Positions 1-64,000 of a stretch of DNA of 64,000 bases are shown in pieces (the first letter of the stretch is position 1; the number at the start of each line of letters is the position of its first letter). The notes under the pieces were generated by a model. That model had not been told where the DNA came from. It did not search any database and saw nothing but the letters and a program-made list of their open reading frames with translations. The stretch is taken from assembly GCA_018830565.1 (NCBI GenBank), contig JAHJRX010000045.1, positions 10,626 to 74,625 on the forward strand. The letters run 5' to 3'. This DNA is from a bacterium. Its GTDB lineage: Bacteria > UBA9089 > JAHJRX01. The position numbers were made by a program, and so were the translations under genes.

Positions 1-1
1 G

Positions 2-577
2 ACAGCAGAGCAAGCCCAAAAAGAAGGATTAAAGAATGTTTTGGTTACTAACGGGTATATTAACAGAAAACCCCTTTTAAGACTTCTACCTTATCTCGAT
101 GCTTTAAGTATTGATTTAAAGGCCTTTAAGGATTCTTTTTATAAGAAGTATTGTGGTGGCAGCTTAACCCCTGTCTTAAAGACTATAGAAACTTCTAAAA
201 GATCTGCTCTTGTTGAACTTACTACCTTGATAATTCCAGGATTAAATGATAGCCAGGAAGAAATAAAAGCTTTGGTTCAGTGGGTCTCTTCCCAAGTAGG
301 AAGAGACACTCCTCTTCATTTTTCTAAATATTATCCTCAATACAAAATGGATATTCCCCCTACATCTGTCGAGACTTTAAAAAAGGCTCGAAGTATAGCT
401 TTAGAGAAGTTAGACTATGTCTATATTGGCAACATTATGGATATTGAATCTAATACAACTTATTGTCCTGCTTGTAAAAAAGTAATTATTAAGAGATCGG
501 GGTATAGGATCTTAGAAAAAAAGATTAGCCATAGAAGGTGTACCTATTGTGGATTTGAGATAAATGTGGTGGAATAA
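2..577 (+). CDS. radical SAM family enzyme, C-terminal portion (PFL-activase-like / AmmeMemoRadiSam-type); 5' end lies outside the window
   Basis: Frame is open to the window edge; C-terminal Cys pairs (CPACKK, CTYCGF) resemble the tail of this rSAM subfamily; the following ApbE gene is overlapped/coupled. Confidence 0.4.
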   Translation, partial: TAEQAQKEGLKNVLVTNGYINRKPLLRLLPYLDALSIDLKAFKDSFYKKYCGGSLTPVLKTIETSKRSALVELTTLIIPGLNDSQEEIKALVQWVSSQVGRDTPLHFSKYYPQYKMDIPPTSVETLKKARSIALEKLDYVYIGNIMDIESNTTYCPACKKVIIKRSGYRILEKKISHRRCTYCGFEINVVE

Positions 578-1544
578 AAGATTAATCTTATCTTTAATGT
601 TCTCTCTTTTTTGTCTTAGCAATTGTGGAGAGAAATTATTTTCTAAAAAGTTTCTCTCTATCGGTACGGTAGTCGAGATTAAGGTGGTAGAAAAAGATAA
701 AGAAAAGGCTTGGAAAGCCATAGCTGCCGCTTGTAAAGAGATAAAACGACTTTCTGCCTTAATGAACAATTACGACGAAAAGAGCGAGATTTCTTTAATT
801 AATCAAAATAAAGGTCAAGGAATAAAAGTTTCAGAAGAAATTTTAGAAGTAGTCTCCCAAGCGATAGAATTTAGCAAATTAACCCACGGTGCTTTTGATA
901 TCACTATTTCTCCTGTTTTTAAATGTTGGAGCTTTAACAAAGAAAATCCCAAACTTCCTTTGATGGAGAAAATCTTAGAAGCCAAGAAGAAAGTAGGATC
1001 TCAAAATATCAAGATAGATCTTAAAAAAAAGGAGATCATTTTAGAAAAAGGAACAAGTTTAGATTTAGGAGGAATTGCTAAAGGTTATATTGTCAAGAAA
1101 GCTTGTGATAAATTAAGAGAGATGGGCATAACCAAAGGCTTAATAAATGCCGGAGGAAATATTCAAGTTATTGGAAGCAACATTAGAATGCCCTGGAAAG
1201 TAGGTATTCAAGATCCAAGAAACAAGAATAAGATTAAGAAAATAATAAAGATAACCGATAAAGGAGTAGCTACTTCTGGGGACTATGAGAAGTACTTTAT
1301 CTTAAATGGTCAGCGATATCACCATATCTTAGATCCTGAGACAGGATATCCAGCTAAGGAATGTATAAGCGTAACCATCATTGCTAAAGATGCTTTTTTA
1401 GCCGATATTTTATCCACCGGGATATTTGTTTTAGGCCCGGACAAAGGTTTAGCCTTAGTAAAAAAATTAAATGACATAGAATGTTACCTCATTACTTCTA
1501 AAAAAGAGTATGCTTCCTTTAGATTTAATGATTACTTGAGATAA
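564..1544 (+). CDS. apbE: FAD:protein FMN transferase (ApbE family), lipoprotein-type signal peptide
   Basis: ApbE-family motifs DLGGIAKGY, NAGGNI, ATSGDYEKYF and HHILDPETGYP; N-terminal signal with Cys; start may instead be the ATG at 597. Confidence 0.75.
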   Translation: MWWNKRLILSLMFSLFCLSNCGEKLFSKKFLSIGTVVEIKVVEKDKEKAWKAIAAACKEIKRLSALMNNYDEKSEISLINQNKGQGIKVSEEILEVVSQAIEFSKLTHGAFDITISPVFKCWSFNKENPKLPLMEKILEAKKKVGSQNIKIDLKKKEIILEKGTSLDLGGIAKGYIVKKACDKLREMGITKGLINAGGNIQVIGSNIRMPWKVGIQDPRNKNKIKKIIKITDKGVATSGDYEKYFILNGQRYHHILDPETGYPAKECISVTIIAKDAFLADILSTGIFVLGPDKGLALVKKLNDIECYLITSKKEYASFRFNDYLR

Positions 1545-1567
1545 AAATACAACTTTGGACCAGCAAA

Positions 1568-1915
1568 ATGTTAATAAAAAAAATTTTAATGATTATCTTG
1601 TTATCCTTGATCATTAATAATTGTGATTCTATTAGAGATAACTTAGTCTTTAGTGTCATTAAAATGAAAAGTCCTGCTCAAAAAGCAAAAGAAAACTATC
1701 TTAAGAAAGCTAATGATTGTATAAGATATAAAGAATATCAAAAGGCCGAACATTACCTAAAAAAAACTTTAGAAATTAACCCTCAAGACCCTACGATTTA
1801 TCAAAGGTTAGGAATGTTATATGAGCTAACGGGAAATGACGAAAAATCGATCTTATACTATTTAAAAGCTATTAAACTTGATCCTGGATTAAAAAAGTGG
1901 GAAGAAAGCCAATAA
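1568..1915 (+). CDS. small TPR-repeat lipoprotein
   Basis: Signal peptide with NC lipobox-like site; TPR-like helices (AEHYLKKTLEINPQDP, YYLKAIKLDP). Confidence 0.5.
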   Translation: MLIKKILMIILLSLIINNCDSIRDNLVFSVIKMKSPAQKAKENYLKKANDCIRYKEYQKAEHYLKKTLEINPQDPTIYQRLGMLYELTGNDEKSILYYLKAIKLDPGLKKWEESQ

Positions 1916-1930
1916 AGAAGAAAAAATAAA

Positions 1931-3034
1931 ATGCCTAAGAAGATATTTTGCATAGGATTATTCTTGTTATTTATTTCTAGTTGTCTGGCTTTGCCTAAAA
2001 GAGAAAGCTTACCAGTAACAAAAGAGACTAAGGAAGAAAAAAAGGATGATTTAAAGGAAGTAATTGCCAAAGAAGAAAAAATCAAGGAAGTAGAGTTACC
2101 ACCTTTAACCTTTAAAGACGAATCTACTGAAAAAGAGGCAAAAGAGAAAGTAAAAGAAGAAACTCCTACGGCTAAGGAAGAGACAAAAACCATCGTAGAA
2201 AAATTGCCAGAAGTTAAAAAAGAAGAAAAGATTGAGGAGAAAAAAGAAGAAAAGCCAATTCCAGAAGAGTTAAAAAAGGAGAAGATAGAAAAAAAGCCTC
2301 TCCAAGAGAAAGGTCTTCTCAAAAAAGAAGAAAAAATTTTACCTCAAAAAGCTCAAAAAGAACCTTCTTCCGAAGCACTAAAAATGATTGGAAGCGTCCC
2401 TGAAACTATTATTCCTCCGGAACAGTTAGATCGTTATAAATTTGCTAAAGATTTATATAAAAGAAATTTATATCCAGCTGCGGCTAAAGAAATGCAGAAA
2501 TTCCTTACTGATTTCCCCCAGACAAAGATAAGAGATGCCATCTCTTTCTTTATCGGTGAATGTTACTTTGCTAATAAAGAATATGATGCTGCCATCACAG
2601 AATTTAACAAGATCATTAAAAATTTTTCTGAAAGCGAATTTTTAGATAAGTGTCAACTAATGGTGGCTGAAACTTATAAAGAAAAAAAGGATATCGATAA
2701 CTCTTTATTGGAATACTTGCGATTAATTAACTTATATTCCAAGAGTCCGTACTGTCTTGAGGCTCAATTAGAAGTGGGTAATGCCTATCGAGAAAAGAAA
2801 GATTATAAGCAAGCCTTAGTTGAGTATGATAAGGTACTGGAGAAAGACCGTAAAAGCAAAGAATCTTCTACGGCCTTATACTACATAGCTGAGATTTATG
2901 ATTATGCGTATGAAGCAAGGGATTATATCAAAGCTTTATCAGCTTATAAGAAGATTGTTGAGCATTATCCTAAGAGTGAATGGACCGAAAAAGCTAAGAA
3001 GAGAATAAAATACTTAGAAGAGAATTATTTTTAA
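1931..3034 (+). CDS. lipoprotein with a K/E-rich low-complexity linker and a C-terminal TPR domain (YbgF/CpoB-like)
   Basis: Signal peptide plus Cys; long KEEK repeats; C-terminal TPR-type pattern. Confidence 0.5.
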   Translation: MPKKIFCIGLFLLFISSCLALPKRESLPVTKETKEEKKDDLKEVIAKEEKIKEVELPPLTFKDESTEKEAKEKVKEETPTAKEETKTIVEKLPEVKKEEKIEEKKEEKPIPEELKKEKIEKKPLQEKGLLKKEEKILPQKAQKEPSSEALKMIGSVPETIIPPEQLDRYKFAKDLYKRNLYPAAAKEMQKFLTDFPQTKIRDAISFFIGECYFANKEYDAAITEFNKIIKNFSESEFLDKCQLMVAETYKEKKDIDNSLLEYLRLINLYSKSPYCLEAQLEVGNAYREKKDYKQALVEYDKVLEKDRKSKESSTALYYIAEIYDYAYEARDYIKALSAYKKIVEHYPKSEWTEKAKKRIKYLEENYF

Positions 3035-3046
3035 AGAGAAGTATTT

Positions 3047-4330
3047 TTAATTAAATTTATACATAACTAAACCCGTCAGAAGCTTAGGATAGAAATAGGT
3101 AGATTTTTGCGGCATCAGTCCTCCTAAATTACTAATCTTCTCTACTTCTGCTATCTTAGTGGGGGTTAAAAAAAGACCTAATTGATATCTTCCTTCCTTA
3201 ATTAATTTTACTGCTTCTTCCATACTTCGAGTATAACCTATCTTATGTTCAACTTCTTCTTCTTTGATGTGTAAAATATTTTGGATAAAGATATGTTGCA
3301 ACACGGAAACAGCTAAATGATTTAAAGCCCAAGGTTGATCTTGGGGAGATAATTTATCAATTAGTTGGGGGTCTTTTAAGGTCAGTAAGTAAAATTTATC
3401 TTCTCCAAATAGACCAAAAATATAATTACTATTCTCCTTTTCCCTTAATCTTTGAGATAAAGCCAGAAGAGAAAAACAATCTTCTAAATGGAAGTATTCT
3501 TTGATCTTATCTTTTAAGGAATTAAGTTCTAAATTGCTTGAAATTAAGCGGTGGGTGGGTAAGATGGTCAATCCTTCATTTAAGATATTAGTAAAGTACA
3601 TCATAATAAAGTTTTCTGGACTATCGGGAGAGATTTGGTTAATTAATTGTCTTTGGTAGTTTAAAGCCGTTTGATAACGGTGATGGCCATCAGCAATAAA
3701 GATCTTTTTATCTTTCATTGCCTTTTGGATATTTTCCATTGTCTCTTGATCGCTTATTTTCCATACTTTATGCCTGATGCAATCTTCAAAGATTAAGTCG
3801 ATGAAAGGTGGTTTTTTTTCGATAAAATCGTTAATTATTTTTGGTATTTCTTGATGATAGTCTTGGTATAAAGAAAAGACCGGACTAAGGTGAGCCCGGC
3901 AATGGGATAGTAAATTAAGGCGATCTTCTATCGGCTTATGATGAGTTTTTTCATGAGGTAGTATTCTTTGAGAAGAGAAATCTTCTAATCTTAGCAAACC
4001 TATAAATCCAGCCAGTATCTTGGGAATATTATCAATATTATAAATTTTTTGGTAAGCATAAAAAGAAGGTCTTTGATCTAAAGTCAGGTATCCTTCTTCA
4101 AGCCAGTTATTAAGGTAATTAGAGGCTCGGGTGTACTTATTATACTCTGGGGTATCGTTAGGCAAATCTAAACCTTTGTCTAGATGGGCAATATTACAGG
4201 GATGTGATTTAATATATCTTTCTTGGTCTTGTTTAGAAATAACATCATAAGGAGGAGCCATAACTTGAGAAAAATTAGAAATCTTTTCCGAATTATATAA
4301 AATTCCCTTAAATGGTTTTACCTCGATCAT
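3047..4330 (-). CDS. DUF1015 family protein
   Basis: N-terminus MIEVKPFKGILYN...VMAPPYDVIS is the hallmark start of DUF1015 proteins. Confidence 0.6.
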   Translation of the reverse strand: MIEVKPFKGILYNSEKISNFSQVMAPPYDVISKQDQERYIKSHPCNIAHLDKGLDLPNDTPEYNKYTRASNYLNNWLEEGYLTLDQRPSFYAYQKIYNIDNIPKILAGFIGLLRLEDFSSQRILPHEKTHHKPIEDRLNLLSHCRAHLSPVFSLYQDYHQEIPKIINDFIEKKPPFIDLIFEDCIRHKVWKISDQETMENIQKAMKDKKIFIADGHHRYQTALNYQRQLINQISPDSPENFIMMYFTNILNEGLTILPTHRLISSNLELNSLKDKIKEYFHLEDCFSLLALSQRLREKENSNYIFGLFGEDKFYLLTLKDPQLIDKLSPQDQPWALNHLAVSVLQHIFIQNILHIKEEEVEHKIGYTRSMEEAVKLIKEGRYQLGLFLTPTKIAEVEKISNLGGLMPQKSTYFYPKLLTGLVMYKFN

Positions 4331-4676
4331 AACAACGAACTCCTTCAGTTTTTTATTATTTAGCTTATTTTTTTGAGTATTTTTGAATATAAATTTTGAG
4401 TAATTTTAAGTATAAGTAAGATATAATAAGTAGCCATTTATGTCAAATATTAATTTATATCTTCTATTTGTTCAACTGAACGCTTACTTAATAAGGAGAT
4501 AAACAATGATTAAAGGATTTTTCGAAAAACTACATAGGATAAACTATTTAAGGGGCTGATATGACTTTATTAAATCTTTGATTACCTTTAAAGTTTCAAA
4601 ATTAGAAGAGATAGTTAAATCTTTATTTCTGCCCCAAAAGTCAGAGATTGTGAATTAAAGAAGGTAAACCACAAGC

Positions 4677-5840
4677 TTATTCTTTAAATTTATTAAAATA
4701 AAATAGATCTAACAAAACACAAAAGTCACTTCCTTCTTTATCTTTTAAATTAAATTGATAAGCACCTTTATAATTGCCATAACCTACCGCTAAGCCAATG
4801 TTCCAATGTTTAGCTAAAATATACCTCAAACCAAGTAGTAAACCATCATTTAATTCTGTGGTAAATTTAAGATTCTTAGTTAAGTTATAATCTACTCCTC
4901 CAAATAACCAATAAGGAACTACTTTAAGCCCAAGATGAATATTAAAAGTATCAATATTTTGAGTAAATACCCCATACAAGAGAGGAGCAAAAGACCGGCT
5001 GGGACCCAGAGCATAATTTGCAAAAAGACCTATTCCCACAGCTGGCGTCCAACCTAAGATATTTTGTCTGGGAATTTGCCATTTAAGGCCAGGAATGATT
5101 AATTCTATATTATTTCCCATACCTATTTCTGCATGAGGAAATCCAAGTCGATAATCGTTTTCATCTAAAACAAAGGCAGTCGGGATAGAAAACAACCAAG
5201 AAGGCTTTGAGGCAATCGGAATAATTTCTTCTTGATAAGCTTTCTCTCTTTCTCTTAGAGAAGATTTCTTAGGAGATTTTTCTTGATAAGACTTTTCTGG
5301 AGATGGCTTAGGAAGAGGTTTTTTTCCTGGAACTTCTTTTAATTCCTTTTCTGGGTCGTAATATTCTCGGTAACGGATATCTTCTTTTACTGGTTTTTGG
5401 TCAAATTCTACTTCTTCTTCCCCATAATCTTTTAAGAAATTCCTTTGGTAGTCTTCTTCAGAAGGATAATCTTTTTCGGGCTTGTACTCTTTAAATTCAT
5501 ATTCTTCTTTTTTTTTGCTTTTAGGTTCTACGCCCTTTTCTTCTGAAGGAGTCTCTTTTTTCGATGGTTTCTCTTTGATGAGATCATAGTATTCAGTTTC
5601 CCAATCTTGAGGGTATTCTTCCTCAGGTGATTCAGTTTTAAATGGCTTTTTTGGACTTTCTAAATCAAGATCCTCATCTTCATAGAGTTGAAATCCTCTT
5701 TCTCTTAAATCTTTGGTATCGAACGATGGATCATTTAATTCATATTCTTCAAGATCTTGAGCCAGTACAAATAAAGGAGTATAAATAATAAAGAGAAAGA
5801 TGGTTATAGAAATCATTTTTTTTAACATAATTTCTCCCAA
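4677..5840 (-). CDS. hypothetical secreted/outer-membrane protein with an acidic K/E/Y-rich disordered region and a beta-rich C-terminal half
   Basis: Signal peptide; low-complexity charged region; C-terminal alternating hydrophobic pattern suggests a barrel-like fold; no recognisable family. Confidence 0.35.
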   Translation of the reverse strand: MGEIMLKKMISITIFLFIIYTPLFVLAQDLEEYELNDPSFDTKDLRERGFQLYEDEDLDLESPKKPFKTESPEEEYPQDWETEYYDLIKEKPSKKETPSEEKGVEPKSKKKEEYEFKEYKPEKDYPSEEDYQRNFLKDYGEEEVEFDQKPVKEDIRYREYYDPEKELKEVPGKKPLPKPSPEKSYQEKSPKKSSLREREKAYQEEIIPIASKPSWLFSIPTAFVLDENDYRLGFPHAEIGMGNNIELIIPGLKWQIPRQNILGWTPAVGIGLFANYALGPSRSFAPLLYGVFTQNIDTFNIHLGLKVVPYWLFGGVDYNLTKNLKFTTELNDGLLLGLRYILAKHWNIGLAVGYGNYKGAYQFNLKDKEGSDFCVLLDLFYFNKFKE

Positions 5841-6010
5841 AAAATTTATTTTTAAAGACTAGAAAAATTATATCAGAAATAAAATTTTATGCCAACAAAA
5901 ATAACAAAAATGCGTGATTGCCTCTTCAAGGCTTGGTTCTTTTAATCTCTTTTGAGCAGTTAGCCAAACAATTATTAATCTATTTGAGGCAATGAGTTAA
6001 TCATTATAAA

Positions 6011-6105
6011 CCGGACATAGGAAATAATACCGAGCAATAAAAGATAAACTCATTGGCACTTAAATTAATTTGCTCTAAGTCAAATTTTCATTAATAGGTG
6101 CTATA
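6011..6105 (+). repeat. intergenic repeat element, copy A (family of at least 5 copies)
   Basis: About 95 bp nearly identical to 8026-8100 and 32704-32798; core hairpin AATTTG-CTCTAAGT-CAAATT. Confidence 0.8.
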
Positions 6106-6140
6106 ATTTGAATTAGTAAGTTATCTCATTCCCAAGAATC

Positions 6141-7937
6141 TTAAGTAATCTTATCTTTCAATATCGATAACATTTTCTTTAATCGATGAAGATAGGTATG
6201 TTCTTCCAAGACCTTTTTATGAAAAGCTTCAGCAATCTTCCTTCTTTCTTCTGGGTGGTAAAGAAAATAAATTATCTTTTCTCTTAACTCATTATTATTT
6301 TTATAAAAGATAACTTCTGTATCTTTGGAGAATAAATTAACTAAGTCTTCTCGATAATCGCTTAACATAAACCCACCACAACCACCTATATCAAATACTC
6401 GCATATTAATAGCTGTCCGAAGTTGAGAAACCGTAATATTTAAGTTTATCTCAGAGGCATTGTATAGTCTTGGTAATTCACTTCTATTGTGGATATAGCC
6501 ACCATACTTTACACCTTCTTGTTTAACTTCTAACCATCCTTTATCTCCATAAACTTTTACTCCGAGGTCAGCAATAGCTCTGATTGTATTTTTACGGTAT
6601 TTTCGCATGCTTATGCAATCAATAATTTCTAAATGATTAGAAACTCTTTCTTTTAAATATTCCTTATACTCAAGAGAAATATCCTTAATTACTCCTTCTT
6701 GCTCTTGAATATCTATTAATAGATCTAAGATAGATAGAGTAGGGTCTTGGCTTAATGTCTTTATTAACTTATCTACTACTTTTTTTGAAAACATTTCGTT
6801 AAAAAGGGCTCTGTGTTTTTTGTACATTTTAGTAGCATAAGGGTCAGCCAGCATTCCGGCAAAACTTATTCCACCTGCATATCTTTCTTTGTCTTCTTTA
6901 CTTAATTCCATCCTTTTAAAAATCTTTGGGTTAGTGGCCAAAGGAAGGTAGTAAACATGCTCATATCCCATATCGTTAAGTTCTTTAATATATGTTTTAT
7001 CCCACATAAATATAAAGAAAAGTGGATCTGGCTTAAAGATAGTAGAGATCGAAACAGGAGCATCTGCAAACCAGGAAACATAAGGGATTTTAAATCTTTT
7101 TATTACTTCTAAGATAAACTTTAAACCAACACAAGTAACGGTAAAAATAAAATTAGGCTTTATTTCCTCTATGGCTTTTTCTGCAATTAAAGCGATGTTT
7201 TTCTCATTTAAGAGATTTTTTTCTCTATCGAGGACAAACTTGTTTAAATCAATCACATATACTTCTTGATCTAATTCTGATAAAGCAGCTAAAGAATCTT
7301 CTAAAATATATCTTGTTCCACTTAAACGAAAGTCCATAAAAGAGATGATCTTTAATCTTTTTTTAAGAGTCGTTATTTGGTGGTAAGCTGATTCTAAAAT
7401 CATCTTTTCTAATTTGAGGTAATAATCAGGAAAGGCTCTTTGGCAACCTTCGGTAGAAATTACTTTCGTATTTCCTATGCTTCCTATCAAGTTAAAAGAT
7501 TCTTCAATTTCAAGGCCGGCCAAAAGTCTTACTTTTGTCGAAGTAAGAAGATCTTTGTAATCGAAGAGATAAAGGGAATGGTAGAATAATTCTACCTCTT
7601 TCTCGATGACCACTATTTCTTGAAAAGGCTTGACTCTTTTCATTAATTCAAAGAGTACATAGCCAAAACCTAACCCTAATAAGATAATCTTTTGACAAGT
7701 TTCAAATTCTATCCTGGAGAATGTTTTTTCTGCTTCCCGAGATGGATTAATAGGACTATGTATCCAGATAAGTGCTTCTTTTTCATCAGGGTATTGACCA
7801 GTAATTTGAAGATTCTTGGCTGGTTTTATAATAGCCAGGGGAGTAGCTTTATTAAGCTTTTCTATCTTTTGGAATAAAACCGGTTCCTTTTCTTTAAGGA
7901 GAATGAGGTTTTTTTCTAAGTATTGAGAAGCTTCCAT
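6141..7937 (-). CDS. glycosyltransferase: Maf-like N-terminal Rossmann-type region plus CgeB/DUF3880-type (GT1-like) C-terminal domain
   Basis: N-terminal IILLGLGFGY resembles the Maf N-terminal motif; C-terminal VFDIGGCGGFMLSDYREDL...EEHTY matches the CgeB-family GT domain; bracketed by repeat copies A and B. Confidence 0.5.
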   Translation of the reverse strand: MEASQYLEKNLILLKEKEPVLFQKIEKLNKATPLAIIKPAKNLQITGQYPDEKEALIWIHSPINPSREAEKTFSRIEFETCQKIILLGLGFGYVLFELMKRVKPFQEIVVIEKEVELFYHSLYLFDYKDLLTSTKVRLLAGLEIEESFNLIGSIGNTKVISTEGCQRAFPDYYLKLEKMILESAYHQITTLKKRLKIISFMDFRLSGTRYILEDSLAALSELDQEVYVIDLNKFVLDREKNLLNEKNIALIAEKAIEEIKPNFIFTVTCVGLKFILEVIKRFKIPYVSWFADAPVSISTIFKPDPLFFIFMWDKTYIKELNDMGYEHVYYLPLATNPKIFKRMELSKEDKERYAGGISFAGMLADPYATKMYKKHRALFNEMFSKKVVDKLIKTLSQDPTLSILDLLIDIQEQEGVIKDISLEYKEYLKERVSNHLEIIDCISMRKYRKNTIRAIADLGVKVYGDKGWLEVKQEGVKYGGYIHNRSELPRLYNASEINLNITVSQLRTAINMRVFDIGGCGGFMLSDYREDLVNLFSKDTEVIFYKNNNELREKIIYFLYHPEERRKIAEAFHKKVLEEHTYLHRLKKMLSILKDKIT

Positions 7938-8025
7938 CTTAAGACCTGAAGTCTAATGATATAATAATAGTATAATTAAATAATATTATAATTAAAGATA
8001 CTATAGTAATTATTAACAAAAATTA

Positions 8026-8100
8026 GACATAGGAAATAATGCCGAGCAATAAAAGATAAACTCATTGGCACTTAAATTAATTGGCTCTAAGTTAAATTTT
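8026..8100 (+). repeat. intergenic repeat element, copy B
   Basis: Near-identical to copy A over about 75 bp; lies in the divergent promoter region between the 6141-7937 (-) and 8260 (+) genes. Confidence 0.8.
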
Positions 8101-8259
8101 AACTAATGAGTATTATATCACAAAAATTTTATAAATAAGTAGAATTGCTGTGCAATTTTCATATTTAGCTTGACAAATTCTAAAAAAACTTGCTTATTTA
8201 AAAATAATTTAGTATACTTTATAAAAGTAAAAGTTTTTGAAAGGAAACTTTAAGCTACC

Positions 8260-9660
8260 ATGAAAAACATAAAAAAGATAATATTAATAGAACCTAAATC
8301 TCCTGACCGTCATATCTTTGGACAAGCTTGTATGCCTCGCTTAGGACTTCCTATTTTAGGTACGATCTTAAAAGAAAAAGGGCATGAAGTGAGAATTTAT
8401 TGTCAGGATATCAAGAAGATAAATTATAGCGATGTTTTCTCAGCAGACTTAGTAGGAATTTCTACTACTACCTCTACTGCTCCTGAAGGCTACTTAATTG
8501 CTGATAAGATAAAAGCACATCATAGTAAAATTCCTGTTGTTATAGGAGGTGCTCATGCTACCTTTCTTCCAGAAGAAGCTCTAAGTCATTGTGACTATGT
8601 GATTAGAGGAGAAGGAGAGTATGTCTTTCCAGAACTTATCGAAGCCTTGGAAAACCATTGCACGGTAAGAAATATTAAAGGTTTATCTTACACAGAAGGA
8701 ACAGTCCCCGTCCATAATCCAGGTTATCCTAAACCTGTTTCCTTGGACCATCTTCCCATTCCTGATTTTTCTTTAGTTCTAGAAAGAGAAAAGATGACCG
8801 TTACTCCTATTTCTACTTCTCGTGGCTGTCCTTTCCATTGTAGTTTTTGTTCAGTAACTCCAATGTTTGGAAAAAAGTATCGCTTTCGAAACACTGATTT
8901 AGTTATAGAAGAGATAAAAAGAGATAAAAAAAAGAGGATCTTTTTTTACGATGATAACTTTACGGCAAACAAAACACGGAGCAAAGTACTTTTAGAAAAG
9001 ATGTTAGAAAATAATTTACGTCCTGAGTGGATGGCTCAAGCACGAGTTGATGTTGCAAAAGATAAAGATTTGTTAAAACTTATGCAAAAGACCAATTGTT
9101 TTATAGTCCAAATTGGGTTTGAGTCCATTAATCCCCTCACTTTAAAATCATATAATAAAGGGCAAACAGTAGAAGAAATAGAAGAAAGCATTATGATTTT
9201 ACACCAATACAAGATTAAAATACATGGTATGTTCATGTTTGGCTCAGATGATGACGAGATAGAGACTCTTAAACAAACAGTTAAATTTGCTAAAAGACTT
9301 AAGCTTGATACAATTCAATTTTTAACTTTAGTTCCTTTTTGTGGAACTAAAGTTTATTCTGATTTAGATGCCGCCGGGAGGATCTTTACTAAAAATTGGG
9401 TACTCTATGATGGTCATCATGTGGTATTTGAACCAAAAAAAATGAGTCCTTTTGAACTTCAAATAGAAACTTTTAAAGCCATGAAAAAATTCTATTCTTT
9501 ATGGCGTTGTTTAAAATCATTTTGGAAGGGTAAGTCCTTTACTGCTATGGCCAGATATTGGGGAAATAGAACCTTAAAGAAATGGGGAAAGGACCATAAG
9601 CCGCTCTTTGACCAGCTAAAACTCTTTAGCCGCAAGCTTAAGATTAATCGAAAAGTTTAA
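8260..9660 (+). CDS. B12-binding domain-containing radical SAM protein (class B rSAM)
   Basis: N-terminal cobalamin-binding Rossmann-like region; CxxxCxxC motif TSRGCPFHCSFCSV. Confidence 0.7.
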   Translation: MKNIKKIILIEPKSPDRHIFGQACMPRLGLPILGTILKEKGHEVRIYCQDIKKINYSDVFSADLVGISTTTSTAPEGYLIADKIKAHHSKIPVVIGGAHATFLPEEALSHCDYVIRGEGEYVFPELIEALENHCTVRNIKGLSYTEGTVPVHNPGYPKPVSLDHLPIPDFSLVLEREKMTVTPISTSRGCPFHCSFCSVTPMFGKKYRFRNTDLVIEEIKRDKKKRIFFYDDNFTANKTRSKVLLEKMLENNLRPEWMAQARVDVAKDKDLLKLMQKTNCFIVQIGFESINPLTLKSYNKGQTVEEIEESIMILHQYKIKIHGMFMFGSDDDEIETLKQTVKFAKRLKLDTIQFLTLVPFCGTKVYSDLDAAGRIFTKNWVLYDGHHVVFEPKKMSPFELQIETFKAMKKFYSLWRCLKSFWKGKSFTAMARYWGNRTLKKWGKDHKPLFDQLKLFSRKLKINRKV

Positions 9661-9668
9661 CTTTGAGG

Positions 9669-9742
9669 TGGGGAGTCGTCTAGGGGTAGGACACAAGACT
9701 CTGGATCTTGCTGCGAGGGTTCGAATCCTTCCTCCCCAGCCA
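9669..9742 (+). tRNA. tRNA-Gln (anticodon CTG)
   Basis: Hand-folded cloverleaf: acceptor TGGGGAG/CTCCCCA, 3-bp D stem typical of tRNA-Gln, anticodon stem CAAGA/TCTTG with loop CTCTGGA, T-loop TTCGAAT, CCA encoded. Confidence 0.8.
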
Positions 9743-9747
9743 AAAAA

Positions 9748-9823
9748 GGCGCTATCGTCTAGAGGCCTAGGACAGGTGGTTCTCAGCCATCAGACCGGGG
9801 TTCGAATCCCCGTAGCGCTACCA
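9748..9823 (+). tRNA. tRNA-Glu (anticodon CTC)
   Basis: Acceptor GGCGCTA/TAGCGCT (G1-U72 wobble), D arm TCGTCTAGAGGCCTAGGAC as in bacterial tRNA-Glu, anticodon loop TTCTCAG, T arm CGGGG-TTCGAAT-CCCCG, CCA encoded. Confidence 0.8.
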
Positions 9824-9828
9824 ATAAA

Positions 9829-10335
9829 CTACTTCTCTTTTAATTTCTTCATTATCTTTTCTACTTTATTTTTTTGGGATAAAGTGTAATCTAAAGATCT
9901 TTGAACAGTTTCCCTATATTCTTTAGGTGAATTTCGAAGTAGGTAAGTTAAATCAACGATACTCTTGAACAAACATTTTTCTAATAGAGATAATATCTCT
10001 TTCCTTTCTCCTTTAGCCTCTATTTTATTATTGTAAATATTTATACTTAAAGCTAAGCAATTCTGATAAGCTTTTACTAATTCTCCAAGATAAGCATAGT
10101 TATAATCTCCAGACATATTTACTGCTTCTTGTAACCTCTTATAAGCTATATTAATGAAAAACCTGACCTTTTCTGTATTTAAAGATAAATTAGTAGCTTG
10201 AATTATTTCATTAGTAAATTTTTCAATGTACTCAGGCTGATCAGGAGTAAAATTAATCAAAGAAGCTTTTCCTTTTAAAGGCATAAAAAAGAAGAATAAA
10301 AAAAATAGGTATAAAATCAAATCTAAAATTCTCAT
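9829..10335 (-). CDS. hypothetical secreted helical protein
   Basis: Signal peptide; no recognisable family. Confidence 0.35.
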   Translation of the reverse strand: MRILDLILYLFFLFFFFMPLKGKASLINFTPDQPEYIEKFTNEIIQATNLSLNTEKVRFFINIAYKRLQEAVNMSGDYNYAYLGELVKAYQNCLALSINIYNNKIEAKGERKEILSLLEKCLFKSIVDLTYLLRNSPKEYRETVQRSLDYTLSQKNKVEKIMKKLKEK

Positions 10336-10759
10336 CTCTCCACTAAGTCCTTTCTAAAATACCAAAATAATAATTACCACTATATATACTAAATATACTA
10401 AAAAACTGTCTCTTCCAAGGAAATTTAATCACCTGTTTAAAAGTCTATCTTTTTAATCTCACAAGTTCAATAAGCAAAAACGGGAGTAAGGGGGAGTTTT
10501 GGCCGAATATCTTATAGGATAGCCTTATTAAACGTTATTAATACAAGATGAGGAATCATTAAATCATTAATTTTTCTTTACATTTTATCATTTTAATTTT
10601 ATACTACTTATTAATAGTAATTCTAATTATGAAAATTTCTTTTTATTCTATCTGAATTTACTAATAAGAGGTGGGTTTAGATAACTAAGTTAAAGACTGT
10701 AGACTTAGCTAACCGCTGAGTGCTTACTATAATCTAACTACTATAACTTAAGGATAAAG

Positions 10760-11614
10760 ATGGCTGAAGAGAATAAGATTATCAAGATTGTACTTATTGT
10801 TTTAACTACCTTAATGTTGGGAGAAGCTTTATATCTTTTAGCACTGCTAAAAGGAGAGTCTTTTCAGAAGAAAAATATTGCTATCATTGACATCAAGGGT
10901 CCCATTTTAGATTCAGAAGAAGTTTTAGAGCAAATAAATGAATATAAGGATAACCCTACCATTGCTTCTATTGTTTTGCGGATCGACAGCCCTGGTGGTT
11001 ATACCGGAGCAACCCAAGAAATATATCAAGAAATTAAGGAAGCTCGTGAGGAAGGTAAGATTTTTGTAACCTCCTTTGCCAATATTGGTGCTTCAGGTGC
11101 TTATTATATCGCTGCGGCCACTAACTATATTTTAGCTAACCCTGGAACTTTAACTGGTAGCATTGGAGTAATAATGGAAGTTCATAATTTTAGAGAGCTA
11201 CTAAATAAGCTTGGCTTAAAAGCAGAAATAATTAAGAGTGGTAAGTATAAAGATATAGGTTCTCCTTTGAGAGATATGACTTCCCATGAAAAAGAGTTAA
11301 TTCAACAGCTGACTGATGATGTTCATTGTCAATTTATAGAAGCAGTTTCAAAAGGAAGAAAGATCAAAAAAGAGAAACTTATTAATATTGCTGACGGTCG
11401 CATCCTTACAGGACTTCAAGCTTATAAAGCAGGACTTGTTGACCAATTAGGAAATTTAAATGAAGCTATTAAAGTAGCGGCAAGGTTAGCTAATATTGAA
11501 AAAAAACCCACTATCATCAGAAAAAAAGCCAAGTTTTCTCAAGCTTTTGAAGAGTTATTTAATAAGCTTTTCTTAGATAAGATTACCTCTTTTAAATATA
11601 GAGCAAGGTATTAG
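10760..11614 (+). CDS. sppA: signal peptide peptidase SppA (36K type)
   Basis: ClpP/crotonase-fold S49 motifs (RIDSPGG, FANIGASGAYYIA); N-terminal TM anchor. Confidence 0.7.
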   Translation: MAEENKIIKIVLIVLTTLMLGEALYLLALLKGESFQKKNIAIIDIKGPILDSEEVLEQINEYKDNPTIASIVLRIDSPGGYTGATQEIYQEIKEAREEGKIFVTSFANIGASGAYYIAAATNYILANPGTLTGSIGVIMEVHNFRELLNKLGLKAEIIKSGKYKDIGSPLRDMTSHEKELIQQLTDDVHCQFIEAVSKGRKIKKEKLINIADGRILTGLQAYKAGLVDQLGNLNEAIKVAARLANIEKKPTIIRKKAKFSQAFEELFNKLFLDKITSFKYRARY

Positions 11615-11618
11615 CGAG

Positions 11619-12050
11619 ATGGAAGATTACCAAGACATAGATAATTTGAGAAAGATAGAAAAAGCAAGATATCAAGTCAAACAAGAAATGTTCTTATCTC
11701 ATAAAAGTTCCTTGTTAGCTGTCTTATTTTCTATGCTTATTCCAGGTGGAGGCCAAATATATGCTCATGCCTTTATCAAAGGATTCTTGTGGCTTTCCTT
11801 CTTTTTAGTCCTTACTTCCTTAAACTTTGGTATTAAGAAGATAATCTTACCCATTGCTTCCCCTCTAAACATATTTATTTCATTAATTAATATCTTTTTA
11901 TGGCTTTTTATTCTTTATGATGCTCATAGGAGTGTAAAATTATATAATCTAGGTAAGGCTTCTTTTTTAACTCGTCAAATGATCATCTTCTTAATTATCT
12001 TTGAAATTATTATTCTCCTAATATTAAGCATGATTGGTAGATTAGTATAA
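11619..12050 (+). CDS. small integral membrane protein (TM2-like GGGQIY motif)
   Basis: Three or four predicted TM helices. Confidence 0.35.
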   Translation: MEDYQDIDNLRKIEKARYQVKQEMFLSHKSSLLAVLFSMLIPGGGQIYAHAFIKGFLWLSFFLVLTSLNFGIKKIILPIASPLNIFISLINIFLWLFILYDAHRSVKLYNLGKASFLTRQMIIFLIIFEIIILLILSMIGRLV

Positions 12051-12090
12051 AAAAGCTTAATAATAAATCCTTGCCCTAAGAGGTAAAAAG

Positions 12091-12330
12091 ATGCCACTTT
12101 ATGAATATGCTTGTCAAGATTGTAAAAATAAATTCGAGATGTTAGTTTTTGGAAAACCAAAGACCCAATTAAGGTGTCCTAAGTGCAACTCAAGTGAAGT
12201 AGAAAAATTATTTTCTTTATTTGGTATTAATAAAGGTTCTCTTGATTCTAATTCTACTTCAAGTTCTACTTCAAACTATTCCTCTTCATGTCATAGCTGT
12301 AGTACGCATCACTGTGGTAGTTGTAGTTAA
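12091..12330 (+). CDS. FmdB-family zinc-ribbon protein
   Basis: MPLYEYACQDCKNKFE...CPKC is the FmdB zinc-ribbon signature; Ser/Cys-rich tail. Confidence 0.65.
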   Translation: MPLYEYACQDCKNKFEMLVFGKPKTQLRCPKCNSSEVEKLFSLFGINKGSLDSNSTSSSTSNYSSSCHSCSTHHCGSCS

Positions 12331-12395
12331 GGCAGTTATTAACCAAAAAACTTAAATCAAATAAATAAATTTGATTTAAATAAAGGAAAAAGGAA

Positions 12396-12836
12396 ATGAC
12401 TATGAATTATTATGAAGTTATCCCTATTTTAATTAGCACAGTAGCTATAATTTGTGCCTCAATCTTAGTAGTCATAAGCTATCTAAGGACTAAAAAATTC
12501 AAGAAAACAAGAGAAGAAGATGGGAAGACCATTCTTTCTTTAATAAAAGAAAAAGATGGTATTAAAGATAGTATTATAGATAAATTAGATTCACTTAAAA
12601 AAGAAGAAGTGACCCAACAAACTTTGCTTTTAGAGATGGTTGAAAAGTATTATAAAAAGAGCGATGAAGAAAAAAAAGAAGACTTAATGAACTGGCTTAA
12701 TTATAAAGCCTCTACCTGGCAAAAACAAATTGAGAGTCAAGTTTTAAGTAGAATGGATAAACTTCAATCTGAGATTACAGAATTAAGTAAAAGGTTGTTT
12801 AAAATAGAAATAAGACTAGAAAAAGAAAAAAAATGA
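12396..12836 (+). CDS. membrane-anchored coiled-coil protein
   Basis: Single N-terminal TM helix followed by a charged coiled-coil; ATGA overlap with the next gene. Confidence 0.35.
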   Translation: MTMNYYEVIPILISTVAIICASILVVISYLRTKKFKKTREEDGKTILSLIKEKDGIKDSIIDKLDSLKKEEVTQQTLLLEMVEKYYKKSDEEKKEDLMNWLNYKASTWQKQIESQVLSRMDKLQSEITELSKRLFKIEIRLEKEKK

Positions 12837-14782
12837 GAAAGCAGATTTTTTTTTTAATCTTGCTCTTGATGTTAATCTTCCTCTTTCAAGTTCCCTCCCT
12901 TTTAGCTACAGGTGCAATAGGTTATCTCCAAAAAGCTAATGAGTATTTAAAAGAGAAAAAATACTCCTTAGCTATTAATAAATATAAGACTGCTCTAAAG
13001 ATAAATCCTTATTACAAAGAAGCTTACTATCAATTAGCTTTAGCTTATTTTGGAAAGAATAATTTAACAAAAGCAGAGGAAAATTTTAAAGAAGCTATTA
13101 AATTAGATCAATACTACTTTGACGCTCATAATGATTTAGGTCTTTTGTATGAAGAGCAAGGAAAATTAGAAGAAGCTTTAAAGAAATATGACCAAGCTAA
13201 AGAGATCGCTCCAGGTAATCCTAAGGTGTACTACAACTTAGGAAGTTTATATCATAAAAAAAATGATCTAAAGAAAGCAATCGTAAATTACATAAAAGTA
13301 TTAAAGATAGATCCACAACATGCCTTGTCTTACTTAAATTTAGGATCTCTCTTCTTAATTGAAGGAAAATACTACGATCCTGATAAAGCTATGGCTTACT
13401 ACCAAAAGGCCCTTCTTTGCGACCCCGCTAATTCCTTAATAAACATTAATATTGCTTCTATTTATTACAAGCAAGGTTTAATTGATAAGGCTATTAAAGA
13501 GTATCAAAAAGCTATAGAAAAATCCCCTCAAGATGTTTATTCTCTCGCTGCTTTAGCTGCTATTTACATGGAAAAGCAAAATTATAATTTAGCTTTATTT
13601 CTTTATAAAAAGATTGCAGAAATAGAACCAGAAAATTTTATTTCTTGGTATAATTTAGGTTTTATTTATGAAGTAGAAAAAAAGTATCCTCAAGCTTTGG
13701 ATTACTATAAAATAGCTTTACAAGTTAATCCTTATGATGAATTAGCCCTTTATCACTTAGAAAATATCATTTTAAAGAACGAAGATATTTCCTCTCCTTT
13801 GCGAAGTGAGTATGCCCAAAGACATCTTAATTTAGGACAATATTACTTAAAAAAACAACAAGTAGCCTTAGCTAAGTATGAGTTTAAGAGATCTATAAAA
13901 CTTTATCCTCAAAATCCTGTCAATAGATTTGCTTACTGTAAGCTTTTGAAATACAAAGGTTGTTTCCCAGAAGCCATAGAAGAGATAAAGAAAGTTATTG
14001 AATTAGATCCTAATAATATTAAAGCTAAAGATAACTTAGAAAAACTTTTTTATTTAAGATCTCGACTTCTTTCAGAAAAAGAAAAGATAGATTTACTTCT
14101 TACTCCTTCATCAGGAACCACTATTTTAATCATTAGTTTTAAACCTAAAAAGATTTTCCATCAGGATATTGACCATTATTTAACTTATTTAGCTACTACC
14201 CTTTTGAAGGAATTTCCTCAAATAGAGATTCTCGATAGAGATAAATTAAATGAGTTCTTAAAAAACCAGAAATTTAAAGAAGTTAAGGATATTGAAGATA
14301 TTTCAAAAGTAGGGCAAGCCTTAAAAGCTCAAGTAGTCTTATGGGGTGAAGCAACTGAAGAAATAGATGAAATAAAGGTAAGCATTAACTTGGTAGATGT
14401 TGAAAATTTAACCAGTATCTCAAGAATAGACCTAACTAACAAGGGAAATAATAGACTTTTGGAAATGGCTAATCAAATTCAAGGATATATTTTAAAGAAT
14501 ACGCCTCTTTCGGGTAATATCATTAAGGTTAAGTTAGCTAAAAATCAAGTAATCATTAATTTAGGTAATCGCCATAAAGTAAAAGAAAATGATGTCTTTG
14601 AAGTATGGGAAGAAGGAGGAAAATATTTAGATCCTAGCACTGGAAGAACTAAAAGATTTAAAGAAAGAATTATTGGTAAAATAAAAGTAGCCAAAGCAGA
14701 AAATAATATTTCCTTAGCTACTTCTATTACCTTTGAACTCATTGACAAGCTGAAGACTAATAAAGTTACTTTAATTAGATAA
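12833..14782 (+). CDS. TPR-repeat protein (at least 9 TPRs) with a C-terminal non-TPR domain
   Basis: Repeated AxxYxxLGxxYxxxGxxxEAxxxYxKAL patterns. Confidence 0.55.
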   Translation: MRKQIFFLILLLMLIFLFQVPSLLATGAIGYLQKANEYLKEKKYSLAINKYKTALKINPYYKEAYYQLALAYFGKNNLTKAEENFKEAIKLDQYYFDAHNDLGLLYEEQGKLEEALKKYDQAKEIAPGNPKVYYNLGSLYHKKNDLKKAIVNYIKVLKIDPQHALSYLNLGSLFLIEGKYYDPDKAMAYYQKALLCDPANSLININIASIYYKQGLIDKAIKEYQKAIEKSPQDVYSLAALAAIYMEKQNYNLALFLYKKIAEIEPENFISWYNLGFIYEVEKKYPQALDYYKIALQVNPYDELALYHLENIILKNEDISSPLRSEYAQRHLNLGQYYLKKQQVALAKYEFKRSIKLYPQNPVNRFAYCKLLKYKGCFPEAIEEIKKVIELDPNNIKAKDNLEKLFYLRSRLLSEKEKIDLLLTPSSGTTILIISFKPKKIFHQDIDHYLTYLATTLLKEFPQIEILDRDKLNEFLKNQKFKEVKDIEDISKVGQALKAQVVLWGEATEEIDEIKVSINLVDVENLTSISRIDLTNKGNNRLLEMANQIQGYILKNTPLSGNIIKVKLAKNQVIINLGNRHKVKENDVFEVWEEGGKYLDPSTGRTKRFKERIIGKIKVAKAENNISLATSITFELIDKLKTNKVTLIR

Positions 14783-14937
14783 GTAAATAAGCTATTTTTT
14801 TAAAACCTCAACTAATCTTCCTTCCTTTTACTCTTCTTGTTGATCTTACCTTTAATAAATCCACCTATTCAAGTATTTTAAAACTTATGTCGATATAAAT
14901 GTTGGAGATAATAAAAAATAGCAAAAGGAGTCATAGT

Positions 14938-15048
14938 ATGGATAATAAAAATGATATTTTATGGGCTTATGTTTTTGAACTCTATAATGTAACTTCTTAT
15001 GAAGAATTAAAAAAAGAACTTAAAAAAAGATATGCCATAATTCTATAA
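14938..15048 (+). CDS. candidate small protein (36 aa)
   Basis: ATG with AAGGAG 7 nt upstream, in a convergent intergenic gap; absent from the ORF track (presumably because of its length). Confidence 0.25.
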   Translation: MDNKNDILWAYVFELYNVTSYEELKKELKKRYAIIL

Positions 15049-15147
15049 AATTGTCATTATATTATATACTCTCATATCAACGGAGTACCATCTTTCCTTC
15101 CTGGAATAAGGTACTCCTTTCTATTTATTGTTAGTTATTATTAGTTG

Positions 15148-18100
15148 CTATTTAATTAGAGCTATCTTATCTATCTTTCTTCCTTTCTCTGTTTTAACTA
15201 CATAAATATATATCCCGCTAGCTACTAAATATCCATGTTCATTCTTGCCATCCCAAATAGCTCTGGTAAAAGATAATTCCTCTGGACTATCTAGTGTTCT
15301 AATTAACTCCCCACTGATGGTATATAATTTTATGGTCATTGCTTCTTGGGGTAAGTTGATAAAAGTAACTTGCTTATCTTTCAAAGGATGAAAAGGATTA
15401 GGGAAGACACTAATTAGTGAAAGGTCGTTTGTTTTAACATTTTCTAAAATAATATAATAAGTATGAACTTGATTAGGATAAGCTTTGATCTCTCTTCTCC
15501 TTGGATCTAAATCTTGCTTTCCTCTGATAAGATGAAAGGTCTGGTCTCTTTCTTCTAAATAAAATATCTTTAGATCTGATAATTTAGTCTCAGGAATACA
15601 ATTTTTTATTTCCTTTTGATAAGGTAATGTTAAGTTAAGAGACATAGAATCAGGATCATACTTGACCTCATTTAAGTTAAATAAGCAAGCGGTGTCATGG
15701 AGCATACTTTTATAACTAAGATCTTGAAAATTTTTTATTTTTTCAATAACTTCATCTAAGATTTTATCTTCACTCTCAACCTTTATTCCCTCTATTCTTT
15801 TTATTTCTTGAGAAGTCTTTTTATTCACCATTACCATCAAAGGAATATTCTTGGTAGTAAAGGTCCATTCATAACCTTTAGCTAAAGTTACACCTTCTTG
15901 ACTCTTAATATTTTTTTTAATTACTACTCGATACTTATTAGCATAGGCTAAATTAACTATTGGTTTGATCAACGCTTCTTTACTCTTCTCCAAATAGGCT
16001 ACAGTTACTTCTAAGGGCGTTTCTTTGTTTTCTATTTCTCCATATAAAATAAAGTTTTGCTTATTAACACCCTCTTGATCTAAATTAAAGTTAAACTTTA
16101 CACCTATGTCGCAATTTAGCGAAACATCTTCTTCTTCTTGATCGGGGTAAAACATAAGAGGCATTATCCCCTCTTTAGTCTCAAAGACCCAACTTCTGCT
16201 TAGGTAAATATCTCCATCTTTTATAACTACCGAAGCTCGATAATTAGTAGCACCGGTAAGTTTTTCCTCGGGAATAAATATTACCTTCTTTTCTTGGTTG
16301 TTAGACAAAGTTCTCCCTTTAAGGTATTGATGATCTCTTTGTAAAGTAAAGATAACTTTGCTTTGAGAGCTAATCTCTTCATTTAAAAAAACTTCTAAGT
16401 GGTCTTCAAGGTCTATTTTTTCTCTTTCTTGGGGTGTTATTTGGGAAATTTTAAGAAGTTTAGTGGTAAACTTCCAGACTTCATCTTTTTCTATGCCTAT
16501 CTCTTTGCTTAAAAAGACTTCATAATTTTTTCCGAGCTTTAAAGTACCGGGAGAAGGAGTAAAAGTAATTCTTTGAAGCTCTTTTTCAATAATCCCAGAT
16601 AGAAGGCTCTGGTTATCTATGGATCTTACAAAAAATCTCTCTTGATTAACATCTTGGGTAATATTTTTATCAAACTCTATCACTACCTTACTACCTAAAG
16701 AAAGATTATCTTCATCTGGCTTAGGAGAGCGATAACTAATTTTAGGACAATTATTATTACTTTCTTTGGTAGTAAAGGTCCAAGTATATTCCCACCCGAT
16801 TGATTTTCCATAAATATTCTTTATATCTTTATTTAATGTTACTTTAAAAGTGGTTTTATAAGTTAATAATTTCGAAGGAATAAAACTTAATTTCTTTTTA
16901 CTGGAATCATATTCTACTTTTCCTTCTATATCCCCCCCAGGAAGAGGCCAGGCAGGCCAGGCATAAAGAATAATACTTTGGTTATTAATAGTCGAGCTAT
17001 CTAGATCAGTATTAAAAATTACATAAATTTCAGTAGTAGGGTCGATCTTATCTCCCTCGGGATATCTTTTTTCTACTATTAAGTCTTTCGTAACCAAAGG
17101 CGTAGATGAAGTAGTAAAACTAAAAGATGTCCAATTAACATCTTTATCTATAAGAGTCAAATAATAAAGAGTATTTGTCTCTAAGTTATTGGGAGAGATT
17201 ATCTTGACCTTATTTTGAGAGGTATCAAAAGAGCATTTCCAGCCACGGTCTTCTAAAACTGGATAATTAGTTTGTTTATTTTTCCACCCCTTAAGAGAAA
17301 AGGAAGCAATGATATTTTTAGCTTCTGTTTTTTCTATCCTCAAGACAGGGTCCTCCGCTGCCCCCCAAAGAACTTCTTCTTTAAGATAAAGTTCCAGAGG
17401 AGCAGTAGGGGAAATTCCATCTTTTCCTGATAATTCACAAACTATCTTAGGATAACTCATAGTTTGGAAGCGATGTTCTTTGTTTAATGAGTTTCCTTGA
17501 AGGTCTTTAACTTTTGAAGATAAGATTACTTGATAATCTCTCTTATAAAATAAGCTCTTTTCTGGAAAAAGATTGACCAATCTCTTTTCTTGGTAATAAT
17601 TAAAGACCGTCGGTAGTTCTTCTTGATCTAATAATAACTTAATATTCTCAGAACTTAAGCTTAGCTCATCTATGGCGACATTATTAAATTTTACTTGGAT
17701 AAAATCAAGAGGGTGGGTTTTATTTAACGAGGAAGGAAAGATCTCGACTTGGTTAGACAAAGGTTCTTCCTCGCTTAGTAATTTAAAACTATAACTATAT
17801 TCTTCTAATTTATTTCCCGCTAAACTTTCTAGATCTTTAATTTCTACCTGATAATTAGTTTCATAAGAAAGAGATGTTGAAGCAGTAAAGGTAATGGCCT
17901 TTTGTTTAAGCTCAAAACTTCCAGAAACTTCTGAAGAGTTGTCCTTGTTTATCAGCTTAAAAGAACTAATCTTTCTTATTCCTACATTAAACACTACCCC
18001 TGTCTTCCCTTTGGCATCATTTATAGGAAAAACTCTTACGACTTTAATAGGCGTAACTTCACCTTTAATTTCAAAAAGAGTAACACTATTTGGGTTAAGG

Positions 18101-19533
18101 TAAAAGCTGATATTATAACTATTATGGTTAAACTCTACATCTTCATCTTGGTAAATAAGAGGTCCTTTAAAGATCTTAAGCTCTTGTTCTTGATTTAATA
18201 AACCTGGAGATGAAGTGTCAGTTTCGTAGTATCTTCCATTGCTATTTTCCTTGTCTATCAAATAACGAGTTACAGTAACCTTGTCAAAATTTAGATTTTC
18301 TAAACTTAAATTTATTAACTCTTTCTCTTTGCCTCGATGCCAAATAATAATCTTTATATTTTCTCCATTTTTACTTTTAGTGGCTATTCCTCCAGTTATA
18401 TCTTGTTCCAAAGATCCTGCTAAATTTATCTTATCTGATTCTAACATCTTATATAATTTAAAAACATTAAAGACTGGCTTGGTATATTCTGGATTAGGAT
18501 AAAACATTCCCAAGCTCCAGACAGAAGCGCTATAATTTTCTCTTATTTGAGAAAAACAAGCCAAGGAAACACCATTTTCTATCATGGTTGAGATTGCTGC
18601 GGCAGCATAAGAAGCTCCGAGGGGAGACCTATTAACCATTCTCCCAGATGAAGTTCCTGAGACGGAAGCATTCCATTCGCTAATTATTAATTCCTTTTCA
18701 CTTCCCACTATCTCTTTGATCTTTATTATTTCCTCCCTAAGTTTTTTTAAATTGAATTTTTCTCCAGAAAGATTGCCATAATGATGCCAAGAAACAAAAT
18801 CTACTCTTAAATTTTCTTCTAAGAGTTTCTTGATAATATGAGTAGTGCAACCAGCTAAACCAAAACCTCCAATCTTGACCTTAAAACTACCTTCCTTTTC
18901 TGTTTCTTCTATCCCTTGCAAAGAGTATCGATATAATTTTAGTAAATTATCTAAGCTTTCTCCTGGCTGGGCTTTTCCTTTCCAGAAGTTATAAGATTTA
19001 TTTTCTGGTTCATTCCATACTTCCCAATACTTAATCTGATAACCTTTTTCTTTATTATATCTCTGGACGGTCATCTTGACTAATTTCTGCCAGTCTTCAT
19101 AAGACTTAGGAGGAGAGCTAATTCCTGCCCCTTGGTCACTTTGAAGAACTAAAGGCATATAACTTAAGCACATTAAAGGCTGAGCCCCTATATCGATAAT
19201 ACTTTTTACATATTGATCCAATCTTTCCCAGTTACATTTTACTTCATAATTTTGATAATAGACATCTACATATTTGTCATAAAGATGATCAATTCTAATA
19301 AATTTAGTGCCTAATTCATCTTTTAATCTATTTAAGACCGGTTCTAAAAATTCTGGGTCTGGGGATTCAAAGCCTTGATTTAATCCTTGATTCAAATGAT
19401 AAAATTCTTGGCTTGTTCCTTGGGCATCCACAGACAAAGAAGTGTAACTATAAAGGGGGCTGCTTAAAGAGATCAGCCCTATTAACCAAATAAAGATATT
19501 TACTAGCTGATACTTCTTAGCTTGGTTCTTCAT
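15148..19533 (-). CDS. giant secreted multidomain protein: N-terminal clan GH-A glycoside hydrolase (GH39/GH5-like), multiple Ig-like (SbsA/Big-type) domains, C-terminal T9SS-type sorting (Por_Secre_tail/FlgD-Ig-like) domain
   Basis: Signal peptide; YWEVWNEPE catalytic-acid motif; repeated beta-sandwich modules; C-terminus FPNPF...IKLYTISGELI...WDGKNEHG...SGIYIYVV matches the T9SS CTD consensus. Confidence 0.6.
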   Translation of the reverse strand: MKNQAKKYQLVNIFIWLIGLISLSSPLYSYTSLSVDAQGTSQEFYHLNQGLNQGFESPDPEFLEPVLNRLKDELGTKFIRIDHLYDKYVDVYYQNYEVKCNWERLDQYVKSIIDIGAQPLMCLSYMPLVLQSDQGAGISSPPKSYEDWQKLVKMTVQRYNKEKGYQIKYWEVWNEPENKSYNFWKGKAQPGESLDNLLKLYRYSLQGIEETEKEGSFKVKIGGFGLAGCTTHIIKKLLEENLRVDFVSWHHYGNLSGEKFNLKKLREEIIKIKEIVGSEKELIISEWNASVSGTSSGRMVNRSPLGASYAAAAISTMIENGVSLACFSQIRENYSASVWSLGMFYPNPEYTKPVFNVFKLYKMLESDKINLAGSLEQDITGGIATKSKNGENIKIIIWHRGKEKELINLSLENLNFDKVTVTRYLIDKENSNGRYYETDTSSPGLLNQEQELKIFKGPLIYQDEDVEFNHNSYNISFYLNPNSVTLFEIKGEVTPIKVVRVFPINDAKGKTGVVFNVGIRKISSFKLINKDNSSEVSGSFELKQKAITFTASTSLSYETNYQVEIKDLESLAGNKLEEYSYSFKLLSEEEPLSNQVEIFPSSLNKTHPLDFIQVKFNNVAIDELSLSSENIKLLLDQEELPTVFNYYQEKRLVNLFPEKSLFYKRDYQVILSSKVKDLQGNSLNKEHRFQTMSYPKIVCELSGKDGISPTAPLELYLKEEVLWGAAEDPVLRIEKTEAKNIIASFSLKGWKNKQTNYPVLEDRGWKCSFDTSQNKVKIISPNNLETNTLYYLTLIDKDVNWTSFSFTTSSTPLVTKDLIVEKRYPEGDKIDPTTEIYVIFNTDLDSSTINNQSIILYAWPAWPLPGGDIEGKVEYDSSKKKLSFIPSKLLTYKTTFKVTLNKDIKNIYGKSIGWEYTWTFTTKESNNNCPKISYRSPKPDEDNLSLGSKVVIEFDKNITQDVNQERFFVRSIDNQSLLSGIIEKELQRITFTPSPGTLKLGKNYEVFLSKEIGIEKDEVWKFTTKLLKISQITPQEREKIDLEDHLEVFLNEEISSQSKVIFTLQRDHQYLKGRTLSNNQEKKVIFIPEEKLTGATNYRASVVIKDGDIYLSRSWVFETKEGIMPLMFYPDQEEEDVSLNCDIGVKFNFNLDQEGVNKQNFILYGEIENKETPLEVTVAYLEKSKEALIKPIVNLAYANKYRVVIKKNIKSQEGVTLAKGYEWTFTTKNIPLMVMVNKKTSQEIKRIEGIKVESEDKILDEVIEKIKNFQDLSYKSMLHDTACLFNLNEVKYDPDSMSLNLTLPYQKEIKNCIPETKLSDLKIFYLEERDQTFHLIRGKQDLDPRRREIKAYPNQVHTYYIILENVKTNDLSLISVFPNPFHPLKDKQVTFINLPQEAMTIKLYTISGELIRTLDSPEELSFTRAIWDGKNEHGYLVASGIYIYVVKTEKGRKIDKIALIK

Positions 19534-20474
19534 TTATCTCTTGATTCTTTCTTTAAATAATCTAAAAGGTTAGCCATATCATCGGGCATTTCAGCGTAAA
19601 ATTCTATCTCTTTCTTGGTTCTTGGATGGAGTAGTTTTAGATATTTAGCATGAAGAGCTTGTCTATTAATAAAAGGCAATGGACAAGAGAACCTGTCTTT
19701 TGGTCCATAAACTTTGTCTTTGACCAGGGGATGCTTAATATAGCTTAAGTGAACTCTAATTTGATGAGTTCGACCGGTCTTTAATTCTACTTCTAAAAAA
19801 GAAAATTGAAATTTAGGGAGGAAAAAACGGTCTAATACTTTAAAAGTAGTTTCAGCCTCTTTATAGTTTCTACCCATGACAGACATCTTTAAGCCTTCTT
19901 GAGGATGCCTTCCAATAGGCAGATCTATTCTTCCTAATTCTTCTTTCACCTTTCCATAAACAATAGCCTGATACTTTTTTTGTAGCCTTCTTTCTTGAAT
20001 TTGGTGAAAAAGGGAGAGATAACTTGAGTCATTTTTAGCTACCACTAATAGTCCAGAGGTATCCTTATCGAGCCGATGAACGATGCCAGGTCGCAGTGGC
20101 GCTCCGAGGTTAGATAATTTTTGGCTATGAAAAAGGAGAGCATTAACTAAGGTCTTGTTTAAGATATTAGGGGTAGGGTGCGTAATCATTCCAGCTTCTT
20201 TATTAACAACGATAATATCTTGATCTTCAAAGACTATATTTAAAGGAAGATCTTCCGCTTCTATACTTAAGCTCTTTCTTTCTGGAATCTCAATAAAAAT
20301 ATGATCTTTTTCTTTGACTTGATAACTTGATTTTACGGGGAGATCATTTACTTTTACATAACCATCTTTAATCATTCCTTGCAGAGAAGAACGAGAGATG
20401 GAAGAAGGAAGATAAGGAAGGAAAAAAATATCTAGTCTTTGATTAGCTTCTTCTGGAAGGACAATTAAATTCAT
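19530..20474 (-). CDS. rluD: RluA-family 23S rRNA pseudouridine synthase (RluD-like)
   Basis: S4 domain plus catalytic HRLDKDTSGLLV motif. Confidence 0.75.
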   Translation of the reverse strand: MNLIVLPEEANQRLDIFFLPYLPSSISRSSLQGMIKDGYVKVNDLPVKSSYQVKEKDHIFIEIPERKSLSIEAEDLPLNIVFEDQDIIVVNKEAGMITHPTPNILNKTLVNALLFHSQKLSNLGAPLRPGIVHRLDKDTSGLLVVAKNDSSYLSLFHQIQERRLQKKYQAIVYGKVKEELGRIDLPIGRHPQEGLKMSVMGRNYKEAETTFKVLDRFFLPKFQFSFLEVELKTGRTHQIRVHLSYIKHPLVKDKVYGPKDRFSCPLPFINRQALHAKYLKLLHPRTKKEIEFYAEMPDDMANLLDYLKKESRDK

Positions 20475-20812
20475 TTAACATTACATGGCCTTACTTTTTC
20501 ATCTCTTGAAGAGTCTTTCTTAAGATCTATAAAAGCAATTAAGCTAGAGAAAGTTACTGCCCCAACTAAGACTAAAGGGCGGTCTTTTTCTTTCACGGAA
20601 AAGACCTTTCCTTGGCTAGCGATACTCTCTATCCCACTAATTAATAAATAACTAAAGATCAGGGTAAAAGGCAAAGAAGCATTAAATAATATTTCAAATC
20701 GCCGAATCTTAGATTCTTTCACTTCTTCTTTTTCTTGAGCCCATACTTGGTTAGAAAAGATTAAGATTAAGATAAGAGTAACTATCGTTAAGTTCTTTTT
20801 TAACTTGACCAT
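20471..20812 (-). CDS. hypothetical small membrane protein
   Basis: Signal/TM segments; overlaps the neighbouring gene ends. Confidence 0.3.
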   Translation of the reverse strand: MVKLKKNLTIVTLILILIFSNQVWAQEKEEVKESKIRRFEILFNASLPFTLIFSYLLISGIESIASQGKVFSVKEKDRPLVLVGAVTFSSLIAFIDLKKDSSRDEKVRPCNVK

Positions 20813-20816
20813 TTTT

Positions 20817-21587
20817 CTAAATTAAAGTCTTAGATCTATTTTTAAGCATCAACCAGAAAAAGAGGCTGCAAATGAAGAGTAATATTCCAAGACTTTGGGC
20901 CATAGTGAGAGAAAAAATAAAAGCCAGGTTATCTCCTCTAAAAAACTCTAAAATAAATCTTACTGTAGAATATGAGATAAAATACCAAATAAATACTTCA
21001 CCTTCAAATAGTTTATGCTTCAGCTTCCAATTTAAAAAAATAAAGACAACTAAGAGAGCCAAGAATGAATATAATTGAGTAGGATGTAAGACTTTATGGC
21101 CGTAATGACTACAAGCTAAGCTATCCACAGGAAATCTTACTCCCCAAGGCAGGGAAGTAGGCTTTCCATAGCAACACCCAGCCATAAAACAGCCTATTCT
21201 GGTCATACTTTCGCCCAAAGCAAGACAAGGAGCTAATAAATCTGTAATTTTTCCCAAAGGTAGTCTTCTTTTCTTAATAAAGATGACACTGGCTAAGCTG
21301 CCTAAAAGTAAACCTCCATAGAATATTAAACCTCCTTTGTTAAGTAAAATAATCTCTAAAGGCTCATTTAAGTAATATTGATAATTATCTAAGACATACA
21401 AAAGCCTTGCTCCAATGATACCGGCAATTAGGCCAGACAAGCTTAAGTCTATCAAGTCCTTAACTTTTATCCCCTCATCGACTGCTTTTCTTTTTAGATA
21501 AAATAAGGATATGAGAAAAGCAATTGATAGGAATAATCCGTAAGAATAAATTTTTATAAAACCAACAGAAAGTAAGACTGGATGCAT
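20817..21587 (-). CDS. lgt: prolipoprotein diacylglyceryl transferase
   Basis: Multi-TM; Lgt signature region (YGxPT-like GKPTSLPWGVRFP). Confidence 0.7.
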   Translation of the reverse strand: MHPVLLSVGFIKIYSYGLFLSIAFLISLFYLKRKAVDEGIKVKDLIDLSLSGLIAGIIGARLLYVLDNYQYYLNEPLEIILLNKGGLIFYGGLLLGSLASVIFIKKRRLPLGKITDLLAPCLALGESMTRIGCFMAGCCYGKPTSLPWGVRFPVDSLACSHYGHKVLHPTQLYSFLALLVVFIFLNWKLKHKLFEGEVFIWYFISYSTVRFILEFFRGDNLAFIFSLTMAQSLGILLFICSLFFWLMLKNRSKTLI

Positions 21588-21625
21588 TTTCTCCTCTGTT
21601 CTTAATTAAAAATCTCTAAAAACTT

Positions 21626-22150
21626 TTATTTTTCTGAAAAAAGATGGTTGCCTTTTTCTTTCTCTTCTTTATAAAGAAAAAAGCAAAGAAGGAACATCCC
21701 TAAGCAAATGGCCATATCAGCCAGATTAAAGACCGGCCACCTGATACTTTTCCAACCTAAATCTAAGAAATCTATCACTCCTTTAAATAAAAAACGATCG
21801 ATAATATTACCTGTTGTTCCGCCGATAATTAATCCAAAGATAACATCTATAAAGATTTGACCGACTCTTTTTTTTATCTTTTGATAAATAAAGACGATCA
21901 TTCCTGCTAAGGCAAGATTTAAATAGATAAGGATATCTTTAAGACTTGTTAATAAGCTAAAAGCAATTCCTTGATTTTGGATATGACAAATAGATAAGAC
22001 ATCTTTAATCAGCCATATTCCTTCACCTAATTGAAAGGCACATCTGATCAGATACTTACTTGTTTGATCCAAAAATAAGACTACCAAGAAGACTGAGTAA
22101 AAAGCCAAAGATCTTTTATCTTTTAAAGTTACCTCCAAAGTAAAGCTCAT
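21626..22150 (-). CDS. lspA: lipoprotein signal peptidase II
   Basis: FNLADMAICLG motif; four TM helices; conserved ileS-lspA neighbourhood. Confidence 0.75.
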   Translation of the reverse strand: MSFTLEVTLKDKRSLAFYSVFLVVLFLDQTSKYLIRCAFQLGEGIWLIKDVLSICHIQNQGIAFSLLTSLKDILIYLNLALAGMIVFIYQKIKKRVGQIFIDVIFGLIIGGTTGNIIDRFLFKGVIDFLDLGWKSIRWPVFNLADMAICLGMFLLCFFLYKEEKEKGNHLFSEK

Positions 22151-22530
22151 CTCCTCCTATCTTTTGGGCTATTCTTTTCTTTACATTTTAAACAAAATTT
22201 AGCATAAGGAATAGCTTCTAACCGATTAAGTGGAATTTCTTGGCTACAATCTTCACATATTCCATAAGAACCATCTTCCATCTTATGAAGAACCTCGTTA
22301 ACTTCTGCTAATAGATGAGAGACTGAACTTAATAGTTGAATATTTTTTTCTTGCTCAGAGCTATCAGCAGCAATTTCAGCGATATGCTGAGAATACCCGG
22401 AGAGGTTCCCAGAAACATTTCGCAAGGAATTACGTAAATTTTCTTTTTCCATGCTTTGAACCTCTTTGACATACTCAGCTCTTAATTTCAAGAGTTTTTC
22501 CTTAAAGATTTCACGCTGTCTTTCTTCCAT
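22147..22530 (-). CDS. DksA/TraR-family C4 zinc-finger regulator
   Basis: C-terminal CEDC...CLKC zinc finger preceded by a coiled-coil. Confidence 0.65.
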   Translation of the reverse strand: MEERQREIFKEKLLKLRAEYVKEVQSMEKENLRNSLRNVSGNLSGYSQHIAEIAADSSEQEKNIQLLSSVSHLLAEVNEVLHKMEDGSYGICEDCSQEIPLNRLEAIPYAKFCLKCKEKNSPKDRRR

Positions 22531-22565
22531 CTTCCTCTCCTTTCTTTGGTAAATTTAAGATAAAC

Positions 22566-25328
22566 TTAACTTTTTACTACCTTAACACACCTTTGACAAA
22601 GATCTGGTAATTCTAAGCTCTTTCCCACTGATTCTTGATAATTCCAACATCGTTGGCATTTCTTTTCCTTTACCTTTTCTACTTTTATCTTTATCTTTTC
22701 TTCCAAAGAATCTTTTAACTCTACCTTGGAGACAATAAATAAGCTCTTTAATTCTTCTTGGTATTTTTCTAACAATTTCTTATTGGTCAAAGATAAATTA
22801 ATGGTTACTCTTGTTTCTAAGGAGTTTCCTATCACTCCTTTTTTTCTAATCTCTTCTATCTCTTTTAAGACTTCATCTCTCAATAAAAGTAGTTCTTCGT
22901 ATTCTTTTTCTAATTCCTCATCTATGAACTCTTCTTTTGCTTTAGGCCAAGAAGCCAAGTGAACACTTTCTTTCTTTTTTTTACCATTAGGTAAATAACT
23001 CCATATTTCTTCGGCAGTAAAGCTTATGACTGGAGCTACTAATTTAACCAAAACTATTAACACCTTATAAATACAGGTTTGGGCAGATCTCCTATCTAAT
23101 GAATCTTTAGGGTAAGTATAAAGTCGATCTTTGATAATGTCTAAATAAAGAGAACTTAAAGTAACAACACAAAAATTATTCAACAAATGGTAGAAGTTAT
23201 AAAACTCAAACTCTTCAAAAGAAGAAGTAGTCTTATTAATCAAGACTTGAAGCTTGGAAAGAAGCCAACGATCTATGCTTAGTAATTCTTGATAAGGCAA
23301 GCTATCTTTATCAGGATCAAAATCATAAATATTTCCTAAAATAAACCGACCGGTATTTCTAATTTTTCGATAAGCTTCAGCCATTCTTTCTATAATTTCT
23401 TTTCCTATGTTTACATCATTTCGATAATCAATAGAACATACCCAAAGCCTTAAAATATCAGCTCCATATTTAGAAATAATTTCCAGGGGAGAGATCACAT
23501 TCCCCATCGATTTGCTCATGGCTTTGCCTGAAGAATCAAGCATAAAACCATGAGTAAGGACCGTCTTATAAGGAGGCTTTCCATGGATGCTCATAGCTAC
23601 TAACATAGATGATTGAAACCAACCTCGATGTTGGTCGCTTCCTTCTAAGTACAAATCAGCTGGCCAATAAAGCTCTTTTCTTTGACGTAAAACAGCTTCA
23701 TGGCTTACTCCTGACTCAAACCAAACATCTATAATATCACTTTCTTGGCTAAGCTTATTTCCTCCGCATTGAGGACATCTTTCTTGGCTTGACAGAAAAT
23801 AACTAGCTTCTTTTTTAAACCAAGCCTCTATTCCTTCTTCTTGGATAACATCTCTGACTTTATAGATTATTTCAGGTAGTAAAAGATAACCTCCACATTC
23901 TTGACAATGAAATGCCGGAATGGGCACTCCCCAAGATCTTTGACGAGAAATACACCACTCATCTCGATTAGCTACCATTCCATAAAATCTGTTCTTACCC
24001 CAGTCAGGAATCCAATTTACTTCTTCTATGGCTTGCAAAGTTCTTTCTTTTAAATTATTTACCTCCATACTGATAAACCATTGCTTAGTAGCTCTAGAGA
24101 TTACAGGATTCTTACATCGCCAACAATGGGGATAAGAATGAGTAATTTCGCCACGCCATAAAAGATAAGCTAAGTCTTTTAACTTTTTACAAACCTTTTC
24201 ATTAGCCTTAAATACTTCCAATCCCTCAAATTCTAAAGCTTCCTTAGTAAATTTACCTTTTTCATCTACCGGACAGATAATAGGCAGTTTGTAATTAATT
24301 CCTGTTTCGTAATCTTCCAATCCATGACCAGGAGCAATATGAACACAACCGCTACCTTCTTCTAAAGAAACATAGTCAGCTAAGACTAAGGTTGATTTTC
24401 TTTCTATGAAAGGATGGTCACAAGATAAATTTTCTAACTCTCTTCCTTTGTTTTTTTGGAGAATCTGATAGTCGTTTATCTTCAAAATGCTGATCATTTT
24501 GGAGAGCATATTTTCTGCAAAAAGGTAAGCTTCTTCTTTTTCATCTCTCTTTACCAAGACGGTAATATAATTAGCCTCGGGGTGAAGAGCAATAGCTACA
24601 TTAGCAATCAATGTCCAGGGAGTGGTAGTCCAAATAACTACATAGAGAAGCGAGTTAATGTCCTTAAATATTTCACCTTTTTCTTTCAGAAGAAACTTTA
24701 CAAAGAGAGAAGGAGAATTTCGTTCCTTATACTCTACCTCCGCTTCTGCTAAAGCTGTTTGGCAGTCAGAGCACCAGTAGACAGGCTTGAGTCCCTTGTA
24801 AACATGTCCTCTTTCCACGATCTTGCCAAATACATCTATCACCGTAGCACAATAATCATGATCGAGGGTTAAATACGGATTATTCCAATCTCCTAAAACT
24901 CCTAACCTTTTAAACTGTTCTTTTTGAATCTCTATATATTTTTCAGCATACTCTTGGCATTCCAGTCTTATTCTTTCTGAAGTTAAGCCTTCTTCATTAG
25001 CCAATCGTTGCGCAACTTTATACTCAATGGGGAGGCCATGGCAATCCCATCCAGGAATGTATGGTGCATCGTGGCCAGTCATCGACTTGTATTTGACAAT
25101 AATATCTTTTAGGATCTTATTTAAAGCATGTCCCATATGAATATCTCCATTAGCATAAGGAGGGCCATCATGAAGAACATACCTTGGTTTATCTTTAGAA
25201 TTTTCCCGTAATTTTTGGTAAAGCCTTATCTCTTCCCAAAACTTTTCTATTTCTAGTTCTTTAAGGGGAAGATTAGCTTTCATTTTAAAGTCTGTTTTAG
25301 GTAAATTTAATGTTTCTTGGTAATTCAT
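22566..25328 (-). CDS. ileS: isoleucine--tRNA ligase
   Basis: HMGH (HIGH-class) and KMSKS motifs; C-terminal zinc-binding Cys pairs; 920 aa. Confidence 0.9.
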   Translation of the reverse strand: MNYQETLNLPKTDFKMKANLPLKELEIEKFWEEIRLYQKLRENSKDKPRYVLHDGPPYANGDIHMGHALNKILKDIIVKYKSMTGHDAPYIPGWDCHGLPIEYKVAQRLANEEGLTSERIRLECQEYAEKYIEIQKEQFKRLGVLGDWNNPYLTLDHDYCATVIDVFGKIVERGHVYKGLKPVYWCSDCQTALAEAEVEYKERNSPSLFVKFLLKEKGEIFKDINSLLYVVIWTTTPWTLIANVAIALHPEANYITVLVKRDEKEEAYLFAENMLSKMISILKINDYQILQKNKGRELENLSCDHPFIERKSTLVLADYVSLEEGSGCVHIAPGHGLEDYETGINYKLPIICPVDEKGKFTKEALEFEGLEVFKANEKVCKKLKDLAYLLWRGEITHSYPHCWRCKNPVISRATKQWFISMEVNNLKERTLQAIEEVNWIPDWGKNRFYGMVANRDEWCISRQRSWGVPIPAFHCQECGGYLLLPEIIYKVRDVIQEEGIEAWFKKEASYFLSSQERCPQCGGNKLSQESDIIDVWFESGVSHEAVLRQRKELYWPADLYLEGSDQHRGWFQSSMLVAMSIHGKPPYKTVLTHGFMLDSSGKAMSKSMGNVISPLEIISKYGADILRLWVCSIDYRNDVNIGKEIIERMAEAYRKIRNTGRFILGNIYDFDPDKDSLPYQELLSIDRWLLSKLQVLINKTTSSFEEFEFYNFYHLLNNFCVVTLSSLYLDIIKDRLYTYPKDSLDRRSAQTCIYKVLIVLVKLVAPVISFTAEEIWSYLPNGKKKKESVHLASWPKAKEEFIDEELEKEYEELLLLRDEVLKEIEEIRKKGVIGNSLETRVTINLSLTNKKLLEKYQEELKSLFIVSKVELKDSLEEKIKIKVEKVKEKKCQRCWNYQESVGKSLELPDLCQRCVKVVKS

Positions 25329-25378
25329 CTAGTTTTTTGGTGATTTTGGATAGATTTTATATAATTTATCAATTAATC

Positions 25379-25672
25379 TTATAAATTAATCTTATAATTT
25401 GGTAATCTTAAAAATTTCTCCACGATACTCAGCTTTTCTTCTGTCAAATTACTAATTTCTATTATCTTTTTAGAAAAATGTTGACCCTTAATAATTTTAA
25501 AAGAAGACTTGGAGATCCCAAGTTGTTTAGATAAATAATCAATCAAAGTTTTATTAGCCCTTCCTTCAATAGCTGGAGAAACTATCTTAATCTTTAAATA
25601 ATTATCAAGATAGTCTAAAATCTTATTTTCTGAAGCATTAGGCTGTATCTTAATCTTAATTTGTAACTTCAA
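25379..25672 (-). CDS. DUF167 (YggU) family protein
   Basis: VSPAIEGRANKTLIDYLSKQLGISKSSFKIIKGQ is the DUF167 core. Confidence 0.6.
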   Translation of the reverse strand: MKLQIKIKIQPNASENKILDYLDNYLKIKIVSPAIEGRANKTLIDYLSKQLGISKSSFKIIKGQHFSKKIIEISNLTEEKLSIVEKFLRLPNYKINL

Positions 25673-25674
25673 AC

Positions 25675-25974
25675 TTAAATCTTATTACTAATACTAATTA
25701 AGGTTCCCACAATGAAATTTTTTAAAAATTCTAAAAGAAAAAAGGCAATAATGGGCGAAAAATCAATCATTCCAAACTGCAAAGGAACCAATCTTTTAAT
25801 TAGATTTAAGATAGGGTCAGTAAGTTTATAGATAATTTGAACAACTTGATGAAAAGGATCTGGTGCTATCCAGGAACTAATAATTCTAGCTACCAATAAA
25901 AAATAGAAAAGGTTAAAGGCTATATTTAAAATTATCGCTAAGTTTCTAAAAAGATTAGCTAAGTTAAACATCAT
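25675..25974 (-). CDS. YggT-family membrane protein
   Basis: Two-TM YggT pattern; conserved yggS-proC-yggT cluster. Confidence 0.6.
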   Translation of the reverse strand: MMFNLANLFRNLAIILNIAFNLFYFLLVARIISSWIAPDPFHQVVQIIYKLTDPILNLIKRLVPLQFGMIDFSPIIAFFLLEFLKNFIVGTLISISNKI

Positions 25975-26181
25975 GATTTTTATTTTTAAAAAAAGTCAAA
26001 TAAGATAGCTCTTTGATAGTGCTACGGAACTATCTTCCGTAAAACTTCGCCCTTATGATGCTCAGGAACGTTCGGACTTGCTCGCATTTTTTTGTGCTGC
26101 CGTTCCCACGAAAGGAAAATTAGTTTTCCCCTTTGTTGCAATCCTTACAACAAGAATTTTTTCAAATTCTTAGACAATAAA

Positions 26182-26994
26182 TTAATTTTCCGCTGATAAC
26201 TCGGAAGCCCTTTGGGCGGCTTTCTTGACAGCTTTAATAATAGCAGAACGAAATCCTGACTCCTCTAAAGTGTTCAAAGCCGCAATCGTTGTTCCTCCAG
26301 GAGAAGTTACTTTCTCTTTAAGAAGCACTGGATGTTCACCGGTCTTTAAGATAGTCAAGACTGCTCCTTTTATAGTTTCAGTAACAAGTTTAAGAGATAT
26401 TTCTCGAGATATCCCTAATTCTACGCCTGCATCTACTAAAGCTTCAATAAAAGTAAAGACATAGGCAGGGCCACTTCCAGATAAAGCCGTAATCGCATTC
26501 ATTAAGCTTTCTTCTGCTTTGACTACTTCTCCTACCGTCTTAAAGATCGTGAAAGCTGCTTTTTCTTCTTCCTCCTGAACATATTTACCTAAGGAAATAG
26601 CTGAAATACCTTTTCTAATTAAGACCGGCATATTAGGCATCGCCCTAATGACGCTAACCTTCTTATTAAATCGATCTTCAATATCAGTAGTATTAATTCC
26701 AGCCACCACAGAAATTATACTCTGGGTAGTATTAACCTCATTCTTTATTTCATCTATCACTTGATTTAATACCACCGGCTTTACAGAAAGGATAATAACA
26801 TCAGTCTCCCTAATCGCTTCCTTGTTATTACTAAAAACATTTACTTTGTATTTATCAACAAGATAATCTAATCTTTCTTTCTTGACATCGCTTACTGAAA
26901 TCTCCTCTGGAGAGAGAAGCTTTGCTTCAATGACACCTCTGGCAATAGCTTCAGCTATATTTCCTCCCCCTAAAAATGATACTTTTAAATTCAT
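26182..26994 (-). CDS. proC: pyrroline-5-carboxylate reductase
   Basis: N-terminal GGGNIAEAIARG Rossmann motif; C-terminal P5CR dimerisation domain (TSPGGTT). Confidence 0.8.
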   Translation of the reverse strand: MNLKVSFLGGGNIAEAIARGVIEAKLLSPEEISVSDVKKERLDYLVDKYKVNVFSNNKEAIRETDVIILSVKPVVLNQVIDEIKNEVNTTQSIISVVAGINTTDIEDRFNKKVSVIRAMPNMPVLIRKGISAISLGKYVQEEEEKAAFTIFKTVGEVVKAEESLMNAITALSGSGPAYVFTFIEALVDAGVELGISREISLKLVTETIKGAVLTILKTGEHPVLLKEKVTSPGGTTIAALNTLEESGFRSAIIKAVKKAAQRASELSAEN

Positions 26995-27054
26995 TTTGCC
27001 AATAACCCTTTACTTTTAATAAAAGCTACGTCTATGAATTTTTTAAGTTCCTAT

Positions 27055-27723
27055 TCAATTAAATATTGCATTTCCAACGCGAATCATATTAGCTCCTTCT
27101 TGTAGAGCAATTTCATAATCATTGCTCATGCCCATAGAAAGATACTTTAACTTTAGGCCTTTGATGTTTAGTTTAGAGATTTTAGTTTGTAAATTTCTTA
27201 ATCTTTTAAAACAATCTCTTAATCTATCTTCTTCAGAAACAAAAGGAGCAATTGTCATTAACCCTTTAATTGAAAGATTAAACATGGAGGCTAATCTTTC
27301 AATTAAGTTTAAAACTTCTTCTTCAAAAAAACCATACTTATTTTTTTCTTTAGAAGTATTTACTTGAAGCAAGATGTCTTGAACTTTATTAATCTTTTCC
27401 GCTTCCTTATTTATTTCATAAGCTAAAGAGTAACTATCTACAGATTGGATTAAATCAAACAATCTCACGACTGTTTTTACTTTATTAGTTTGAAGATGTC
27501 CTATCAGATGATACTTAACCTTATCTTTTTGAAGAAATGAAAATTTTCTCTCTGCTTCTTGAACCTTGCTTTCTCCTATATTTTTTATGTTTTGTTTAAT
27601 AACCTCTTCTACTTTATCTACTTCTACCAGCTTAGTAACTACAACAATAACTACTCTTCTATTTGGACAAATATGGACAATCCTCTTTTTTAGATAACTT
27701 AAATTCCTTTTAATACTCTCCAT
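27055..27723 (-). CDS. YggS-family pyridoxal-phosphate homeostasis protein
   Basis: Alanine-racemase-N-fold motifs (HLIGHLQTNKVK, SMGMSNDYEIA); start chosen at the ATG encoding MESIKRN (the track ORF begins at an upstream TTG at 27768). Confidence 0.65.
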   Translation of the reverse strand: MESIKRNLSYLKKRIVHICPNRRVVIVVVTKLVEVDKVEEVIKQNIKNIGESKVQEAERKFSFLQKDKVKYHLIGHLQTNKVKTVVRLFDLIQSVDSYSLAYEINKEAEKINKVQDILLQVNTSKEKNKYGFFEEEVLNLIERLASMFNLSIKGLMTIAPFVSEEDRLRDCFKRLRNLQTKISKLNIKGLKLKYLSMGMSNDYEIALQEGANMIRVGNAIFN

Positions 27724-27820
27724 TTTATTCTTGTTAAACATACCTATTTTTAAGATAATTTGCAACAAAAAAGTTAGTTTTTGGGTGATCGGTTAGTTAT
27801 CAGGGGATTTAACTAAAGGC

Positions 27821-27848
27821 TTGACAAAAAAACAATTTAAAGTATGAT
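27821..27848 (+). promoter_or_regulatory. sigma70-type promoter for thiC (TTGACA-16 nt-TATGAT)
   Basis: Consensus -35 and near-consensus -10 about 30 nt upstream of an AGGAGAG RBS and the thiC ATG. Confidence 0.5.
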
Positions 27849-27879
27849 AGTCTCTATTATTTAATAAGGAGAGAAATAA

Positions 27880-29178
27880 ATGCAGACCCAGTCAGAAAGA
27901 GCTAAAAATGGAGAAGTTACTAAGGAGATGAAGGATGTAGCGGAAAGAGAAGGTGTTTCTTGGGAATACATAAGAGACATGATAGCCAAAGGCAAAGTGG
28001 TTATTCCAGCTAATGTCAATCGGGAGTGTAATCCGGTAGGCATTGGCAAAGGATTAAAGACTAAGGTTAATGCCAGTATAGGCACCTCCCCTGATATTAT
28101 AAACTTAGAAATGGAGATAGATAAAGCAAAGATTGCGGAAAAATATCAAGCTGATACTTTGATGGAACTTTCCACAGGAGGAGATTTAGACTTAATAAGA
28201 AGAACTATCTTAAAAGCAATCTCTTTGCCAGTAGGAAATGTTCCTCTTTATCAAGCCGCTATAGAGACTATTCAAGAATTTGGTTCGGTGGTTAAGATGA
28301 AACCAGATTTTTTATTTGAAGTAATAGAAAAACAAGCCCGTGATGGCATTGGTTTCATGGCTATTCATTGTGGTATTAATTTAATCACCTTAGAACGTCT
28401 GAAGAAGCAAAATTATCGTTATGGTGGGTTAGTGAGTCGAGGAGGAGCTTTTATGACAGCTTGGATGCTTCATAACAAAGAAGAGAATCCCTTATATGCT
28501 CAATTTGGTCGCTTATTAGAGATTTTGAAAAGATACGACACGGTTCTTAGCTTGGGTAATGGCATGCGTGCTGGGGCTATTCATGATTCTTCCGATAGAG
28601 CTCAAGTGCAAGAATTAATCCTTAATTGCGAGTTAGCTGATGAAGCTAAAAAAGCAGGAGTTCAAGTAATCGTGGAAGGACCAGGTCATATTCCCATTGA
28701 TGAAATAGAAACCAATGTGATTATTCAGAAAAGAATGAGTGGAGAGGCTCCTTTTTATATGTTAGGTCCCTTAACCACCGATGTTGCCCCTGGTTATGAT
28801 CATATTTCTGCGGCGGTAGGCGCGGCTCTTTCTTCAGCCTATGGAGCTGATTTCATTTGTTATGTAACACCGCCAGAACATGTTGCTCTTCCCTTTCCTG
28901 AAGATGTCAAAGAGGGAGTAATTACTGCTAAAATTGCTACCCATATCGGTGATATGATTAAGCTTAATAAAAGAGAAGATGACTTAAAGATGGCTTATGC
29001 CCGTCGTAATTTAGATTGGAAAGAACAGTTCAAGTTAGCCATTAACCCAGAAAAAGCTGAAAAGTTAAGAGAAGAAAGAGCCCCCAAGGATAAGAGTACT
29101 TGTACGATGTGCGGAGAATATTGTGCCATCAAGATTGTCAATGAAACTTTTGCTTCTAAGATACCAGAGTGTAAATAA
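27880..29178 (+). CDS. thiC: phosphomethylpyrimidine synthase (short ThiC form)
   Basis: ThiC core plus C-terminal [11 protein letters not shown] iron-sulfur motif. Confidence 0.8.
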
Positions 29179-29536
29179 TGCCTTAGTAGGAAAATTTCAT
29201 TTGAATGCCACCAAAATTAAGCAATTTTTCTTTCCTGTAAAATCAAAAAGTTATTGCCTTCAGAAAAAAGTTCATTCTTCTGGGCTTCTTTTGTCTAAAA
29301 CTCCCCGTATTCATCCCAATCATTGCTTTTTGCTACTGAACGTAACTTCAGAATTAATTCAGCCCCACTAATTCCCCAGCAGGCCATTGATATTCCCATT
29401 CTATTCTTAACAATATGCCTACATGTTGACTTAACAACACCAGAACCTATCGGATGACCTCGGACTAAATATAGCCCTTATACCAAATTGCAATCAAATG
29501 TATAATAACAATTCGGTATAAATATGAAAAAACGGT

Positions 29537-29607
29537 TAAATCCGAATATCGAAATCCGAAATACGAAACAAATCCGAATACCAAAATTCAAAATCCAAAA
29601 CAATAAG
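29537..29607. repeat. degenerate tandem (AAATCCGAA-TA-CG)n array, about 14-bp period, 5 units
   Basis: Direct inspection; about 200 bp upstream of pseB. Confidence 0.6.
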
Positions 29608-29803
29608 ATATTTGAGATATTTAGTAGCTTGCAACATTTTATTTCTGATTGCAACTTGGTATGACAACATTCTGCAAATCTTTTCATGACAGTTTTTTTC
29701 ATAATTTCATCATTAGAATTGCTGACAAATAATATTATTGACATCAGGAAATATTTAATTTATACAAAAAGAGGAAATAAACTTTAAAAAAGTAGGTACA
29801 AAT

Positions 29804-30787
29804 ATGATCTTGAAAAATAAGACTCTATTAATTACAGGAGGAACAGGTTCTTTTGGAAGAAAATTTACAGAAATAGTTCTAAAAGAATATCATCCTAAGA
29901 AACTTATTATATTTAGCCGAGATGAATTAAAACAGTTTGAGATGAGCCAGATCTTCAGTGAAAAGGAATATAAAAATATCAGATATTTCATTGGTGATGT
30001 AAGAGATAAAGAAAGATTATATCGGGCCTTGGCAGGGGTTGATATTGTAATTCATACAGCGGCATTAAAACAAGTTCCAGCGGGAGAATACAATCCCTTC
30101 GAAGCAGTTAAAACAAACATTTTAGGTGCAGAAAATATTATCAATGTAGCCATAGATCAAGGAGTAGGAAAGGTGCTTGCTCTAAGTACTGACAAAGCTG
30201 TGAACCCAATTAATCTTTATGGAGCTACTAAACTATGTTCTGATAAACTCTTTATTGCCGGCAACTCTTATATAGGCCAAAAGGATATCAATTTTAGTGT
30301 GGTTAGATATGGAAATGTAGTCGGTAGCCGGGGAAGTGTTATTCCTCTTTTTCAAAAACTTTCTTCCACCGGCAAACTTCCCATTACTGATAAAAGAATG
30401 ACTCGTTTTTGGATTACCTTAGACCAAGGAGTAAGATTTGTCTTGAAATGTTTAGCTAAAATGATAGGTGGAGAGATATTTGTTCCAAAGCTGCCGAGCA
30501 TGAATATTATGGACTTAGCTAAAGTAATTGCCCCAAAATGCAAATATGAATTTGTAGGAATTAGACCTGGAGAAAAGATCCATGAAGTCTTAATTTCAAA
30601 AGATGAAGCTCTGCACACCTTAGAATATGAGGATTGTTTTATTATTTACTCAGCCTTTCCTTGGCGAACAATACAAAAACATAGAATAGCTGGTGGTAAG
30701 CCTCTACCACCAGGGTTTTCCTATAGGAGTGATAAAAATAACTGGTGTTTAACCCCAGAAGAACTAAGAAAGATATTAGGTGAGTAA
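29804..30787 (+). CDS. pseB: UDP-N-acetylglucosamine 4,6-dehydratase (inverting), PseB/FlaA1 type
   Basis: LLITGGTGSFG, IIFSRDELKQFEMSQIF, RYFIGDVRDKERL and YGATKL...D align closely with Campylobacter/Helicobacter PseB. Confidence 0.85.
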   Translation: MILKNKTLLITGGTGSFGRKFTEIVLKEYHPKKLIIFSRDELKQFEMSQIFSEKEYKNIRYFIGDVRDKERLYRALAGVDIVIHTAALKQVPAGEYNPFEAVKTNILGAENIINVAIDQGVGKVLALSTDKAVNPINLYGATKLCSDKLFIAGNSYIGQKDINFSVVRYGNVVGSRGSVIPLFQKLSSTGKLPITDKRMTRFWITLDQGVRFVLKCLAKMIGGEIFVPKLPSMNIMDLAKVIAPKCKYEFVGIRPGEKIHEVLISKDEALHTLEYEDCFIIYSAFPWRTIQKHRIAGGKPLPPGFSYRSDKNNWCLTPEELRKILGE

Positions 30788-30793
30788 TTAGAA

Positions 30794-31648
30794 ATGAAGA
30801 TTGGGGCTATTATTCAAGCAAGAACTTCTTCAAGCAGGCTACCAAGAAAAGTTTTAAAAGAATTGCCGTATGGAAGTGGAATAACCGTTTTACAGCAGGT
30901 TATTAGGAGACTTAATAAATCAAAAAAAGTAAATGAAATTATTGTGGCTACCACCACCGACCCAGAAGACAAAAAAATTGTAAAAATAGCCGAATCTGAA
31001 AATGTAAAATGGTTTAGAGGCAGTAAAGAAGATGTTTTAGGTAGATATTACTCAGCAGCAAATGAAAATAATTTAGATCTTGTTATAAGAGTAACAAGTG
31101 ATTGCCCATGTATCGACTCTGAATTAGTTGATTTAGCGATAAAAGAACATTTAAAGACTGAATCGGATTATACATCAAATGACTCAAGAACCTTCCCTCG
31201 TGGCTTAGGTACCGAGGTGATAAACTTCAAGACTTTAGAAAAGGCTTTTAAAGATACCCAACATGACTATGAAAGAGAACATGTTACCCCATATATTTAC
31301 AAAACAAGACCTGACTTGTTCAAAATAACTTTAGTCAAAACGCCAGAAAAACTAAATTGTCCCGAGATTAGAATTACTCTTGATACGGAAGAAGATTATG
31401 TCTTGCTCTGTATAATTTTTGATTACCTTTATTATGAAAATATGTTTTTCAAAGCCAGGGATATAATCCAAATTTTCCAGAGGAAACCTTGGTTAGAACT
31501 CATCAATAAAAAAATTGCGCAAAAGAAAATATATGATACCTTGAATGAAGAAATGAAAGAGGTCATAAGAATATGTGAACTGCAAGATTTAAAAAGAGCC
31601 AAGGAGTTTCTGGAATCTCAAAATATTGCAAAATTCACGAAAGTCTAG
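30794..31648 (+). CDS. pseF: nonulosonic-acid cytidylyltransferase (PseF/NeuA family)
   Basis: N-terminal IGAIIQARTSSSRLPRKVLKEL CMP-sugar synthetase motif; position in the pse cluster. Confidence 0.7.
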   Translation: MKIGAIIQARTSSSRLPRKVLKELPYGSGITVLQQVIRRLNKSKKVNEIIVATTTDPEDKKIVKIAESENVKWFRGSKEDVLGRYYSAANENNLDLVIRVTSDCPCIDSELVDLAIKEHLKTESDYTSNDSRTFPRGLGTEVINFKTLEKAFKDTQHDYEREHVTPYIYKTRPDLFKITLVKTPEKLNCPEIRITLDTEEDYVLLCIIFDYLYYENMFFKARDIIQIFQRKPWLELINKKIAQKKIYDTLNEEMKEVIRICELQDLKRAKEFLESQNIAKFTKV

Positions 31649-31659
31649 CTAGAATAAAG

Positions 31660-32697
31660 ATGAATAAAATAATCTTTCGAACTGATGGAGGGGGGAATGT
31701 TGGGTTAGGACATCTTAGTCGGTGCCTAAGCCTAGCTGAAAGCTTAAAGGAAAAAGGTATCAAGTGTGTATTTGCCACCAAGGATATTGATTCAAAGATA
31801 GGAGGAATGATTGTTAGTAATGGTCACTTAATAGAAAAATTACCCTCAGAAATAAGCTTAGAAGAAGATTTAAACTTAACTATTAATTTGATTAAAAACA
31901 TCCGCCCTGATTTGGTAATTACTGATTCTTATGAGATTGATCAGTCTTATCTTGAACAATTAAAAAAATTAAATATTATTTTGATGAGTATCGATGATTT
32001 GGCAAAGTTGCATTTCTGTTCTGATATAGTGCTTAATCAAAACATTGGTGCCCAAAATAGTGATTATTCGATAGAAAAATATACCAAGCTATTGTTAGGA
32101 CCAGAATATGCCCTTTTAAGGAAGAAGGCTAGGGATAAACAGGGACTTAAGGAGATAAAAGAAATAGCTAAGAATATCTTGATCACCCTTGGTGGAACCG
32201 ATCCAGATAATCAAACCCTAAAAATAGTTAAGGCACTTAAGGATATCAAGAATAATATTGTGGTTACTGTGATTATGGGGCCTCATTATCAATACGAAGA
32301 ACTTCTTAGAAAAGAGATTGGAGTAAGTAACCAATTTTTCCTTGTGAGTGACCCTCAAGATATCTTTGACTTAATGGAAAAGGCAGATATGGCCGTCAGT
32401 GCCGGTGGGAGTACCTGCTATGAATTGGCCTATCTTGGGGTACCGAATATCATTATGGTCATGGCAGATAACCAGAAAAAGATTGCCGAGGAATTAGATA
32501 GCTACGGCACCTCTATAAACTTGAATTGGTTTGAAGATGTTACTGAAGAATATATCAAAAAGGCAGGAGAAAATTTGATTAAAGATAGAAATAAACGAGA
32601 AAAGATGAGCACGAAAGGCAGAGAGTTAGTTGATGGAAGAGGCGTAGAGAGGGTAGTAGAGGAGATTACAAAGCAAATCAATAGAGTTAGTTATTAA
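31660..32697 (+). CDS. pseG: UDP-2,4-diacetamido-2,4,6-trideoxy-beta-L-altropyranose hydrolase (PseG, GT28/MurG-like fold)
   Basis: N-terminal FRTDGGGNVGLGHLSRCLSLAESL matches the PseG signature. Confidence 0.75.
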   Translation: MNKIIFRTDGGGNVGLGHLSRCLSLAESLKEKGIKCVFATKDIDSKIGGMIVSNGHLIEKLPSEISLEEDLNLTINLIKNIRPDLVITDSYEIDQSYLEQLKKLNIILMSIDDLAKLHFCSDIVLNQNIGAQNSDYSIEKYTKLLLGPEYALLRKKARDKQGLKEIKEIAKNILITLGGTDPDNQTLKIVKALKDIKNNIVVTVIMGPHYQYEELLRKEIGVSNQFFLVSDPQDIFDLMEKADMAVSAGGSTCYELAYLGVPNIIMVMADNQKKIAEELDSYGTSINLNWFEDVTEEYIKKAGENLIKDRNKREKMSTKGRELVDGRGVERVVEEITKQINRVSY

Positions 32698-32703
32698 CGA
32701 AAA

Positions 32704-32798
32704 CCGGACATAGGAAATAATACCGAATAACAAAAGATAAACTTGTTTGGAGTTAAATTAATTTGCTCTAGGTCAAATTTTCATTAATAAGTGCTATA
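32704..32798 (+). repeat. intergenic repeat element, copy C (between pseG and pseI)
   Basis: About 90% identical to copies A and B; hairpin stem retained, loop base changed. Confidence 0.8.
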
Positions 32799-32819
32799 GA
32801 GAGTCAATAGAGAAGAGCG

Positions 32820-33872
32820 ATGAAGAAGGTAAAGATAGGTAATAAATTGGTTGGCGAAGGAGAACCCTGCTTTATCATTGCCGAGGCAGGAAGTAATCAC
32901 AATCGGGATTTCAAGCAGGCATTAAAGCTGATTGATATTGCGGCTGAGGCAGGAGCAAGTGCTGTTAAGTTTCAAACTTATTCTGCTGAAAAAATTTACT
33001 CTAAAAAAACCCCAAAGATGAGCTACTTAAAGAAAGAGAGATTAGCTAAAGAAGAAGAGTCTGTCTGGGATTTGATCAAACGAATTGAGATACCAAGAGA
33101 GTGGCATAAGGACTTGGCTGACTATTGCGCTGAAAAGGGAGTTATTTTCCTATCGACACCTTTCGATCTTCAGGCTGTAGACGAACTTGAAGAAGTAGGA
33201 ATGTTGGCTCATAAGATTGCCTCTTTTGAGATCACTCATCTGCCTCTCTTGGAGCATGTGGCCAAAACTAGCAAGCCGATTATTCTTTCAACTGGTATGG
33301 CTGACCTTTCAGATATTGAAACAGCTTTAGAAGTTATTTATAAACAAGGTAATGAAAATGTTATTTTACTCCATTGCGCCATAAGCTATCCTCCTAAGTA
33401 TGAAGATTTGAACTTACGGGCAATGGAGACAATGAGGCAGGCATTTCAACTGCCAGTGGGATTTTCTGACCATACCTTAGGAATTGTATCTGATATTGCG
33501 GCTGTAGCATTAGGTGCCTGTGCGATAGAGAAACATTTTACCTTAGATAGAAAACTACCAGGACCTGATCATTTCTTTGCCCTGGAGCCAGATGAACTAA
33601 AGGTAATGGTTCAGGCCATAAGAGATACTGAAAAGGCATTGGGTTCTCCAATCAAAAGGTGCACTCAAGCAGAAAAGGAGCTGTATCGTTTAGGGAGAAG
33701 GAGTTTAGTGGCAGCCTGTAATATTCCTAAGAAAACAGTGATTACCCGAGAAATGATCGAGGTCAAGAGACCAGGTTATGGTATTCCTACAAAGATGCTT
33801 AATTTAGTTATTGGCAGATCAGCTAGAGTTGACATCGAAGAAGATGATATCCTGTTCTGGGAGATGATATAA
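32820..33872 (+). CDS. pseI: pseudaminic acid synthase (NeuB family)
   Basis: FIIAEAGSNHNRDF...AVKFQTY NeuB/PseI core; C-terminal SAF domain. Confidence 0.8.
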   Translation: MKKVKIGNKLVGEGEPCFIIAEAGSNHNRDFKQALKLIDIAAEAGASAVKFQTYSAEKIYSKKTPKMSYLKKERLAKEEESVWDLIKRIEIPREWHKDLADYCAEKGVIFLSTPFDLQAVDELEEVGMLAHKIASFEITHLPLLEHVAKTSKPIILSTGMADLSDIETALEVIYKQGNENVILLHCAISYPPKYEDLNLRAMETMRQAFQLPVGFSDHTLGIVSDIAAVALGACAIEKHFTLDRKLPGPDHFFALEPDELKVMVQAIRDTEKALGSPIKRCTQAEKELYRLGRRSLVAACNIPKKTVITREMIEVKRPGYGIPTKMLNLVIGRSARVDIEEDDILFWEMI

Positions 33873-33873
33873 A

Positions 33874-34215
33874 GTGGATTTAATTCTGAGAGAGGCAAAA
33901 TTAGAAGACTGTGATGACCTCTACCACTGGAAAAATGATCCGGTGAGCAGGGAACAATCCTTTAATAGGGAAGAAGTTTCGTATGAAGAACACTGTGGTT
34001 GGCTTAAGGAAGCCCTAAAGGATTCCAATAGGCTATTTTATATTGGGATTGATGATAAAAATGAGAAATGCGGAGTGGCCCGGTTTGATATTAAAGATGA
34101 GTTTTTTGCTGAAGTTCATATAAATATTGCTCCAGAAAAGAGGAGAAAAGGGATTGGCAGTCAATTAATTTCAAAATCTTGTCCTTTTAACCCCAGACGG
34201 AGGAAGGCAAGATGA
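33874..34215 (+). CDS. pseH: PseH-like GNAT N-acetyltransferase, unusually short (113 aa; C-terminal part of the GNAT fold missing)
   Basis: WKNDP...EEH...RLFYIGI...RRKGIGSQLI follows the PseH pattern but the ORF stops about 40 aa early; its stop overlaps the next start (ATGA). Confidence 0.5.
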   Translation: MDLILREAKLEDCDDLYHWKNDPVSREQSFNREEVSYEEHCGWLKEALKDSNRLFYIGIDDKNEKCGVARFDIKDEFFAEVHINIAPEKRRKGIGSQLISKSCPFNPRRRKAR

Positions 34216-34970
34216 AAATCCTCTATCTGGGCAACAATCGAATAGGGCTGAATGTTCTAAAGTGGCTGAAGACAAGGGAGGAAAATATAGTTGGACTGGT
34301 AATTCATCCTCCAGAAAAGGCAAAGTTTGCCAAAGAGATGCAAAAGATTTCAGGACTGATGAAAGAAATGATATTTCTAGGAAATGGGATTAGTCAATCT
34401 GACTGTCTTAATAAGATTAAGAGTTTAAGCCCGGATATAGGCATAAGTGTTAATTTTGGGTATACAATAAAGAAAGAGTTTCTGGATATCTTTCCTCAGG
34501 GTTGCATAAACCTTCATACATCCTATTTGCCTTACAACCGAGGAGCTCATCCTAATATCTGGAGTATAATTGAAGAAACTCCAGCCGGTGTGACTTTGCA
34601 TTATATTGATGAAGGAATAGATACCGGTGACATAATTGCCCAAAAGGAGATTAAGGTTGAATTTAATGATACTGGCGAGACTCTTTACCATAAATTGGAA
34701 GATGCCTCTTTAAAACTGTTTCAGGGAACATGGGAGGATATAAAGAATAGCACTAATAGAAGAATAAAGCCGGTTGGTAAGGGAACCTATCATCGGACAA
34801 AGGATATAGAAAAAATTGATTGTATAGATTTGAACAGTAGCTACAAAGCTAAAGACTTATTAAATATCTTGAGGGCAAGAACCTTTTCGCCCTATAAAGG
34901 TGCTTATTGCGAAGCTGAAGGGAAGAAGATCTATTTGCAATTAGAATTGGGGAAGGAAAAGGAAGAATAA
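34212..34970 (+). CDS. Fmt-like formyltransferase (sugar N-formyltransferase candidate)
   Basis: Formyl_trans_N motif HTSYLPYNRGAHPNIW...TGVTLHYIDEGIDTGDIIAQ. Confidence 0.7.
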   Translation: MKILYLGNNRIGLNVLKWLKTREENIVGLVIHPPEKAKFAKEMQKISGLMKEMIFLGNGISQSDCLNKIKSLSPDIGISVNFGYTIKKEFLDIFPQGCINLHTSYLPYNRGAHPNIWSIIEETPAGVTLHYIDEGIDTGDIIAQKEIKVEFNDTGETLYHKLEDASLKLFQGTWEDIKNSTNRRIKPVGKGTYHRTKDIEKIDCIDLNSSYKAKDLLNILRARTFSPYKGAYCEAEGKKIYLQLELGKEKEE

Positions 34971-35177
34971 TGGAAAAGGAAGTTGAATTTGGGAGAAACA
35001 TTCAAGGCTCTTGATTCTTAACAAACGTTCAGGTATCAGTTTTCAGATAGCAGTTTTATTAGGGATAAGTCCGTTAAGGCAAGAGAAAGGAGTGCTTGGC
35101 ACACCACTGCCTGATTTGTTAGCCTTAGCTGACGGCTACGTTTATGATTTTTAAGATACATATTCAAATTATTTACC

Positions 35178-36935
35178 TTGAGAGTTAGGTCATTGTTATT
35201 TCAAAAAAATGTACAAATATTAAAAAAAATTGAACCTTATTTAGTGGCAAAACTAAAAAAAGTAAAACCAAATAAAGAAGGGCCACTTCCCTATCTTAGC
35301 CAAAAACTTGATTTAGTCATAGATGATGATCTTAAATTTCATGATGTCATTGTCATCTTAGGATTTGGCTTAGGTGACCATATTAGAAAAGTAATTAGCT
35401 CCAGTTCTAAATCAAGCTTAATATTAATTATAGACCATGATCTTAGTACCTTTAAAGCTTTATTAGAAAGCATTGATCTATCGGATATTTTTTCTCACCA
35501 ACAAGTTAGCCTTAGTTTTGATGAAGACTTATTATTAGCTACCCGAGGTAGAATAGAACAATACTTTGGCGAGGTGATGTTAGCCGAAACTTTTAAGATT
35601 ATTAAAAATCCCATTTCTATGAATCTTGCTCCTGACTTTTATGAAAAAGTCTTAAATCAACTTAATGAAATTCAATATATTGCTTACTTAAACTTAGGAT
35701 CAATTTTACGCTCCAACTACATTTCAGAAATAAATACAATTAAGAATCTTCCAGCAATTGTATGCCACCCTGGAGTTGGCGAACTTAGCAATAAATTCAG
35801 GAATGTTCCAGCCATTATCGTTTCTTCTGGCCCCTCCTTAAGTAAAAACGTTTCTTTTATAAGACATGCTAAAAATAAAGCTATAATAATATGCGTAGAC
35901 ACAGCTTTAAAAGTATTACAGAGACACCAGATTGAACCAGATTTTGTAACAAGCATAGAGTTTAATCTTAAAAATTACTTATGTTTCAAAAAAATAAAAC
36001 TAAGAAATACTTACTTAATAGCCAGTGAAGAAGTTGCCCCCAAGACTATAAACAAATTTAAAGAAAAAGTTTTCTTTATCCATTCTTCTAATCCTATAAC
36101 TAAATGGTTTTCAAAGGTAATTAATCTTAAAGAAAGTATATCTTTAGGGGGTAACGTAGGAGCAACATCTTTTAGTTTGGCTATTAATTTAGGGGCTAAT
36201 CCTATTATCTTTGTTGGCCAAGATTTATCTTATTCTCAGGGAAAATATTATGCTGATGAGATAGGTAGTTCTTTTATTGAAGCAAAAAAAGATGATGCCA
36301 AGAAAAGAAAGACTGTCTGGTTAGAAAGTATCTACGGAGAAAAGGTAGCCAGCGATAGCGGTATGTTGGTTTATTTAAGATGGTTTGAAAGAGAGATTGC
36401 CTGTCATCAAGATCGAATATTTATTAATGCTACTGAAGGTGGAGCCAAGGTAAAAGGAACTGAACCTATGGTTCTTCAAGCTGTAATTGATGCTTATTGC
36501 CAAAATAATTTAAATATAACCGACATCATTAATGAAACCTTTAAAAAACCTAATCAAGATATAGAAAAAGTTATTTTGTCTATCAAGACTTTGGTAGAAG
36601 AGTATCAAACTATTTTAATTTATAGCTCTCAAGGAAAAGAGCTCATAAAAAGACACAAGTCTAATAAAAGTAAAGATAAAAGTAAAGATATTAGTAGAAA
36701 TCACCAAGTGCATCTTAGCTTATCAATGATAGTTAAGGATATCATCTCTCTGCCTAATTTTATGGAAGCTAATAAATTATCAATAGAATCTCTTCTTCAT
36801 AGGTTAAAAAAAGGTAGGAAGAGTGAAGTATTAAATAACTATTTATTATTCTTTAAAGAAATAACTAAATTCTCGCGTCAGTTGTTGATCTCTTTTGAAA
36901 AAATATTACCCAAATTAGAATCTTTAATAAATTAA
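35178..36935 (+). CDS. motility-accessory-factor (Maf, DUF115/MptE-like) glycosyltransferase family protein, paralog 1
   Basis: DVIVILGFGLGDHI Rossmann-like motif, VSSGPSL, FVGQDLSY; N-terminus aligns with paralog 2; the start codon is non-ATG (TTG at 35178 or 35193), so the 5' end is uncertain. Confidence 0.65.
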   Translation: MRVRSLLFQKNVQILKKIEPYLVAKLKKVKPNKEGPLPYLSQKLDLVIDDDLKFHDVIVILGFGLGDHIRKVISSSSKSSLILIIDHDLSTFKALLESIDLSDIFSHQQVSLSFDEDLLLATRGRIEQYFGEVMLAETFKIIKNPISMNLAPDFYEKVLNQLNEIQYIAYLNLGSILRSNYISEINTIKNLPAIVCHPGVGELSNKFRNVPAIIVSSGPSLSKNVSFIRHAKNKAIIICVDTALKVLQRHQIEPDFVTSIEFNLKNYLCFKKIKLRNTYLIASEEVAPKTINKFKEKVFFIHSSNPITKWFSKVINLKESISLGGNVGATSFSLAINLGANPIIFVGQDLSYSQGKYYADEIGSSFIEAKKDDAKKRKTVWLESIYGEKVASDSGMLVYLRWFEREIACHQDRIFINATEGGAKVKGTEPMVLQAVIDAYCQNNLNITDIINETFKKPNQDIEKVILSIKTLVEEYQTILIYSSQGKELIKRHKSNKSKDKSKDISRNHQVHLSLSMIVKDIISLPNFMEANKLSIESLLHRLKKGRKSEVLNNYLLFFKEITKFSRQLLISFEKILPKLESLIN

Positions 36936-37039
36936 ACCACCTTCGACAGCAGCTTTAGTCATTTCTCACTTTGCTCGAAATGACAATTTTAAAAGCACTT
37001 TCAAATTCATAGACAATAAATTAAAAGGTAACATCTTTT

Positions 37040-38821
37040 ATGGATAGACCTATTATCGATAAACCTAATAATTATGCTAAAAATCTTAACCTTTTAAGAG
37101 AAAAAAGATTTGATCTTTTAGAAAAGTTAAAAGATGTCCAACCAAACTATGAATTGGCTCTTTCTTTAGCTTGCGAAGGATCTATTACTTTTGATAAGGA
37201 TCTTTCTCATAGTAATATTGTAGTTGTTTTTGGATTTGGAACAGGAGATCATATTAAAGCTTTATTAAGTCAAGTTCCTAAAAAAACCTTTATCATTATT
37301 GCTGATCCTGATTTAAGTATCTTTAAGGCAGCTCTTTATCTCAAGGATCTTTCTTCTATTTTAGCAGACGAGCGCCTTATATTATCTATTGGAGAAGCTC
37401 CAGAAGTAATTAAGCAAAAAATTAGAGAGCATTTGATAATATTTACTGTCGTAGATCTTGAAACAATTGAAAATGAAAATTTTACAAAGTATAACTTAGA
37501 CTACTTTAAAAAAGTTAAAGAAATATTAAAAGAGATTAGCACTGAAGCTTATGTTAATATTGCTACTTTAGCTCATTTTACCAAGATTTGGCCTCGTAAT
37601 TTTTTAAAAAATATTGTTCATTTTCTTAAAAATCCAGGCATTAATACCCTTTTTAATAAATTTTCTCAAGTTCCAGCGGTCATTGTTTCTACCGGACCTT
37701 CTTTAAATAAAAATGTCAAATTATTAAAAGAAGCCAAAAAGTATTTTATCCTCATTTCTGTCGACACCGCTTTACCTATCTTAATGAAGAACAAGATTGA
37801 ACCACACTTTGTCTATAGCCTTGAGGCAAATCCTAAAAATATTGACTGTTTTAAGGGTTGGTTATTTAAAAATCTTTGTCTTTTACCAAGTTCTTTTACT
37901 TATCCTCCCACCATTAATAATTTCAAAGGACCTATCTTTATAGAGAACGGAGGTTATCCTTTTGCTCAATGGATAGAACACTTTATTGATCCTAAGGGAT
38001 TTTTAAGTAGGCTAGGTTCTGTGGCCACCAATTGTTTTAGTTTGGCTCAAGCTATGGGGTGTAATCCCATTATCTTTACCGGTCAAGATCTTTCTTTTCC
38101 AGATAATGTCTTTTACGCCAAAGGCGCGCCAGAGAGGTTAGCAAAAGAATCAGATCAGCATATTACTAAGACAGAGATTACTTTTGTGGAAGATAATTTT
38201 GGACAGATGATAAAAACAAGTATCAATATGAAGCAATGGAAATTATGGTTTGAAGAAGAAATTAAAGAAACTCCTGATCTTACTTATATTAATGCTACTG
38301 AAGGTGGGGCTAAAATCGAAGGGACAAAATTCTTAAGATTAAGAGAGGTAATAGATCAATATGGCCAAAAGAAGATTAATATCTTTAAGGTGATTAATAA
38401 GATTCAAAAAAACCATAAAGTTCCTTCCCTTAAGAAATTAATTGAGGAGTTTAAAAATATCATTGAAGAATACCAAATCGCTTCTCAATTAAGCATCCAA
38501 GGTAAGAGCATTTGTGAAAATTTTATCAATCAAATTAAAGATAATGAAGGTAATGTCTCTCCAAAAATAACTCAACTATTAAATAGAGCTAAACTTCTTT
38601 ATCAAGAAATAGCTTCTTTAAATAGGTTTATGTTTTTTTCAAATTGGGATCTTCAACGAATGATGTTTGAAATAGAAAAAGACTTTAAAGAAAAGTCACT
38701 TAAAGTTACTGCTCTATCTTATCAGTATTTTTTCCAAGAAATAGATAATATTACTCACTTGATGCTTAGATACTTATACCCAGCAGAAAAAAAGATTAAG
38801 AAGCTTAAACCTGTTAGCTAA
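37040..38821 (+). CDS. Maf (DUF115) glycosyltransferase family protein, paralog 2
   Basis: NIVVVFGFGTGDHI, VSTGPSL, FTGQDLSF; about 30% identical to paralog 1 along its full length. Confidence 0.7.
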   Translation: MDRPIIDKPNNYAKNLNLLREKRFDLLEKLKDVQPNYELALSLACEGSITFDKDLSHSNIVVVFGFGTGDHIKALLSQVPKKTFIIIADPDLSIFKAALYLKDLSSILADERLILSIGEAPEVIKQKIREHLIIFTVVDLETIENENFTKYNLDYFKKVKEILKEISTEAYVNIATLAHFTKIWPRNFLKNIVHFLKNPGINTLFNKFSQVPAVIVSTGPSLNKNVKLLKEAKKYFILISVDTALPILMKNKIEPHFVYSLEANPKNIDCFKGWLFKNLCLLPSSFTYPPTINNFKGPIFIENGGYPFAQWIEHFIDPKGFLSRLGSVATNCFSLAQAMGCNPIIFTGQDLSFPDNVFYAKGAPERLAKESDQHITKTEITFVEDNFGQMIKTSINMKQWKLWFEEEIKETPDLTYINATEGGAKIEGTKFLRLREVIDQYGQKKINIFKVINKIQKNHKVPSLKKLIEEFKNIIEEYQIASQLSIQGKSICENFINQIKDNEGNVSPKITQLLNRAKLLYQEIASLNRFMFFSNWDLQRMMFEIEKDFKEKSLKVTALSYQYFFQEIDNITHLMLRYLYPAEKKIKKLKPVS

Positions 38822-38869
38822 CGATACGTTCGTATTATGGCAAATTTTTAGCCAGGCAGATGGAATTAG

Positions 38870-39988
38870 ATGACTTCCATCCAACACTGGCTCGCGAGAT
38901 ATCGGATAGGAAATTATAGAGAAAAAATGCAAATGGACCAACTAAATAAACTTTCTAAAGGAGAATTATTAACCCTTCTTTCTAAAAAAAAGATTAGTTA
39001 TTACCAATTAAGCTCTTCGGAAAGAGAATCTATTCTGGTAGTACCGGCCTTTGGGGGTCGCCTTTTGGGAGCCTTTTTTGATTCTCAAAACCTTCTCTGG
39101 GTAAATAAGGTCTCTTTCGAGGGCTGGAATAAAGGAGGACACCGTACTTGGTATGCCCCAGAATGGACACAAAAGAGCATCTACATCTTAAATGGCTTAG
39201 AATCTTGGCAAGTGCCTTCTCAAATGGACCCTGGAAACTATCAGGTTACTGAATATTGGCCAGATAGATTAATAGCTATGAAGAATGACTTTAATGTAGA
39301 GACCTATGACCATACTCATTACCATCTCTCTTTTACCCGTAAAATTACTCTTGAGACCCAAGAAGAATACGAAGACTCTTTTCTTATTTTAAAAAACATC
39401 CCCAATTTAAGATATATTTCTCTCTTATTTGAACATTGCCTGACCAATAAAACAATGGTCACCATCTTTGAAAAAATTGGTCTCTGGAGTATTCTGGCGG
39501 TTATTCCACCAGGAGATGTAATTGTTCCCTTAGCAGAGACAACAGGTCAAATCTATTATGATTACTATGAACCTCTATCTATGGAAAGAATGAAGATAAG
39601 CAAGGATTGTCTTTCTGTATTTGTTGATGGTGAGAAAAGATACAAAGTAGGCTTTCCCCCAGACAAGACGAGGGGCAAGATAGGATATGTACCAAGGATA
39701 GAAGAGAAATATTCTTATCTTATCTTAAAATCCTTTCCAAATCTTATTAACGGTAAGTACGTAGATAAACCAAAAGATGACCTACGTTCAAGTGGTGATG
39801 TAATTCAGGTTTATAATCACTTTGAAGGGAAAGAGCTTGCTTTTGCCGAACTCGAAAGCCACGCTCCGGCAAAAGTTCTTCTCCCTGGAGAAGAACAATG
39901 CTCTTCAATTAAGCTGCTCTTTTTATTTGGTCCAAAACAGAGCCTAGATCAAGCGGTGGCTAAATTATTTGGTGAAGTTATAATCTAA
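38870..39988 (+). CDS. hypothetical protein (372 aa), no recognisable family
   Basis: Long ORF with a higher local GC than its neighbours; immediately downstream of the Maf genes. Confidence 0.4.
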   Translation: MTSIQHWLARYRIGNYREKMQMDQLNKLSKGELLTLLSKKKISYYQLSSSERESILVVPAFGGRLLGAFFDSQNLLWVNKVSFEGWNKGGHRTWYAPEWTQKSIYILNGLESWQVPSQMDPGNYQVTEYWPDRLIAMKNDFNVETYDHTHYHLSFTRKITLETQEEYEDSFLILKNIPNLRYISLLFEHCLTNKTMVTIFEKIGLWSILAVIPPGDVIVPLAETTGQIYYDYYEPLSMERMKISKDCLSVFVDGEKRYKVGFPPDKTRGKIGYVPRIEEKYSYLILKSFPNLINGKYVDKPKDDLRSSGDVIQVYNHFEGKELAFAELESHAPAKVLLPGEEQCSSIKLLFLFGPKQSLDQAVAKLFGEVII

Positions 39989-39999
39989 CGAGGCAGAGA

Positions 40000-40320
40000 G
40001 TGAAGGATAAAAAAATAGTTTATGATTACTCTATTTGTTCTGGGTGTTTAGCTTGTATGGTTAATTGTTCCCAGTTTCAAGAAAGCCATGCTTCTTTAGT
40101 TAGTGCCCGAATAAAGATAGAGCTTGAACCTTTCAGGGGGCAATATTTAGCTTATTTTTGTCAGCAATGCCATATTACCCACTTAGAGGAAATAGAGGTT
40201 CAATATCTGGCCGTTTCAAGAAGAAGAGGACAACAACTTAAAGACCCAAATCTAATTGACAGATGGGTCCAGGATGGCTCTAAGGATTATATATCTTCAT
40301 TAACCGATTGGGCAGGATAA
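40000..40320 (+). CDS. small ferredoxin-like protein with one complete 4Fe-4S motif (CSGCLACMVNC) and a degenerate second motif (CQQCH)
   Basis: CxxCxxCxxxC motif; ORF is 12 nt downstream of the previous gene. Confidence 0.4.
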   Translation: MKDKKIVYDYSICSGCLACMVNCSQFQESHASLVSARIKIELEPFRGQYLAYFCQQCHITHLEEIEVQYLAVSRRRGQQLKDPNLIDRWVQDGSKDYISSLTDWAG

Positions 40321-40532
40321 TTTTAAAATCATTAAAATTTTGGCATAAATATTGCTAAAGATTTTTTAAGATTAACCGATATATAAGGTAGAACGATAAG
40401 TTAAAAGAAAAGTAATGATGAATCCTCCCTAAAATCATTACTTGAAAAAACATATCGATCGGAAATTAAAGTTCTCATTTAAGGCGGTTTTTTTAAAGTA
40501 ATTCTCATATCAAACAATTTCTCATATCAAAA

Positions 40533-40579
40533 GCTAAGTAAGTAGAGCTACCTATTTACTTAGCTATTTTTTTGGTTCT
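40533..40579 (+). terminator. rho-independent terminator closing the pse/maf transcription unit
   Basis: About 12-bp imperfect stem GCTAAGTAAGTAG/CTATTTACTTAGC followed by TATTTTTTT. Confidence 0.5.
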
Positions 40580-40997
40580 TTCTTATCGGATTCAAATATC
40601 CGCAATGTTGATGAATTTTTAGTTTAAAGTAATGAATGTCTTTATATCTATAAGCCATTCGTTTAAGCTGTTATCTTATTATTAAACCCCTCCGAGATAG
40701 CCGAGCTAATCTTCTTGTTAAACCAATTTAAGATATACTGAGTTCAAGATATACTGAGCTTTTTCTGCCATGATTTTCCTGCCATGCTATATATATATAA
40801 TATAAAAAATATAAGGTGTGATTAAAAAGGCTGGATTAGAATCAAATTTGTAAAATCTTATAATATTCTTATAATATAATGAGAATTGCTGCCAGTAGGA
40901 ATTTTCCTATTGACAAAATAAATTAGGTAATATAAACTAAAAAGACTTGATAAAAAGAGGGGGCTTTACTCTTTAATTCTTATGGGATGTTTTATTT

Positions 40998-41453
40998 ATG
41001 CAATCTATCATAGATAAGGTTAGAGAAGTAATTATTCCTCACCAAGAAGAGTTAAACATAAACTTATTCGATATTAAATGTGTTAGGTTAAAAAAAAGCT
41101 GGTTAATAAGAATATTTATTGACAGTGAGAATGGCGTAACGGTAGATAAATGTGAGGAGATTAGCCATTTTATAGGAAGTCGGCTGGATAATTTTATGGA
41201 GGGAAAATATCGGTTAGAGGTTTCTTCTCCTGGAATTGAAAGACCCTTGCGAAATAAGGAAGATTATCAAAGATATAAAGGTCATTTAGCCGAGATAAAA
41301 ATAAGCAGCCAAGACTTAAAAAAGAGCTATCTAGGTTATATAAAAGATTTAAAGGATGATATTTTGACTTTACAAGTTAAAGATACCTCAGAATTAATAC
41401 AAATTCCTTGTCAAGAAATAATCAAGGCTAAACTAAGGCTTGAATTAAAATAA
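40998..41453 (+). CDS. rimP: ribosome maturation factor RimP
   Basis: Position before nusA; RimP N- and C-domain pattern. Confidence 0.75.
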   Translation: MQSIIDKVREVIIPHQEELNINLFDIKCVRLKKSWLIRIFIDSENGVTVDKCEEISHFIGSRLDNFMEGKYRLEVSSPGIERPLRNKEDYQRYKGHLAEIKISSQDLKKSYLGYIKDLKDDILTLQVKDTSELIQIPCQEIIKAKLRLELK

Positions 41454-41475
41454 TTAGAAATTTTAAGGAAAATTT

Positions 41476-42771
41476 ATGAAGATAGAACTCTACAATATTT
41501 TATCTCAAATTGAAAGTGAAAAAGGTATAAAGAAGCAATCTTTAGTAGGAACCATTGAAGATGCTTTAATGTCAGCTTATAAAAAAGACTATGGCGTTAA
41601 TGCTAATGTTAAGGTTAGTGTAAATATCAGCACAGAAGAGATAAAGATTCTTATTAAGAAAAAGGTAGTAGAAGAAGTAAAGAGTTCTTCTTTAGAGATA
41701 AGCATAGAAGAAGCCAAAAGAATAAATTCTCAGATAAAAATAGGAGAAGAAATAGAGATTGAAAATGAAATCAAAGATTTTGGTCGTATTGCTGCTCAAA
41801 CAGCTAAGCAAGTTATTACTCAAAGAATTCGAGAGGCAGAAAAAGAGATTATTTACACAAAATTTAGAGAAAAGATTGGAGATGTAATTACTGGTTCTGT
41901 TCAAACTATAGCCAAAGGAAATATCTATGTAAATTTAGGTAACATAGAAGGTATTTTATCTTCAAAAGAACAAATTCCTACAGAAGAATATGGAATAGGA
42001 GATAGAATTAAGAGTTATATTTCCGATGTCAAAATGGGTTTCAAGGGAACGTATGTTACCTTATCTCGAACTCATCCAAATTTAATTAAAAAATTATTCG
42101 AATTAGAGATTCCAGAAATTTATGAAAAAATAGTAGAAATAAAGTCGATAGCGAGGGATCCCGGTTTTCGTTCTAAGATTGCTGTAGTTTCTAATGATAG
42201 CTCTATTGACCCCGTAGGTACTTGTGTTGGGGTAAGAGGAACTCGGATTAATACTATTATTCAGGAACTTAATGAAGAAAAGATTGATGTAATTCTTTAT
42301 AATTCCGATCCAGTTGTTTTTATCAAAAATGCTTTAGGTCCAGTCAAAGTCACTAGTGTTACTATTAACAAAGAAGAGAAGCAAGCAAAGGTTATTATCC
42401 CCAATAACCAGCTTTCTTTGGCTATTGGAAAAAATGGACGAAATGTTAAGCTTGCCGCTAAATTAACTGGCTGGCGTATTGACATTCAAGGGGAAGAAAA
42501 ATTGAAAGAAGAATTGAAAGAAGAAACAACAAAAAAATTAGAAGCGATGACTGCTGGGACTAAAATAGAAAAAGTAGAAGAAACAGTAGAAGAAATTCCT
42601 CTTGATCTTCCAGGAGTAAGTAAGGTTATTGTTCAAAGATTAATAGAAGTTGGGTATAAAGATGGAGAAAGCATTTTAAAAGCTTCGGTAGAGGAATTAA
42701 CTAAGCTAAAAGGCGTAGGAAAGAATATTGCTGAAGTAATAAAAGTCTCTGCAAAGAGTATTAGTAAGTAG
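41476..42771 (+). CDS. nusA: transcription termination/antitermination factor NusA
   Basis: S1 and KH domains plus C-terminal HhH repeats; conserved operon. Confidence 0.9.
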   Translation: MKIELYNILSQIESEKGIKKQSLVGTIEDALMSAYKKDYGVNANVKVSVNISTEEIKILIKKKVVEEVKSSSLEISIEEAKRINSQIKIGEEIEIENEIKDFGRIAAQTAKQVITQRIREAEKEIIYTKFREKIGDVITGSVQTIAKGNIYVNLGNIEGILSSKEQIPTEEYGIGDRIKSYISDVKMGFKGTYVTLSRTHPNLIKKLFELEIPEIYEKIVEIKSIARDPGFRSKIAVVSNDSSIDPVGTCVGVRGTRINTIIQELNEEKIDVILYNSDPVVFIKNALGPVKVTSVTINKEEKQAKVIIPNNQLSLAIGKNGRNVKLAAKLTGWRIDIQGEEKLKEELKEETTKKLEAMTAGTKIEKVEETVEEIPLDLPGVSKVIVQRLIEVGYKDGESILKASVEELTKLKGVGKNIAEVIKVSAKSISK

Positions 42772-42783
42772 GTAAAGAGAGTA

Positions 42784-44799
42784 ATGCGTATTCATGAGTT
42801 AGCCAAAATATTAAATGTTTCTAGTAAAGAGCTTATCAAAGAGTTAACTTCTTTTGGTATTAAAGCTGCTTCTCATGTAAGCTCTATTGATAATGACACC
42901 ACGACGAAAATTATTAATCTTCATAAAAAGCTTGTTCCAGAGAAAAAAACTCCCTTACCTCTTAAAGAGGAAGAAGAACCTCTTATTAAAGAAGAACCTC
43001 TTATTAAAGAAATAAAAGAAGAAATAAAAGAAATAGAAAAGATTTCAAAAAAGCTTCATATCTTAAAGATTCCTGAATCTCTTACTATTGGAGAATTATC
43101 TGGCCATCTTCAAAAACCAGTTAATGAAGTTATTAAGATTTTAATCCAAAATGGAAAAGTATGCACTATAAATAATTATTACGATCAAGACATTTTAGAT
43201 ACTTTAGCCTTACACTATGACCTTGAATTTAAAATTATTACCGAAGAAGAGATCCTACTAAAGGAAGAAGTGGAAGATGAAGGCCAACTTGTTCCTCGAC
43301 CTCCTATTATTACCATTATGGGGCATGTAGATCATGGTAAAACATTGCTTTTAGATGCTATTCGAGCTTCTAGCGTCGCTTCTAAAGAAGCAGGAGGAAT
43401 TACTCAACACATTGGAGCTTATAAGGTTAAATTAGATAAGGGAGAAGTTGTATTTTTAGATACACCTGGGCATGAAGCTTTTACAGCAATGAGAGCTCGA
43501 GGTGCCTCAGTGACAGATATTGTAGTCTTAGTTGTAGCTGCTGATGATGGAGTAATGCCTCAAACGGTAGAAGCAATCAACCATGCTAAAGCAGCTAATG
43601 TTTCTATTGTGGTAGCTATTAATAAGATAGATTTACCTAATGCTAACTTAAATAAGGTAAAACAACAACTAGCCGAATATGATTTAGTTCCAGAAGAATG
43701 GGGAGGAAAGACTATTTTTGTAGAAGTTTCAGCTAAAAAGCAGCTAGGCTTAAAGAACATCTTGGAAATGTTGCTTTTAGAAGCAGAAATATTAGAGCTA
43801 AAAGCTAATCCTAATCAAAAAGCTAAAGGCACAGTAATTGAGGCTCATTTAAATAAATCTAAAGGACCAGTAGCTACTTTTTTAGTTCAAAAAGGAAGTT
43901 TGAAGATTGGAGATTTCTTTGTCGTAGGCCAATATTATGGAAGAGTAAGAGGAATGTTTAGTGATGCTGGAGCATGGATTAAGAAGGCCCTTCCTTCCAC
44001 TCCGGTGGAAGTTTTAGGACTTTCTGGTCTTCCTTTGGCGGGTGATTATTTTTTTGTTACAGAAAATGAGCGAGAAGCTCGACAAATGAGCTTAAAAAGG
44101 CAAGAAGCTTTAAAAAAGAAGAAAGAAGTAAGTTCAAAGAAAATAACCTTGGAGAACTTATTTGATCAAATTAAGCAAGGAAAAATTAAAGAACTTAATA
44201 TTGTCTTAAAAGCTGATGTTCAAGGTTCCGTAGAAGCAATTAGAGATTCCTTAACTAAATTAGAGACTGAAAAAGTAAAGATTAAGATTATTCATCAAGG
44301 AACTGGTGGAATTAATGAGTCAGATGTTTTATTAGCCCAAACCTCCCATGCGATCATTATAGGATTTAATGTTCGCCCTAATGCTAATGCAGCTAAAATA
44401 GCTTCTCATCAAGATATTAATATTAGAACTTATAGAATTATTTATGAGGTAATTTCTGATATCAAGAAAGCTTTAGAGGGACTATTAGAGCCAGAATATA
44501 AAGAAAATACCCTTGGTATAGCAGAAGCTAGAGATCTTTTTAAAACCCCTAAAATAGGAGTAATTGTTGGTTGTTATGTGCGAGAAGGAAAAGTTACTCG
44601 GAGTGCAAGTTTGCGAGTAGTAAGAGAAGGAATAGTAGTCTACGAAGGAAAGATTGCTTCTCTTCGTCGATTTAAAGATGATGCCTCGGAAGTAGCAGCT
44701 GGATTTGAATGTGGTCTTAAAATTGAAAATTTTGATGATGTAAAGATAGGTGATATTTTAGAAGTATATGTCTTAGAAAGGATACCAGCTAAACTTTAA
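42784..44799 (+). CDS. infB: translation initiation factor IF-2
   Basis: G-domain motifs [13 protein letters not shown] and NKID; IF-2 C-terminal domains. Confidence 0.9.
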
Positions 44800-44975
44800 A
44801 ATTTAATTTAAAAATCATTAACATTAAAGATAAAAAGCTAAGATAAAAAGTTAAGATAAAATTTTATTTCTGATTCTTACCTCTATTCTTACCTCTATTC
44901 ATTAATTTTCCCCTAATAACTATGGTTACAAGTACTTGGATCGCTAAACTTCATCTCCCATCAAAAGAGTAGTTA

Positions 44976-45338
44976 ATGACTATGAGCCATAATCTTCAAA
45001 GACATTTAAGAGTAGCAGAACTTATCAAAGAAGAGATTAGCACTTTAATTGTTACTAAAAAGATAAAGGATCCTCGAATTGGCTTTGCTACAGTCACCAA
45101 GGTAAAACTTTCTAAAGACTTAAAAAATTGCGATGTCTTTATAAGTATTTATGGAAATGAAGAAGAGATAAAAAGGACTTTAGAAGGACTATCTCAAGCT
45201 AAGGGATTTATTAAGGGTCAAATAGCTAAAAATCTTAACCTCAGATGTATTCCTTTCATCAACTTTAAACATGATTTATCTATAGAATACAGTGATCATA
45301 TTCTAAAGATTATCGAGGGGCTGAATATTCCTAAATGA
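44976..45338 (+). CDS. rbfA: ribosome-binding factor A
   Basis: KH-like RbfA fold motif; conserved position after infB. Confidence 0.8.
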   Translation: MTMSHNLQRHLRVAELIKEEISTLIVTKKIKDPRIGFATVTKVKLSKDLKNCDVFISIYGNEEEIKRTLEGLSQAKGFIKGQIAKNLNLRCIPFINFKHDLSIEYSDHILKIIEGLNIPK

Positions 45339-45571
45339 ATACTTCCGAAAGAGAGATAGATGGAGTACTAATAGATTGATGGTCTAAATATTCCTAAAGG
45401 AGTATATTCCTAAATGAATACTTCCAAAAGAGAGATAGATGGAGTACTAATAGATTGATGGTCTAAATATTCCTAAAGGAGTATATTCATAAATGAATAC
45501 TTCCAAAAGAGAGATAGATGGAGTACTAATAGATTGATGGTCTAAATATTCCTAAAGGAGTATATTCCTAA
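45335..45571 (+). repeat. 79-bp tandem repeat x3, duplicating the rbfA stop/truB start junction (each unit carries an RBS, an ATG and a 14-codon mini-ORF)
   Basis: Units start at 45335, 45414 and 45493, about 97% identical; the genuine truB start at 45572 repeats the first 37 nt of each unit. Confidence 0.85.
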
Positions 45572-46306
45572 ATGAATACTTCCGAAAGAGAGATAGATGG
45601 AGTACTAAATATTTATAAGTCTCAAAATTTGACCTCTCATGATGTTATCGTAAAATTAAGAAGACTCATCAAGATAAGAAAAATTGGACATACCGGAACT
45701 TTAGACCCTCAAGCTACTGGTGTCCTTTTAATTTGCCTCGGTCAAGCTACTAAACTTTCAAGTTGGTTATCTTCTAAAGGGAAAGAATATATTGCTGGAA
45801 TGAAGATAGGGGTTGTTACTGATACCCAGGATATTTGGGGAAGCATTCTTAGTAAAAAAGAACCAGTTAATTTAAAAGAAGAGCAAATAAAAGAAGCATT
45901 TTTACGTTTTACTGGAGAAATAACTCAGGTTCCTCCTATGTATTCTGCCGTTAAGTGGAAAGGAAAAAAGTTATATCAATTGGCCAGGAAGGGGTATATA
46001 GTAGAAAGAGTTCCGCGTAAAGTAATGATAAGCTCTTTAGAATTAATAAGCTATCAAGAAGATTCCTATCCAGAGGTAGTATTTAAAGTAAGTTGCTCTA
46101 CTGGAACTTATATTAGGACTTTATGTGAAGATATAGGTAACTATTTAGGATATGGAGGATGTTTGTCTTCTCTTGTCAGAACTAGGATTGATTCATTTCT
46201 TCTTGAAGACACCCTCACTTTAGAAAAACTTACTAAAATCATAGAAAATGACCTTCTTTTTAATTACTTAATACCCATAGAAAAAGTGTTAAATGGCTTC
46301 TCATGA
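45572..46306 (+). CDS. truB: tRNA pseudouridine(55) synthase
   Basis: GHTGTLDPQATGVLLI catalytic motif. Confidence 0.85.
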   Translation: MNTSEREIDGVLNIYKSQNLTSHDVIVKLRRLIKIRKIGHTGTLDPQATGVLLICLGQATKLSSWLSSKGKEYIAGMKIGVVTDTQDIWGSILSKKEPVNLKEEQIKEAFLRFTGEITQVPPMYSAVKWKGKKLYQLARKGYIVERVPRKVMISSLELISYQEDSYPEVVFKVSCSTGTYIRTLCEDIGNYLGYGGCLSSLVRTRIDSFLLEDTLTLEKLTKIIENDLLFNYLIPIEKVLNGFS

Positions 46307-47265
46307 GCTTCATAAAAGATATCTTTAATTTTAATTCTAAACTACTTAAAAAGCGTGGATCTATAGTAACTATAGGGGTTTTTGATGGAGTTCATCGAGG
46401 ACATCAAGAAATTATTAAAAGAGTAGCTGCTGAAGGAAATTTTAAAGGTCTAATAAGTCTAGTGATAACTTTTTATCCTCATCCTCTTCAAGTAATCTCT
46501 AAAAATTCTCCTTTATTAATTTATAACTTAGAAAAAAGAATCAAGCTTATAAAAAAATTAGGCATAAAAAAGGTCTTAGTTATTAACTTTAATCCAGTAA
46601 TAGCTACTTTATCTCCAGAAGACTTTGTCAGTCAAATTTTAATTGATAAGCTTAATATGAAGAAGATATGGGTAGGAACAGATCATACTTTTGGAATTAA
46701 GAAGGGGGGGGATTTTAGTTTACTAAAAGAGATAAGTCAAAAATATAGCTTTGAAGTAGAAAGCATTTCTCCTTTGAAGATTGATAAAGAGGTGGTTTGT
46801 AGTAGTGTCATTAGAAAATCTATAAGCGAAGGAGAAATCAAAAAAGCTAATAAGCTCTTAAATCACATCTATCGAATTACTGGAAAAGTAGCAGCAGGTA
46901 GTAAAAGAGGAGCAAAGATGGGTTATCCTACCGCTAATCTTTTATTAGAAAAAGAGTTTGTCATACCTTCTCAAGGAGAATATGCTACTTTTGTAAAATA
47001 TAAGAATAAATATTATCAAAGTTTTACTAATATAGGTATTCGTCCTACTTTTAAAGAACAAAACTTAATCTTAGAAACTCACTTATTTAACTTTTCTAAA
47101 GATATTTACCAAGAGACTATCACGGTGTATTTTATAGAAAAGATCCGTCCAGAGTTTTGTTTTCCTAATGGCCAAGAGTTAATTAAACAAATAGAGAAAG
47201 ACAAGATTTTAGTAAGTGAGATTTTAAATAGAGATGATTACCTATCTTTAATGAAAAAAATTTAA
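46303..47265 (+). CDS. ribF: bifunctional riboflavin kinase / FMN adenylyltransferase
   Basis: GVFDGVHRGHQ FAD-synthetase motif; C-terminal riboflavin kinase domain. Confidence 0.85.
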   Translation: MSFIKDIFNFNSKLLKKRGSIVTIGVFDGVHRGHQEIIKRVAAEGNFKGLISLVITFYPHPLQVISKNSPLLIYNLEKRIKLIKKLGIKKVLVINFNPVIATLSPEDFVSQILIDKLNMKKIWVGTDHTFGIKKGGDFSLLKEISQKYSFEVESISPLKIDKEVVCSSVIRKSISEGEIKKANKLLNHIYRITGKVAAGSKRGAKMGYPTANLLLEKEFVIPSQGEYATFVKYKNKYYQSFTNIGIRPTFKEQNLILETHLFNFSKDIYQETITVYFIEKIRPEFCFPNGQELIKQIEKDKILVSEILNRDDYLSLMKKI

Positions 47266-47444
47266 TCTTTTAGTCTTATCTTGCAAGCACTCAAGTATCA
47301 GCTTACTTATATTTGATTTTAGCTAAAGAAAAGAAAGAATAAGGTTTTTATTTACAAGTACACTTATTTGTGTTAAAATAACTTAAATTTAAAAGGTTTT
47401 TAGTTTTATGAGTTATGAGCTTTTTATAAAAAAAAGGAGGAATT

Positions 47445-47714
47445 ATGGTCTTAGCTTTAGAAGATAAGAAAAACATTATTGAAAAATTTAAGCAACATGA
47501 AAGCGACACTGGTTCACCAGAAGTTCAAATTGCTATACTTAGTGCTCGCATTAGTTATTTAACGGAACATTTTAAAGTTTATCCTAAAGACCATCATTCT
47601 CGAAGAGGATTACTTAAGCTTGTTTCTCAAAGGAGAAGTCTTTTGGATTATTTAAAGAAGAAAGATAGTAATCGTTATCTTGTTCTTATCAAGAAACTAA
47701 ATATACGAAAGTAA
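47445..47714 (+). CDS. rpsO: 30S ribosomal protein S15
   Basis: 89 aa; GSPEVQIA and HHSRRGLL motifs; precedes pnp. Confidence 0.9.
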
Positions 47715-47822
47715 AAGAAAGATAGGAATCGTTATTCTTTATCAAGAAACTAAATATACGAAAGTAAAAGAAAGATAGGAATCGTTATTCTTTATCAAGA
47801 AACTAAATATACGAAAACAAAA
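47659..47822 (+). repeat. tandem repeat of about 53 bp x3, derived from the rpsO 3' end, in the rpsO-pnp intergenic region
   Basis: Native rpsO tail (58 bp) followed by two near-identical 53-bp copies starting at 47717 and 47770. Confidence 0.8.
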
Positions 47823-47835
47823 GAAAGGATTTTAC

Positions 47836-49917
47836 ATGTTTAGCACACAACAAGAAATTGCAGGTAGAGTTTTATCTATAGAGACAGGGAATTTGGCTAA
47901 CCAAGCCAATGGCGCAGTGGTAATAAGATATGGAGATACTGTCATTATGGTGGCAGCAGTAGCCTCTAAAGAGGCAAAAAAAGATCTAGACTTTTTTCCC
48001 TTAATTTGCGAACACAAAGAAAGAACATATGCTGCTGGAAAATTCCCAGGTGGTTTTATAAAGAGAGAAGGACGCTCTACAGAGAAGGAAATATTAACTT
48101 CTCGGTTGATCGATCGTCCTTTACGGCCTCTTTTTAATAAGGATTTTCGAAATGAGGTAGCGATTACCTCGACTGTGTTTTCCTATGACGGGGAAAATAG
48201 TTCTGATATTATCTCGATAATTGGTGCTTCAGCAGCCTTAATTATTTCAGATATTCCATTTGACAAACCTATTGGCGTGGTTCGTATTGGAAGGATAAAT
48301 GATAAATTTATTGTTAACCCAACCCTTAAGGAACAAAAAGAAAGTTCTTTAGATTTAGTTATTGCCGGAACTAACTCTTCTATAATGATGATTGAATGTG
48401 GAGCTTCTGAGGTTTCAGAAAGATTAATTTTAGAAGCTCTTGAATTTAGTCAGGAACATATAAGAAGGATAATAAAACTACAAGAAGATTTATATCAACA
48501 ATACCATAAAGAAAAATTGATTTTTGAAAATTTTACTGTGAATAAACAATTAAAGAATTTAGTCAGTGAATTTATAGAGCCAAAGGTGAGAAATATAAAT
48601 TTTGGACTGACTAAGCAAGAATGGCAAAAACAAATGGAGAGTGTTGAAAAAGAGACGATAGAAAGATTTAAAGATCAATTTCCAGGAAAAGAGGGTGAAA
48701 TTAAAGCAGTTATAGAAGAAAATGAGAAAGTGGTGATTCGGGAACGAATTATTAAAGAAGAGAAAAGGCCTGATGGTCGAGATCCTAAAGCTATTCGTTC
48801 TATTACTTGCCAGGTAGGTATCTTACCTCGAACTCATGGTTCTGGATTATTTACTCGAGGTCAAACTCAAGCTTTAGTAGTTACTACTTTAGGAACAGAA
48901 GAAGATGAACAAATCGTTGATAGCCTTGAAGGCAAAAATAGAAAGAAATTTATGTTACACTATAATTTTCCCTCTTATAGCATAGGCGAAACTAAGCCTG
49001 ATCGTGGTCCTGGAAGACGAGAAATAGGTCATGGAGCTTTAGCCGAAAGAGCTCTTTCTCCTCTTATTCCTAATGGAGAGGTCTTTCCTTATACTATTAG
49101 AGTAGTTTCAGATATTTTAGAATCTAATGGTTCTACCTCTATGGCCAGTGTCTGCGGAGGTACTTTATCCTTGATGGATGCGGGAGTTCCTATCCAAAGG
49201 CCTTGCTCTGGAATTGCCATGGGACTTATTGCCAGCCAAGAAAAGATTATTATTTTGAGCGACATTACCGGGTTAGAAGACCAGATTGGTGATATGGATT
49301 TTAAAGTAGCCGGGACAAGCGAAGGAATTACTGCTTTACAATTAGACGTTAAGGTAGAAGGCTTAAGTGTAGAAATGCTTAAGGGAGCTTTACACCAAGC
49401 TTATGAAGGACGACTCTTTATTTTAGGGGAGATGAATAAAAGCATTCAAAAGTCTGCCGAGAAAATTTCTATTTATGCTCCTCGGATTATTAAGATAGGA
49501 ATAAATCCTGATAAAATTAGAGATGTCATTGGTCCTGGAGGAAAAATTATTCGAAATATTATTGAGCTTACTGGAGCTAAGATTGATATTAAAGATAAAG
49601 GAGAAGTTTCTATTTCTTCTTGCGATGAAGAAAAAGCTAATCAAGCTTTAGAAATGATTAATTGTTTAATAGCTGAAGTAGAGGTAGGAAAAATTTATCA
49701 AGGAAAAGTAATCAGGATAACAAATTTTGGAGCTTTTGTAGAGGTGTTACCAGGAAAAGAAGGATTGGTTCACATTTCTCAATTAGCTAACTACCATGTT
49801 AGAAAAGTAGAGGATATTTTAAAAGAAGGCGATAAAGTCTTAGTAAAAGTAATGGAGATTGATGAACAAGGTCGAATTAATTTAAGTCGTAAAGCTGCTT
49901 TAACGGACAAAGGTTAG
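47836..49917 (+). CDS. pnp: polyribonucleotide nucleotidyltransferase (PNPase)
   Basis: Two RNase PH domains, KH and S1 domains. Confidence 0.9.
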   Translation: MFSTQQEIAGRVLSIETGNLANQANGAVVIRYGDTVIMVAAVASKEAKKDLDFFPLICEHKERTYAAGKFPGGFIKREGRSTEKEILTSRLIDRPLRPLFNKDFRNEVAITSTVFSYDGENSSDIISIIGASAALIISDIPFDKPIGVVRIGRINDKFIVNPTLKEQKESSLDLVIAGTNSSIMMIECGASEVSERLILEALEFSQEHIRRIIKLQEDLYQQYHKEKLIFENFTVNKQLKNLVSEFIEPKVRNINFGLTKQEWQKQMESVEKETIERFKDQFPGKEGEIKAVIEENEKVVIRERIIKEEKRPDGRDPKAIRSITCQVGILPRTHGSGLFTRGQTQALVVTTLGTEEDEQIVDSLEGKNRKKFMLHYNFPSYSIGETKPDRGPGRREIGHGALAERALSPLIPNGEVFPYTIRVVSDILESNGSTSMASVCGGTLSLMDAGVPIQRPCSGIAMGLIASQEKIIILSDITGLEDQIGDMDFKVAGTSEGITALQLDVKVEGLSVEMLKGALHQAYEGRLFILGEMNKSIQKSAEKISIYAPRIIKIGINPDKIRDVIGPGGKIIRNIIELTGAKIDIKDKGEVSISSCDEEKANQALEMINCLIAEVEVGKIYQGKVIRITNFGAFVEVLPGKEGLVHISQLANYHVRKVEDILKEGDKVLVKVMEIDEQGRINLSRKAALTDKG

Positions 49918-51177
49918 ATGTTTCACAAAGAAGTCTTAAAAAATGGTTTAAGGATAATTAGCGAAGAAATACCCCATGTGGATTCCATTTCCATTGGTTT
50001 ATGGGTAAATGTAGGTTCATGCCATGAGAGTTCCCAAGAAAATGGTATTTCTCACTTTATTGAGCATATGATGTTTAAAGGAACTGATCAAAGATCTGCT
50101 CGAGAGATAGCCGCTACTATGGATAGAGTAGGAGGAACTTTAGGTGCTTTTACTAGCCGAGAGTGTACTTGTTACTATATTAAGGTTGTTTCTAAATATT
50201 TTTCCTTAGCCATGGATCTTTTATCTGATATGTTCTTTAATTCTCTCTTTGAAAAGAAAGAGATTGGGAGAGAAAAGCACGTCGTTATTGAAGAAATTAA
50301 GATGTATGAAGATACTCCTGATGAGTTAATCCATGATTTATTTGTTCAGACTATTTGGGCTGGACATAGCTTAGGACAACCTATTACTGGAACAAGGGAA
50401 GTAGTGAATGTTTTAACCAAAGAGATGATCTCGGAATTTAAAAATAAGATGTACCAACCTGAAAAAATAGTTATTTCTGTAGCTGGAAACATTAATCATC
50501 AAAGAGTATTTGATGAAACAAGAGAATTATTCGAAAAACTAAAAGGTCTTCCTAATTCCTTAAAAGAAGAGCCACCTAAGGTAAGCTCTTGTCTTTATAG
50601 CCAAAAGAAAGACTACGAGCAAATGCACCTTTGTCTTGGCACCATTGGGCTTCCTTATACTCATGAGGATAGATATGCTCTTTATTTATTAAATAGTATC
50701 TTAGGAGGAGGAATGAGTTCTCGTCTCTTTTACGAGATTAGAGAGAAGAAAGGATTAGCTTATGCCGTTTATTCTTACCAAACCTCCTATGCCTCTTCTG
50801 GAATATTCACTACTTATTTAGGCATTAGTCCTAAAAATTATCATAAAACCGTAAAGATTGTCTTAAATGAATTTTCTAAGATTAAGAACAAGAAGATTAA
50901 GGATTTGGAATTAAATAAAGCTAAAGAAAATCATAAAGGGAGCTTAATCCTTTCTATGGAAGACACTTTTAATCACATGGCTAGAATTGCTAAACAAGAG
51001 CTTTACTTTAATAAACTCTTTACCATAGAGGAAACTATCAAAAAAATCGATCTTGTCAAAATAGAAGATATTCAAAGAGTTGCTTCTTCTATCTTCCAAG
51101 AAAAATACCTATCTATCGCTACTATTGGTCCATTGTCTGAACAAGAATGTAAGGTTGAAATCTCTCTTTCTAATTAA
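49918..51177 (+). CDS. M16-family zinc peptidase (insulinase-like)
   Basis: HxxEH inverted zinc motif HFIEHMMFKGT. Confidence 0.75.
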   Translation: MFHKEVLKNGLRIISEEIPHVDSISIGLWVNVGSCHESSQENGISHFIEHMMFKGTDQRSAREIAATMDRVGGTLGAFTSRECTCYYIKVVSKYFSLAMDLLSDMFFNSLFEKKEIGREKHVVIEEIKMYEDTPDELIHDLFVQTIWAGHSLGQPITGTREVVNVLTKEMISEFKNKMYQPEKIVISVAGNINHQRVFDETRELFEKLKGLPNSLKEEPPKVSSCLYSQKKDYEQMHLCLGTIGLPYTHEDRYALYLLNSILGGGMSSRLFYEIREKKGLAYAVYSYQTSYASSGIFTTYLGISPKNYHKTVKIVLNEFSKIKNKKIKDLELNKAKENHKGSLILSMEDTFNHMARIAKQELYFNKLFTIEETIKKIDLVKIEDIQRVASSIFQEKYLSIATIGPLSEQECKVEISLSN

Positions 51178-51319
51178 TAATCTAATAATCTACATTTTTA
51201 AGGTGAAATACCTTAAAGAAACCCAAGGAATAATGAAATGTTATGGCCAGTCCTAGTTGAAGTAATTCTCAAAAGAAATTTCTTTGCTTTGCTCAAAATG
51301 ACATTTTAGGAGTATTCAA

Positions 51320-53023
51320 ATGAATCCGCACTTAAAAAATAAGTATAATCAAAAAAAGTCTGCTGATGAATATAAAATATATGTTATTCCCTTAGGGGGA
51401 TGTGGTGAAATTGGCAAAAATATGACGATCATCGAAAGCAAAGATGATCTTATTGTGATTGATGCAGGGCTGATGTTTCCAAAAGAGGAAATGTTAGGTA
51501 TTGATTTAATTATTCCTGACATCAGTTACTTAGTAAAGAATAGTTCTAAGATTCGAGCTATTATCTTAACTCATGGACATGAAGATCATATTGGGGCTCT
51601 TCCTTATATTATTTCTCAGATAAATGTTCCTATTTATGGAACCAGATTAACTTTAGGTTTATTAGAAAGTAAATTAGCTGAATTTGAGATCAAAAATTTA
51701 CCTTCATTAATCTGCATTAAACCCAGAGATAAGATAACTTTAGGTTCTTTTCAAGTAAAATTTTTTAGGGTAAGTCATAGCATTGCAGATGGAGTAGGTT
51801 TGGTTATTCTTACCAAGATAGGAAGTATTCTTCATACCGGAGACTTTAAGATCGATCAAACTCCTCTCGATGGAGAATTAATTGATTTTCATACGATTGC
51901 CGAGCATAGCACTCAAGGAATATTGCTGCTTTTATCAGATAGCACTAATGTGGAGAGGCCAGGATATTCACATTCTGAAAAAGAAGTGGGAGGACACCTC
52001 CATAATGCCTTTATAGAAGCTAAAAAAAGAATTATTGTAACCACCTTTGCTTCTAATATTCACCGCCTTAAACAAGTAATTGAATGTGCCATTAATCATC
52101 ATCGGAAGGTAGCTATAATTGGAATGAGTATGTGCAATACCATTGATATGGCTATTAAGTATGGCTATCTTCTTTCTGACCATCAAAAAGCTTTAATTCC
52201 TTTTGAAGATATTAAAAAACAAGCTTCTTCTCATATTGTAGTTCTTACTACCGGAAGTCAAGGAGAACCGTTGGCAGCATTATCACGAATGGCTACCAAT
52301 TCTCATAAACAATTAAAGATTGAAAAAGGAGACACGGTTATCTTTTCAGCCCGAGCTATTCCAGGTCGCGAAAGCAGCATTGCTTCGACAATAAATAATT
52401 TATTTAAATTAGGAGCAGAAGTGATTTATGAAAAAGTTTCAGAAGTTCATGTTTCTGGTCACGCCAGTAGTGAAGAGTTGAAGCTGATGTTAAACTTAGC
52501 TAATCCTAAATTTTTTGTGCCTATTCATGGCGAATATCGTCATCTCATTCATCATGCTAAATTAGCTCATAAAGTAGGAATTCCAGAAAAGAACACCTTT
52601 ATTTTAGAAAATGGAAAGAAATTAGAGCTCACTAAAGATAAAGCTCGGATTATTGGAAGTGTTAATTCAGGCATGGTCTTAGTAGACGGAAAAGGGGTAG
52701 GAGATATAGGTAATGTTGTTTTACGAGACCGTCAACATTTAGCTTCTGATGGGATGGTGGTGGTTTTGATTATCGTTCATAAGCAAAGTAGAAAGTTATT
52801 TTCTCCAATAGAGATTATTTCTCGAGGTTTTGTTTATGCCAAAGAATCAGAAAGCTTACTTTCTAAAGCTAAACAAAAAGCAGAAAAAGTTTTAGAAGAA
52901 TGCCTTTCTCAAAATAGTGATTGGCCCGTTATCAAGAATACTGTTTCTGGAGTTTTAAAGAAGTTTTTTTATGAAGAGATGGAAAGAAGGCCAATGATCC
53001 TTCCTTTAATTGTAGAAATATAA
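51320..53023 (+). CDS. rnj: ribonuclease J
   Basis: MBL-fold HGHEDHIG motif plus beta-CASP and C-terminal domains; 567 aa. Confidence 0.8.
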   Translation: MNPHLKNKYNQKKSADEYKIYVIPLGGCGEIGKNMTIIESKDDLIVIDAGLMFPKEEMLGIDLIIPDISYLVKNSSKIRAIILTHGHEDHIGALPYIISQINVPIYGTRLTLGLLESKLAEFEIKNLPSLICIKPRDKITLGSFQVKFFRVSHSIADGVGLVILTKIGSILHTGDFKIDQTPLDGELIDFHTIAEHSTQGILLLLSDSTNVERPGYSHSEKEVGGHLHNAFIEAKKRIIVTTFASNIHRLKQVIECAINHHRKVAIIGMSMCNTIDMAIKYGYLLSDHQKALIPFEDIKKQASSHIVVLTTGSQGEPLAALSRMATNSHKQLKIEKGDTVIFSARAIPGRESSIASTINNLFKLGAEVIYEKVSEVHVSGHASSEELKLMLNLANPKFFVPIHGEYRHLIHHAKLAHKVGIPEKNTFILENGKKLELTKDKARIIGSVNSGMVLVDGKGVGDIGNVVLRDRQHLASDGMVVVLIIVHKQSRKLFSPIEIISRGFVYAKESESLLSKAKQKAEKVLEECLSQNSDWPVIKNTVSGVLKKFFYEEMERRPMILPLIVEI

Positions 53024-53060
53024 AATTTCTACCTTATAGCACTATATTCTCAAACAACAT

Positions 53061-53120
53061 GGAATCCCCCTTAATCCCCCTTTGATAAAGGGGGAAAGTA
53101 GCAAAGCTGCAGGGGGATTT
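53061..53120. repeat. nested G5/C5 inverted repeats (AATCCCCC x2 ... GGGGG x2) forming alternative GC-rich hairpins
   Basis: Direct inspection; a GC island in the AT-rich spacer between rnj and uppP, with no U-tract. Confidence 0.5.
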
Positions 53121-53313
53121 AAATCGCTTACTTGTTTATTTATTCCTTATCTGATTGGAGTGATAAGTATCTTGTTTTTGGCACGGGACTAGAATCTGTT
53201 TTGTAAAATCTCATAATGAGAATTGCTGTTAATAACTACTATATTGTTGCTTTAAATTAACAACATTCATTAGTTCCATAAAACTTTATTTATTATAGAG
53301 AAATATTTAAGTT

Positions 53314-54114
53314 ATGGAGATAATAAAAGCATTAATTTTAGGCTTAGTTCAAGGTCTGACTGAATTTTTACCTGTCAGTAGCTCGGGACATTTAGTCATC
53401 ATGCAACATTACTTAAATTTTCCTCTTCCTCCGCTATTCTTTGATATTATCCTCCACCTAGGTACTTTAATTTCCGTAGTTTATGTATTTAAAGATGACC
53501 TCTTGGCGATGCTAAAGAGTACTATGAGATATTTTAGAAAGAAAGACTTCATTAATAATGAAATTTGGTTTTTATTGATGATCATCTTAGGAACTATACC
53601 TACCGGAATAATAGGACTTCTTTTTAAGCCTTATTTTGAACGTTTATTTACTTCGGTATTATCAGTAGGTTTTGCTTTAGTGGCTACCGCAGTTATCTTA
53701 TTTTTAGCTGAAATTTTAAATAAACCAGGAAAGAAAGAAAAGATCAACGTGGTCAATGCTCTCTCAATAGGAATAATGCAAGGAGTAGCCATTATTCCAG
53801 GGATATCACGGTCAGGTATTACTATTTCTACCGGGATAATGCAAAATATAAATAGAGAAATAGCCACTAAATACTCATTCTTACTCTCTATACCGGCTAT
53901 TTTAGGAGCAGTAACCTTAGATCTTAGTAGTGCTAATAATATGGAGATCATGTCTAATCATTGGCATCTTTACCTTGGAGGGGGCTTGGTGGCTACTGTT
54001 TCAGGAATATTGGCGATTAAGGTTTTATTATGGATGTTAAGAAGATATAAGCTTTATATTTTTAGTGTTTATTGTTTAATGATAGGGTGGTGGGTTATTT
54101 GGGAAAGTATATAG
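53314..54114 (+). CDS. uppP: undecaprenyl-diphosphatase
   Basis: BacA/UppP motifs (VSSSGHL, GISRSG); 8 TM helices. Confidence 0.8.
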   Translation: MEIIKALILGLVQGLTEFLPVSSSGHLVIMQHYLNFPLPPLFFDIILHLGTLISVVYVFKDDLLAMLKSTMRYFRKKDFINNEIWFLLMIILGTIPTGIIGLLFKPYFERLFTSVLSVGFALVATAVILFLAEILNKPGKKEKINVVNALSIGIMQGVAIIPGISRSGITISTGIMQNINREIATKYSFLLSIPAILGAVTLDLSSANNMEIMSNHWHLYLGGGLVATVSGILAIKVLLWMLRRYKLYIFSVYCLMIGWWVIWESI

Positions 54115-54125
54115 AGAAAAGTTTT

Positions 54126-56354
54126 ATGAAAAATTCCAATGACCAAAATAAAAAATCATCTATTGCTTCTGAAATATCAGGAATTATTTTTATTACTTTA
54201 GCTATCTTGTCTTTAGTTAGCTTACTTGGTTACCACGAAGGTGATCATAAATCTATTAATTGGTTTACCTCAAAACTTGATCAAACAGATCTTAAAAATT
54301 ATGCGGGTATTATAGGAGTTTACTTATCTTCTGGGCTATTTTTTCTCTTTGGCATAGGAGCATTTTTTATTCCTGCGATCTTAGGAATCTTAGGAATTAA
54401 CAAATTTAAAAAGATAAATCCCTGGCCAAAGAGTTATATTATTGGTTTTTTAATTCTTTCTCTATCAATGCCTACTTTTTTAGCTGCTCTTCATAGTTCT
54501 TCTGAAATTTCTGATAAAACTTTCCATCTTTATGGTTTAACAGGGAGTAATCTTTCTGTCATTTTAAAAAGATATTTTGGGGTAGCAGATTACTTATTTA
54601 TTATCTTTTTTATCTTATTGGGAATTATTTTAGCCTTCCGTTTTTCTCTGATTAACTTTTTTAATCTTTTAAAAAAATTTAATCTTTATTTAATTAATAA
54701 TTTAATTAGTAAAGTAAAAAAAAACAGATCCAGAAGGAGATTGGAAAAAAATATAGTCGAAAGCAATTTTAAGCCACTAATAGAAAAGGAAGATAAGAAG
54801 ATCCAAGTAAAACCTAAACCAATTGTAGAACCTATTCAAGAAAATGAAGAAGATTTAAAAGAGTCAAAGCCTTGCCCATCTTTTTTATACCAACTTCCCC
54901 CTCTTTCTTTACTTCAAGATGTTGAGTTCGTAGAGACAGAAGAGAGTAAAGAAGATATTCTTTCCTATGCTCATCAATTAGAAGATACTTTAGCTAATTT
55001 TAATATTGAAGCTAAGGTAGTTCAAGTAAGCAAGGGTCCTGTGGTAACGAGATACGAATTACAACCTTCTTCTGGAACAAAAGTTTCTAGTATTGTTAGC
55101 CTAAGTGATGATATTGCTTTAGCATTAGCGGCTCTTAGTGTGCGAATTGAAGCACCTATTCCCGGTAAACAAGCTATAGGCATAGAGATTCCTAATAAAA
55201 AGAGGAGGTTAGTTTCTTTAAAAGAAATACTTTCTTCTTCGGGATATAAAAATGAAGATTCTTTACTTTCTTTAGCCTTAGGAAAAGATATCTCAGGAGA
55301 AGTAGTGGTTGGCAATTTAGGGAAGATGCCTCATCTTTTAGTGGCTGGAACGACTGGCTCAGGTAAGAGTGTTTGTATTAATTCTGTTATTACCTCTCTT
55401 TTGTACAATGCCTCACCTTCTCAGTTGAAGCTTATCTTAATTGATCCTAAAAGAGTAGAACTTAGTGGCTTTAATGGCATACCTCATTTATTAGTTCCAG
55501 TGGTTACCGATCCTAAGCGAACTTCTCAAGTTCTTTCTTGGTTAGTCACGGAAATGGAAGAAAGGTATGAATTATTAGCATATCATGGAGTTAGAGATAT
55601 AGAATCTTTCAATCAAGATCCTCCAAAACAAATACCAGAAGGCTTAAAGGTCTGCCTTGATTCTTTGGCTGGCGATCAGAAGCTTCCTTGCATTGTAACG
55701 GTGATTGATGAATTAGCTGATCTAATGATGGCTTCTGCAAAATCAGCAAAAGACTGCGAAGAATCAATTACCCGGATTGCTCAGATGGCTCGAGCGGTAG
55801 GAATTCATTTAGTTATTGCTACTCAAAGGCCTACAGTCAATGTCATCACCGGTTTAATAAAAGCTAATTTTCCTTCGAGAATTGCTTTTCAAGTCTCTTC
55901 TAAGATTGATTCTCGAACTATTTTAGATATGAACGGTGCTGAAAAATTATTAGGTCAAGGTGATATGTTATTCTTACCTGGAGGAATACCTAAGCCTATT
56001 CGGATTCAATGTGCCTATCTCTCTAGCCAAGAGTTAGAAGCGGTAGTAAATTTTATTAAAAAACAACCATTCCTTAACTCCCAGCAGGTAAAGATGGAAT
56101 ATGAAATATTTGAGAAAAAAGATAGTAGTAATTTAGATAATCAAGAGGTAGATGACGAACTTTACGAAAAAGCAGTTAACTTGACCATGGAGAGTGATCA
56201 AATTTCTACTTCTATGCTTCAAAGGTATCTTCGGATTGGATATAATCGAGCTGCTCGCTTAGTAGATATGATGGAAGCAGAAGGAATTATTGGGTCAACT
56301 AATGGAAGTAAACCTCGAGAGGTTTTAATTAAAAATCCTTTAGAGAGGGTTTAA
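54126..56354 (+). CDS. ftsK: DNA translocase FtsK
   Basis: N-terminal TM helices, Walker A GTTGSGKS, gamma-domain winged helix at the C-terminus; start set at the ATG at 54126 (the track ORF begins at 54072, overlapping uppP). Confidence 0.8.
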   Translation: MKNSNDQNKKSSIASEISGIIFITLAILSLVSLLGYHEGDHKSINWFTSKLDQTDLKNYAGIIGVYLSSGLFFLFGIGAFFIPAILGILGINKFKKINPWPKSYIIGFLILSLSMPTFLAALHSSSEISDKTFHLYGLTGSNLSVILKRYFGVADYLFIIFFILLGIILAFRFSLINFFNLLKKFNLYLINNLISKVKKNRSRRRLEKNIVESNFKPLIEKEDKKIQVKPKPIVEPIQENEEDLKESKPCPSFLYQLPPLSLLQDVEFVETEESKEDILSYAHQLEDTLANFNIEAKVVQVSKGPVVTRYELQPSSGTKVSSIVSLSDDIALALAALSVRIEAPIPGKQAIGIEIPNKKRRLVSLKEILSSSGYKNEDSLLSLALGKDISGEVVVGNLGKMPHLLVAGTTGSGKSVCINSVITSLLYNASPSQLKLILIDPKRVELSGFNGIPHLLVPVVTDPKRTSQVLSWLVTEMEERYELLAYHGVRDIESFNQDPPKQIPEGLKVCLDSLAGDQKLPCIVTVIDELADLMMASAKSAKDCEESITRIAQMARAVGIHLVIATQRPTVNVITGLIKANFPSRIAFQVSSKIDSRTILDMNGAEKLLGQGDMLFLPGGIPKPIRIQCAYLSSQELEAVVNFIKKQPFLNSQQVKMEYEIFEKKDSSNLDNQEVDDELYEKAVNLTMESDQISTSMLQRYLRIGYNRAARLVDMMEAEGIIGSTNGSKPREVLIKNPLERV

Positions 56355-56357
56355 TTT

Positions 56358-56966
56358 ATGAGTGTAGCTAATATCTTAACTCTTACTAGAGTTTTACTTG
56401 TCCCACCATTCTTATACTTTATTTCCTGTAAGAGTTTCTTTTTTCAAAACGTGGCTTTATTTATCTTTATCTTAGCCGCCGTAACTGACATGTTAGATGG
56501 ATATTTTGCCAGGCGGAATAAGATTATTACTAACTGGGGAAAATTTATGGACCCCTTAGCTGATAAAATATTAATTTCTGCTGCTTTTATCTCATTCGTG
56601 AGTATTCCTTCTTTATATATTCCTGCTTGGATGGTGGTTTTAATTATTAGTAGAGAATTTATTATTACTGGCCTGCGATTAATTGCCAGCAATGAAGGAA
56701 CGGTAGTAGCTGCTTCTATGGAAGGCAAAGTAAAGACTACTTCTCAAATTATAACTATTATTGCCATTTTGCTTCTCCTTACCTTCAAAAGTTATCTTAA
56801 TCAAGATAATATTTATCAAAGTTTAAGTTACGAACCGAGACTTTTTATAGAGTATATTTTTCACTTACTTCCTTACTCTTTAGTTCTCGCCACTACCTTC
56901 TTTACTTTATATTCAGGAGTAAGTTATCTTATTGAGTATAAGGACTTAGTTTGTGATTTAAGATAG
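56358..56966 (+). CDS. pgsA: CDP-diacylglycerol--glycerol-3-phosphate 3-phosphatidyltransferase
   Basis: CDP-alcohol phosphatidyltransferase motif DGYFAR...G...DPLADK. Confidence 0.75.
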   Translation: MSVANILTLTRVLLVPPFLYFISCKSFFFQNVALFIFILAAVTDMLDGYFARRNKIITNWGKFMDPLADKILISAAFISFVSIPSLYIPAWMVVLIISREFIITGLRLIASNEGTVVAASMEGKVKTTSQIITIIAILLLLTFKSYLNQDNIYQSLSYEPRLFIEYIFHLLPYSLVLATTFFTLYSGVSYLIEYKDLVCDLR

Positions 56967-57068
56967 CCAGTCTTTTATTATCTATAAGGACTTATTTTGG
57001 GATTTAAGATAGCCAGTCTTTTATTATCTATAAGGACTTATTTTGGGATTTAAGATAGCCAGATCTTT
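56931..57068 (+). repeat. 46-bp tandem repeat x3 spanning the pgsA stop / pgpA start junction
   Basis: Units at 56931, 56977 and 57023; the third unit carries a 1-nt insertion and substitutions that create the pgpA reading frame. Confidence 0.8.
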
Positions 57069-57522
57069 TATTATCTACTTGGCTTCTTTGTCTTTTGTAG
57101 GATATTTTCCTTTTTTTCCTGGAACACTGGGAACTTTATTAGCTTTGTTGGCTTATCTATATTTATCTAAGGTTACCTTAAGTGTTTTTTGGTATGGTTT
57201 AATCTTAGTTTCATTAATATTGATCGGTGTTCTTATCTGTCATTTAGCGGAAAAATTTTTAAGCGAAAAGGACCCACCCCAAATAATCTTAGATGAATTT
57301 TTAGGATATCTAGTGGCTGTTTTCTTAATTCCCTTTGACCTAAGAAATATAGTTGCTTCTTTCCTTTTGTTTCGATTTTTAGACATAAGTAAACCTTTTT
57401 TTATAAAGAAACTTCAAAATATCTCAGGAGGAATAGGGATCTTAGCTGATGATTTAGCCGCTGGAATAATAACTAATTTAATTCTTCGCCTAAGTCAGTT
57501 ACTTGAGAAATTAATTAAATAA
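57043..57522 (+). CDS. pgpA: phosphatidylglycerophosphatase A
   Basis: PgpA-family motifs (FPGTLGTLLA, DEFLGY); TTG start inside the third repeat unit. Confidence 0.6.
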   Translation: MGFKIARSFIIYLASLSFVGYFPFFPGTLGTLLALLAYLYLSKVTLSVFWYGLILVSLILIGVLICHLAEKFLSEKDPPQIILDEFLGYLVAVFLIPFDLRNIVASFLLFRFLDISKPFFIKKLQNISGGIGILADDLAAGIITNLILRLSQLLEKLIK

Positions 57523-57559
57523 ACTTAATTTTCCGCAGCCGTAATAGGATAACTTATTA

Positions 57560-58144
57560 ATGAGCTTTAATCAATCAAGTTTAAACTTTATCAGAACTTT
57601 TATCGCTATTAATATTGAAGATAAGATAAAAGAGGAGATAAGTAAGATTATAAAAGCCTTAAAGAATGATCAAGATGAAATTAAGTGGATAGAAAAAGAA
57701 TCCTTTCATCTTACTCTTAAATTTTTAGGAAATGTAAGGATCTTCCAAGTGGAAGAAATTTATGAGAAACTTCAAATTATTGCTGGTAGTATTTTACCTT
57801 TTAAGATAAGCTTCTCTAATTTAGACATAATTCTAAATAAAAAGACACCTAAGATTATTTGGGTGGGCATAAAAGAAGGGAGTAAAGAACTAATGGAATT
57901 AACCGAAGAGATAGAAATTTCATTAGCCGACCTGGGTTTTCTTAAAGAAGAAAGAAGATATACTCCTCATCTGACCTTAGGAAGAATCAAAAGAATAAAT
58001 GAGAGAGAGAACTTCATAGAAAAGGCCAAGAAGATAGATCATTTAGAGGCTCATTCTTTTATAGCTAAGAAGATAGGAATTATAAAGAGCACTCTTACCC
58101 CAAAAGGAGCTGTTTATACCCAACTTAAGGAGGTGTTTTTGTAA
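57560..58144 (+). CDS. thpR: RNA 2',3'-cyclic phosphodiesterase (2H family, ThpR/LigT)
   Basis: Two H-x-T-x motifs (HLTLKFLG, HLTLGRIK). Confidence 0.75.
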   Translation: MSFNQSSLNFIRTFIAINIEDKIKEEISKIIKALKNDQDEIKWIEKESFHLTLKFLGNVRIFQVEEIYEKLQIIAGSILPFKISFSNLDIILNKKTPKIIWVGIKEGSKELMELTEEIEISLADLGFLKEERRYTPHLTLGRIKRINERENFIEKAKKIDHLEAHSFIAKKIGIIKSTLTPKGAVYTQLKEVFL

Positions 58145-58145
58145 C

Positions 58146-58188
58146 CGTTCAGCTGTCAGCAGTCAGGCTGAACGCTTCTGTATTTTTA
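58146..58188 (+). terminator. putative rho-independent terminator after thpR
   Basis: Stem CGTTCAG/CTGAACG followed by a T-rich tract. Confidence 0.4.
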
Positions 58189-58394
58189 AGATTTGTAACT
58201 ATTTACCCAAGTGAAGTGCCTTTTCTGTAACTCATTGAAATTCATTTCAAATTTAATTTGCAATGAAGTTTTTTTTAAAGAACACTTCAGTTGAATAGAG
58301 TGTTACTAAGATTTTAATATTGCTGTAACAAAGATTTTAATATTGCTTGACAAAATAATAGTCTATCTTTTAAAATAAAAAAAAAGGAGGATGA

Positions 58395-59453
58395 TTGGTG
58401 GTTTTAACGCAAGAAAGTAAAGAAAAAGCTTTAGATATGGCCATATCTCAAATTGAAAAACAATTTGGGAAAGGTTCAGTCATGCGATTAGGAGATGAAA
58501 GGATAATAAAAGATATCTCTGTAATTCCTACCGGATCTTTATCTTTAGACATTGCTATTGGTGTGGGAGGGATACCCCGAGGCAGGGTAATTGAAATTTA
58601 TGGCCAGGAATCTTCGGGAAAGACCACTTTAACTCTTCATATCATTGCTCAGGCCCAAAAACAAGGGGGCATAGCTGCTTTTATTGATGCAGAGCATGCC
58701 TTAGATCCAACCCATGCTAAAAAGATTGGAGTAGATATAGATAGTTTGTTAATCTCCCAACCTGATACCGGAGAGCAAGCTTTGGAAATTACGGAGACTT
58801 TAGTCAGAAGTGGAGCTATAGATGTGGTGGTCATTGATTCTGTAGCTGCTTTGACACCCAAAGCTGAAATTGAAGGTGAAATGGGAGATAGTCATATGGG
58901 CTTACAAGCTCGTTTAATGTCACAAGCTTTACGTAAATTAACGGCCGTAGTGAGCAAGTCCAATACCGCAGTTATCTTTATTAATCAAATTCGGATGAAG
59001 ATAGGGGTGATGTTTGGTAATCCAGAAACTACTACCGGTGGAAATGCTCTTAAATTTTACTCTTCTTTAAGATTAGACATGCGTACTATAGAATTAATTA
59101 AAGAAGGAGATGTGGTTATTGGTAACCGCGTAAAAGTAAAAGTAGCTAAAAATAAGATTGCTCCTCCTTTTAGGATTGCCGAGTTTGATATGATTTATAA
59201 GAGTGGTATTTCTTATGAAGGAAGTTTAATTGATTTAGCTTTAGAGAATAATTTTGTTCAAAGATCTGGTGCTTGGTTTTCTCTGGGGGACACCCGTTTA
59301 GGCCAAGGGCGAGAAAATGTCAAGAAATATCTCTTTGAGAATAAAGAAATCTGTAATCAATTAGAACAAGAGATTAAAAAGAAGTACCCATTTATTTATC
59401 TTTATTCTGAAAGTCAAGCTCTTAAGGAGTCTTCTAATCGCAAGGAAGATTAG
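58395..59453 (+). CDS. recA: recombinase RecA
   Basis: Walker [10 protein letters not shown]; RecA L1/L2 loops; 352 aa. Confidence 0.95.
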
Positions 59454-59514
59454 CTAAGCAAAAGGTAAGAATTTATCTTAGAATTCCTAAATAATTTTAG
59501 AAGTGTAAAAGGTT

Positions 59515-60507
59515 ATGCCCGGAGAAAAAATCTTAATTGTTGACGATGATCTAGAAATAGCTTTGGTCTTGAAAGCAATCTTTGAAAAAGAGAACTTTAG
59601 GCCTTATGCAGTTAATAATGGAAAGGAAGCTGTGGAATTAGCCAGGACATTATTTCCAGATCTAATTATTTTAGATATCCTTATGCCTAAGATTAGTGGT
59701 TATGAGGTATGTAAAAAACTACGGCATGATTTTCATACCAGTCATATTCCCATTATTGTTTTATCCGTTAAAGATCATACTCTTGACAAGATCAAAGGAT
59801 TAAAGATAGGAGCAGATGATTATGTCACTAAACCATTTAGTAGTGAAGAATTAGTAGCTCGGATTAAAGCGGTCTTACGTCGGACTCATTTAGAAAGGGA
59901 TTGTAACCCTTTAACTCAATTACCAGGAAATCTGGCGATTGAACATCAAATTAAGAATAGATTAAACTTAGGATTGCCCTTTGGTTTTATGTATGCAGAT
60001 TTAGATAATTTTAAACCTTTTAATGATTATCATGGATATAGTAGGGGAGATTTAGCCATTAAACTTTTAGCTAATATTATCTTAAGTTCGATAAAAAAGC
60101 ATGGAAATTTGGATGACTTTGTAGGTCATATCGGGGGAGATGATTTTATTATTATTACCCGAAAGATAGAGTCTATCGAGGATATTTGTAAGAATATTAT
60201 CGAGAATTTAAAAGTATCTTCCCTTGATCTCTTTGGCCAAAAAGATCGTCAGCAAGGCTATTTTGAAATACTTGATCGCCGAGGAAATGCTAAAAAGTTT
60301 CCTGCCCGTTTAGACATTACTATTGCTATTACCTCTAACCAATATGCAAGCTTTACTAACTCTTTACAGATTAGTGATACTTTAGCTGAAATAAAGAAGT
60401 ATGGCAAACAAGTAGAAGGAAGTGTTTTCATTATTGATCGCAGGGAAAAAAAGAAAATTACTAAACTTACAGATGTTATAGTACCGATTAATGAAAATTT
60501 GACTTAG
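59515..60507 (+). CDS. response regulator with REC domain plus GGDEF-type domain carrying a GGDDF motif (paralog 1)
   Basis: REC motifs DDD/D53-like/K; GGDEF-domain landmarks NPLTQLPGN, ADLDNFKPFNDYHGYSRGD, GHIGGDDF. Confidence 0.7.
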   Translation: MPGEKILIVDDDLEIALVLKAIFEKENFRPYAVNNGKEAVELARTLFPDLIILDILMPKISGYEVCKKLRHDFHTSHIPIIVLSVKDHTLDKIKGLKIGADDYVTKPFSSEELVARIKAVLRRTHLERDCNPLTQLPGNLAIEHQIKNRLNLGLPFGFMYADLDNFKPFNDYHGYSRGDLAIKLLANIILSSIKKHGNLDDFVGHIGGDDFIIITRKIESIEDICKNIIENLKVSSLDLFGQKDRQQGYFEILDRRGNAKKFPARLDITIAITSNQYASFTNSLQISDTLAEIKKYGKQVEGSVFIIDRREKKKITKLTDVIVPINENLT

Positions 60508-60545
60508 AGCAAATTAGTTTGACTCCAAACGAGTTTATCTTTTAT
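60486..60545 (-). repeat. intergenic repeat element, copy E (reverse orientation), overlapping the last 7 codons of paralog 1
   Basis: Reverse complement matches the core of copies A and C, including the AATTTG-CTCTAAGT-CAAATT hairpin. Confidence 0.75.
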
Positions 60546-60576
60546 TACTTAATATCATTATTCCAAAACAACTACT

Positions 60577-61536
60577 ATGCCATTTCAAAAGGATAATATG
60601 GCTGGCGAATTAATATTATTAGTAGATGATGAAGTAGATATGCTTAATCTTTTAAAAAGCTTCTTCATGGAAAATGGTTATTCCTGTATAGAAGCTCAAA
60701 GCGGTATTCAAGCTCTTGAAATTGCTCGAATGATTCATCCTGATTTGATTGTTTTAGATATTATGATGCCTCATATGGATGGCTTTGTTGTATGTCAAAA
60801 GCTAAAGAATGATTATGTGACCAGTCATATTCCTATTGTGCTTCTTACTGTAAAAAGAGAAACTTCTGATCGGGTAAAAGGCTTAGAATTAGGGGCTGAT
60901 GATTATATAGCTAAACCATTTGATCTTTCTGAGCTCTTGGCTCGAGTTAAAGCGGTCTTACGTCGGACTCATTTAGAAAGGGATTGTAACCCTTTAACTC
61001 AATTACCAGGAAATCTGGCTATTGAACATCAAATTAAGAATAGATTAAAGAATGATACTCCTTTTGCCTTTTTATATGCCGACATAGATGATTTTAAGTT
61101 TTTTAATGATTATTATGGATATAGTAGGGGTGATTACGCCATTAAGACTTTTTCTAATGTGATCTTGTCTTCGATAAGAAAGCACGGAAGTTCAGAGGAT
61201 TTTGTAGGTCATATCGGGGGAGATGATTTTATTGTTATTACTAAGTTAGAGGCAGCTATTGACATTTGTAAAGACATTATTGAAAATACTGCCTTTTCTA
61301 TACCTCAATTATTTGATGAAGAAGATCTAAAGAGAGGTTATTTTGAAACCTTGACCCGAAGAGGAAAGAAAAAAGTTGCTGCTAATCTTACCGTGACTAT
61401 TGCAGTAACTACTACTGAATACAGTCAGTTTGAAAATTCCATGGAAATAAGTAGCATCTTAGCAGCGCTAAAACGTTATGGGAAGAACAAAGGTGGCAAT
61501 CTTTATGTAGTAGATCGGCGAAAAAAAGTTAGATAG
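60577..61536 (+). CDS. REC-GGDEF(GGDDF) response regulator, paralog 2
   Basis: Same architecture as paralog 1; shares a 100-nt near-identical patch with paralog 1. Confidence 0.7.
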   Translation: MPFQKDNMAGELILLVDDEVDMLNLLKSFFMENGYSCIEAQSGIQALEIARMIHPDLIVLDIMMPHMDGFVVCQKLKNDYVTSHIPIVLLTVKRETSDRVKGLELGADDYIAKPFDLSELLARVKAVLRRTHLERDCNPLTQLPGNLAIEHQIKNRLKNDTPFAFLYADIDDFKFFNDYYGYSRGDYAIKTFSNVILSSIRKHGSSEDFVGHIGGDDFIVITKLEAAIDICKDIIENTAFSIPQLFDEEDLKRGYFETLTRRGKKKVAANLTVTIAVTTTEYSQFENSMEISSILAALKRYGKNKGGNLYVVDRRKKVR

Positions 61537-61570
61537 GGATAGATAGAGATTAGATAGGAGTGGAAAAGGT

Positions 61571-62506
61571 ATGGATAAAGAGACGATCTTAATTGTGGAT
61601 GATGATCTTGATTTAACTGAAATCCTAAAAACTGTTTTACAGAAAAAAGGTTATAAAACCCTTATTGCGGAAAATGGTTTTTTAGCCTTGGAATTAGCCT
61701 TTAATCATAACCCATCTTTAATCTTGTTAGATGTGATGATGCCTGAGTTAGATGGCTTTGGAGTATGTCAAAAACTAAGAGATAATTTTTATACCAGTCA
61801 TATTCCTATCATTATGTTAACTTGTCGGGAGGAGTTAGAGAGTAAAGTTAAAGGACTTACTTTAGGAGCAGATGATTATGTAACTAAGCCTTTTAATTTT
61901 TCAGAGCTTTTAGCTCGCATTAAAGCTGTCTTAAGACGAACCCATAGGGAACGAGGTTCTAATCCTTTAACAGCTTTACCAGGGGGCAACTTAATTGAAG
62001 AACAAATAAAGAAGAGATTAAGGGAAGGTAAATATTCAGCTTTCTTATATTTAGACTTAAATTACTTCAAGGCTTATAATGATTATTATGGATACAAGAG
62101 AGGTGATCAGGTTATTAAGCATCTGGCTGAAGTTTTGCTTACCGCAATTGAGAAAGATAAAGATAGGGATGATTTTGTTGGTCATATCGGGGGAGATGAT
62201 TTTATTATTATTACTACTCCTCAAAAATCAGAAGTATTAGCTAATCAAATTATTAAGAAGATAGAAGAGACTTCTCACCAGTTTTTTGAGGATCGGGATT
62301 TAAAGGCTAGGTCTATTGAGATTAAGACTCGATCAGGGGAGGTAAATAAGTATCCGGCCAAAATTACTGTTACCATCGGGGGTATTTCTAGTCAAGATCT
62401 GAATATAAAGAGCCATATTCAGGTAAGTGATTCCTTAGCAGAAATTAAGCGATATTTAAAGAAAAAAGAAGGAAGTAATTTTATGGTAGAGAGAAGAAAA
62501 ATTTAA
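61571..62506 (+). CDS. REC-GGDEF(GGDDF) response regulator, paralog 3
   Basis: Same architecture as paralogs 1 and 2; more divergent. Confidence 0.7.
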   Translation: MDKETILIVDDDLDLTEILKTVLQKKGYKTLIAENGFLALELAFNHNPSLILLDVMMPELDGFGVCQKLRDNFYTSHIPIIMLTCREELESKVKGLTLGADDYVTKPFNFSELLARIKAVLRRTHRERGSNPLTALPGGNLIEEQIKKRLREGKYSAFLYLDLNYFKAYNDYYGYKRGDQVIKHLAEVLLTAIEKDKDRDDFVGHIGGDDFIIITTPQKSEVLANQIIKKIEETSHQFFEDRDLKARSIEIKTRSGEVNKYPAKITVTIGGISSQDLNIKSHIQVSDSLAEIKRYLKKKEGSNFMVERRKI

Positions 62507-62541
62507 ATTGTCATGTTTAAGATTAAGGAGAATATAGCTAA

Positions 62542-63252
62542 ATGATTATTGCGCAGCAAAAACCAATTCAAGAAATAGAGGCGATGGTGGCTGGTTACCA
62601 GAAAATTTTAGTGGTTGGTTGTGGTACTTGTGTTACAGTTTGCATGGCTGGTGGAGAAAAGGAAGTAGGCATTATGGCTTCTTGTTTACGAATGTCCTTA
62701 AGATTGGCTGGGAAAACCCCAGAAATTATTGAGGAATGTATTCAACGGCAATGTGAGTGGGAATTTGTAGATGAGTTAAAGGATAAAGTAGCCAGGGTAG
62801 AAGCCATAATTTCTTCTGCTTGTGGAGTAGGAGTACAAGCACTGGTGGAACGATTTAGTAATAAGCCAATTTATCCAGCTCTTAATACCAGCTTCATGGG
62901 ACTTCCCCAAGAGCCTGGTTTTTGGTTAGAAACCTGTCGGGGTTGCGGAAATTGTGGCTTAGGTAAATTTGGCGGTATTTGTCCTATTGCTCGTTGCTCA
63001 AAGACATTACTTAATGGTCCTTGTGGTGGCAGCCAGAATGGTAAATGCGAGATAGATAAAGAGATGAATTGCGGCTGGCAGTTAATCTACCAACGACTAA
63101 AAGCATTAGGGCAGATTAATCAGATAGAGGAGATAGTTTTACCTAAAGATTGGTCCACAGATAGAGATAAAGGACAACGAAGGATAGTCAGAGAAGATGT
63201 CTATTCTAATAGTTATAACGAAAACCAGACATTAAGAAATAATACCAAGTAA
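62542..63252 (+). CDS. metV: MetV-like protein (methylenetetrahydrofolate reductase C-terminal-domain / zinc-ribbon iron-sulfur protein)
   Basis: Cys-rich motifs GCGTCVTVCMAGGE and CRGCGNCGLGKFGGICPIARCSK; immediately precedes metF. Confidence 0.6.
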   Translation: MIIAQQKPIQEIEAMVAGYQKILVVGCGTCVTVCMAGGEKEVGIMASCLRMSLRLAGKTPEIIEECIQRQCEWEFVDELKDKVARVEAIISSACGVGVQALVERFSNKPIYPALNTSFMGLPQEPGFWLETCRGCGNCGLGKFGGICPIARCSKTLLNGPCGGSQNGKCEIDKEMNCGWQLIYQRLKALGQINQIEEIVLPKDWSTDRDKGQRRIVREDVYSNSYNENQTLRNNTK

Positions 63253-63256
63253 TAAA

Positions 63257-63338
63257 AAATAAACTTCAAGGGCTACCTTGTTTGGAGTTAAAAATTAATT
63301 TGCTCTAGATCAAATTTTTTCATTAATAGGTGCTCTAT
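63257..63338 (+). repeat. intergenic repeat element, copy D, abutting the metF start codon
   Basis: Matches the 3' two-thirds of copies A to C; hairpin stem intact, loop base changed. Confidence 0.75.
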
Positions 63339-64000
63339 ATGAACAGACCGTTTAAGGAAGTTCTAAAATCAGGTGAGTTTGTAGTTACTTCAGAGATTGG
63401 GCCTCCCAAAGGAACTAATATTGAGAAGATGATGCATCACATAGAGATGCTAAAGGATAAAGTCCATGGAATGAATGTGACCGATAATCAATCGTCAGTG
63501 ATGAGGCTTTCTTCTTTGGCCACCTGCCATCTCATTAAAGACCACGGCGGTGAGCCCATTTTGCAAATGACTTGTCGTGATCGTAATCGGATGGCTTTAC
63601 AATCTGATTTGATTAGTTCTCATGTTTTAGGTGTTCATAATGTTCTTTGTCTGACTGGCGACCATATCAGTTTGGGTGATCATAAAGGAGCTAAACAAGT
63701 CTTTGATTTAGATTCAGTTCAATTGATTACTACAGTAAGGACATTGGAGCAAGGTAGAGATATTGGTGGAAACGCCCTTGATGGAACAGTAGAGTTTTGT
63801 CTGGGGGCTACGGTTACACCTGAAGCTGATCAGATGGAATCACAATTATTAAAGTTTCGCAAAAAAGTTAAAGCTGGGGCAGAGTTTTTCCAGACTCAAG
63901 CAGTTTATGATCTGAATAAACTAAGGATGTTCACGGAGTATGCCCATCAATTTAAGGTAAAGATCTTAGCCGGAATTTTAGTTCTTACCTCGGCAGGTAT
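63339..64000 (+). CDS. metF: methylenetetrahydrofolate reductase, N-terminal part (3' end outside the window)
   Basis: ATG at 63339 with an open frame to the window edge; TIM-barrel MTHFR pattern (EIGPPKG, LQMTCRDRN, CLTGDH); not in the ORF track because no stop lies inside the window. Confidence 0.7.
   Translation, partial: MNRPFKEVLKSGEFVVTSEIGPPKGTNIEKMMHHIEMLKDKVHGMNVTDNQSSVMRLSSLATCHLIKDHGGEPILQMTCRDRNRMALQSDLISSHVLGVHNVLCLTGDHISLGDHKGAKQVFDLDSVQLITTVRTLEQGRDIGGNALDGTVEFCLGATVTPEADQMESQLLKFRKKVKAGAEFFQTQAVYDLNKLRMFTEYAHQFKVKILAGILVLTSAG

What the first reader, a model, noticed from the sequence alone, without database searches (positions are those of the whole stretch)
45335..45571. Triplicated rbfA-stop/truB-start junction forms a relay of coupled mini-ORFs
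Three 79-bp near-identical units each contain AAAGGAG, an ATG and the first 12 codons of truB followed by TGA, which overlaps a further ATG (TGATG). The first unit's ATG overlaps the rbfA stop (ATGA). The arrangement could relay terminating ribosomes across 237 nt to the genuine truB start (a leader-peptide/attenuation-like device), or it could be a slippage hotspot enabling copy-number phase variation of truB translation.
Basis: seen in the sequence. Interest (0 to 1): 0.55.

Follow-up and report, generated by a model that had tools for sequence, protein, structure and literature searches.

The report
Variable tandem repeat between rbfA and truB
The stop/start junction of two housekeeping genes (rbfA and truB) in an uncultured groundwater bacterium has been copied head-to-tail into a real 79-bp minisatellite whose unit number differs (0, 1, at least 2, 3) between near-identical strains; it is most likely a fast-mutating by-product of DNA slippage, not a purpose-built ribosome relay.

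Summary
Three 79-bp units (45335-45571) plus a partial fourth copy, which is the genuine truB start, form a 98%-identical array (TRF 45325-45608). Each unit carries AAAGGAG, an ATG and a 14-codon decoy of the truB start ending in TGATG. The first ATG overlaps the rbfA stop (ATGA).

Three relatives (TruB 63-72% identical) have a plain rbfA/truB ATGA overlap and no repeat. Within the species (flanks 99.2-99.9% identical), independent assemblies carry 0, 1, at least 2 or 3 units. At least five array haplotypes exist, some on almost identical flanks, and many contigs break inside the array. It is therefore a real, hypervariable minisatellite.

I found no attenuator-like features: no terminator or promoter match, RNA folding no better than shuffles, no Rfam hit. 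Each relay hop would cross a 34-nt gap, a distance at which reinitiation is 80-100% lost in E. coli experiments. All alleles with one or more units give truB the same SD-led start.

Two unrelated arrays in the same window (rpsO/pnp, pgsA/pgpA) have the same gene-junction architecture and also vary. This points to a general mutational process. The closest analogue is the MIRU-VNTR array between senX3 and regX3 in M. tuberculosis. Interest is modest.

The parts
44982..45338 (+). rbfA coding sequence (118 aa from ATG 44982; an upstream in-frame ATG at 44976 would give 120 aa)
   Evidence: ORF list. Pfam RBFA on the identical product in other assemblies. The relatives' RbfA is 118 aa and ends ...IPK* like this one.
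45335..45338 (+). ATGA overlap of the rbfA stop with the ATG of unit 1. This is the ancestral rbfA/truB junction type.
   Evidence: Sequence. The same ATGA overlap joins rbfA and truB directly in three relatives and in the 0-unit allele L014.
45325..45608 (+). Whole tandem array as detected: period 79, 3.6 copies, 98% identity. It includes 10 nt of the rbfA 3' end (ATATTCCTAA) and the first 37 nt of genuine truB.
   Evidence: TRF, register layout.
45335..45413 (+). Unit 1 (G13/C75): 37 nt copy of the truB 5' end plus a 42 nt degenerate copy of the rbfA 3' end carrying the SD
45414..45492 (+). Unit 2 (A13/A75)
45493..45571 (+). Unit 3 (A13/C75). Its 3' part supplies the SD and upstream context of the genuine truB start.
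45335..45379 (+). Decoy mini-ORF 1, MNTSEREIDGVLID*, start-coupled to the rbfA stop
   Evidence: Translation.
45414..45458 (+). Decoy mini-ORF 2, MNTSKREIDGVLID*
45493..45537 (+). Decoy mini-ORF 3, MNTSKREIDGVLID*
45396..45402 (+). Shine-Dalgarno-like AAAGGAG of unit 1, 11 nt before the next ATG (repeated at 45475-45481)
   Evidence: An SD core lies upstream of 22/53 long ORFs in the window, against a 12% background.
45554..45560 (+). AAAGGAG 11 nt upstream of the genuine truB ATG: the predicted working ribosome-binding site of truB in all alleles with one or more units
   Evidence: It is absent from the 0-unit allele and from relatives.
45379..45387 (+). Two-codon ORF ATG GTC TAA, opened by the TGATG overlap (repeated at 45458-45466 and 45537-45545)
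   Evidence: Sequence.
45572..46306 (+). truB coding sequence (244 aa). An in-frame TAA directly precedes the ATG, so no N-terminal extension is possible.
   Evidence: Pfam TruB_N, TruB_C_2. The N-terminus aligns with the relatives' start.
47658..47827 (+). Second gene-junction array of the same kind: 53-nt units copied from the rpsO 3' end, lying in the pnp leader. One versus two extra units among strains.
56937..57077 (+). Third gene-junction array: 46-nt units spanning the pgsA stop and the pgpA start. Two versus three copies among strains. It also creates a decoy start.

Best explanation
The feature is a hypervariable minisatellite (VNTR) made from the rbfA-stop/truB-start junction itself.

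Shown:
- The ancestral state is a 4-nt ATGA overlap of rbfA and truB.
- In this species a segment has been amplified head-to-tail. It holds the first 37 nt of truB plus a degenerate copy of the last ~26-28 nt of rbfA, which itself contains a 16-nt internal duplication.
- The unit number changes much faster than point mutations accumulate: 0, 1, at least 2 and 3 units sit on flanks that differ by 0-1 SNP in 3.7 kb.
- Unit order is reshuffled between alleles.

Inferred:
- The founder event was a microhomology-mediated duplication (CTAAA occurs at both breakpoints). Later expansion and contraction run by replication slippage or unequal recombination across the 47-nt stretch ATATTCCTAA + truB 5' end that is identical apart from the G/A site. 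That route can also delete the whole array and restore the ATGA junction exactly.
- Functionally, the array uncouples truB from rbfA. Ribosomes finishing rbfA can restart only on the first 14-codon decoy, and they then stop 34 nt short of the next start. truB is instead translated by fresh initiation at the AAAGGAG that the last unit puts 11 nt upstream of its ATG.
- The decoy mini-ORFs are by-products of a unit length (79) that is not a multiple of 3.
- Unit number beyond one is expected to have little or no effect on TruB output, so the polymorphism is probably near-neutral.
For: - Array anatomy.
- Ancestral junction: three relatives (TruB 72, 70 and 63% identical) have rbfA/truB ATGA overlaps and no repeat. 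Their 36 kb of fetched DNA holds no tandem repeat of period 25 or more.
- Copy number within the species:
  - 3 units: window and ERZ27247117.
  - 1 unit: ERZ27247128, ERZ27247121, GCA_018816215.1.
  - 0 units: GCA_043814425.1.
  - At least 2 units, with a contig break: JGI 3300014656, GCA_018818825.1.
  - Broken inside the array: GCA_018813185.1, JGI 3300014613, ERZ27247106 and three Logan assemblies.
- Flanks are 99.2-99.9% identical. The 0-, 1- and at-least-2-unit alleles share a right flank differing by 0-1 SNP in 3.7 kb.
- Unit haplotypes are reshuffled: A; A-G; G-A-A*; and a G/A75 recombinant in L031.
- The 42-nt non-truB part of the unit aligns to the rbfA 3' end with a 3-nt deletion and three substitutions, all at third codon positions. 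It also has a 16-nt internal duplicate (14/16 identical) whose two changes turn AAATGAAT into AAAGGAGT (sequence).
- No structure, terminator, promoter or Rfam family.
- The unit is local: it is absent elsewhere in the window and from viral contigs.
- Two unrelated arrays in the window have the same junction architecture and are also polymorphic.
- Reinitiation falls 80-100% at a 38-nt gap in E. coli reporters (PMC10666635).
- SD use is real in this genome (22/53 genes versus 12% background), and six other ATGA junctions show that coupling is its normal arrangement.
Against: - No expression data of any kind exist for this uncultured organism, so 'near-neutral' and 'SD-driven truB initiation' are inferences.
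- The 11-nt SD-ATG spacing is longer than the usual optimum.
- Both substitutions in the 16-nt sub-duplicate create the SD core. That looks like selection, so at least the first unit may matter for fitness.
- All but one of the assemblies that resolve or enter the junction retain at least one unit.
- Copy numbers come from short-read assemblies. These cannot be fully trusted at tandem repeats, and I could not inspect reads.
- The 0-unit contig has a mosaic left flank, so it may be a minority variant or a co-assembly product.
Confidence: 0.68

Rival explanations
1. Expression tuning knob or contingency locus. Unit number, or at least the 0 versus 1-or-more state, changes how much TruB (and perhaps downstream RibF) is made. 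It would toggle truB between rbfA-coupled and SD-driven initiation, and add decoy starts or standby sites that titrate or recruit ribosomes. The hypervariability would then be maintained because it diversifies expression in the population.
For: - Very fast, reversible copy-number change on near-identical flanks.
- The 0-unit allele restores the ancestral coupled junction exactly.
- The two substitutions in the internal 16-mer both build an SD, suggesting selection on truB initiation after uncoupling.
- Arrays sit at three operon junctions in 64 kb.
- MIRU arrays in the senX3-regX3 spacer of M. tuberculosis are reported to affect regX3 expression (PMC4213456).
Against: - The truB start context (42 nt upstream and the ORF) is identical for every allele with one or more units, so extra units have no obvious handle on truB.
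- truB is a housekeeping tRNA-modification gene with no known need for variable expression.
- The three arrays share no sequence, which fits a mutational process better than a selected device.
- There are no expression data.
Confidence: 0.18
2. Ribosomes terminating on rbfA restart on mini-ORF 1 and are then handed from mini-ORF to mini-ORF across 237 nt to truB. Coupling would be preserved, or made conditional as in an attenuator.
For: - ATGA overlap of the rbfA stop with mini-ORF 1.
- Every unit has an SD and an ATG 34 nt after the preceding stop.
- TGATG at each mini-ORF stop.
- MIRU units were likewise described as small ORFs overlapping the flanking genes (PMC3184786).
Against: - Each hop is 34 nt. 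A 38-nt gap cut reinitiation by 80-100% in E. coli (PMC10666635), so three hops would pass well under 1% of the coupled flux.
- The TGATG ATG opens only ATG GTC TAA, in a frame that leads nowhere.
- No alternative hairpins, no terminator, folding z = -0.02.
- The peptide has no run of regulatory codons.
- The array lies inside an operon, not in a 5' leader.
- The 0-unit and 1-unit alleles occur in the same species.
- The same decoy-ORF pattern arises at the pgsA/pgpA array.
Confidence: 0.08
3. Assembly artefact. The repeat, or the differences in its unit number, are produced by the assembler and not present in the cells.
For: - All sequences are short-read metagenome assemblies.
- Many contigs end inside the array.
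- The window and ERZ27247117 differ at two other arrays while being 99.94% identical.
- The 0-unit contig has a mosaic flank.
Against: - The unit junction (truB 5' end joined to TAGATTGATGG...) is present in at least 12 assemblies made by four pipelines (ENA, NCBI, JGI, Logan).
- The window's three units differ by SNPs, which make every 141-mer unique and the path resolvable. A second assembly reproduces the same unit order.
- The 0- and 1-unit junctions need k-mers that span unique flank, 47 or 126 nt, and unique flank. Only reads with that structure can supply them (reasoning, not a test).
- Contig breaks at a repeat are what a real array longer than k, or a population mixed in copy number, produces.
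Confidence: 0.03
4. A dispersed mobile or interspersed repeat family (MIRU-, MITE- or REP-like) that inserted between rbfA and truB.
For: Location between operon genes and a unit size similar to MIRUs (PMC3184786, PMC4213456).
Against: - The whole unit is explained by local sequence (truB 5' end plus rbfA 3' end).
- The unit-specific 32-mer occurs nowhere else in 64 kb even with 3 mismatches, and a 29-mer from it has no exact match in viral contigs.
- The other two arrays are unrelated to it.
- No inverted repeats or stable hairpin.
Confidence: 0.02

Closest known systems
MIRU-VNTR arrays in Mycobacterium tuberculosis, especially the senX3-regX3 intercistronic array (Supply et al. 1997, as summarised in PMC3184786 and PMC4213456)
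   Same: - Tandem units of similar size (77 and 53 bp there; 79, 53 and 46 bp here) lying between co-transcribed genes.
- Unit number differs between strains (H37Rv versus CDC1551).
- Units contain small ORFs whose ends overlap the flanking genes.
- Both were proposed to affect expression of the downstream gene.
   Different: - MIRUs are a dispersed family of about 40-50 related copies and may be transposed. Here each array is built from the local gene junction, and the three arrays share no sequence.
- There is no homology to MIRUs, and the host is a 33% GC uncultured groundwater bacterium.
- Only the first mini-ORF overlaps a flanking gene. The last one stops 34 nt before truB.
Translationally coupled overlapping gene pairs (ATGA / TGATG; termination-reinitiation; PMC6728339, PMC10666635)
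   Same: - The ancestral and 0-unit junction is a classic -4 overlap.
- rbfA/mini-ORF 1 keeps that overlap.
- Each mini-ORF stop carries a -1 overlap (TGATG).
   Different: The array destroys the rbfA-truB overlap and inserts 34-nt untranslated gaps, beyond the distance at which coupling works in tested systems. The TGATG start leads to a 2-codon dead end.
Simple-sequence-repeat phase variation (contingency loci, e.g. Haemophilus; PMC12721329)
   Same: A hypermutable repeat tract next to a gene start, with reversible gain and loss of units.
   Different: The units are 79 bp, not 1-7 bp. Changes do not shift the truB reading frame or a promoter spacing, and no ON/OFF logic is evident.
Leader-peptide transcription attenuators / regulatory uORFs
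   Same: Short translated ORFs upstream of a gene.
   Different: No terminator/antiterminator structures and no regulatory codons. The location is internal to the operon, and the ORF sequence is just the truB start.

Membership tests
Minisatellite / VNTR | Head-to-tail tandem units of roughly 10-100 bp with high unit-to-unit identity | tested here: met
   Period 79, 3.6 copies, 98% matches, no indels. Units are 77-78/79 identical.
Minisatellite / VNTR | Unit number differs between closely related strains | tested here: met
   0, 1, at least 2 and 3 units in assemblies with 99.2-99.9% identical flanks. Based on assemblies, not reads.
MIRU (mycobacterial interspersed repetitive units) | Dispersed family: related units at many loci of the genome | tested here: not met
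   The unit-specific 32-mer is found only in this array. The other two arrays are unrelated (local alignment scores 7-11). Only 64 kb of the genome could be examined.
MIRU (mycobacterial interspersed repetitive units) | Intercistronic position in an operon, with unit ORFs overlapping the stop and start of the flanking genes | tested here: inconclusive
   Intercistronic: yes. The first mini-ORF overlaps the rbfA stop (ATGA). The last mini-ORF ends 34 nt before the truB ATG, so there is no overlap on that side.
MIRU (mycobacterial interspersed repetitive units) | Sequence homology to the MIRU consensus / mycobacterial host | not tested
   No MIRU sequence was compared. The unit is fully derived from local rbfA/truB sequence, which makes homology implausible.
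Leader-peptide transcription attenuator | Intrinsic terminator and mutually exclusive alternative hairpins | tested here: not met
   0 terminator-like sites in 44700-46000. Fold z = -0.02 for 45300-45640 and -1.1 to +0.5 for single units. No Rfam hit at E<=1.
Leader-peptide transcription attenuator | Leader peptide with regulatory (repeated or rare) codons, placed in the 5' leader of the regulated operon | tested here: not met
   The peptide MNTS[E/K]REIDGVLID has no codon run. The array lies between the third and fourth genes of nusA-infB-rbfA-truB.
Termination-reinitiation coupling (relay) | Stop and next start overlap or lie within a few nucleotides | tested here: not met
   Met only for rbfA to mini-ORF 1 (ATGA). 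Each mini-ORF stop to the next productive ATG is 34 nt. A 38-nt gap costs 80-100% of reinitiation in E. coli (PMC10666635).
Phase-variable contingency locus | A change in repeat number switches the gene ON/OFF through a frame shift or promoter spacing | tested here: not met
   The truB ORF, its preceding in-frame TAA and its 42-nt upstream context are the same in all alleles with one or more units. The 0-unit allele has an intact coupled start. No promoter-like site in the array.
Phase-variable contingency locus | Measured effect of repeat number on expression | not testable with these tools
   Needs reporters, metatranscriptomes or proteomics.

The most novel reading that the evidence does not exclude
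This lineage carries a class of 'gene-junction minisatellites': fast, reversible tandem amplifications of stop/start junctions, of which three lie in this 64 kb and all are polymorphic. They would switch operon genes between the ancestral translationally coupled state (0 units) and an uncoupled, SD-driven state with decoy starts (one or more units). That would amount to a population-level way of varying the stoichiometry of housekeeping operon products in an energy-starved deep-groundwater bacterium.
Probability: 0.1. Interest if true: 0.6.

Novelty: new member of a known kind. Interest (0 to 1): 0.3.

Why it matters
If the best explanation holds, this is an ordinary though unusually clean bacterial VNTR. 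It has three practical consequences:
- It explains why assemblies of this organism break between rbfA and truB.
- It warns annotators about decoy starts upstream of truB.
- It gives a ready strain-typing marker for a deep-groundwater population.

It is also a natural allelic series (0, 1, 2, 3 units). The series converts a coupled ATGA junction into an SD-led start preceded by decoys, so it could be cloned directly to measure how much coupling, gap length and decoy initiation sites matter.

Only if unit number proves to change expression, and such junction arrays prove common across this genome, would it amount to a new regulatory principle.

Tried and rejected
- **Rfam.** The whole window at gathering thresholds gave only two tRNAs at 9669-9820. 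The 44780-45700 region at E<=1 gave nothing.
- **Promoter/terminator scan.** The only promoter-like hits lie outside the units, and there are no terminators.
- **RNA folding** of the array and of single units is no more stable than shuffles. I looked for an SD-sequestering hairpin (GGAGUAU with AUACUUCC). It is weak (-5.2 to -5.6 kcal/mol) and not significant.
- **T-arm mimic for TruB.** I considered this for the UUCCGAAA stretch. No supporting stem, fold or Rfam/tRNA hit was found, so I dropped it.
- **Dispersed-element idea.** Rejected.
- **Genome-contig scan with TruB** returned only distant relatives (40-49% identity), so the species itself is not among the representative genomes scanned.
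- **Metagenome-contig scan** returned one distant hit. Neither scan helped with copy number. The exact-protein look-ups did.
- **Origin of the 42-nt non-truB part of the unit.** Two alignments to the rbfA 3' end are possible, because that end is internally repetitive. I prefer the one that explains the whole unit (3-nt deletion plus 16-nt sub-duplication), but I cannot exclude the other (internal deletions fusing AAAG+GAG).
- **Taxonomy.** The organism could not be placed. NCBI names are just 'bacterium', and the nearest named TruB relative is a Candidatus Desantisbacteria MAG at 45%.

Full report
**1. The observation**

The window is AT-rich (33% GC). Around the finding it carries the conserved operon nusA-infB (42784-44799)-rbfA (44982-45338)-truB (45572-46306)-ribF (46303-47265)-rpsO (47445-47714)-pnp (47836-49917).

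Tandem Repeats Finder reports an array at 45325-45608 with period 79, 3.6 copies, 98% matches and no indels, score 547. It is by far the strongest repeat in the window.

In register, three complete units begin at the ATGs 45335, 45414 and 45493, and the genuine truB ATG is at 45572. The repeat extends 10 nt to the left into rbfA (ATATTCCTAA) and 37 nt to the right into truB.

The units differ at two positions only: G/A at unit position 13 and C/A at position 75.

- AAAGGAG, 11 nt before the next ATG.
- An ATG followed by the first 12 truB codons.
- A TGA overlapped by another ATG (TGATG).
- ATGA linking the rbfA stop to the first unit.

Corrections:
- The mini-ORF is 14 codons, MNTS[E/K]REIDGVLID*.
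- Units 2 and 3 have Lys for Glu at codon 5.
- The TGATG start opens only ATG GTC TAA.

The unit-specific 32-mer occurs three times against zero expected.

**2. What the unit is made of**

Thirty-seven nucleotides are the truB 5' end. The remaining 42 (TAGATTGATGGTCTAAATATTCCTAA + AGGAGTATATTCCTAA) are a degenerate copy of the rbfA 3' end, AAGATTATCGAGGGGCTGAATATTCCTAA. Relative to rbfA this copy has:
- A 3-nt deletion.
- Three substitutions, all at third codon positions of the rbfA frame (GAG/GAT, GGG/GGT, CTG/CTA).
- An extra 16-mer, ATATTCCTAAAGGAGT. It is a 14/16 copy of the junction 16-mer ATATTCCTAAATGAAT.

The two changes in the 16-mer destroy the copied ATG and create the GGAG core of the SD.

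The breakpoints share CTAAA (rbfA ...TTCTAAAGATT, truB ...TACTAAATATT). From this I infer a microhomology-mediated founder duplication. It was followed by decay of the non-coding rbfA copy and then by recent amplification and homogenisation of the 79-nt unit.

A second, less complete alignment of the 42 nt to rbfA is possible, because the rbfA end is internally repetitive. The exact history is therefore not settled.

**3. Relatives**

TruB homologues at 72, 70 and 63% identity (P0002, P0004, P0005) were located on their contigs. In all three, rbfA (118 aa, ending ...IPK*) overlaps truB by ATGA and there is no repeat. The 36 kb fetched from these and from more distant relatives holds no tandem repeat of period 25 or more.

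The ancestral state is therefore the common -4 overlap. This is also the usual arrangement in this window, which has six other -4 junctions.

**4. Same species, other assemblies**

Exact look-ups of RbfA and TruB returned contigs from ENA, NCBI, JGI and Logan assemblies. Their flanks are 99.2-99.9% identical to the window. Junction states:

| Units | Assemblies | Unit order or note |
|---|---|---|
| 3 | window, ERZ27247117 | same order G, A, A* |
| 1 | ERZ27247128, ERZ27247121, GCA_018816215.1 | always the A variant |
| 0 | GCA_043814425.1 | exact ATGA junction |
| at least 2 | JGI 3300014656, GCA_018818825.1 | contigs end inside the array; order A, G, ... |
| recombinant first unit | ERZ27247106 | G13 with A75, then an A unit |
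| broken inside the array | GCA_018813185.1, JGI 3300014613, three Logan assemblies | copy number unresolved |

On the right flank, the 0-, 1- and at-least-2-unit alleles (L014, L013, L015) differ by 0-1 SNP in 3.7 kb. Copy number therefore changes far faster than point mutation. Because its nearest haplotypes carry units, the 0-unit allele is most simply a secondary deletion that regenerates the ancestral junction.

Caveats:
- These are short-read assemblies and I could not see reads.
- The 0-unit contig has a mosaic left flank.

Against a pure artefact:
- The unit junction is seen by four pipelines.
- The window's units are SNP-tagged, so the path is resolvable at k = 141.
- The 0- and 1-unit junctions need k-mers that only reads with that structure can supply. 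This last point is reasoning, not a test.

**5. Is it a regulatory device?**

I found no sign of one:
- No promoter-like or terminator-like site lies in the units.
- The 341-nt region folds no better than shuffles (z = -0.02).
- Single units and start regions give z from -1.1 to +0.5.
- No Rfam family matches, even at E<=1.

The relay idea requires post-termination ribosomes to cross 34 nt from each mini-ORF stop to the next ATG. In E. coli two-reporter constructs, a 38-nt gap cut reinitiation by 80-90% in two gene pairs and abolished it in a third. The authors conclude that scanning of intergenic regions occurs rarely if at all (PMC10666635). Three such hops would pass a negligible flux.

The array does clearly do one thing. 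It places an AAAGGAG 11 nt upstream of truB, which the 0-unit allele and the relatives lack. SD cores precede 22 of 53 long ORFs here, against a 12% background, so this organism uses SDs.

My mechanistic reading, which is inference:
- The 0-unit allele translates truB by coupling to rbfA.
- Alleles with one or more units translate truB by de novo SD-dependent initiation.
- The rbfA-coupled ribosomes are spent on the first 14-codon decoy.
- All alleles with one or more units share the same truB start context, so extra units should matter little.

**6. The same thing happens elsewhere in the window**

- *rpsO/pnp.* At 47658-47827 the last 56 nt of rpsO, including its stop, are followed by one or two 53-nt copies in the pnp leader. 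The copies carry a 3-nt deletion and a few substitutions. The window and JGI 3300014656 have two extra copies. Five other assemblies have one.
- *pgsA/pgpA.* At 56937-57077 a 46-nt unit spanning the pgsA stop and the pgpA start is present three times in the window and twice in ERZ27247117. The middle copy again creates a decoy start with a short ORF.

The three unit sequences are unrelated. Together these arrays show:
- Decoy-start/mini-ORF patterns arise automatically when a stop/start junction is tandemly duplicated with a unit length that is not a multiple of 3.
- The species has a general tendency to form and vary such arrays.

This favours a mutational explanation, filtered by the fact that junction-spanning duplications leave both genes intact.

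**7. Comparison with known systems**

The closest analogue is the MIRU-VNTR array between senX3 and regX3 in M. tuberculosis. It has 77- and 53-bp tandem units whose number differs between H37Rv and CDC1551 (PMC4213456). MIRU units carry ORFs whose ends overlap the adjacent genes of the polycistron (PMC3184786).

The present array works like that but is not a member. It is not part of a dispersed family, and it is built from local sequence.

It also fails the defining tests for an attenuator, for a termination-reinitiation relay, and for frame- or promoter-based phase variation (see the membership table).

**8. Provenance (partly from my own knowledge)**

The JGI, JAHI/JAHJ and 'Modern_marine.mb' names fit the Fennoscandian Shield deep-groundwater MAG collection from Äspö HRL and Olkiluoto (PMC8275790). 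I could not confirm the accession mapping. NCBI calls the organism only 'bacterium'.

**9. Verdict**

The 'slippage hotspot' reading is supported by allele data. The 'relay/attenuator' reading is not supported.

This is a new example of a known kind of element, an intercistronic VNTR. It is of modest interest, with a small chance that junction minisatellites act as a reversible coupling switch in this lineage.

Noticed in passing
window 47658-47827: A 53-nt tandem array made from the rpsO 3' end (including its stop) fills the rpsO-pnp spacer and pnp leader. The window and JGI 3300014656 have two extra units, five other conspecific assemblies have one. The non-coding copies resemble each other more than the coding copy.
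   Followed up: partly
window 56937-57077: A 46-nt tandem array spans the pgsA stop and the pgpA start: three copies in the window, two in ERZ27247117. The middle copy carries a decoy TTG start with a short ORF, and a 1-nt indel (CCAGTCT versus CCAGATCT) distinguishes the real pgpA start.
   Followed up: partly
window 44800-44975 (remnant at 44922-44960; short repeats 44827-44861 and 44873-44900): Relatives have a DUF503 gene between infB and rbfA. Here only its first 13 codons survive (MVTSTWIAKLHLP versus MVTGTCIIKLHIP), in a 176-nt spacer that also holds 13-nt and 12-nt tandem repeats. The gene seems to have been deleted in this species.
   Followed up: partly
window 42957-43032 (infB N-terminal region): In-frame 18-nt and 12-nt coding repeats (EEPLIK / EIKE) lie in the InfB N-terminal region. 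InfB is called as 671 aa in some conspecific assemblies and 670 aa in others, so a coding length polymorphism is possible.
   Followed up: no
L014/L024 (GCA_043814425.1), 2.4 kb left of the junction: The left flank of the 0-unit allele is a mosaic of the window-type and L013-type SNP haplotypes. This is either recombination between strains near the array or a co-assembly chimera.
   Followed up: no
window 45572-46306: TruB here and in its closest relatives is only 240-248 aa. Most homologues at about 50% identity are 295-311 aa, so a C-terminal segment may be missing in this lineage.
   Followed up: no
window, whole: There are six ATGA (-4) gene overlaps in 64 kb, including truB/ribF at 46303-46306. 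Only about 42% of long ORFs have an SD core within 20 nt upstream. The genome seems to rely heavily on overlaps for downstream gene translation.
   Followed up: partly

What the first reader, a model, noticed from the sequence alone, without database searches (positions are those of the whole stretch)
56931..57068. Triplicated pgsA/pgpA junction; the pgpA N-terminus is created by an indel in the third unit
This is the same phenomenon as at rbfA/truB. Here the downstream gene starts at a TTG inside the third 46-bp unit, which differs from the others by a 1-nt insertion, so unit-number changes or slippage would switch pgpA translation on or off. Three independent junction triplications in 64 kb (with 47659-47822) suggest a genome-wide mechanism.
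Basis: seen in the sequence. Interest (0 to 1): 0.5.

Follow-up and report, generated by a model that had tools for sequence, protein, structure and literature searches.

The report
Variable tandem repeat spanning pgsA/pgpA junction
A 46-base stretch covering the end of one lipid-synthesis gene and the start of the next has been copied head to tail two or three times in this uncultured bacterium; both genes stay intact, so it looks like an ordinary, fast-changing minisatellite and not a genetic switch.

Summary
The repeat is real: three head-to-tail units (46, 46, 47 nt) at 56937-57075, TRF score 259 against at most 83 in shuffles. pgsA ends in unit 1. pgpA starts at TTG 57043 in unit 3, behind an AAGGA Shine-Dalgarno.

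Four related species have a single-copy junction where pgsA and pgpA overlap by 10 nt. They share the same SD, TTG-GGA start and N-terminus (MGxKIxR, Arg7 invariant). The "extra" A lies in the Arg7 codon, so unit 3 is ancestral and the upstream units carry a 1-nt deletion.

Near-identical strains (99.2-99.97%) carry 2 or 3 units, in four haplotypes that unequal crossover explains. pgpA is in frame in all seven contigs, because its start lies in the last unit.

The same pattern occurs at rbfA/truB, rpsO/pnp and a fourth site (panC) just outside the window. The units share no sequence with each other. Junction location is non-random (p about 0.004), but selection explains it: only junction-spanning duplications with periods not divisible by 3 leave genes intact.

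Verdict: a copy-number-variable minisatellite made by local duplication across an overlapping gene junction, in a repeat-prone lineage. It is a known kind, as in Ehrlichia ruminantium, Wolbachia VNTRs and MIRU-VNTRs.

The parts
56358..56966 (+). pgsA (CDP-diacylglycerol--glycerol-3-phosphate 3-phosphatidyltransferase). Its last 30 nt, including the TAG stop at 56964-56966, lie in repeat unit 1.
   Evidence: ORF. NCBIfam TIGR00560 at 151 bits against a cutoff of 109. PF01066.
56937..56982 (+). Repeat unit 1 (46 nt, lacks the A). It carries the working 3' end of pgsA. Its copy of the pgpA start is disabled in this allele: TTG-TGA start-stop at 56951-56956.
56983..57028 (+). Repeat unit 2 (46 nt, lacks the A). 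It is a redundant hybrid: its left part matches unit 3 and its right part matches unit 1. It carries a decoy SD and TTG.
   Evidence: It is absent from the 2-unit alleles L001, L002, L003, L005 and L028.
56997..57053 (+). Decoy small ORF of 18 codons (MGFKIASLLLSIRTYFGI*). It starts at unit 2's copy of the pgpA TTG. Its TAA stop overlaps the real pgpA start by 11 nt.
   Evidence: Its sequence and presence differ between haplotypes, so it is not conserved.
57029..57075 (+). Repeat unit 3 (47 nt). This is the ancestral-type copy and holds the working pgpA SD, TTG start and first 11 codons. The A at 57063 completes the Arg7 codon AGA (57061-57063).
   Evidence: Arg7 is invariant in alignment A2.
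57032..57036 (+). Shine-Dalgarno AAGGA, 6 nt upstream of the pgpA TTG.
   Evidence: A[AG]GGA is conserved at the same distance in four relatives. An SD core lies upstream of 29 of 55 genes, against 16% background.
57043..57522 (+). pgpA (phosphatidylglycerophosphatase A, 159 aa), with a TTG start.
   Evidence: PF04608. The N-terminus is conserved in P0002-P0006.
45325..45608 (+). Sister array at rbfA/truB: 79 nt x 3.6. Each unit holds a copy of the truB start (MNTSEREIDGVLID*) and a decayed copy of the rbfA tail. The real truB ATG (45572) is in the last copy.
   Evidence: The relative L031 has a single-copy ATGA overlap.
47658..47827 (+). Sister array at rpsO/pnp: 57 + 53 + 53 nt. Unit 1 is the working rpsO 3' end. 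Units 2 and 3 are copies with a 4-nt deletion. The array ends 9 nt before the pnp ATG. A 7-nt microhomology (AAGAAAG) lies at the unit boundaries.
   Evidence: Sister contigs carry 2 or 3 units.

Best explanation
This is a copy-number-variable minisatellite made by local tandem duplication of about 46 nt across an ancestrally overlapping pgsA/pgpA junction.

Shown:
- The ancestor had a single junction in which the pgpA TTG start and its AAGGA SD lay inside the last codons of pgsA.
- In this species that segment now exists in 2 or 3 head-to-tail copies.
- The first copy supplies the pgsA stop. The last copy supplies the pgpA SD, start and first 11 codons.
- The copies in between are redundant and are decaying: a 1-nt deletion, and a TGG to TGT change that turns one decoy start into TTG-TGA.
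- Unit number differs between genomes that are 99.2-99.97% identical. The middle units of the two 3-unit alleles differ in the way expected from unequal crossover or slippage at different points in a 2-unit array.

Inferred:
- The first duplication arose by replication slippage or illegitimate recombination at short microhomology (TTATTnnnTA at both unit boundaries).
- Such arrays sit at gene boundaries because, in an 89%-coding genome, a duplication whose length is not a multiple of 3 survives only if it spans a gene end. There it leaves both flanking ORFs intact.
- The array has no dedicated function. Its main side effect is to move the pgsA stop from an overlap of 10-16 nt to 30 or 76 nt upstream of the pgpA start. 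That probably loosens translational coupling and leaves pgpA dependent on its own SD.
For: Repeat reality.

Ancestral single-copy overlap: L007, L008, L025 and L026 all have pgsA and pgpA overlapping by 10 nt, with A[AG]GGA-N6-TTGGGA. None has a tandem repeat at the junction.

N-terminus is ancestral and translated: MG[VIF]KI[VGA]R is conserved. Arg7 is invariant but encoded by AGG, AGA, CGC and CGG in the relatives.

Copy-number variation and haplotypes:
- H1 = 2 units (L001, L003, L005).
- H2 = 2 units (L002, L028).
- H3 = window, 3 units with a hybrid middle unit.
- H4 = L004, 3 units with the middle unit identical to the last.
Strain identity is 99.2-99.97%. pgpA is in frame in all of them.

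Same anatomy elsewhere:
- rpsO/pnp has 2 or 3 units.
- rbfA/truB has a single-copy ATGA overlap in the relative L031.
- The panC 5' end is triplicated at L028 18897-19039.

Local origin: the units share no similarity with each other and occur nowhere else in the window.

Selection filter:
- Coding fraction is 0.89. Random placement covers a gene 3' end with p = 0.24, 0.15 and 0.12, a product of 0.004.
- All 4 fully intragenic tandem repeats have periods divisible by 3, against 1 of 10 others. My calculation gives a hypergeometric p of 5/1001 = 0.005.

No sign of another function: no promoter or terminator excess, folding z = -1.5, no Rfam family.
Against: Copy-number differences come from metagenome assemblies, not reads. 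The MEGAHIT (k141) contigs always show 2 units, so some differences could be assembly collapse. However, MAGs deposited in one accession series (presumably one pipeline, not verified) show both 2 and 3 units, and the two 3-unit alleles differ in sequence.

Four arrays in about 74 kb is a high density, and I cannot explain it from this window. Three of the four include the SD and start of the downstream gene. In haplotypes H1 and H4 the decoy ORFs form an unbroken chain of overlapping reading frames from pgsA to pgpA. That would also fit a selected translational relay.

Neutrality is inferred, not measured.
Confidence: 0.8

Rival explanations
1. Phase-variable (contingency) switch. Gain or loss of units, or slippage at the 1-nt indel, turns pgpA translation on and off.
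For: The unit length (46 nt) is not a multiple of 3, and the last unit differs by 1 nt. Unit number does vary between strains. A crossover in the 14 nt to the right of the indel could, in principle, place an A-less unit next to pgpA.
Against: The start codon is in the last unit, so whole-unit changes upstream cannot shift its frame. All 7 contigs and all 4 haplotypes are in frame. The indel (CCAG[A]TCT) is not in a homopolymer or other slippery tract. The A is ancestral and lies in an invariant Arg codon. Arrays of only 2-3 long units are unlike known contingency loci. pgpA is a housekeeping lipid-synthesis gene in an operon with pgsA.
Confidence: 0.04
2. Selected translational tuner or relay. 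The duplicated SD + TTG units act as decoy or relay small ORFs that set how much pgpA is made relative to pgsA, and copy number tunes that ratio.
For: Every unit carries AAGGA-N6-TTG. In H1 and H4 the decoy ORFs overlap each other and pgpA by 11-16 nt, giving an unbroken chain from pgsA. Three of the four arrays duplicate the downstream gene's start. Termination-reinitiation coupling is reported to need overlaps or very short gaps (title and abstract of PMC10666635), so a relay would restore what the duplication breaks.
Against: The chain is broken in H2 and in the window (H3) by TTG-TGA in unit 1. The decoy peptides differ between haplotypes (18 aa, 20 aa or none). The rpsO/pnp array contains no start codon for pnp. 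Relatives manage with a plain overlap. There is no expression data.
Confidence: 0.1
3. Assembly artefact. The triplication, or the 2-versus-3 difference, is produced by the assembler and does not exist in cells.
For: Several contigs end inside or at the arrays: L009-L011 and L017-L019. All MEGAHIT k141 contigs carry 2 units. The window and the ERZ27247117 contig are 99.97% identical yet differ in unit number.
Against: The array, with at least 2 units, is present in every independent assembly: ENA, NCBI MAGs, JGI and Logan. The units differ by diagnostic substitutions and an indel, which reads of 150 nt can phase. The two 3-unit alleles have different middle units. NCBI MAGs deposited in one accession series (presumably one pipeline) show both 2 and 3 units. 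GCA_018813185.1 has 3 units at pgsA/pgpA but 2 at rpsO/pnp.
Confidence: 0.04
4. Interspersed mobile repeat of the MIRU or MITE type, inserted at intercistronic sites.
For: The unit sizes (46, 53, 79 nt) and the intercistronic position, with small ORFs overlapping the flanking genes, resemble the published description of MIRUs (PMC3184786).
Against: The three units share no similarity above shuffled controls, and none occurs elsewhere in the window. Each unit is simply the local gene-end sequence, homologous to the single-copy junction of relatives. There are no inverted repeats.
Confidence: 0.02

Closest known systems
Actively variable tandem repeats of Ehrlichia ruminantium (Collins et al. 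2005 PNAS; Frutos et al. 2006 J Bacteriol). I could not read the primary papers here. They are cited via PMC10710844 and PMC3287509, and partly from my own memory.
   Same: Many tandem repeats with units of tens to hundreds of bases lie between genes. Their copy number differs between very close strains, and they are ascribed to slipped-strand mispairing. Gene-end fragments are associated with the repeats (that last point is from memory). With the same TRF settings the window gives 219 rows/Mb and 1.55% of bases. E. ruminantium gives 133/Mb and 6.3%, and E. coli 19/Mb and 0.38%.
   Different: The organism here is an uncultured groundwater bacterium with 89% coding density, not an obligate intracellular pathogen with about 64% coding. 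The arrays are short (2-3.6 units) and still leave tight operons. The density estimate rests on only 64-74 kb.
Intergenic VNTR loci used for MLVA typing (for example Wolbachia VNTR-105/141, PMC3287509)
   Same: Minisatellite-sized units lie between conserved single-copy genes. Copy number is polymorphic among near-identical strains, and units show internal deletions. Slippage plus concerted evolution is the proposed mechanism.
   Different: Here the unit can be traced base for base to an overlapping stop/start junction that is still single-copy in relatives, so origin and polarity can be reconstructed. No hairpins were detected.
MIRU-VNTR of Mycobacterium tuberculosis (Supply et al. 1997, as described in PMC3184786)
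   Same: Repeats of 40-100 bp lie between genes of polycistronic operons. They contain small ORFs whose ends overlap the flanking genes, and their copy number varies.
   Different: MIRUs are one dispersed sequence family at about 40-50 loci, with signs of transposition. Here each array has its own locally derived sequence and there is no family.
Simple-sequence contingency loci (phase variation by slipped-strand mispairing in Haemophilus and Neisseria; from my own knowledge)
   Same: A repeat tract whose length is not a multiple of 3 lies near a translation start, and copy number is variable.
   Different: In contingency loci the tract lies inside the ORF or between promoter elements, so unit changes alter frame or spacing. 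Their units are 1-7 nt with many copies. Here the start codon is in the last unit and all alleles are in frame.

Membership tests
Bacterial minisatellite / VNTR | Head-to-tail copies of a 10-100 nt unit, far beyond chance | tested here: met
   46 nt x 3.0, 96% matches, score 259, against a maximum of 83 in 30 shuffles.
Bacterial minisatellite / VNTR | Unit number differs among closely related strains | tested here: met
   Contigs 99.2-99.97% identical carry 2 or 3 units, in four haplotypes. This comes from assemblies, not reads, so confirmation is still desirable.
Phase-variable contingency locus | A change in unit number shifts the reading frame or promoter spacing of the controlled gene | tested here: not met
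   The start codon and SD lie in the last unit. The 2- and 3-unit alleles both read into pgpA in frame.
Phase-variable contingency locus | On and off alleles coexist in populations | tested here: not met
   7 of 7 contigs are in frame. The sample is small and there is no read-level data.
MIRU / MITE-like interspersed repeat | The same unit sequence is dispersed at many loci | tested here: not met
   The units of the three arrays are no more similar than shuffled controls. There are no other copies in the window.
MIRU / MITE-like interspersed repeat | Intercistronic position, with small ORFs overlapping the flanking genes | tested here: inconclusive
   True in haplotypes H1 and H4. Broken by TTG-TGA in H2 and in the window.
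Ehrlichia ruminantium-type repeat-rich genome | Genome-wide high density of tandem repeats with active copy-number change | tested here: inconclusive
   219 TRF rows/Mb and 1.55% of bases in 64 kb, plus a fourth array in the next 10 kb. The whole genome was not available.
PgpA (PF04608), start at TTG 57043 | N-terminal residues upstream of the conserved GxxPxxPGTxG motif are conserved in orthologues | tested here: met
   MG[VIF]KI[VGA]R[FS]..IY is shared with P0002-P0006. R7 and I11 are invariant. R7 is encoded by four different codons in the relatives.
PgsA (TIGR00560) | Score above the curated cutoff | tested here: met
   151 bits against 109.1.

The most novel reading that the evidence does not exclude
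This uncultured groundwater lineage may be undergoing a genome-wide burst of minisatellite formation that specifically 'unzips' overlapping or abutting genes. It would replace stop/start overlaps with chains of decoy SD + start units whose number tunes translational coupling within operons. That would be a free-living counterpart of the Ehrlichia ruminantium repeat dynamics, with a regulatory consequence.
Probability: 0.1. Interest if true: 0.55.

Novelty: new member of a known kind. Interest (0 to 1): 0.25.

Why it matters
The main value is as a clean worked example. The single-copy ancestral junction survives in relatives, so one can see base by base how a tandem duplication resolves a gene overlap without harming either gene, how the redundant copies decay, and how unequal crossover produces new alleles.

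There are three practical points:
- These arrays break metagenome contigs and may be collapsed by assemblers.
- Gene callers will meet decoy starts at them.
- They would make good strain-typing markers for this population.

If the density of about 4 arrays per 74 kb holds genome-wide, the lineage would rank among the most repeat-rich bacteria outside the Anaplasmataceae. That would raise the question of which replication or repair property causes it.

Tried and rejected
- **Metagenome DNA-pattern scan** for last-unit alleles with or without the A: no hits.
- **Metagenome protein scan** with the PgpA alignment: only one distant locus.
- **Genome-contig scan:** returned only the relative already found, plus two distant Spirochaetota/Brevinematales MAGs at 35-46% identity. 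The species itself was not returned.
- **RecA search for taxonomy:** uninformative. The closest hits are unnamed 'bacterium' MAGs and the named ones are scattered across phyla.
- **RNA element, terminator or promoter in the array:** rejected. The scans are at or below shuffle expectation, folding z = -1.5, and there is no Rfam family.
- **Interspersed element:** rejected.
- **A downstream pgpA start at the in-frame TTG 57079:** considered and judged unlikely. It has no SD, and the 12 codons before it are conserved as protein in relatives.
- **Primary E. ruminantium genome paper (PMC545511):** could not be read.
- **rpsO/pnp junction in a relative:** could not be checked, because synteny differs after truB in L031.

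Full report
**1. Observation**

The sequence at 56937-57075 consists of three head-to-tail units of 46, 46 and 47 nt.
- TRF reports period 46, 3.0 copies, 96% matches and score 259. The repeat finder shows the three copies in register.
- Thirty dinucleotide-preserving shuffles of the window never exceeded a TRF score of 83. The window contains three arrays scoring 547, 276 and 259.
- The upstream ORF (56358-56966) is pgsA: TIGR00560 at 151 bits against a cutoff of 109. Its TAG stop (56964-56966) lies in unit 1.
- The downstream ORF (57043-57522) is PgpA (PF04608). It starts at a TTG in unit 3.
- Unit 3 reads CCAGATCT where units 1 and 2 read CCAGTCT.

**2. What the junction looked like before duplication**

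A search with PgpA found five orthologues at 55-68% identity (P0002-P0006). Their N-termini align with the window protein from residue 1 (MG[VIF]KI[VGA]R[FS]..IY). Arg7 and Ile11 are invariant.

Contigs for four of them (L007, L008, L025, L026) show a single-copy junction.
- pgsA and pgpA overlap by 10 nt.
- The sequence is A[AG]GGA, six bases, then TTGGGA[AG]TAA.
- None has a tandem repeat there.
- Arg7 is encoded by AGG, AGA, CGC and CGG in these four. That is the signature of a translated, constrained codon.
- In the window the same codon is AGA at 57061-57063, and its last base is the 'extra' A.

Unit 3 is therefore the ancestral sequence. The 1-nt difference is a deletion in the upstream, redundant copies. 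It is not an insertion that created a new N-terminus.

Other evidence supports the TTG 57043 start. It has AAGGA at 57032-57036 with a 6-nt spacer. An SD core is present upstream of 29 of 55 genes, against 16% background. The next in-frame TTG (57079) has no SD.

**3. Variation between strains**

The exact PgpA protein is encoded on six other contigs, from ENA, NCBI MAG and other assemblies. Aligning the junctions gives four haplotypes.

| Haplotype | Contigs | Units | Structure |
|---|---|---|---|
| H1 | L001, L003, L005 | 2 | unit 1 without A (TTTGGGA), unit 2 with A |
| H2 | L002 = L006 = L028 | 2 | as H1, but unit 1 has TTTGTGA |
| H3 | window | 3 | H2 plus a middle unit: left half like the last unit, right half (no A) like the first |
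| H4 | L004 | 3 | H1 plus a middle unit identical to the last unit (with A) |

Hybrids of this kind are what unequal crossover or slippage between the two units of a 2-unit array produces. The crossover would fall left of the indel for H3 and right of it for H4. The two 3-unit alleles are therefore independent expansions.

The contigs are 99.2-99.97% identical to the window outside the arrays. L028 shows 2 mismatches in 11.5 kb. Unit number thus changes much faster than base substitution accumulates.

In all seven sequences the last unit carries the A, and pgpA is in frame with its TTG.

One caveat applies. These are assemblies, and all MEGAHIT k141 contigs show 2 units. Read-level confirmation is needed, although MAGs deposited in one accession series show both states.

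**4.

The start codon and SD are inside the last unit. Adding or removing whole units upstream cannot change the pgpA frame, and the observed 2- and 3-unit alleles confirm this. The indel is not in a slippery tract. I found no out-of-frame allele. The on/off model is therefore not supported.

The redundant units do carry decoy starts.
- In H1 and H4 they give 18- or 20-codon ORFs. These overlap pgsA, each other and pgpA by 11-16 nt, forming an unbroken chain.
- In H2 and in the window, unit 1 is TTG-TGA (start-stop).
- The window's unit 2 encodes an 18-codon ORF (56997-57053) whose stop overlaps the pgpA start.

The decoys differ between haplotypes, so I see no evidence that they are selected.

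The array moves the pgsA stop from an overlap to 30 or 76 nt upstream of the pgpA start. By published work on termination-reinitiation (PMC10666635, PMC6728339), this should weaken direct coupling.

**5. The other arrays**

- **rbfA/truB (45325-45608).** There are 3.6 units of 79 nt. Each holds a copy of the truB start (MNTSEREIDGVLID*) and a decayed copy of the rbfA tail. The real ATG (45572) is in the last copy. In the relative L031 the two genes overlap by ATGA in single copy, and there is no tandem repeat in 7.7 kb. Sister contigs break inside the array and show a different unit order.
- **rpsO/pnp (47658-47827).** Unit 1 is the working rpsO 3' end. Units 2 and 3 are copies with a 4-nt deletion. 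The boundaries share the 7-nt microhomology AAGAAAG. Sister contigs have 2 or 3 units.
- **panC.** A fourth array lies 6 kb beyond the window end, in the sister contig: L028 18897-19039, 48 nt x 2.9, 82% matches. It triplicates the 5' end of panC, and again the last copy is the real one.

The units of the different arrays share no similarity above shuffled controls, and none occurs elsewhere in the window. Each array is locally derived. This is not an interspersed family such as MIRU.

**6. Why at junctions**

The window is 89% coding, and 15 of 48 co-directional gaps are 10 nt or less. Random placement of the three arrays would cover a gene 3' end with probabilities 0.24, 0.15 and 0.12, a product of 0.004. 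The location is therefore non-random.

A tandem duplication that spans a gene end leaves both neighbours intact. One of 46, 53 or 79 nt inside a gene would frameshift it.

The smaller repeats are consistent with such a filter. With TRF 2/7/7/50, all four fully intragenic repeats have periods of 12 or 18. Only one of the ten intergenic or junction repeats has a period divisible by 3. My calculation gives a hypergeometric p of 5/1001 = 0.005. A junction-targeted mechanism is not required.

What remains unexplained is the high rate of such duplications in this lineage. With the settings used in Table 4 of PMC3287509, the figures are as follows.

| Genome | TRF rows per Mb | % of bases in repeats |
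|---|---|---|
| This window | 219 | 1.55 |
| E. coli K-12 | 19 | 0.38 |
| Wolbachia wMel | 73 | 1.6 |
| E. ruminantium | 133 | 6.3 |

The window sample is small, so this comparison is only indicative.

**7. Other functions considered**

- There is no excess of promoter- or terminator-like sites.
- The array RNA does not fold better than shuffles (z = -1.5).
- No Rfam family reaches threshold.

**8. Comparison with known systems and verdict**

The array meets the definition of a bacterial minisatellite or VNTR.
- It works like the intergenic VNTRs of Wolbachia and the actively variable repeats of E. ruminantium (PMC3287509, PMC10710844).
- It resembles MIRU-VNTRs in position and in having small ORFs overlapping the neighbours (PMC3184786). 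It fails the MIRU criterion of a dispersed family.
- It fails the defining features of a phase-variation locus.

I rate it a new member of a known kind, of modest interest. Its value is the reconstructable history and the hint that this uncultured groundwater lineage is unusually repeat-prone. NCBI labels the organism only 'bacterium'. The nearest named PgpA relatives are Spirochaetota/Brevinematales MAGs at 35-46% identity.

Noticed in passing
L028 18897-19039 (- strand); about 6 kb beyond the window's right end in the sister contig ERZ27247117 k141_265102: A fourth junction array: 48 nt x 2.9, 82% matches. It triplicates the SD and first 11-12 codons of panC (MKIITKIKEIHK*, MEIVTKIKEIHR*, then the real MEIIAKIKEIQEK...). 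It is older and more diverged than the three arrays in the window.
   Followed up: partly
window 58301-58354 (between thpR 57560-58144 and recA 58395-59453); L001 4285-5713: A 23-nt x 2.4 tandem repeat lies in the thpR-recA spacer. In L001, L003 and L005 a roughly 1.4-kb insertion encoding a 432-aa HTH_23/28/29 (transposase-like) protein sits exactly inside this repeat. It is absent from the window, L002 and L004. The window's own 432-aa ORF at 27880-29178 is unrelated to it (29 of 433 positions identical).
   Followed up: partly
L009-L011 (ends inside the rbfA/truB array); L017-L019 (ends at or in the rpsO/pnp array): Several independent metagenome contigs terminate inside these arrays. All MEGAHIT k141 contigs carry the lower unit number. 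The arrays are assembly breakpoints and may be collapsed by assemblers.
   Followed up: partly
window 56953-56955 (pgsA codon TGT; TGG in L001, L003, L004, L005): A strain polymorphism changes the pgsA C-terminus from ...DLVWDLR* to ...DLVCDLR*. Relatives have W. The same change converts unit 1's decoy start into TTG-TGA (start-stop).
   Followed up: yes
window 59515-62506: Three consecutive paralogous response-regulator/GGDEF genes (330, 319 and 311 aa). Parts of neighbouring copies are about 79% identical at the DNA level (59655-60158 against 60738-61241).
   Followed up: no
window 47804-47975 (- strand): A sub-threshold Rfam hit to Listeria sRNA rliD (42 bits, gathering score 50), antisense to the 5' end of pnp. 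As far as I recall, rliD is antisense to pnpA in Listeria. If so, this probably reflects conservation of the pnp coding sequence and not an sRNA.
   Followed up: no
window 44800-44975 (infB-rbfA spacer); L031 2774-3067: The relative L031 has a DUF503 gene between infB and rbfA. The window has only a 176-nt spacer there, containing two small tandem repeats (13 nt x 2.7 at 44827-44861 and 12 nt x 2.3 at 44873-44900). This may be a remnant of gene loss.
   Followed up: no
window 42957-43032 (infB N-terminal region) and 41629-41713: In-frame tandem repeats of 18, 12 and 36 nt lie inside coding regions; the infB ones encode EEPLIK-like peptide repeats. All intragenic repeats found have periods divisible by 3.
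   Followed up: partly
window 29179-29803 and 40321-40997: Two unusually long gaps without an ORF (625 and 677 nt) in an otherwise dense region. The first holds a 32-nt x 2.1 repeat (29538-29603). No Rfam family was detected at gathering threshold in either.
   Followed up: no

What the first reader, a model, noticed from the sequence alone, without database searches (positions are those of the whole stretch)
59515..62506. Three tandem REC-GGDEF paralogs with a non-canonical GGDDF motif and nucleotide-identical patches
All three carry GGDDF instead of GG(D/E)EF, so the catalytic glutamate is replaced by Asp. A ~100-nt stretch (59872-59970 versus 60952-61050) is nearly identical between paralogs 1 and 2. 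A ~35-nt stretch around the GHIGGDDFIIIT motif is nearly identical in all three, including at synonymous sites, although the genes otherwise differ by about 40-50%. This points to ongoing gene conversion or to a selected nucleic-acid-level element. The proteins may be altered-specificity cyclases, c-di-GMP receptors or inactive decoys sitting next to recA and metVF.
Basis: seen in the sequence. Interest (0 to 1): 0.55.

Follow-up and report, generated by a model that had tools for sequence, protein, structure and literature searches.

The report
Three tandem GGDDF response-regulator cyclases
Three neighbouring genes encode phosphorylation-controlled enzymes that probably make the bacterial signal c-di-GMP; their odd GGDDF motif is the normal signature of a large, little-studied subfamily, and the identical DNA stretch between two of them is a recent gene-conversion scar.

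Summary
Three + strand paralogs (59515-60507, 60577-61536, 61571-62506) each encode REC + GGDEF with GHIGGDDF. Genes 1 and 2 share a 103-nt tract that is 102/103 identical, against 63% elsewhere.

- GGDDF is not a local degeneration. All 120 best homologs and 145 of 147 diverse cluster representatives carry H(I/V)GGDD[F/Y]. About 1,200 50%-identity clusters score E<=1e-30.
- Metal- and guanine-binding residues and the receiver phospho-acceptor are invariant. There is no RxxD I-site. This argues for active, phosphorylation-gated cyclases rather than decoys.
- Geobacteraceae HAMP-GGDDF proteins share 37-41% identity across the domain. They fit the description of GSU1937, the one GGDDF enzyme shown to be active.
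- The triplication predates speciation: orthologs by position are 72-86% identical, paralogs 48-60%.
- Two related genomes have ordinary synonymous divergence in the same tract, and no RNA covariation was found. The tract is therefore lineage-specific gene conversion, not a nucleic-acid element.
- The GGDDF patch is mostly invariant residues plus AT-biased codons. The window strain adds a small recent homogenisation.

Verdict: a modestly interesting new member of a known kind.

The parts
59515..60507 (+). g1: REC-GGDDF response regulator, 330 aa (REC about aa 6-118; helical linker; GGDEF-type domain about aa 129-312; GGDDF at aa 207-211)
   Evidence: ORF; Pfam REC E 1.1e-28 and GGDEF E 4e-15. 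AF2 model has mean pLDDT 89.7. Best PDB folds are WspR, PleD and DgcR.
60577..61536 (+). g2: REC-GGDDF response regulator, 319 aa from the first ATG. The true start is probably the ATG at 60598 (312 aa, MAGEL...).
   Evidence: ORF; Pfam. Orthologs L001 b and L002 b start at MAGELILL. AAAGGA lies 5 nt upstream of 60598.
61571..62506 (+). g3: REC-GGDDF response regulator, 311 aa
   Evidence: ORF; Pfam REC E 1.5e-28 and GGDEF E 6.1e-18.
59864..59966 (+). Gene-conversion tract, copy in g1. It encodes the end of REC helix alpha5, the linker and the start of the GGDEF domain (about aa 117-151).
   Evidence: 102/103 nt identical to 60947-61049. Not homogenised in related genomes.
60947..61049 (+). 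Gene-conversion tract, copy in g2
   Evidence: Same as above. The sister strain L087 has one further difference here (CGG to CGA), so 101/103.
60124..60150 (+). GHIGGDDFI codon patch in g1 (27-nt core identical in all three genes)
   Evidence: The rare codons ATC GGG are shared by all three genes in the window but not in sister strain L087.
61207..61233 (+). GHIGGDDFI codon patch in g2
62180..62206 (+). GHIGGDDFI codon patch in g3
58395..59453 (+). recA, upstream neighbour. Synteny is conserved (context, not part of the signalling unit).
   Evidence: ORF; RecA Pfam families in L001, L002 and L087. A promoter-like site (11/12) lies at 58347-58376, and no + strand terminator-like site lies between recA and metV.
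62542..63252 (+). metV-like gene (PF12225), followed by MTHFR; downstream neighbour (context)
   Evidence: Pfam E 2e-36; L087 gene table.

Best explanation
The three genes are ancient tandem paralogs of orphan response regulators. Their output is a GGDEF-type nucleotide cyclase domain of the 'H(I/V)GGDDF' subfamily.

Inferred mechanism:
1. An unidentified histidine kinase phosphorylates the receiver Asp (D54 in g1).
2. This drives OmpR/PhoB-like receiver dimerisation through the alpha4-beta5-alpha5 face.
3. The continuous alpha5-linker helix brings two cyclase domains together.
4. Two GTP are condensed to c-di-GMP. The fourth-position Asp (D210) stands in for the usual Glu as the general base acting across the dimer.
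5. There is no product inhibition, because the I-site is missing.

GGDDF is the subfamily's normal, selected motif and not a degeneration.

The 103-nt identical tract between g1 and g2 is a recent gene-conversion event confined to the window species. The identity of the GGDDF patch is mainly invariant residues plus AT-biased codon use, with a very recent small homogenisation in the window strain.

Shown: domain identity, the conservation pattern, orthology, and lineage-specific homogenisation. Inferred: enzymatic activity, the product, the activation route, and the kinase partner.
For: Domains and fold:
- Pfam REC + GGDEF match above cut-off.
- The AF2 model has pLDDT 89.7 and a single helix over residues 110-128.
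- The best PDB folds are WspR 3bre, PleD and DgcR.

Family-wide motif:
- 120/120 best homologs carry GGDDF.
- 145/147 representatives of 50%-identity clusters carry it.
- 1,204 representatives score E<=1e-30, against 154,746 at E<=1e-3, so this is a discrete subfamily.

Invariant residues:
- Receiver, in the 54-sequence REC-type alignment A2 only: D11, D54 and K106 are invariant, and T84 is at 90% or more.
- Cyclase domain, over 147 diverse domains: D162, K167, D171, G178, H205, G207, G208, D209, D210 and K298 are invariant. N170, F211, R255, K294 and R310 are at 98% or more, and S303 is at 93%.
- These include the equivalents of PleD D327, N335 and E370 (alignment).
- D179 (PleD D344 equivalent, the guanine specifier) is invariant in the 54 REC-type proteins. 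Family-wide it is D in 110 of 147, N in 21 and S in 16.

Other support:
- GGDDF is compatible with catalysis. A GSU1937 GGDDF-domain fusion made cGAMP and c-di-GMP, and GADDF was dead (PMC8835794).
- Geobacteraceae HAMP-GGDDF(Ser) proteins are 37-41% identical to g1 across the whole domain.
- One family member lies 4 nt downstream of a GAF-GAF-HD_5 (HD-GYP-type) gene.

Gene conversion:
- Orthology follows gene position: 72-86% for orthologs against 48-60% for paralogs.
- The tract is 99% identical in the window but 81% and 80% in L001 and L002.
- Only the tract segment is anomalous.
- The tract is also present in an independent assembly that is 99.26% identical to the window.
Against: - No enzymatic data exist for any REC-type member.
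- The fourth-position Glu is the proposed general base, and E->Q kills GacA (PMC6456294). Asp is shorter. Wild-type GSU1937 and three of four fusions were inactive in E. coli.
- PA3258 (GGDDF-EAL) shows no cyclase phenotype.
- Several residues that are near-universal in canonical cyclases are replaced family-wide. The cross-dimer Arg (PleD R300) is N/G. The His of NDxxGH is Y/F. The Arg two residues before GG is His.
- The C-terminal ~75 residues do not align to Pfam GGDEF or to any PDB GGDEF at sequence level.
- No kinase, PilZ, EAL, other GGDEF or c-di-GMP riboswitch was found in the 64-kb window. That check for protein partners used simple motif searches only.
Confidence: 0.65

Rival explanations
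1. The GGDDF domains are catalytically dead. The proteins act as phosphate sinks, decoys or c-di-GMP/GTP-binding adaptors.
For: The canonical general base Glu is replaced by Asp and the cross-dimer Arg is absent (PMC6456294). PA3258 (GGDDF-EAL) has no cyclase phenotype, and wild-type GSU1937 was inactive in E. coli. Three orphan receivers in a row could compete for one kinase.
Against: The metal- and base-binding residues and the GG turn are invariant or nearly so across 147 diverse representatives. Degenerate receptor domains are not expected to keep these. The RxxD I-site that receptor-type GGDEF domains use is absent. A GGDDF domain has been shown to be active.
Confidence: 0.15
2. The subfamily is an altered-chemistry cyclase. 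The co-substituted active-site residues change the product (for example a different cyclic or linear dinucleotide) or the metal or regulation, so the three proteins do not feed the c-di-GMP pool.
For: Conserved DGC residues are replaced in a coordinated, family-wide way, and new invariant residues appear (R255, K294, S303, R310). The base-specificity position varies D/N/S within the family. The C-terminal half is divergent, and no solved structure belongs to the subfamily.
Against: g1-g3 keep N170 and D179, the guanine-reading pair. The only tested GGDDF domain made c-di-GMP and cGAMP, the ordinary GGDEF products. Pfam gives only GGDEF; the Cas10 palm hit is E 0.033.
Confidence: 0.15
3. The nucleotide-identical stretches are a selected nucleic-acid element (RNA structure, regulatory site or recombination signal) embedded in the coding sequence.
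For: The tract folds somewhat better than shuffles (z -2.4 and -2.2). Identity extends to synonymous sites.
Against: Orthologous and paralogous tracts in L001 and L002 differ freely at synonymous sites. The predicted helices show no covariation, and pairing is no better than shuffles. Rfam finds nothing in the region at gathering thresholds.
Confidence: 0.03
4. The identical tract is an assembly artefact of a metagenome-assembled genome, in which reads of paralogs were collapsed or chimerised.
For: The source appears to be an uncultured-organism assembly (names). Short identical segments between paralogs can arise from mis-assembly.
Against: An independent assembly (GCA_043814425.1, L087), 99.26% identical overall, carries the same tract at 101/103. 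The tract is in frame and flanked by paralog-specific sequence on both sides.
Confidence: 0.02

Closest known systems
DgcR of Leptospira biflexa (small prototypic Rec-GGDEF cyclase; PDB 6zxb/6zxc/6zxm), with PleD and WspR
   Same: Same two-domain plan (REC, a helical linker, GGDEF) and similar length. They are among the top PDB matches by fold (ranks 1-15), and the best by sequence that cover both domains (PleD E 2.4e-58, DgcR E 2.4e-34; several receiver-only chains score between them). The NCBIfam DgcR model hits g3 at 101 bits, far below its cut-off of 500. Phospho-acceptor, metal- and guanine-binding residues are conserved.
   Different: The motif is GGDDF, not GG(D/E)EF. There is no RxxD I-site. 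The cross-dimer Arg is replaced by Asn, and His precedes GG in place of Arg. The C-terminal half does not align at sequence level. Identity is only about 20%.
GSU1937 of Geobacter sulfurreducens (HAMP-'Hypr' GGDDF; PMC8835794)
   Same: It is the only enzyme with a GGDDF motif reported as active. Geobacteraceae and Desulfuromonadales HAMP-GGDDF(Ser) proteins that fit its description share the whole domain with g1: 37-41% identity, E 1e-39 to 1e-46, including HxGGDDF, the DRxG hairpin and the C-terminal DRR.
   Different: The input is a transmembrane HAMP module instead of REC. Ser stands at the base-specificity position (cGAMP/c-di-GMP) where g1-g3 have Asp.
GacA / Hypr GGDEF cGAMP synthases (PMC6456294)
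   Same: REC-GGDEF architecture. That work defines the roles of the fourth-position acid (cross-dimer general base) and of the cross-dimer residue at the NRR position. Both are changed in the present subfamily.
   Different: Hypr enzymes have Ser/Thr at position 348 and a GGDEF motif. g1-g3 have Asp at that position and GGDDF.
Concerted evolution by gene conversion between tandem bacterial paralogs (general phenomenon; from my own knowledge)
   Same: A short, sharply bounded tract is identical, including at synonymous sites. It lies between adjacent paralogs that are otherwise saturated at synonymous sites, and it is lineage-specific.
   Different: Nothing unusual. The tract happens to cover the receiver alpha5-linker-cyclase junction.

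Membership tests
GGDEF-domain diguanylate cyclase (Pfam PF00990; PleD/WspR/DgcR type) | GGDEF-domain fold and Pfam match above the gathering score | tested here: met
   56-65 bits against a cut-off of 23.8. Foldseek top hits are WspR, PleD and DgcR, E 1e-21 to 1e-17.
GGDEF-domain diguanylate cyclase (Pfam PF00990; PleD/WspR/DgcR type) | Signature GG(D/E)EF with Glu at the fourth position (cross-dimer general base) | tested here: not met
   GGDDF in all three genes and in essentially the whole subfamily. The role of the Glu is taken from PMC6456294.
GGDEF-domain diguanylate cyclase (Pfam PF00990; PleD/WspR/DgcR type) | Metal-binding acids (PleD D327, E370) and guanine-binding Asn335/Asp344 | tested here: met
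   D162, D209 and N170 are invariant or nearly so across the family, and D179 is present in g1-g3.
GGDEF-domain diguanylate cyclase (Pfam PF00990; PleD/WspR/DgcR type) | Cross-dimer Arg of the LTGLxNRR motif (conserved in 94% of predicted cyclases, PMC6456294) | tested here: not met
   The aligned position (g1 N139) is N in 113 and G in 24 of 147 family domains, and is never Arg.
GGDEF-domain diguanylate cyclase (Pfam PF00990; PleD/WspR/DgcR type) | Allosteric I-site RxxD five residues before GG (common, not universal) | tested here: not met
   NLDD, SSED and DRDD in g1-g3. The Arg position is N/S/G/T in most family members.
GGDEF-domain diguanylate cyclase (Pfam PF00990; PleD/WspR/DgcR type) | Synthesis of c-di-GMP from GTP | not testable with these tools
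   Needs an enzyme assay. The only support is by analogy with the GSU1937 GGDDF fusion.
Response regulator receiver (PF00072) | Acidic pocket, phospho-acceptor Asp, conserved Thr/Ser and Lys | tested here: met
   Pfam E 1e-28 to 3e-30 over the full profile. D11, D54 and K106 are invariant and T84 is at 90% or more in 54 relatives.
H(I/V)GGDDF subfamily (includes Geobacteraceae HAMP-GGDDF proteins of the GSU1937 type) | Whole-domain similarity plus the hallmark set PLTxLPG, NDxYG, HxGGDDF, R255, K294, K298, S303, R310 | tested here: met
   g1-g3 carry all of them except Tyr173, which is His in g1. The HAMP-type proteins are 37-41% identical to g1 over 182-186 residues. Family hits score E 1e-46 to 1e-67, against 1.7e-12 for the best PDB GGDEF.
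Hypr GGDEF (cGAMP synthase) | Ser/Thr at the base-specificity position (GacA S348) | tested here: not met
   Asp (RGD) in g1, g2 and g3. Ser and Asn occur in other branches of the subfamily.
Cas10 / mCpol palm cyclases (GGDD motif) | Match to Cas10 or mCpol palm profiles | tested here: not met
   Only Cas10-Cmr2_palm2 at E 0.033 (14.7 bits, cut-off 27) for g2, and nothing for g1 or g3. PADLOC gives no defence-system hit beyond the receiver domain.
Degenerate GGDEF c-di-GMP receptor | Retained RxxD I-site together with a decayed active site | tested here: not met
   The I-site is absent and the active-site residues are invariant.

The most novel reading that the evidence does not exclude
The H(I/V)GGDDF domain is a structurally distinct and widespread lineage of GGDEF-type cyclases, with at least about 1,200 clusters at 50% identity across many phyla. 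Several near-universal catalytic and cross-dimer residues are co-substituted in it: the general base Glu is Asp, the cross-dimer Arg is Asn, the Arg before GG is His, and NDxxGH is NDxYG(F/Y). New invariant Arg, Lys and Ser residues appear. This implies a re-engineered dimeric active site with its own regulation or product range. In this clade the three receivers may work as heterodimers. Conversion of the alpha5-linker-alpha0 junction would then keep g1 and g2 mutually compatible.
Probability: 0.2. Interest if true: 0.6.

Novelty: new member of a known kind. Interest (0 to 1): 0.35.

Why it matters
The finding corrects a tempting misreading. GGDDF here is not a broken active site. It is the conserved hallmark of a large GGDEF subfamily that has no solved structure and, at most, one indirectly tested member. 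Genome annotators and c-di-GMP censuses that score 'GG(D/E)EF = active, anything else = degenerate' would misclassify thousands of proteins. The subfamily is a natural experiment on the proposed cross-dimer general base. The locus also gives a clean, datable example of short-tract gene conversion between old tandem paralogs. Beyond that it is an ordinary signalling gene cluster.

Tried and rejected
1. Conserved RNA or DNA element in the identical tract. Folding gave z about -2.3. Orthologs differ at synonymous sites and show no covariation, and Rfam finds nothing there. Rejected.
2. Cas10/mCpol-like GGDD palm. Only a sub-threshold Pfam hit. Rejected.
3. Anti-phage defence context. PADLOC hits touch only the receiver domain. 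Rejected.
4. Other conversion tracts. The segment-by-segment comparison shows that only cols 369-474 are anomalous in the window relative to L001.
5. Partners in the window. No HisKA, PilZ, EAL or other GGDEF motif by simple motif searches, and no c-di-GMP riboswitch. The rest of the genome was not available.
6. Taxonomic placement through RecA. The closest relatives are only unclassified 'bacterium' MAGs (81-83%), then about 73% across several phyla. Uninformative.
7. Direct proof that GSU1937 belongs to the subfamily. Its sequence was not retrievable: the top 120 hits named other Geobacteraceae, the supplement holds no sequence, and the PNAS paper is not held.
8. The genome-contig scan was swamped by the generic receiver pattern GADDY(I/V)TKP. 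It gave only about ten true family loci out of 80.
9. L088, a RecA relative, has no response-regulator cluster.
Full report
**What is there**

Window 59515-62506 holds three same-strand ORFs of 330, 319 and 311 aa. Each matches Pfam Response_reg over the full profile (E 1e-28 to 3e-30). Each also matches GGDEF (E 4e-15 to 6e-18, 56-65 bits against a cut-off of 23.8), but only over profile positions 5 to about 111 of 161. All three read GHIGGDDF.

Pairwise identity is 58/50/49% in protein and 67/61/60% in DNA. The cluster lies between recA (58395-59453) and a metV-like gene (PF12225, 62542-63252). There is no + strand terminator-like site in between, and one strong promoter-like site lies upstream of recA.

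An AlphaFold model of g1, built on a 54-sequence alignment, has mean pLDDT 89.7. It shows one continuous helix over residues 110-128 joining the receiver to the cyclase domain. Its best PDB matches are the REC-GGDEF cyclases WspR, PleD and DgcR.

**The identical stretches**

The long tract is 59864-59966 in g1 and 60947-61049 in g2. It is 102 of 103 nt identical, with perfect runs of 73 and 29 nt. The longest run in 2000 site shuffles was 38, and the sequence occurs nowhere else in the window.

At residues that are identical and degenerate, g1 and g2 use the same codon 32 times out of 33 in the tract. Elsewhere the figure is 86 of 146 (p = 4e-6).

The patch around GHIGGDDFI gives perfect runs of 27-35 nt in all three pairs.

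**Orthologs settle the origin of the tract**

Three related loci were recovered:
- L001 (GCA_030017825.1): recA followed by three response regulators.
- L002 (JGI 3300037673): pgsA-pgpA-thpR-recA-RRa, plus a partial RRb.
- L087 (GCA_043814425.1): 99.26% identical to the window over 5.7 kb, with the same recA-RR1-RR2-RR3-metV-metF order.

Proteins group by position (a with a 72-82%, b with b 74-86%, c with c 73%) and not by genome (paralogs 48-62%). The triplication therefore predates these species.

In L001 and L002 the same tract encodes almost the same peptide in paralogs a and b. The DNA, however, is only 81% and 80% identical, and codon identity is at background level (18/29 and 16/28). 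Both window paralogs also share PGNL where every ortholog has PGNI. A segment-by-segment comparison shows that only this tract is anomalous in the window.

The tract folds slightly better than shuffles (z -2.4 and -2.2). Across seven paralogous and orthologous copies, though, the predicted helices pair no better than column shuffles and show no covariation.

I conclude that the tract is a gene-conversion event specific to the window species. It is not a conserved nucleic-acid element. It is also not an assembly artefact, because the independent L087 assembly carries it at 101/103.

**The GGDDF patch**

The residues are invariant and the genome's codon use is strongly biased (TTT 0.87, CAT 0.80, GAT 0.80). 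GGA GAT GAT TTT ATT is shared by every paralog in every genome examined.

The window's only real excess is the rare pair ATC GGG, present in all three genes. In the sister strain L087, g2 has ATT GGA, g3 has ATT GGG and g1 has GGC for the preceding Gly. The perfect identity in the window is therefore a very recent, small homogenisation layered on constraint and codon bias.

**GGDDF is a family signature**

The evidence for a discrete subfamily:
- All 120 best full-length homologs of g1 carry GGDDF, nearly always as H(I/V)GGDDF. They are 40-76% identical and named sources include Elusimicrobia, Baltobacteraceae and Eubacteriales.
- A domain-only profile searched against 1.84 billion cluster representatives found 154,746 proteins at E<=1e-3, but only 4,141 at 1e-10 and 1,204 at 1e-30.
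- 145 of the 147 newly returned top hits carry H(I/V)GGDD[F/Y].
- The best solved GGDEF structure scores only E 1.7e-12, over the N-terminal 110 of 187 positions. No structure of this subfamily exists.

Across 147 diverse domains the following are at least 93% conserved: PLTxLPG, D162, F166, K167, N170, D171, Y173, G174, G178, F202, G204, H205, G207, G208, D209, D210, F211, R255, K294, K298, S303 and R310.

By the profile alignment to PleD, several canonical features are kept:
- the metal ligands (D327, E370);
- the guanine-reading Asn;
- in g1-g3, the guanine-reading Asp (D179).

Other canonical residues are replaced family-wide:
- the cross-dimer Arg of NRR is Asn or Gly;
- the His of NDxxGH is Tyr or Phe;
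- the Arg two residues before GG is His;
- the fourth motif residue is Asp.

The RxxD I-site is absent. The receiver keeps D11, D54, T84 and K106.

This pattern fits a selected, working active site, not a decayed one.

**What the literature says**

'GGDDF' occurs in only six held papers. PMC8835794 reports GSU1937, a transmembrane HAMP protein with Ser at the specificity position and a GGDDF motif. It is described as the first active GGDDF enzyme. One of four GacA-GSU1937 fusions made cGAMP and c-di-GMP, and the GADDF mutant was dead.

PMC6456294 identifies the fourth-position Glu as the general base acting across the dimer (E->Q is inactive). It also identifies an Arg, present in 94% of cyclases, as a cross-dimer base-stacking residue.

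The subfamily found here contains many HAMP-GGDDF proteins with Ser or Asn at the specificity position, from Geobacter, Geoalkalibacter and Desulfuromonas. They share 37-41% identity with g1 across the whole domain. They fit the description of GSU1937. I could not obtain that protein's sequence, so this link is inferred.

**Context elsewhere**

Members at 50-55% identity are single-copy and sit in unrelated neighbourhoods:
- One lies 4 nt downstream of a GAF-GAF-HD_5 gene. That gene has an HHE..DG motif but no GYP tripeptide.
- One lies next to a CBS-PAS histidine kinase.
- In two MAGs (L003 labelled Actinomycetota, L005 labelled Gammaproteobacteria) the gene lies between rpe and ribD.

Fusions also exist: REC-GGDDF-HATPase_c_2, REC-GGDDF-REC and multi-REC forms.

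The window itself holds no kinase, PilZ, EAL or further GGDEF motif, and no c-di-GMP riboswitch. RecA places the organism among unclassified MAGs only.

**Mechanism proposed**

Shown: the domains, the conserved residues, the helical junction, orthology, and lineage-specific conversion.

Inferred:
1. Phosphorylation of D54 by an unlinked kinase.
2. Receiver dimerisation.
3. Juxtaposition of two cyclase domains.
4. Condensation of two GTP to c-di-GMP, with D210 as the cross-dimer base.
5. No product inhibition.

Rivals are a catalytically silent decoy or phosphate sink (0.15) and an altered product (0.15). Both need an enzyme assay to settle.

**Verdict**

The 'non-canonical motif' is the norm for a large, barely studied subfamily. 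These are new members of a known kind (REC-GGDEF cyclases of the GGDDF type) and of moderate interest. Their main value is as a pointer to a subfamily that deserves biochemical and structural work.

Noticed in passing
window 60577-60600: The first ATG of g2 (60577) is probably not the start. Orthologs begin at MAGELILL, which corresponds to the ATG at 60598. AAAGGA lies 5 nt upstream of that ATG, and nothing RBS-like precedes 60577.
   Followed up: partly
window 62011-62034 (g3, loop between helix alpha0 and strand beta1 of the cyclase domain): The window and the 99.26%-identical strain L087 differ at 12 sites in g3. Five of them fall within 24 nt. All but the first are non-synonymous (REGKY versus KGDKS). 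This could be a hypervariable loop or another small conversion patch, since three of the L087 states match g2.
   Followed up: partly
P0069, P0093 (homologs; no window coordinates): Some family members are fused C-terminally to an RsbW/SpoIIAB-like HATPase_c_2 serine kinase domain (REC-GGDDF-HATPase_c_2). This hints at a link to partner-switching regulation.
   Followed up: no
L005 5336-10222 and L003 5334-10464: In two MAGs (L003 labelled Actinomycetota, L005 labelled Gammaproteobacteria) a single REC-GGDDF gene is wedged between rpe and ribD. The order confirmed by Pfam in L005 is priA-def-fmt-rpe-RR-ribD-ribE-ribBA-ribH, and L003 has matching ORF sizes and order. As in the window, it is an orphan regulator inside a housekeeping gene string with no kinase nearby.
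   Followed up: partly
P0134-P0267 (representative hits): The base-specificity position of the subfamily is Asp in 110, Asn in 21 and Ser in 16 of 147 representatives. The Ser and Asn forms are mostly transmembrane, and HAMP-containing where checked. The Asn class has no described function, as far as I know.
   Followed up: partly
L084 318-1901: A GAF-GAF-HD_5 protein sits directly upstream of a family member. It has HHERYDGKG but lacks the GYP tripeptide, so it is an HD-GYP-like domain with a variant motif.
   Followed up: partly
L088 1737-3116: A RecA relative of 459 aa with two separate RecA_N matches. This suggests an insertion of about 100 residues (possibly an intein) in recA of another uncultured bacterium.
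   Followed up: no
window 9669-9820: Two adjacent tRNA genes. They are the only Rfam matches at gathering threshold in the 64-kb window.
   Followed up: no
P0041 residues 322-419: One family member gives a sub-threshold match to Cas10-Cmr2_palm2 (E 2.7e-4, 21.5 bits, cut-off 27). This reflects the shared GGDD palm motif. g2 gives E 0.033.
   Followed up: yes

What the first reader, a model, noticed from the sequence alone, without database searches (positions are those of the whole stretch)
63257..63341. Repeat copy fused directly to the metF start codon
Copy D ends ...AGGTGCTCTAT immediately before the metF ATG, so the repeat's AGGTG supplies the Shine-Dalgarno at 6-nt spacing. A repeat acting as a portable 5'-UTR/RBS module on metF, pseI and (in the copy B position) the B12-rSAM gene would be an unusual way to wire a regulon.
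Basis: inference. Interest (0 to 1): 0.5.

Follow-up and report, generated by a model that had tools for sequence, protein, structure and literature searches.

The report
Small transposon supplies metF ribosome site
The repeat fused to the metF start codon is one copy of a roughly 116-base non-coding mobile element that landed in the overlap between two genes, and its end now sits where the ribosome-binding site should be; this is a known kind of side effect of such elements, not a system for co-regulating genes.

Summary
AGGTG (63328-63332) lies 6 nt before the metF ATG (63339-63341) and belongs to a repeat. The repeat actually begins at 63207, inside the upstream gene metV, not at 63257.

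- Its consensus is about 116 nt, with imperfect terminal inverted repeats of about 31 nt (24/31).
- Six of the 13 distinct full copies have TA on both flanks.
- The window holds five copies plus one solo end. Eight further distinct full copies lie on related metagenome contigs. Copies occur in both orientations.

Relatives without the element show the empty site. Their metV and metF overlap by 17 nt (…TATTATGAA…). The window has exactly 133 extra nt there, which is the 131-nt element plus a duplicated TA whose A is the A of the metF ATG. The insertion moved the native GGAGG 133 nt away, gave MetV a 15-residue foreign tail, and put the element's AGGTG at ribosome-binding distance.

A second, independent copy does the same upstream of a histidine-kinase gene.

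Across all copies there is no constant spacing (0 to 140 nt). Five copies point away from any gene start, and the downstream genes are functionally unrelated. The "portable RBS regulon module" reading is therefore rejected.

The closest known elements are the Neisseria Correia elements and pneumococcal RUP. This is a new member of a known kind and of modest interest.

The parts
63207..63337 (+). MITE copy D. It is 131 nt long because it carries private indels. Its left end lies inside metV and its right end abuts the metF ATG.
   Evidence: nhmmer hit at 63204-63338, E 3.8e-24. Alignment with the other copies. blastn against the element-free relatives L042 and L043 breaks exactly here, with 133 extra nt in the window.
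63338..63339 (+). Right copy of the duplicated TA target. A63339 is the A of the metF ATG. The left copy is at 63205-63206 and now reads TC.
   Evidence: The empty site in L042 is ...GTTTAT-TA-TGAAAA.... The window reads ...GTCTAT-TC-[element]-TA-TGAACA.... 133 extra nt equals the 131-nt element plus 2.
63328..63332 (+). AGGTG within the right terminal inverted repeat, 6 nt upstream of the metF ATG. It is the presumed Shine-Dalgarno sequence of metF.
   Evidence: Sequence. Duplex energy with a standard anti-SD is -8.0 kcal/mol. AGGA/AGGAG-type motifs are enriched upstream of this organism's genes, so it uses SD sequences. Function is inferred, not measured.
63339..64000 (+). metF (methylenetetrahydrofolate reductase, PF02219). 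The 5' part runs off the window.
   Evidence: Gene call and Pfam on the parent contig L001. Orthologue alignment.
62542..63252 (+). metV (MTHFR C-terminal domain protein, PF12225). The last 15 codons and the stop (63207-63252, NSYNENQTLRNNTK*) are encoded by the element.
   Evidence: Homologues are 222-226 aa and end ...REDVYYEKTV. The window protein is 236 aa with an unalignable tail.
63190..63197 (+). Position of the ancestral metF Shine-Dalgarno (GGGAGGAT in relatives). Here it reads AGAGAAGA and lies about 140 nt from the ATG.
   Evidence: Alignment of the window with L042 and L043. Duplex energy is -10.4 and -12.7 kcal/mol in the relatives against -4.6 here.
63267..63279 (+). A 13-nt insertion (CAAGGGCTACCTT) private to copy D. 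It creates a 5-bp GC-rich hairpin just after the metV stop.
   Evidence: Alignment. It is also present in the 98.8 % identical strain L023. It is flagged as terminator-like on the minus strand only.
5988..6106 (+). MITE copy A. It lies between two minus-strand genes, so there is no gene downstream on its strand.
7999..8119 (+). MITE copy B, 140 nt upstream of the B12-binding radical-SAM gene (ATG 8260).
32684..32799 (+). MITE copy C, between the pseG-like gene (whose stop lies in the left inverted repeat) and the pseI/neuB gene (ATG 32820, 20 nt away).
60475..60581 (-). MITE copy E, antisense between two plus-strand REC-GGDEF genes. It supplies the C-terminal tail of ORF 59515-60507.
53228..53243 (-). 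Solo 16-nt left terminal repeat (TATAGTAGTTATTAAC), identical to the consensus end. It is probably the remnant of a sixth copy.

Best explanation
[quoted passage not shown] Its consensus is about 116 nt: TATAGTAGTTATTAACGAAAACCGGACATAGG ... CTAGGTCAAATTTTCATTAATAAGTGCTATA.

Copy D inserted at the TA of ...TAT-TA-TG..., exactly where the ancestral metV and metF genes overlapped by 17 nt and were presumably translationally coupled. The insertion had four effects:
1. It duplicated the TA, so the metF ATG was rebuilt from the right-hand copy.
2. It separated metF from its native GGAGG, which lay inside metV, by 133 nt.
3. It let metV read 15 codons into the element before reaching a stop.
4. It placed the element's terminal AGGTG 4-6 nt upstream of the ATG.

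MetF is therefore most likely still transcribed with metV from an upstream promoter, and is now translated from an element-derived Shine-Dalgarno sequence.

Shown here: the element's anatomy, its multicopy dispersal, the empty site and the displacement of the native SD. Inferred: that AGGTG is used by ribosomes, that metV and metF are co-transcribed, and that the strain difference in spacing (4 nt in L023, 6 nt here) and the weakened inverted-repeat pairing in this copy are adaptive tuning.
For: Element anatomy and copy number:
- Terminal inverted repeats match at 24 of 31 positions.
- TA flanks on both sides are present in copies B, L007, L018, L021, L024 and L028.
- The window holds five copies and a solo end. 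Eight further distinct full copies lie on related contigs. Both orientations occur.
- Canonical full copies fold into a stem between the two inverted repeats, with z-scores from -2.4 to -4.05.

Empty site at metV-metF:
- About 120 MetV homologues are 222-226 aa. The closest (80-82 % identity) end ...REDVYYEKTV.
- In L042 and L043 metV and metF overlap by 17 nt and no repeat is present.
- Deleting the element and one TA from the window predicts ...REDVYYEQTV* with the same 17-nt overlap (sequence).
- blastn shows 133 extra nt in the window at exactly this point.

Shine-Dalgarno energetics:
- Native site in relatives: -10.4 and -12.7 kcal/mol.
- Remnant of the native site here: -4.6 kcal/mol.
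- Element AGGTG here: -8.0 kcal/mol.
- Canonical element end (AAGTG): -1.7 kcal/mol.

Second independent case: the element at L011 1805-1920 lies between an NtrC-type regulator gene and a histidine-kinase gene, with AGGTG 7 nt before the ATG. Relatives L044, L045 and L046 have an 8-10 nt spacer and no element.

Against: - No transposase-bearing parent element with matching ends was found in the roughly 400 kb examined, so mobility is inferred from comparative data only.
- The element-free relatives are different species (about 77 % DNA identity), not strains of the same population.
- The left copy of the TA at site D reads TC. Copy L011a lacks TA flanks altogether.
- AGGTG is also present in copies where it cannot serve as an SD (A, L020, L031), so it need not have been selected at metF.
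- The predicted cost of opening the SD region is higher than in element-free relatives: 6.3 against 3.0-4.5 kcal/mol.
- No expression data exist.
Confidence: 0.85

Rival explanations
1. The repeat is a dedicated portable 5'-UTR/RBS (or promoter-RBS) cassette that places metF, pseI, the radical-SAM gene and others under common control. This is the first reader's reading, and it would be analogous to Neisseria REP2/CREN repeats.
For: Two copies (D and L011a) put AGGTG at SD distance from a start codon. About 10 of 15 classifiable copies point towards a downstream gene. REP2 shows that such modules exist (PMC3184786).
Against: - Spacing ranges from 0 to 140 nt.
- Five copies are antisense or convergent (A, E, L011b, L018, L021).
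- Most copies carry AAGTG, AAGCG or GAGTA rather than AGGTG.
- Genes 14-33 nt downstream have their own SD, for example L017 AGGTGA and L006 GAAGGAG.
- Downstream genes are functionally unrelated.
- The 10:5 orientation ratio is not significant.
- The element has terminal inverted repeats and TA flanks, which REP2 lacks.
Confidence: 0.04
2. The element is a MITE whose main retained effect is transcriptional. Its right end would carry an outward-reading promoter completed by flanking sequence, as with the 'Black' promoter of Correia elements, and would drive the downstream genes.
For: - Several copies end TGCTATA followed by AT or AA, which creates an extended -10-like TGnTATAAT (A, L007, L009, L021).
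- Three right-half-only remnants (L006, L009, L031) all lie upstream of co-oriented genes.
- Correia elements provide the precedent (PMC2649163).
Against: - The sigma-70 scan finds no promoter at the right end of any window copy. It finds only a weak TTAAC(G/A)-N16-AATAAT in the left end of B and C, and total hits do not exceed those in shuffled sequence.
- There is no good -35 at 17 nt.
- At metF a promoter at the element's end would start transcription inside the coding sequence, so it cannot explain copy D.
- The apparent sigma-54-like TGGCAC...TTGC in copies A and B has the wrong spacing: 15 nt between GG and GC rather than 10 (sequence).
Confidence: 0.1
3. The element acts at the RNA level. 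When transcribed inside operons, its two inverted repeats pair into a long hairpin that sequesters the SD or is cut by RNase III, as shown for Correia elements. This would uncouple or down-tune the downstream gene. It is compatible with the MITE origin.
For: - Canonical copies fold into an inverted-repeat stem, with z-scores from -2.4 to -4.05.
- In L011a the AGGTG is buried in that stem, with an opening cost of 13 kcal/mol.
- Precedent comes from Correia elements (PMC2649163).
Against: - The metF copy in the window does not fold better than shuffled sequence (z -0.13).
- There is no Rfam family hit.
- Folds of partial copies are not significant.
- No compensatory-change analysis was possible, because the copies are paralogous insertions.
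Confidence: 0.15

Closest known systems
Correia repeat-enclosed elements (CREE/NEMIS) of Neisseria
   Same: - Both are small (about 70-157 bp) non-coding elements with inverted-repeat ends of about 26 bp that begin TATAG and end CTATA.
- Both show TA target duplication.
- Both occur as many dispersed copies in both orientations, often next to or overlapping gene starts. In one CREE the final A is the A of an ATG.
- Both can be transcribed as hairpins (PMC2649163, PMC5039591).
- The left end here (TATAGTAGTTATTAACGAAAACCGG) matches TATAGTGGATTAACAAAAACCGG at 21 of 23 positions with one 2-nt gap. Only 1 of 2000 shuffles scored as well.
   Different: - The host is an unassigned, 33 % GC uncultured bacterium from groundwater-type metagenomes, not Neisseria.
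- The right end matches the Correia repeat poorly.
- The internal sequence is unrelated.
- No convincing IHF site or end promoter was found.
- Background window sequence scores nearly as high against the Correia repeat (24 against 26), so the end similarity may be convergence or chance.
RUP (repeat unit of pneumococcus) and other IS630/Tc1-mariner-derived bacterial MITEs
   Same: The size is about 107-116 bp, the element is AT-rich with terminal inverted repeats and is intergenic and multicopy (PMC3049150). TA-dinucleotide target duplication is typical of the IS630 family; this point rests on established knowledge, not on a test here.
   Different: For RUP a matching IS (IS630-Spn1) is known. 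Here no parent IS was found, so the transposase family is unknown.
Neisseria REP2/CREN and Borrelia IR repeats (promoter + RBS + ATG modules)
   Different: REP2 has no terminal inverted repeats and keeps a fixed relation to the ORF. The element here has inverted repeats, TA flanks, variable spacing and both orientations.

Membership tests
Bacterial MITE (non-autonomous element with terminal inverted repeats) | Terminal inverted repeats | tested here: met
   24 of 31 terminal positions are complementary in the consensus. The ends are conserved across copies while the flanks diverge immediately.
Bacterial MITE (non-autonomous element with terminal inverted repeats) | Target-site duplication | tested here: met
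   TA is present on both flanks in 6 of the 13 distinct full copies. At site D the window has the element plus exactly 2 extra nt relative to the empty site. Exceptions: the left TA of D now reads TC, and L011a has GA and TC.
Bacterial MITE (non-autonomous element with terminal inverted repeats) | Small, non-coding, multicopy, dispersed in both orientations | tested here: met
   The element is 116 nt. The window holds 5 copies and a solo end in 64 kb. A further 8 distinct full copies and about 5 partial copies lie on related contigs.
Bacterial MITE (non-autonomous element with terminal inverted repeats) | Presence/absence polymorphism (empty sites) | tested here: met
   The metV-metF junction is empty in L042 and L043. 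The regulator-kinase junction is empty in L044, L045 and L046. These relatives are other species, not strains of the same population.
Bacterial MITE (non-autonomous element with terminal inverted repeats) | A cognate autonomous IS with matching ends | tested here: inconclusive
   A fuzzy search for both inverted repeats in all fetched DNA found only pairs about 116 nt apart or solo ends. There was no plasmid-database match.
Correia repeat-enclosed element | 26-bp Correia inverted repeat TATAG[CT]GGATTAAC/AAAAA(CCGGTAC|TCAGGAC) at both ends | tested here: inconclusive
   The left end matches at 21 of 23 positions with a 2-nt gap. The right end aligns over only 11-12 nt. The score is only slightly above the window background.
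Correia repeat-enclosed element | Residence in Neisseria genomes | tested here: not met
   GC content is 33 %. The closest named RecA relatives are only about 70-73 % identical and belong to several phyla. The contig is a metagenome assembly.
Correia repeat-enclosed element | End-generated sigma-70 promoters or an IHF site | tested here: inconclusive
   The promoter scan is not above the shuffled expectation. By eye, the IHF consensus WATCAANNNNTTR is matched only partly, by AGTCAAATTTTCA.
REP2/CREN-type promoter-RBS-ATG repeat | Fixed position immediately upstream of ORFs, with the RBS and ATG inside the repeat | tested here: not met
   Spacing ranges from 0 to 140 nt and 5 copies are antisense or convergent.
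Structured regulatory RNA (riboswitch, leader or sRNA family) | Match to a curated covariance model, or a fold better than shuffled sequence at the metF copy | tested here: not met
   The only Rfam hits in the window are two tRNAs. Copy D has z -0.13.

The most novel reading that the evidence does not exclude
This MITE family may be built so that it can sit inside tight operon junctions. Read inward from either end, the canonical terminal repeats close all three reading frames within about 30 nt. The right end carries an A(A/G)GTG that is one transition away from a Shine-Dalgarno sequence. An insertion at a TA overlapping a start codon would then terminate the upstream gene and re-initiate the downstream one, and two independent copies do exactly this. 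In addition, the Correia-like end sequence in a phylogenetically remote bacterium may mark the same, still unidentified, transposase lineage that mobilises the Neisseria Correia elements.
Probability: 0.12. Interest if true: 0.55.

Novelty: new member of a known kind. Interest (0 to 1): 0.25.

Why it matters
This is a clean, base-pair-resolved example of a mobile element rewiring translation. It breaks an overlapping, coupled gene pair (metV-metF of the C1/Wood-Ljungdahl-type reductase), replaces the native ribosome-binding site and remodels a protein C-terminus. It also matters for annotation: the MetV tail, the tail of the first REC-GGDEF gene (59515-60507) and several stop codons in this genome come from the element. 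At roughly one copy per 10 kb, the family is probably a major driver of rearrangement in this uncultured lineage. It does not reveal a new regulatory principle.

Tried and rejected
- **Rfam:** a scan of the whole window found only two tRNAs.
- **Partial-copy folds:** RNA folds of partial copies were not significant, so the riboswitch or sRNA idea was dropped. Full-length canonical copies do form an inverted-repeat stem.
- **Sigma-70 scan:** the promoter and terminator scans around all window copies found nothing above the shuffled expectation at the right end.
- **Sigma-54:** the TGGCAC...TTGC reading of copies A and B was rejected because 15 nt, not 10, separate GG and GC.
- **Reference genomes:** the scan for the core motif returned one chance hit (Ca. 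Tenebribacter, flanks unrelated), so the organism is not among the species representatives.
- **Parent IS:** a search for inverted repeats at IS-like spacing found nothing.
- **Plasmid database:** the consensus gave no match.
- **Upstream extension:** an attempt to extend the contig upstream returned only a 1.8-kb contig.
- **Phylum assignment:** RecA did not resolve the phylum. The closest named hits are about 70-73 % identical across several phyla.
- **AGGTG and fused copies:** AGGTG is present in both fused copies, but it occurs in only 2 of 5 AGGTG copies at SD distance against 0 of about 11 others. My own Fisher estimate is p about 0.08, which is not significant.

Full report
**What is at the coordinates.**
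- The intergenic stretch between the metV-like gene (62542-63252, PF12225) and metF (PF02219) reads ...TCATTAATAGGTGCTCTATATGAAC....
- AGGTG occupies 63328-63332, followed by six bases and then the ATG at 63339-63341.
- That ATG is the start called on the parent contig. It is also the start conserved in orthologues: MNRPFKEVL... here against MKKPFKEVL... in a relative.
- The window comes from an 88.9-kb metagenome contig (ENA ERZ27247117 k141_265102) of a 33 % GC uncultured bacterium.
- Its RecA has no named relative closer than about 73 %.

**The repeat family.**
- Repeat finding, alignment and a profile-HMM search give five copies in the window: A 5988-6106 (+), B 7999-8119 (+), C 32684-32799 (+), D 63204-63338 (+) and E 60475-60581 (-). 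E-values run from 1e-23 to 1e-35.
- A solo 16-nt end lies at 53228-53243 (-).
- A scan of JGI metagenomes with the conserved core returned 37 loci. Most true hits come from three sister samples (Ga0180007/8/9), which also hold 98-99 % identical versions of parts of the window.
- After removing duplicates, these loci add eight distinct full copies and about five partial ones. L005 and L023 are versions of the window's own loci.

**Anatomy: a MITE.**
- The 116-nt consensus begins TATAGTAGTTATTAACGAAAACCGGACATAG and ends CTAGGTCAAATTTTCATTAATAAGTGCTATA. The two ends are reverse complements at 24 of 31 positions.
- Sequence similarity between copies stops abruptly outside these ends.
- Six copies have TA immediately outside TAG...CTA on both sides.
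- Full-length canonical copies fold, as RNA, into a stem between the two inverted repeats, with z from -2.4 to -4.05.
- There is no Rfam match.
- No pair of ends at IS-like spacing, and so no parent transposase gene, was found in any DNA fetched.

**The empty site at metV-metF.**
- About 120 MetV homologues are 222-226 aa long and align to only 93-94 % of the 236-aa window protein. The closest (80-82 % identity) end ...REDVYYEKTV.
- On their contigs, metV and metF overlap by 17 nt and there is no repeat. L042 reads GGGAGGATGTTTATTATGAAAAAACCGTTTAAAG.
- The window reads GAAGATGTCTATTC[element]TATGAACAGACCGTTTAAGG.
- Removing the element and one of the flanking dinucleotides restores ...GAT GTC TAT TAT GAA CAG ACC GTT TAA. 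This gives a MetV ending ...REDVYYEQTV* with the same 17-nt overlap with metF.
- blastn confirms that homology to both relatives breaks exactly here. The window carries 133 extra nt, equal to the 131-nt element plus 2.
- The element therefore inserted at the TA of TAT-TA-TG and duplicated it. The A of the metF ATG comes from the right-hand copy.

**Consequences for metF.**
- In the relatives, the metF Shine-Dalgarno is GGAGG inside metV, 9 nt before the ATG. Its predicted duplex with a standard 16S 3' end is -10.4 and -12.7 kcal/mol.
- In the window that position now reads AGAGAAGA (-4.6 kcal/mol) and lies about 140 nt from the ATG.
- The element's AGGTG gives -8.0 kcal/mol. The family's commonest end, AAGTG, gives -1.7 kcal/mol.
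- This organism does use SD sequences. AGGA occurs upstream of 19 of 47 long-ORF first starts, against 3.5 expected.
- The narrow claim that the repeat supplies the SD of metF is therefore well supported at sequence level, although it is untested experimentally.
- The 98.8 % identical strain L023 has AGGTGCTATATG (4-nt spacing). The window has an extra CT (6 nt) and a G-to-A change in the left inverted repeat.
- The window copy no longer folds better than shuffled sequence (z -0.13, against -1.63 in L023). This may reflect tuning, but that is inference.
- The predicted cost of opening the SD-start region (6.3 kcal/mol) is still higher than in element-free relatives (3.0-4.5 kcal/mol).

**A second, independent case.**
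- On contig L011 a copy lies between an NtrC-type response-regulator gene and a histidine-kinase gene (Pfam).
- The regulator's stop lies in the left inverted repeat. AGGTG lies 7 nt before the kinase ATG, and the ATG is 3 nt from the element's end.
- Three relatives (61-69 % identity) have only an 8-10 nt spacer and no element.
- In this copy the SD is buried in the inverted-repeat stem, with an opening cost of 13 kcal/mol.

**The regulon-module idea fails its own test.**
- For copies that point towards a downstream gene, the distance from the element's end to the start codon is:

| Copy | Distance (nt) |
|---|---|
| D | 0 |
| L011a | 3 |
| L017 | 14 |
| C (pseI) | 20 |
| L006 | 33 |
| L009 | 49 |
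| L024 | 68 |
| L028 | 79 |
| B (radical SAM) and its allele L005 | 140 and 139 |

- Copies A, E, L011b, L018 and L021 face the 3' end of a convergent gene or lie antisense between co-directional genes.
- Genes 14-33 nt away have their own SD.
- The downstream genes are MTHFR, NeuB/PseI, B12-radical SAM, a histidine kinase, a nucleotidyltransferase, a SIS-CBS isomerase, an Rnf subunit and CorA. They show no functional coherence.
- Repeats that really are promoter-RBS-ATG modules for co-regulated genes are known (Neisseria REP2, Borrelia IR; PMC3184786). They lack inverted-repeat ends and keep a fixed position.

**Other effects of the family.**
- The element supplies the stop codon of the pseG-like gene (copy C).
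- It supplies a 15-residue tail to MetV (copy D).
- It supplies the C-terminal extension of the first of three tandem REC-GGDEF paralogues (copy E, antisense).
- Copies A and B are direct repeats flanking a 598-aa Maf-type glycosyltransferase gene. In a 98-99 % identical strain (L005) there is one hybrid copy and no such gene. The pattern fits recombination between the copies.

**Comparison with known elements.**
- The closest described elements are the Correia repeat-enclosed elements of Neisseria. They share TATAG...CTATA ends, TA duplication, a size of about 70-157 bp, both orientations, frequent positions next to starts, hairpin transcripts, and promoters generated at their ends (PMC2649163, PMC5039591).
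- The left end here matches one Correia repeat variant at 21 of 23 positions with a 2-nt gap. Only 1 of 2000 shuffles reached that score. However, unrelated window sequence scores almost as high and the right end matches poorly. I treat the resemblance as a lead, not as evidence of membership.
- RUP of pneumococcus (107 bp, linked to IS630-Spn1; PMC3049150) is the other close analogue.
- No outward promoter could be supported.

**Verdict.** The feature is a new family of a well-known kind of element in an uncultured lineage, with a particularly clear empty-site reconstruction. Interest is modest.

Noticed in passing
window 45325-45608, 47658-47827 and 56937-57077: Three intergenic tandem arrays (79 nt x3.6, 53 nt x3.1 and 46 nt x3.0; 93-98 % matches) each end at or overlap the start of the next plus-strand gene (starts at 45572, 47836 and 57043). 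The 79-nt unit itself contains AAAGGAGT-N10-ATG and a short ORF, so the gene's SD and start are tandemly repeated.
   Followed up: partly
window 5988-8119 compared with L005: MITE copies A and B are direct repeats flanking a Maf/glycosyltransferase gene (6141-7937, minus strand). A 98-99 % identical strain has a single hybrid copy and lacks the gene, which indicates repeat-mediated deletion or insertion inside a flagellin-glycosylation-type island.
   Followed up: partly
window 59515-62506: Three tandem paralogous response-regulator-GGDEF genes are 67-81 % identical at DNA level. The first carries a C-terminal extension of about 15 residues that is partly encoded by the antisense MITE copy E.
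   Followed up: partly
window 63267-63279: Copy D carries a private 13-nt insertion that makes a 5-bp GC hairpin (CAAGG-GCTA-CCTTG) 14 nt after the metV stop. It is shared with strain L023. Whether it has any function, for example partial termination or RNA stabilisation, is unknown.
   Followed up: no
L021, L024 and L011 (element flanks): In three copies the sequences just outside the element are reverse complements of each other: TCTTTA/TAAAGA, GATA/TATC and CTGA/TCAG. This suggests insertion into palindromic target sites. In L011a it lengthens the inverted-repeat stem.
   Followed up: no
L011 1770-1797 compared with 1853-1880: The 3' end of the NtrC-type regulator gene (AAAAGATAAACTCTTTGGGTATAAA) is nearly identical to the interior of the adjacent MITE copy. 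That copy's variable segment (GGGTAT) is unique in the family. This may reflect local gene conversion and remains unexplained.
   Followed up: partly
window 53228-53243 (-) and L006 1682-1741 (-): A solo 16-nt left terminal repeat and a left-half copy of the element are present. They are remnants of decayed insertions.
   Followed up: partly
window 9669-9820: Two adjacent tRNA genes lie directly after the B12-radical-SAM gene. They are the only Rfam hits in the window.
   Followed up: no
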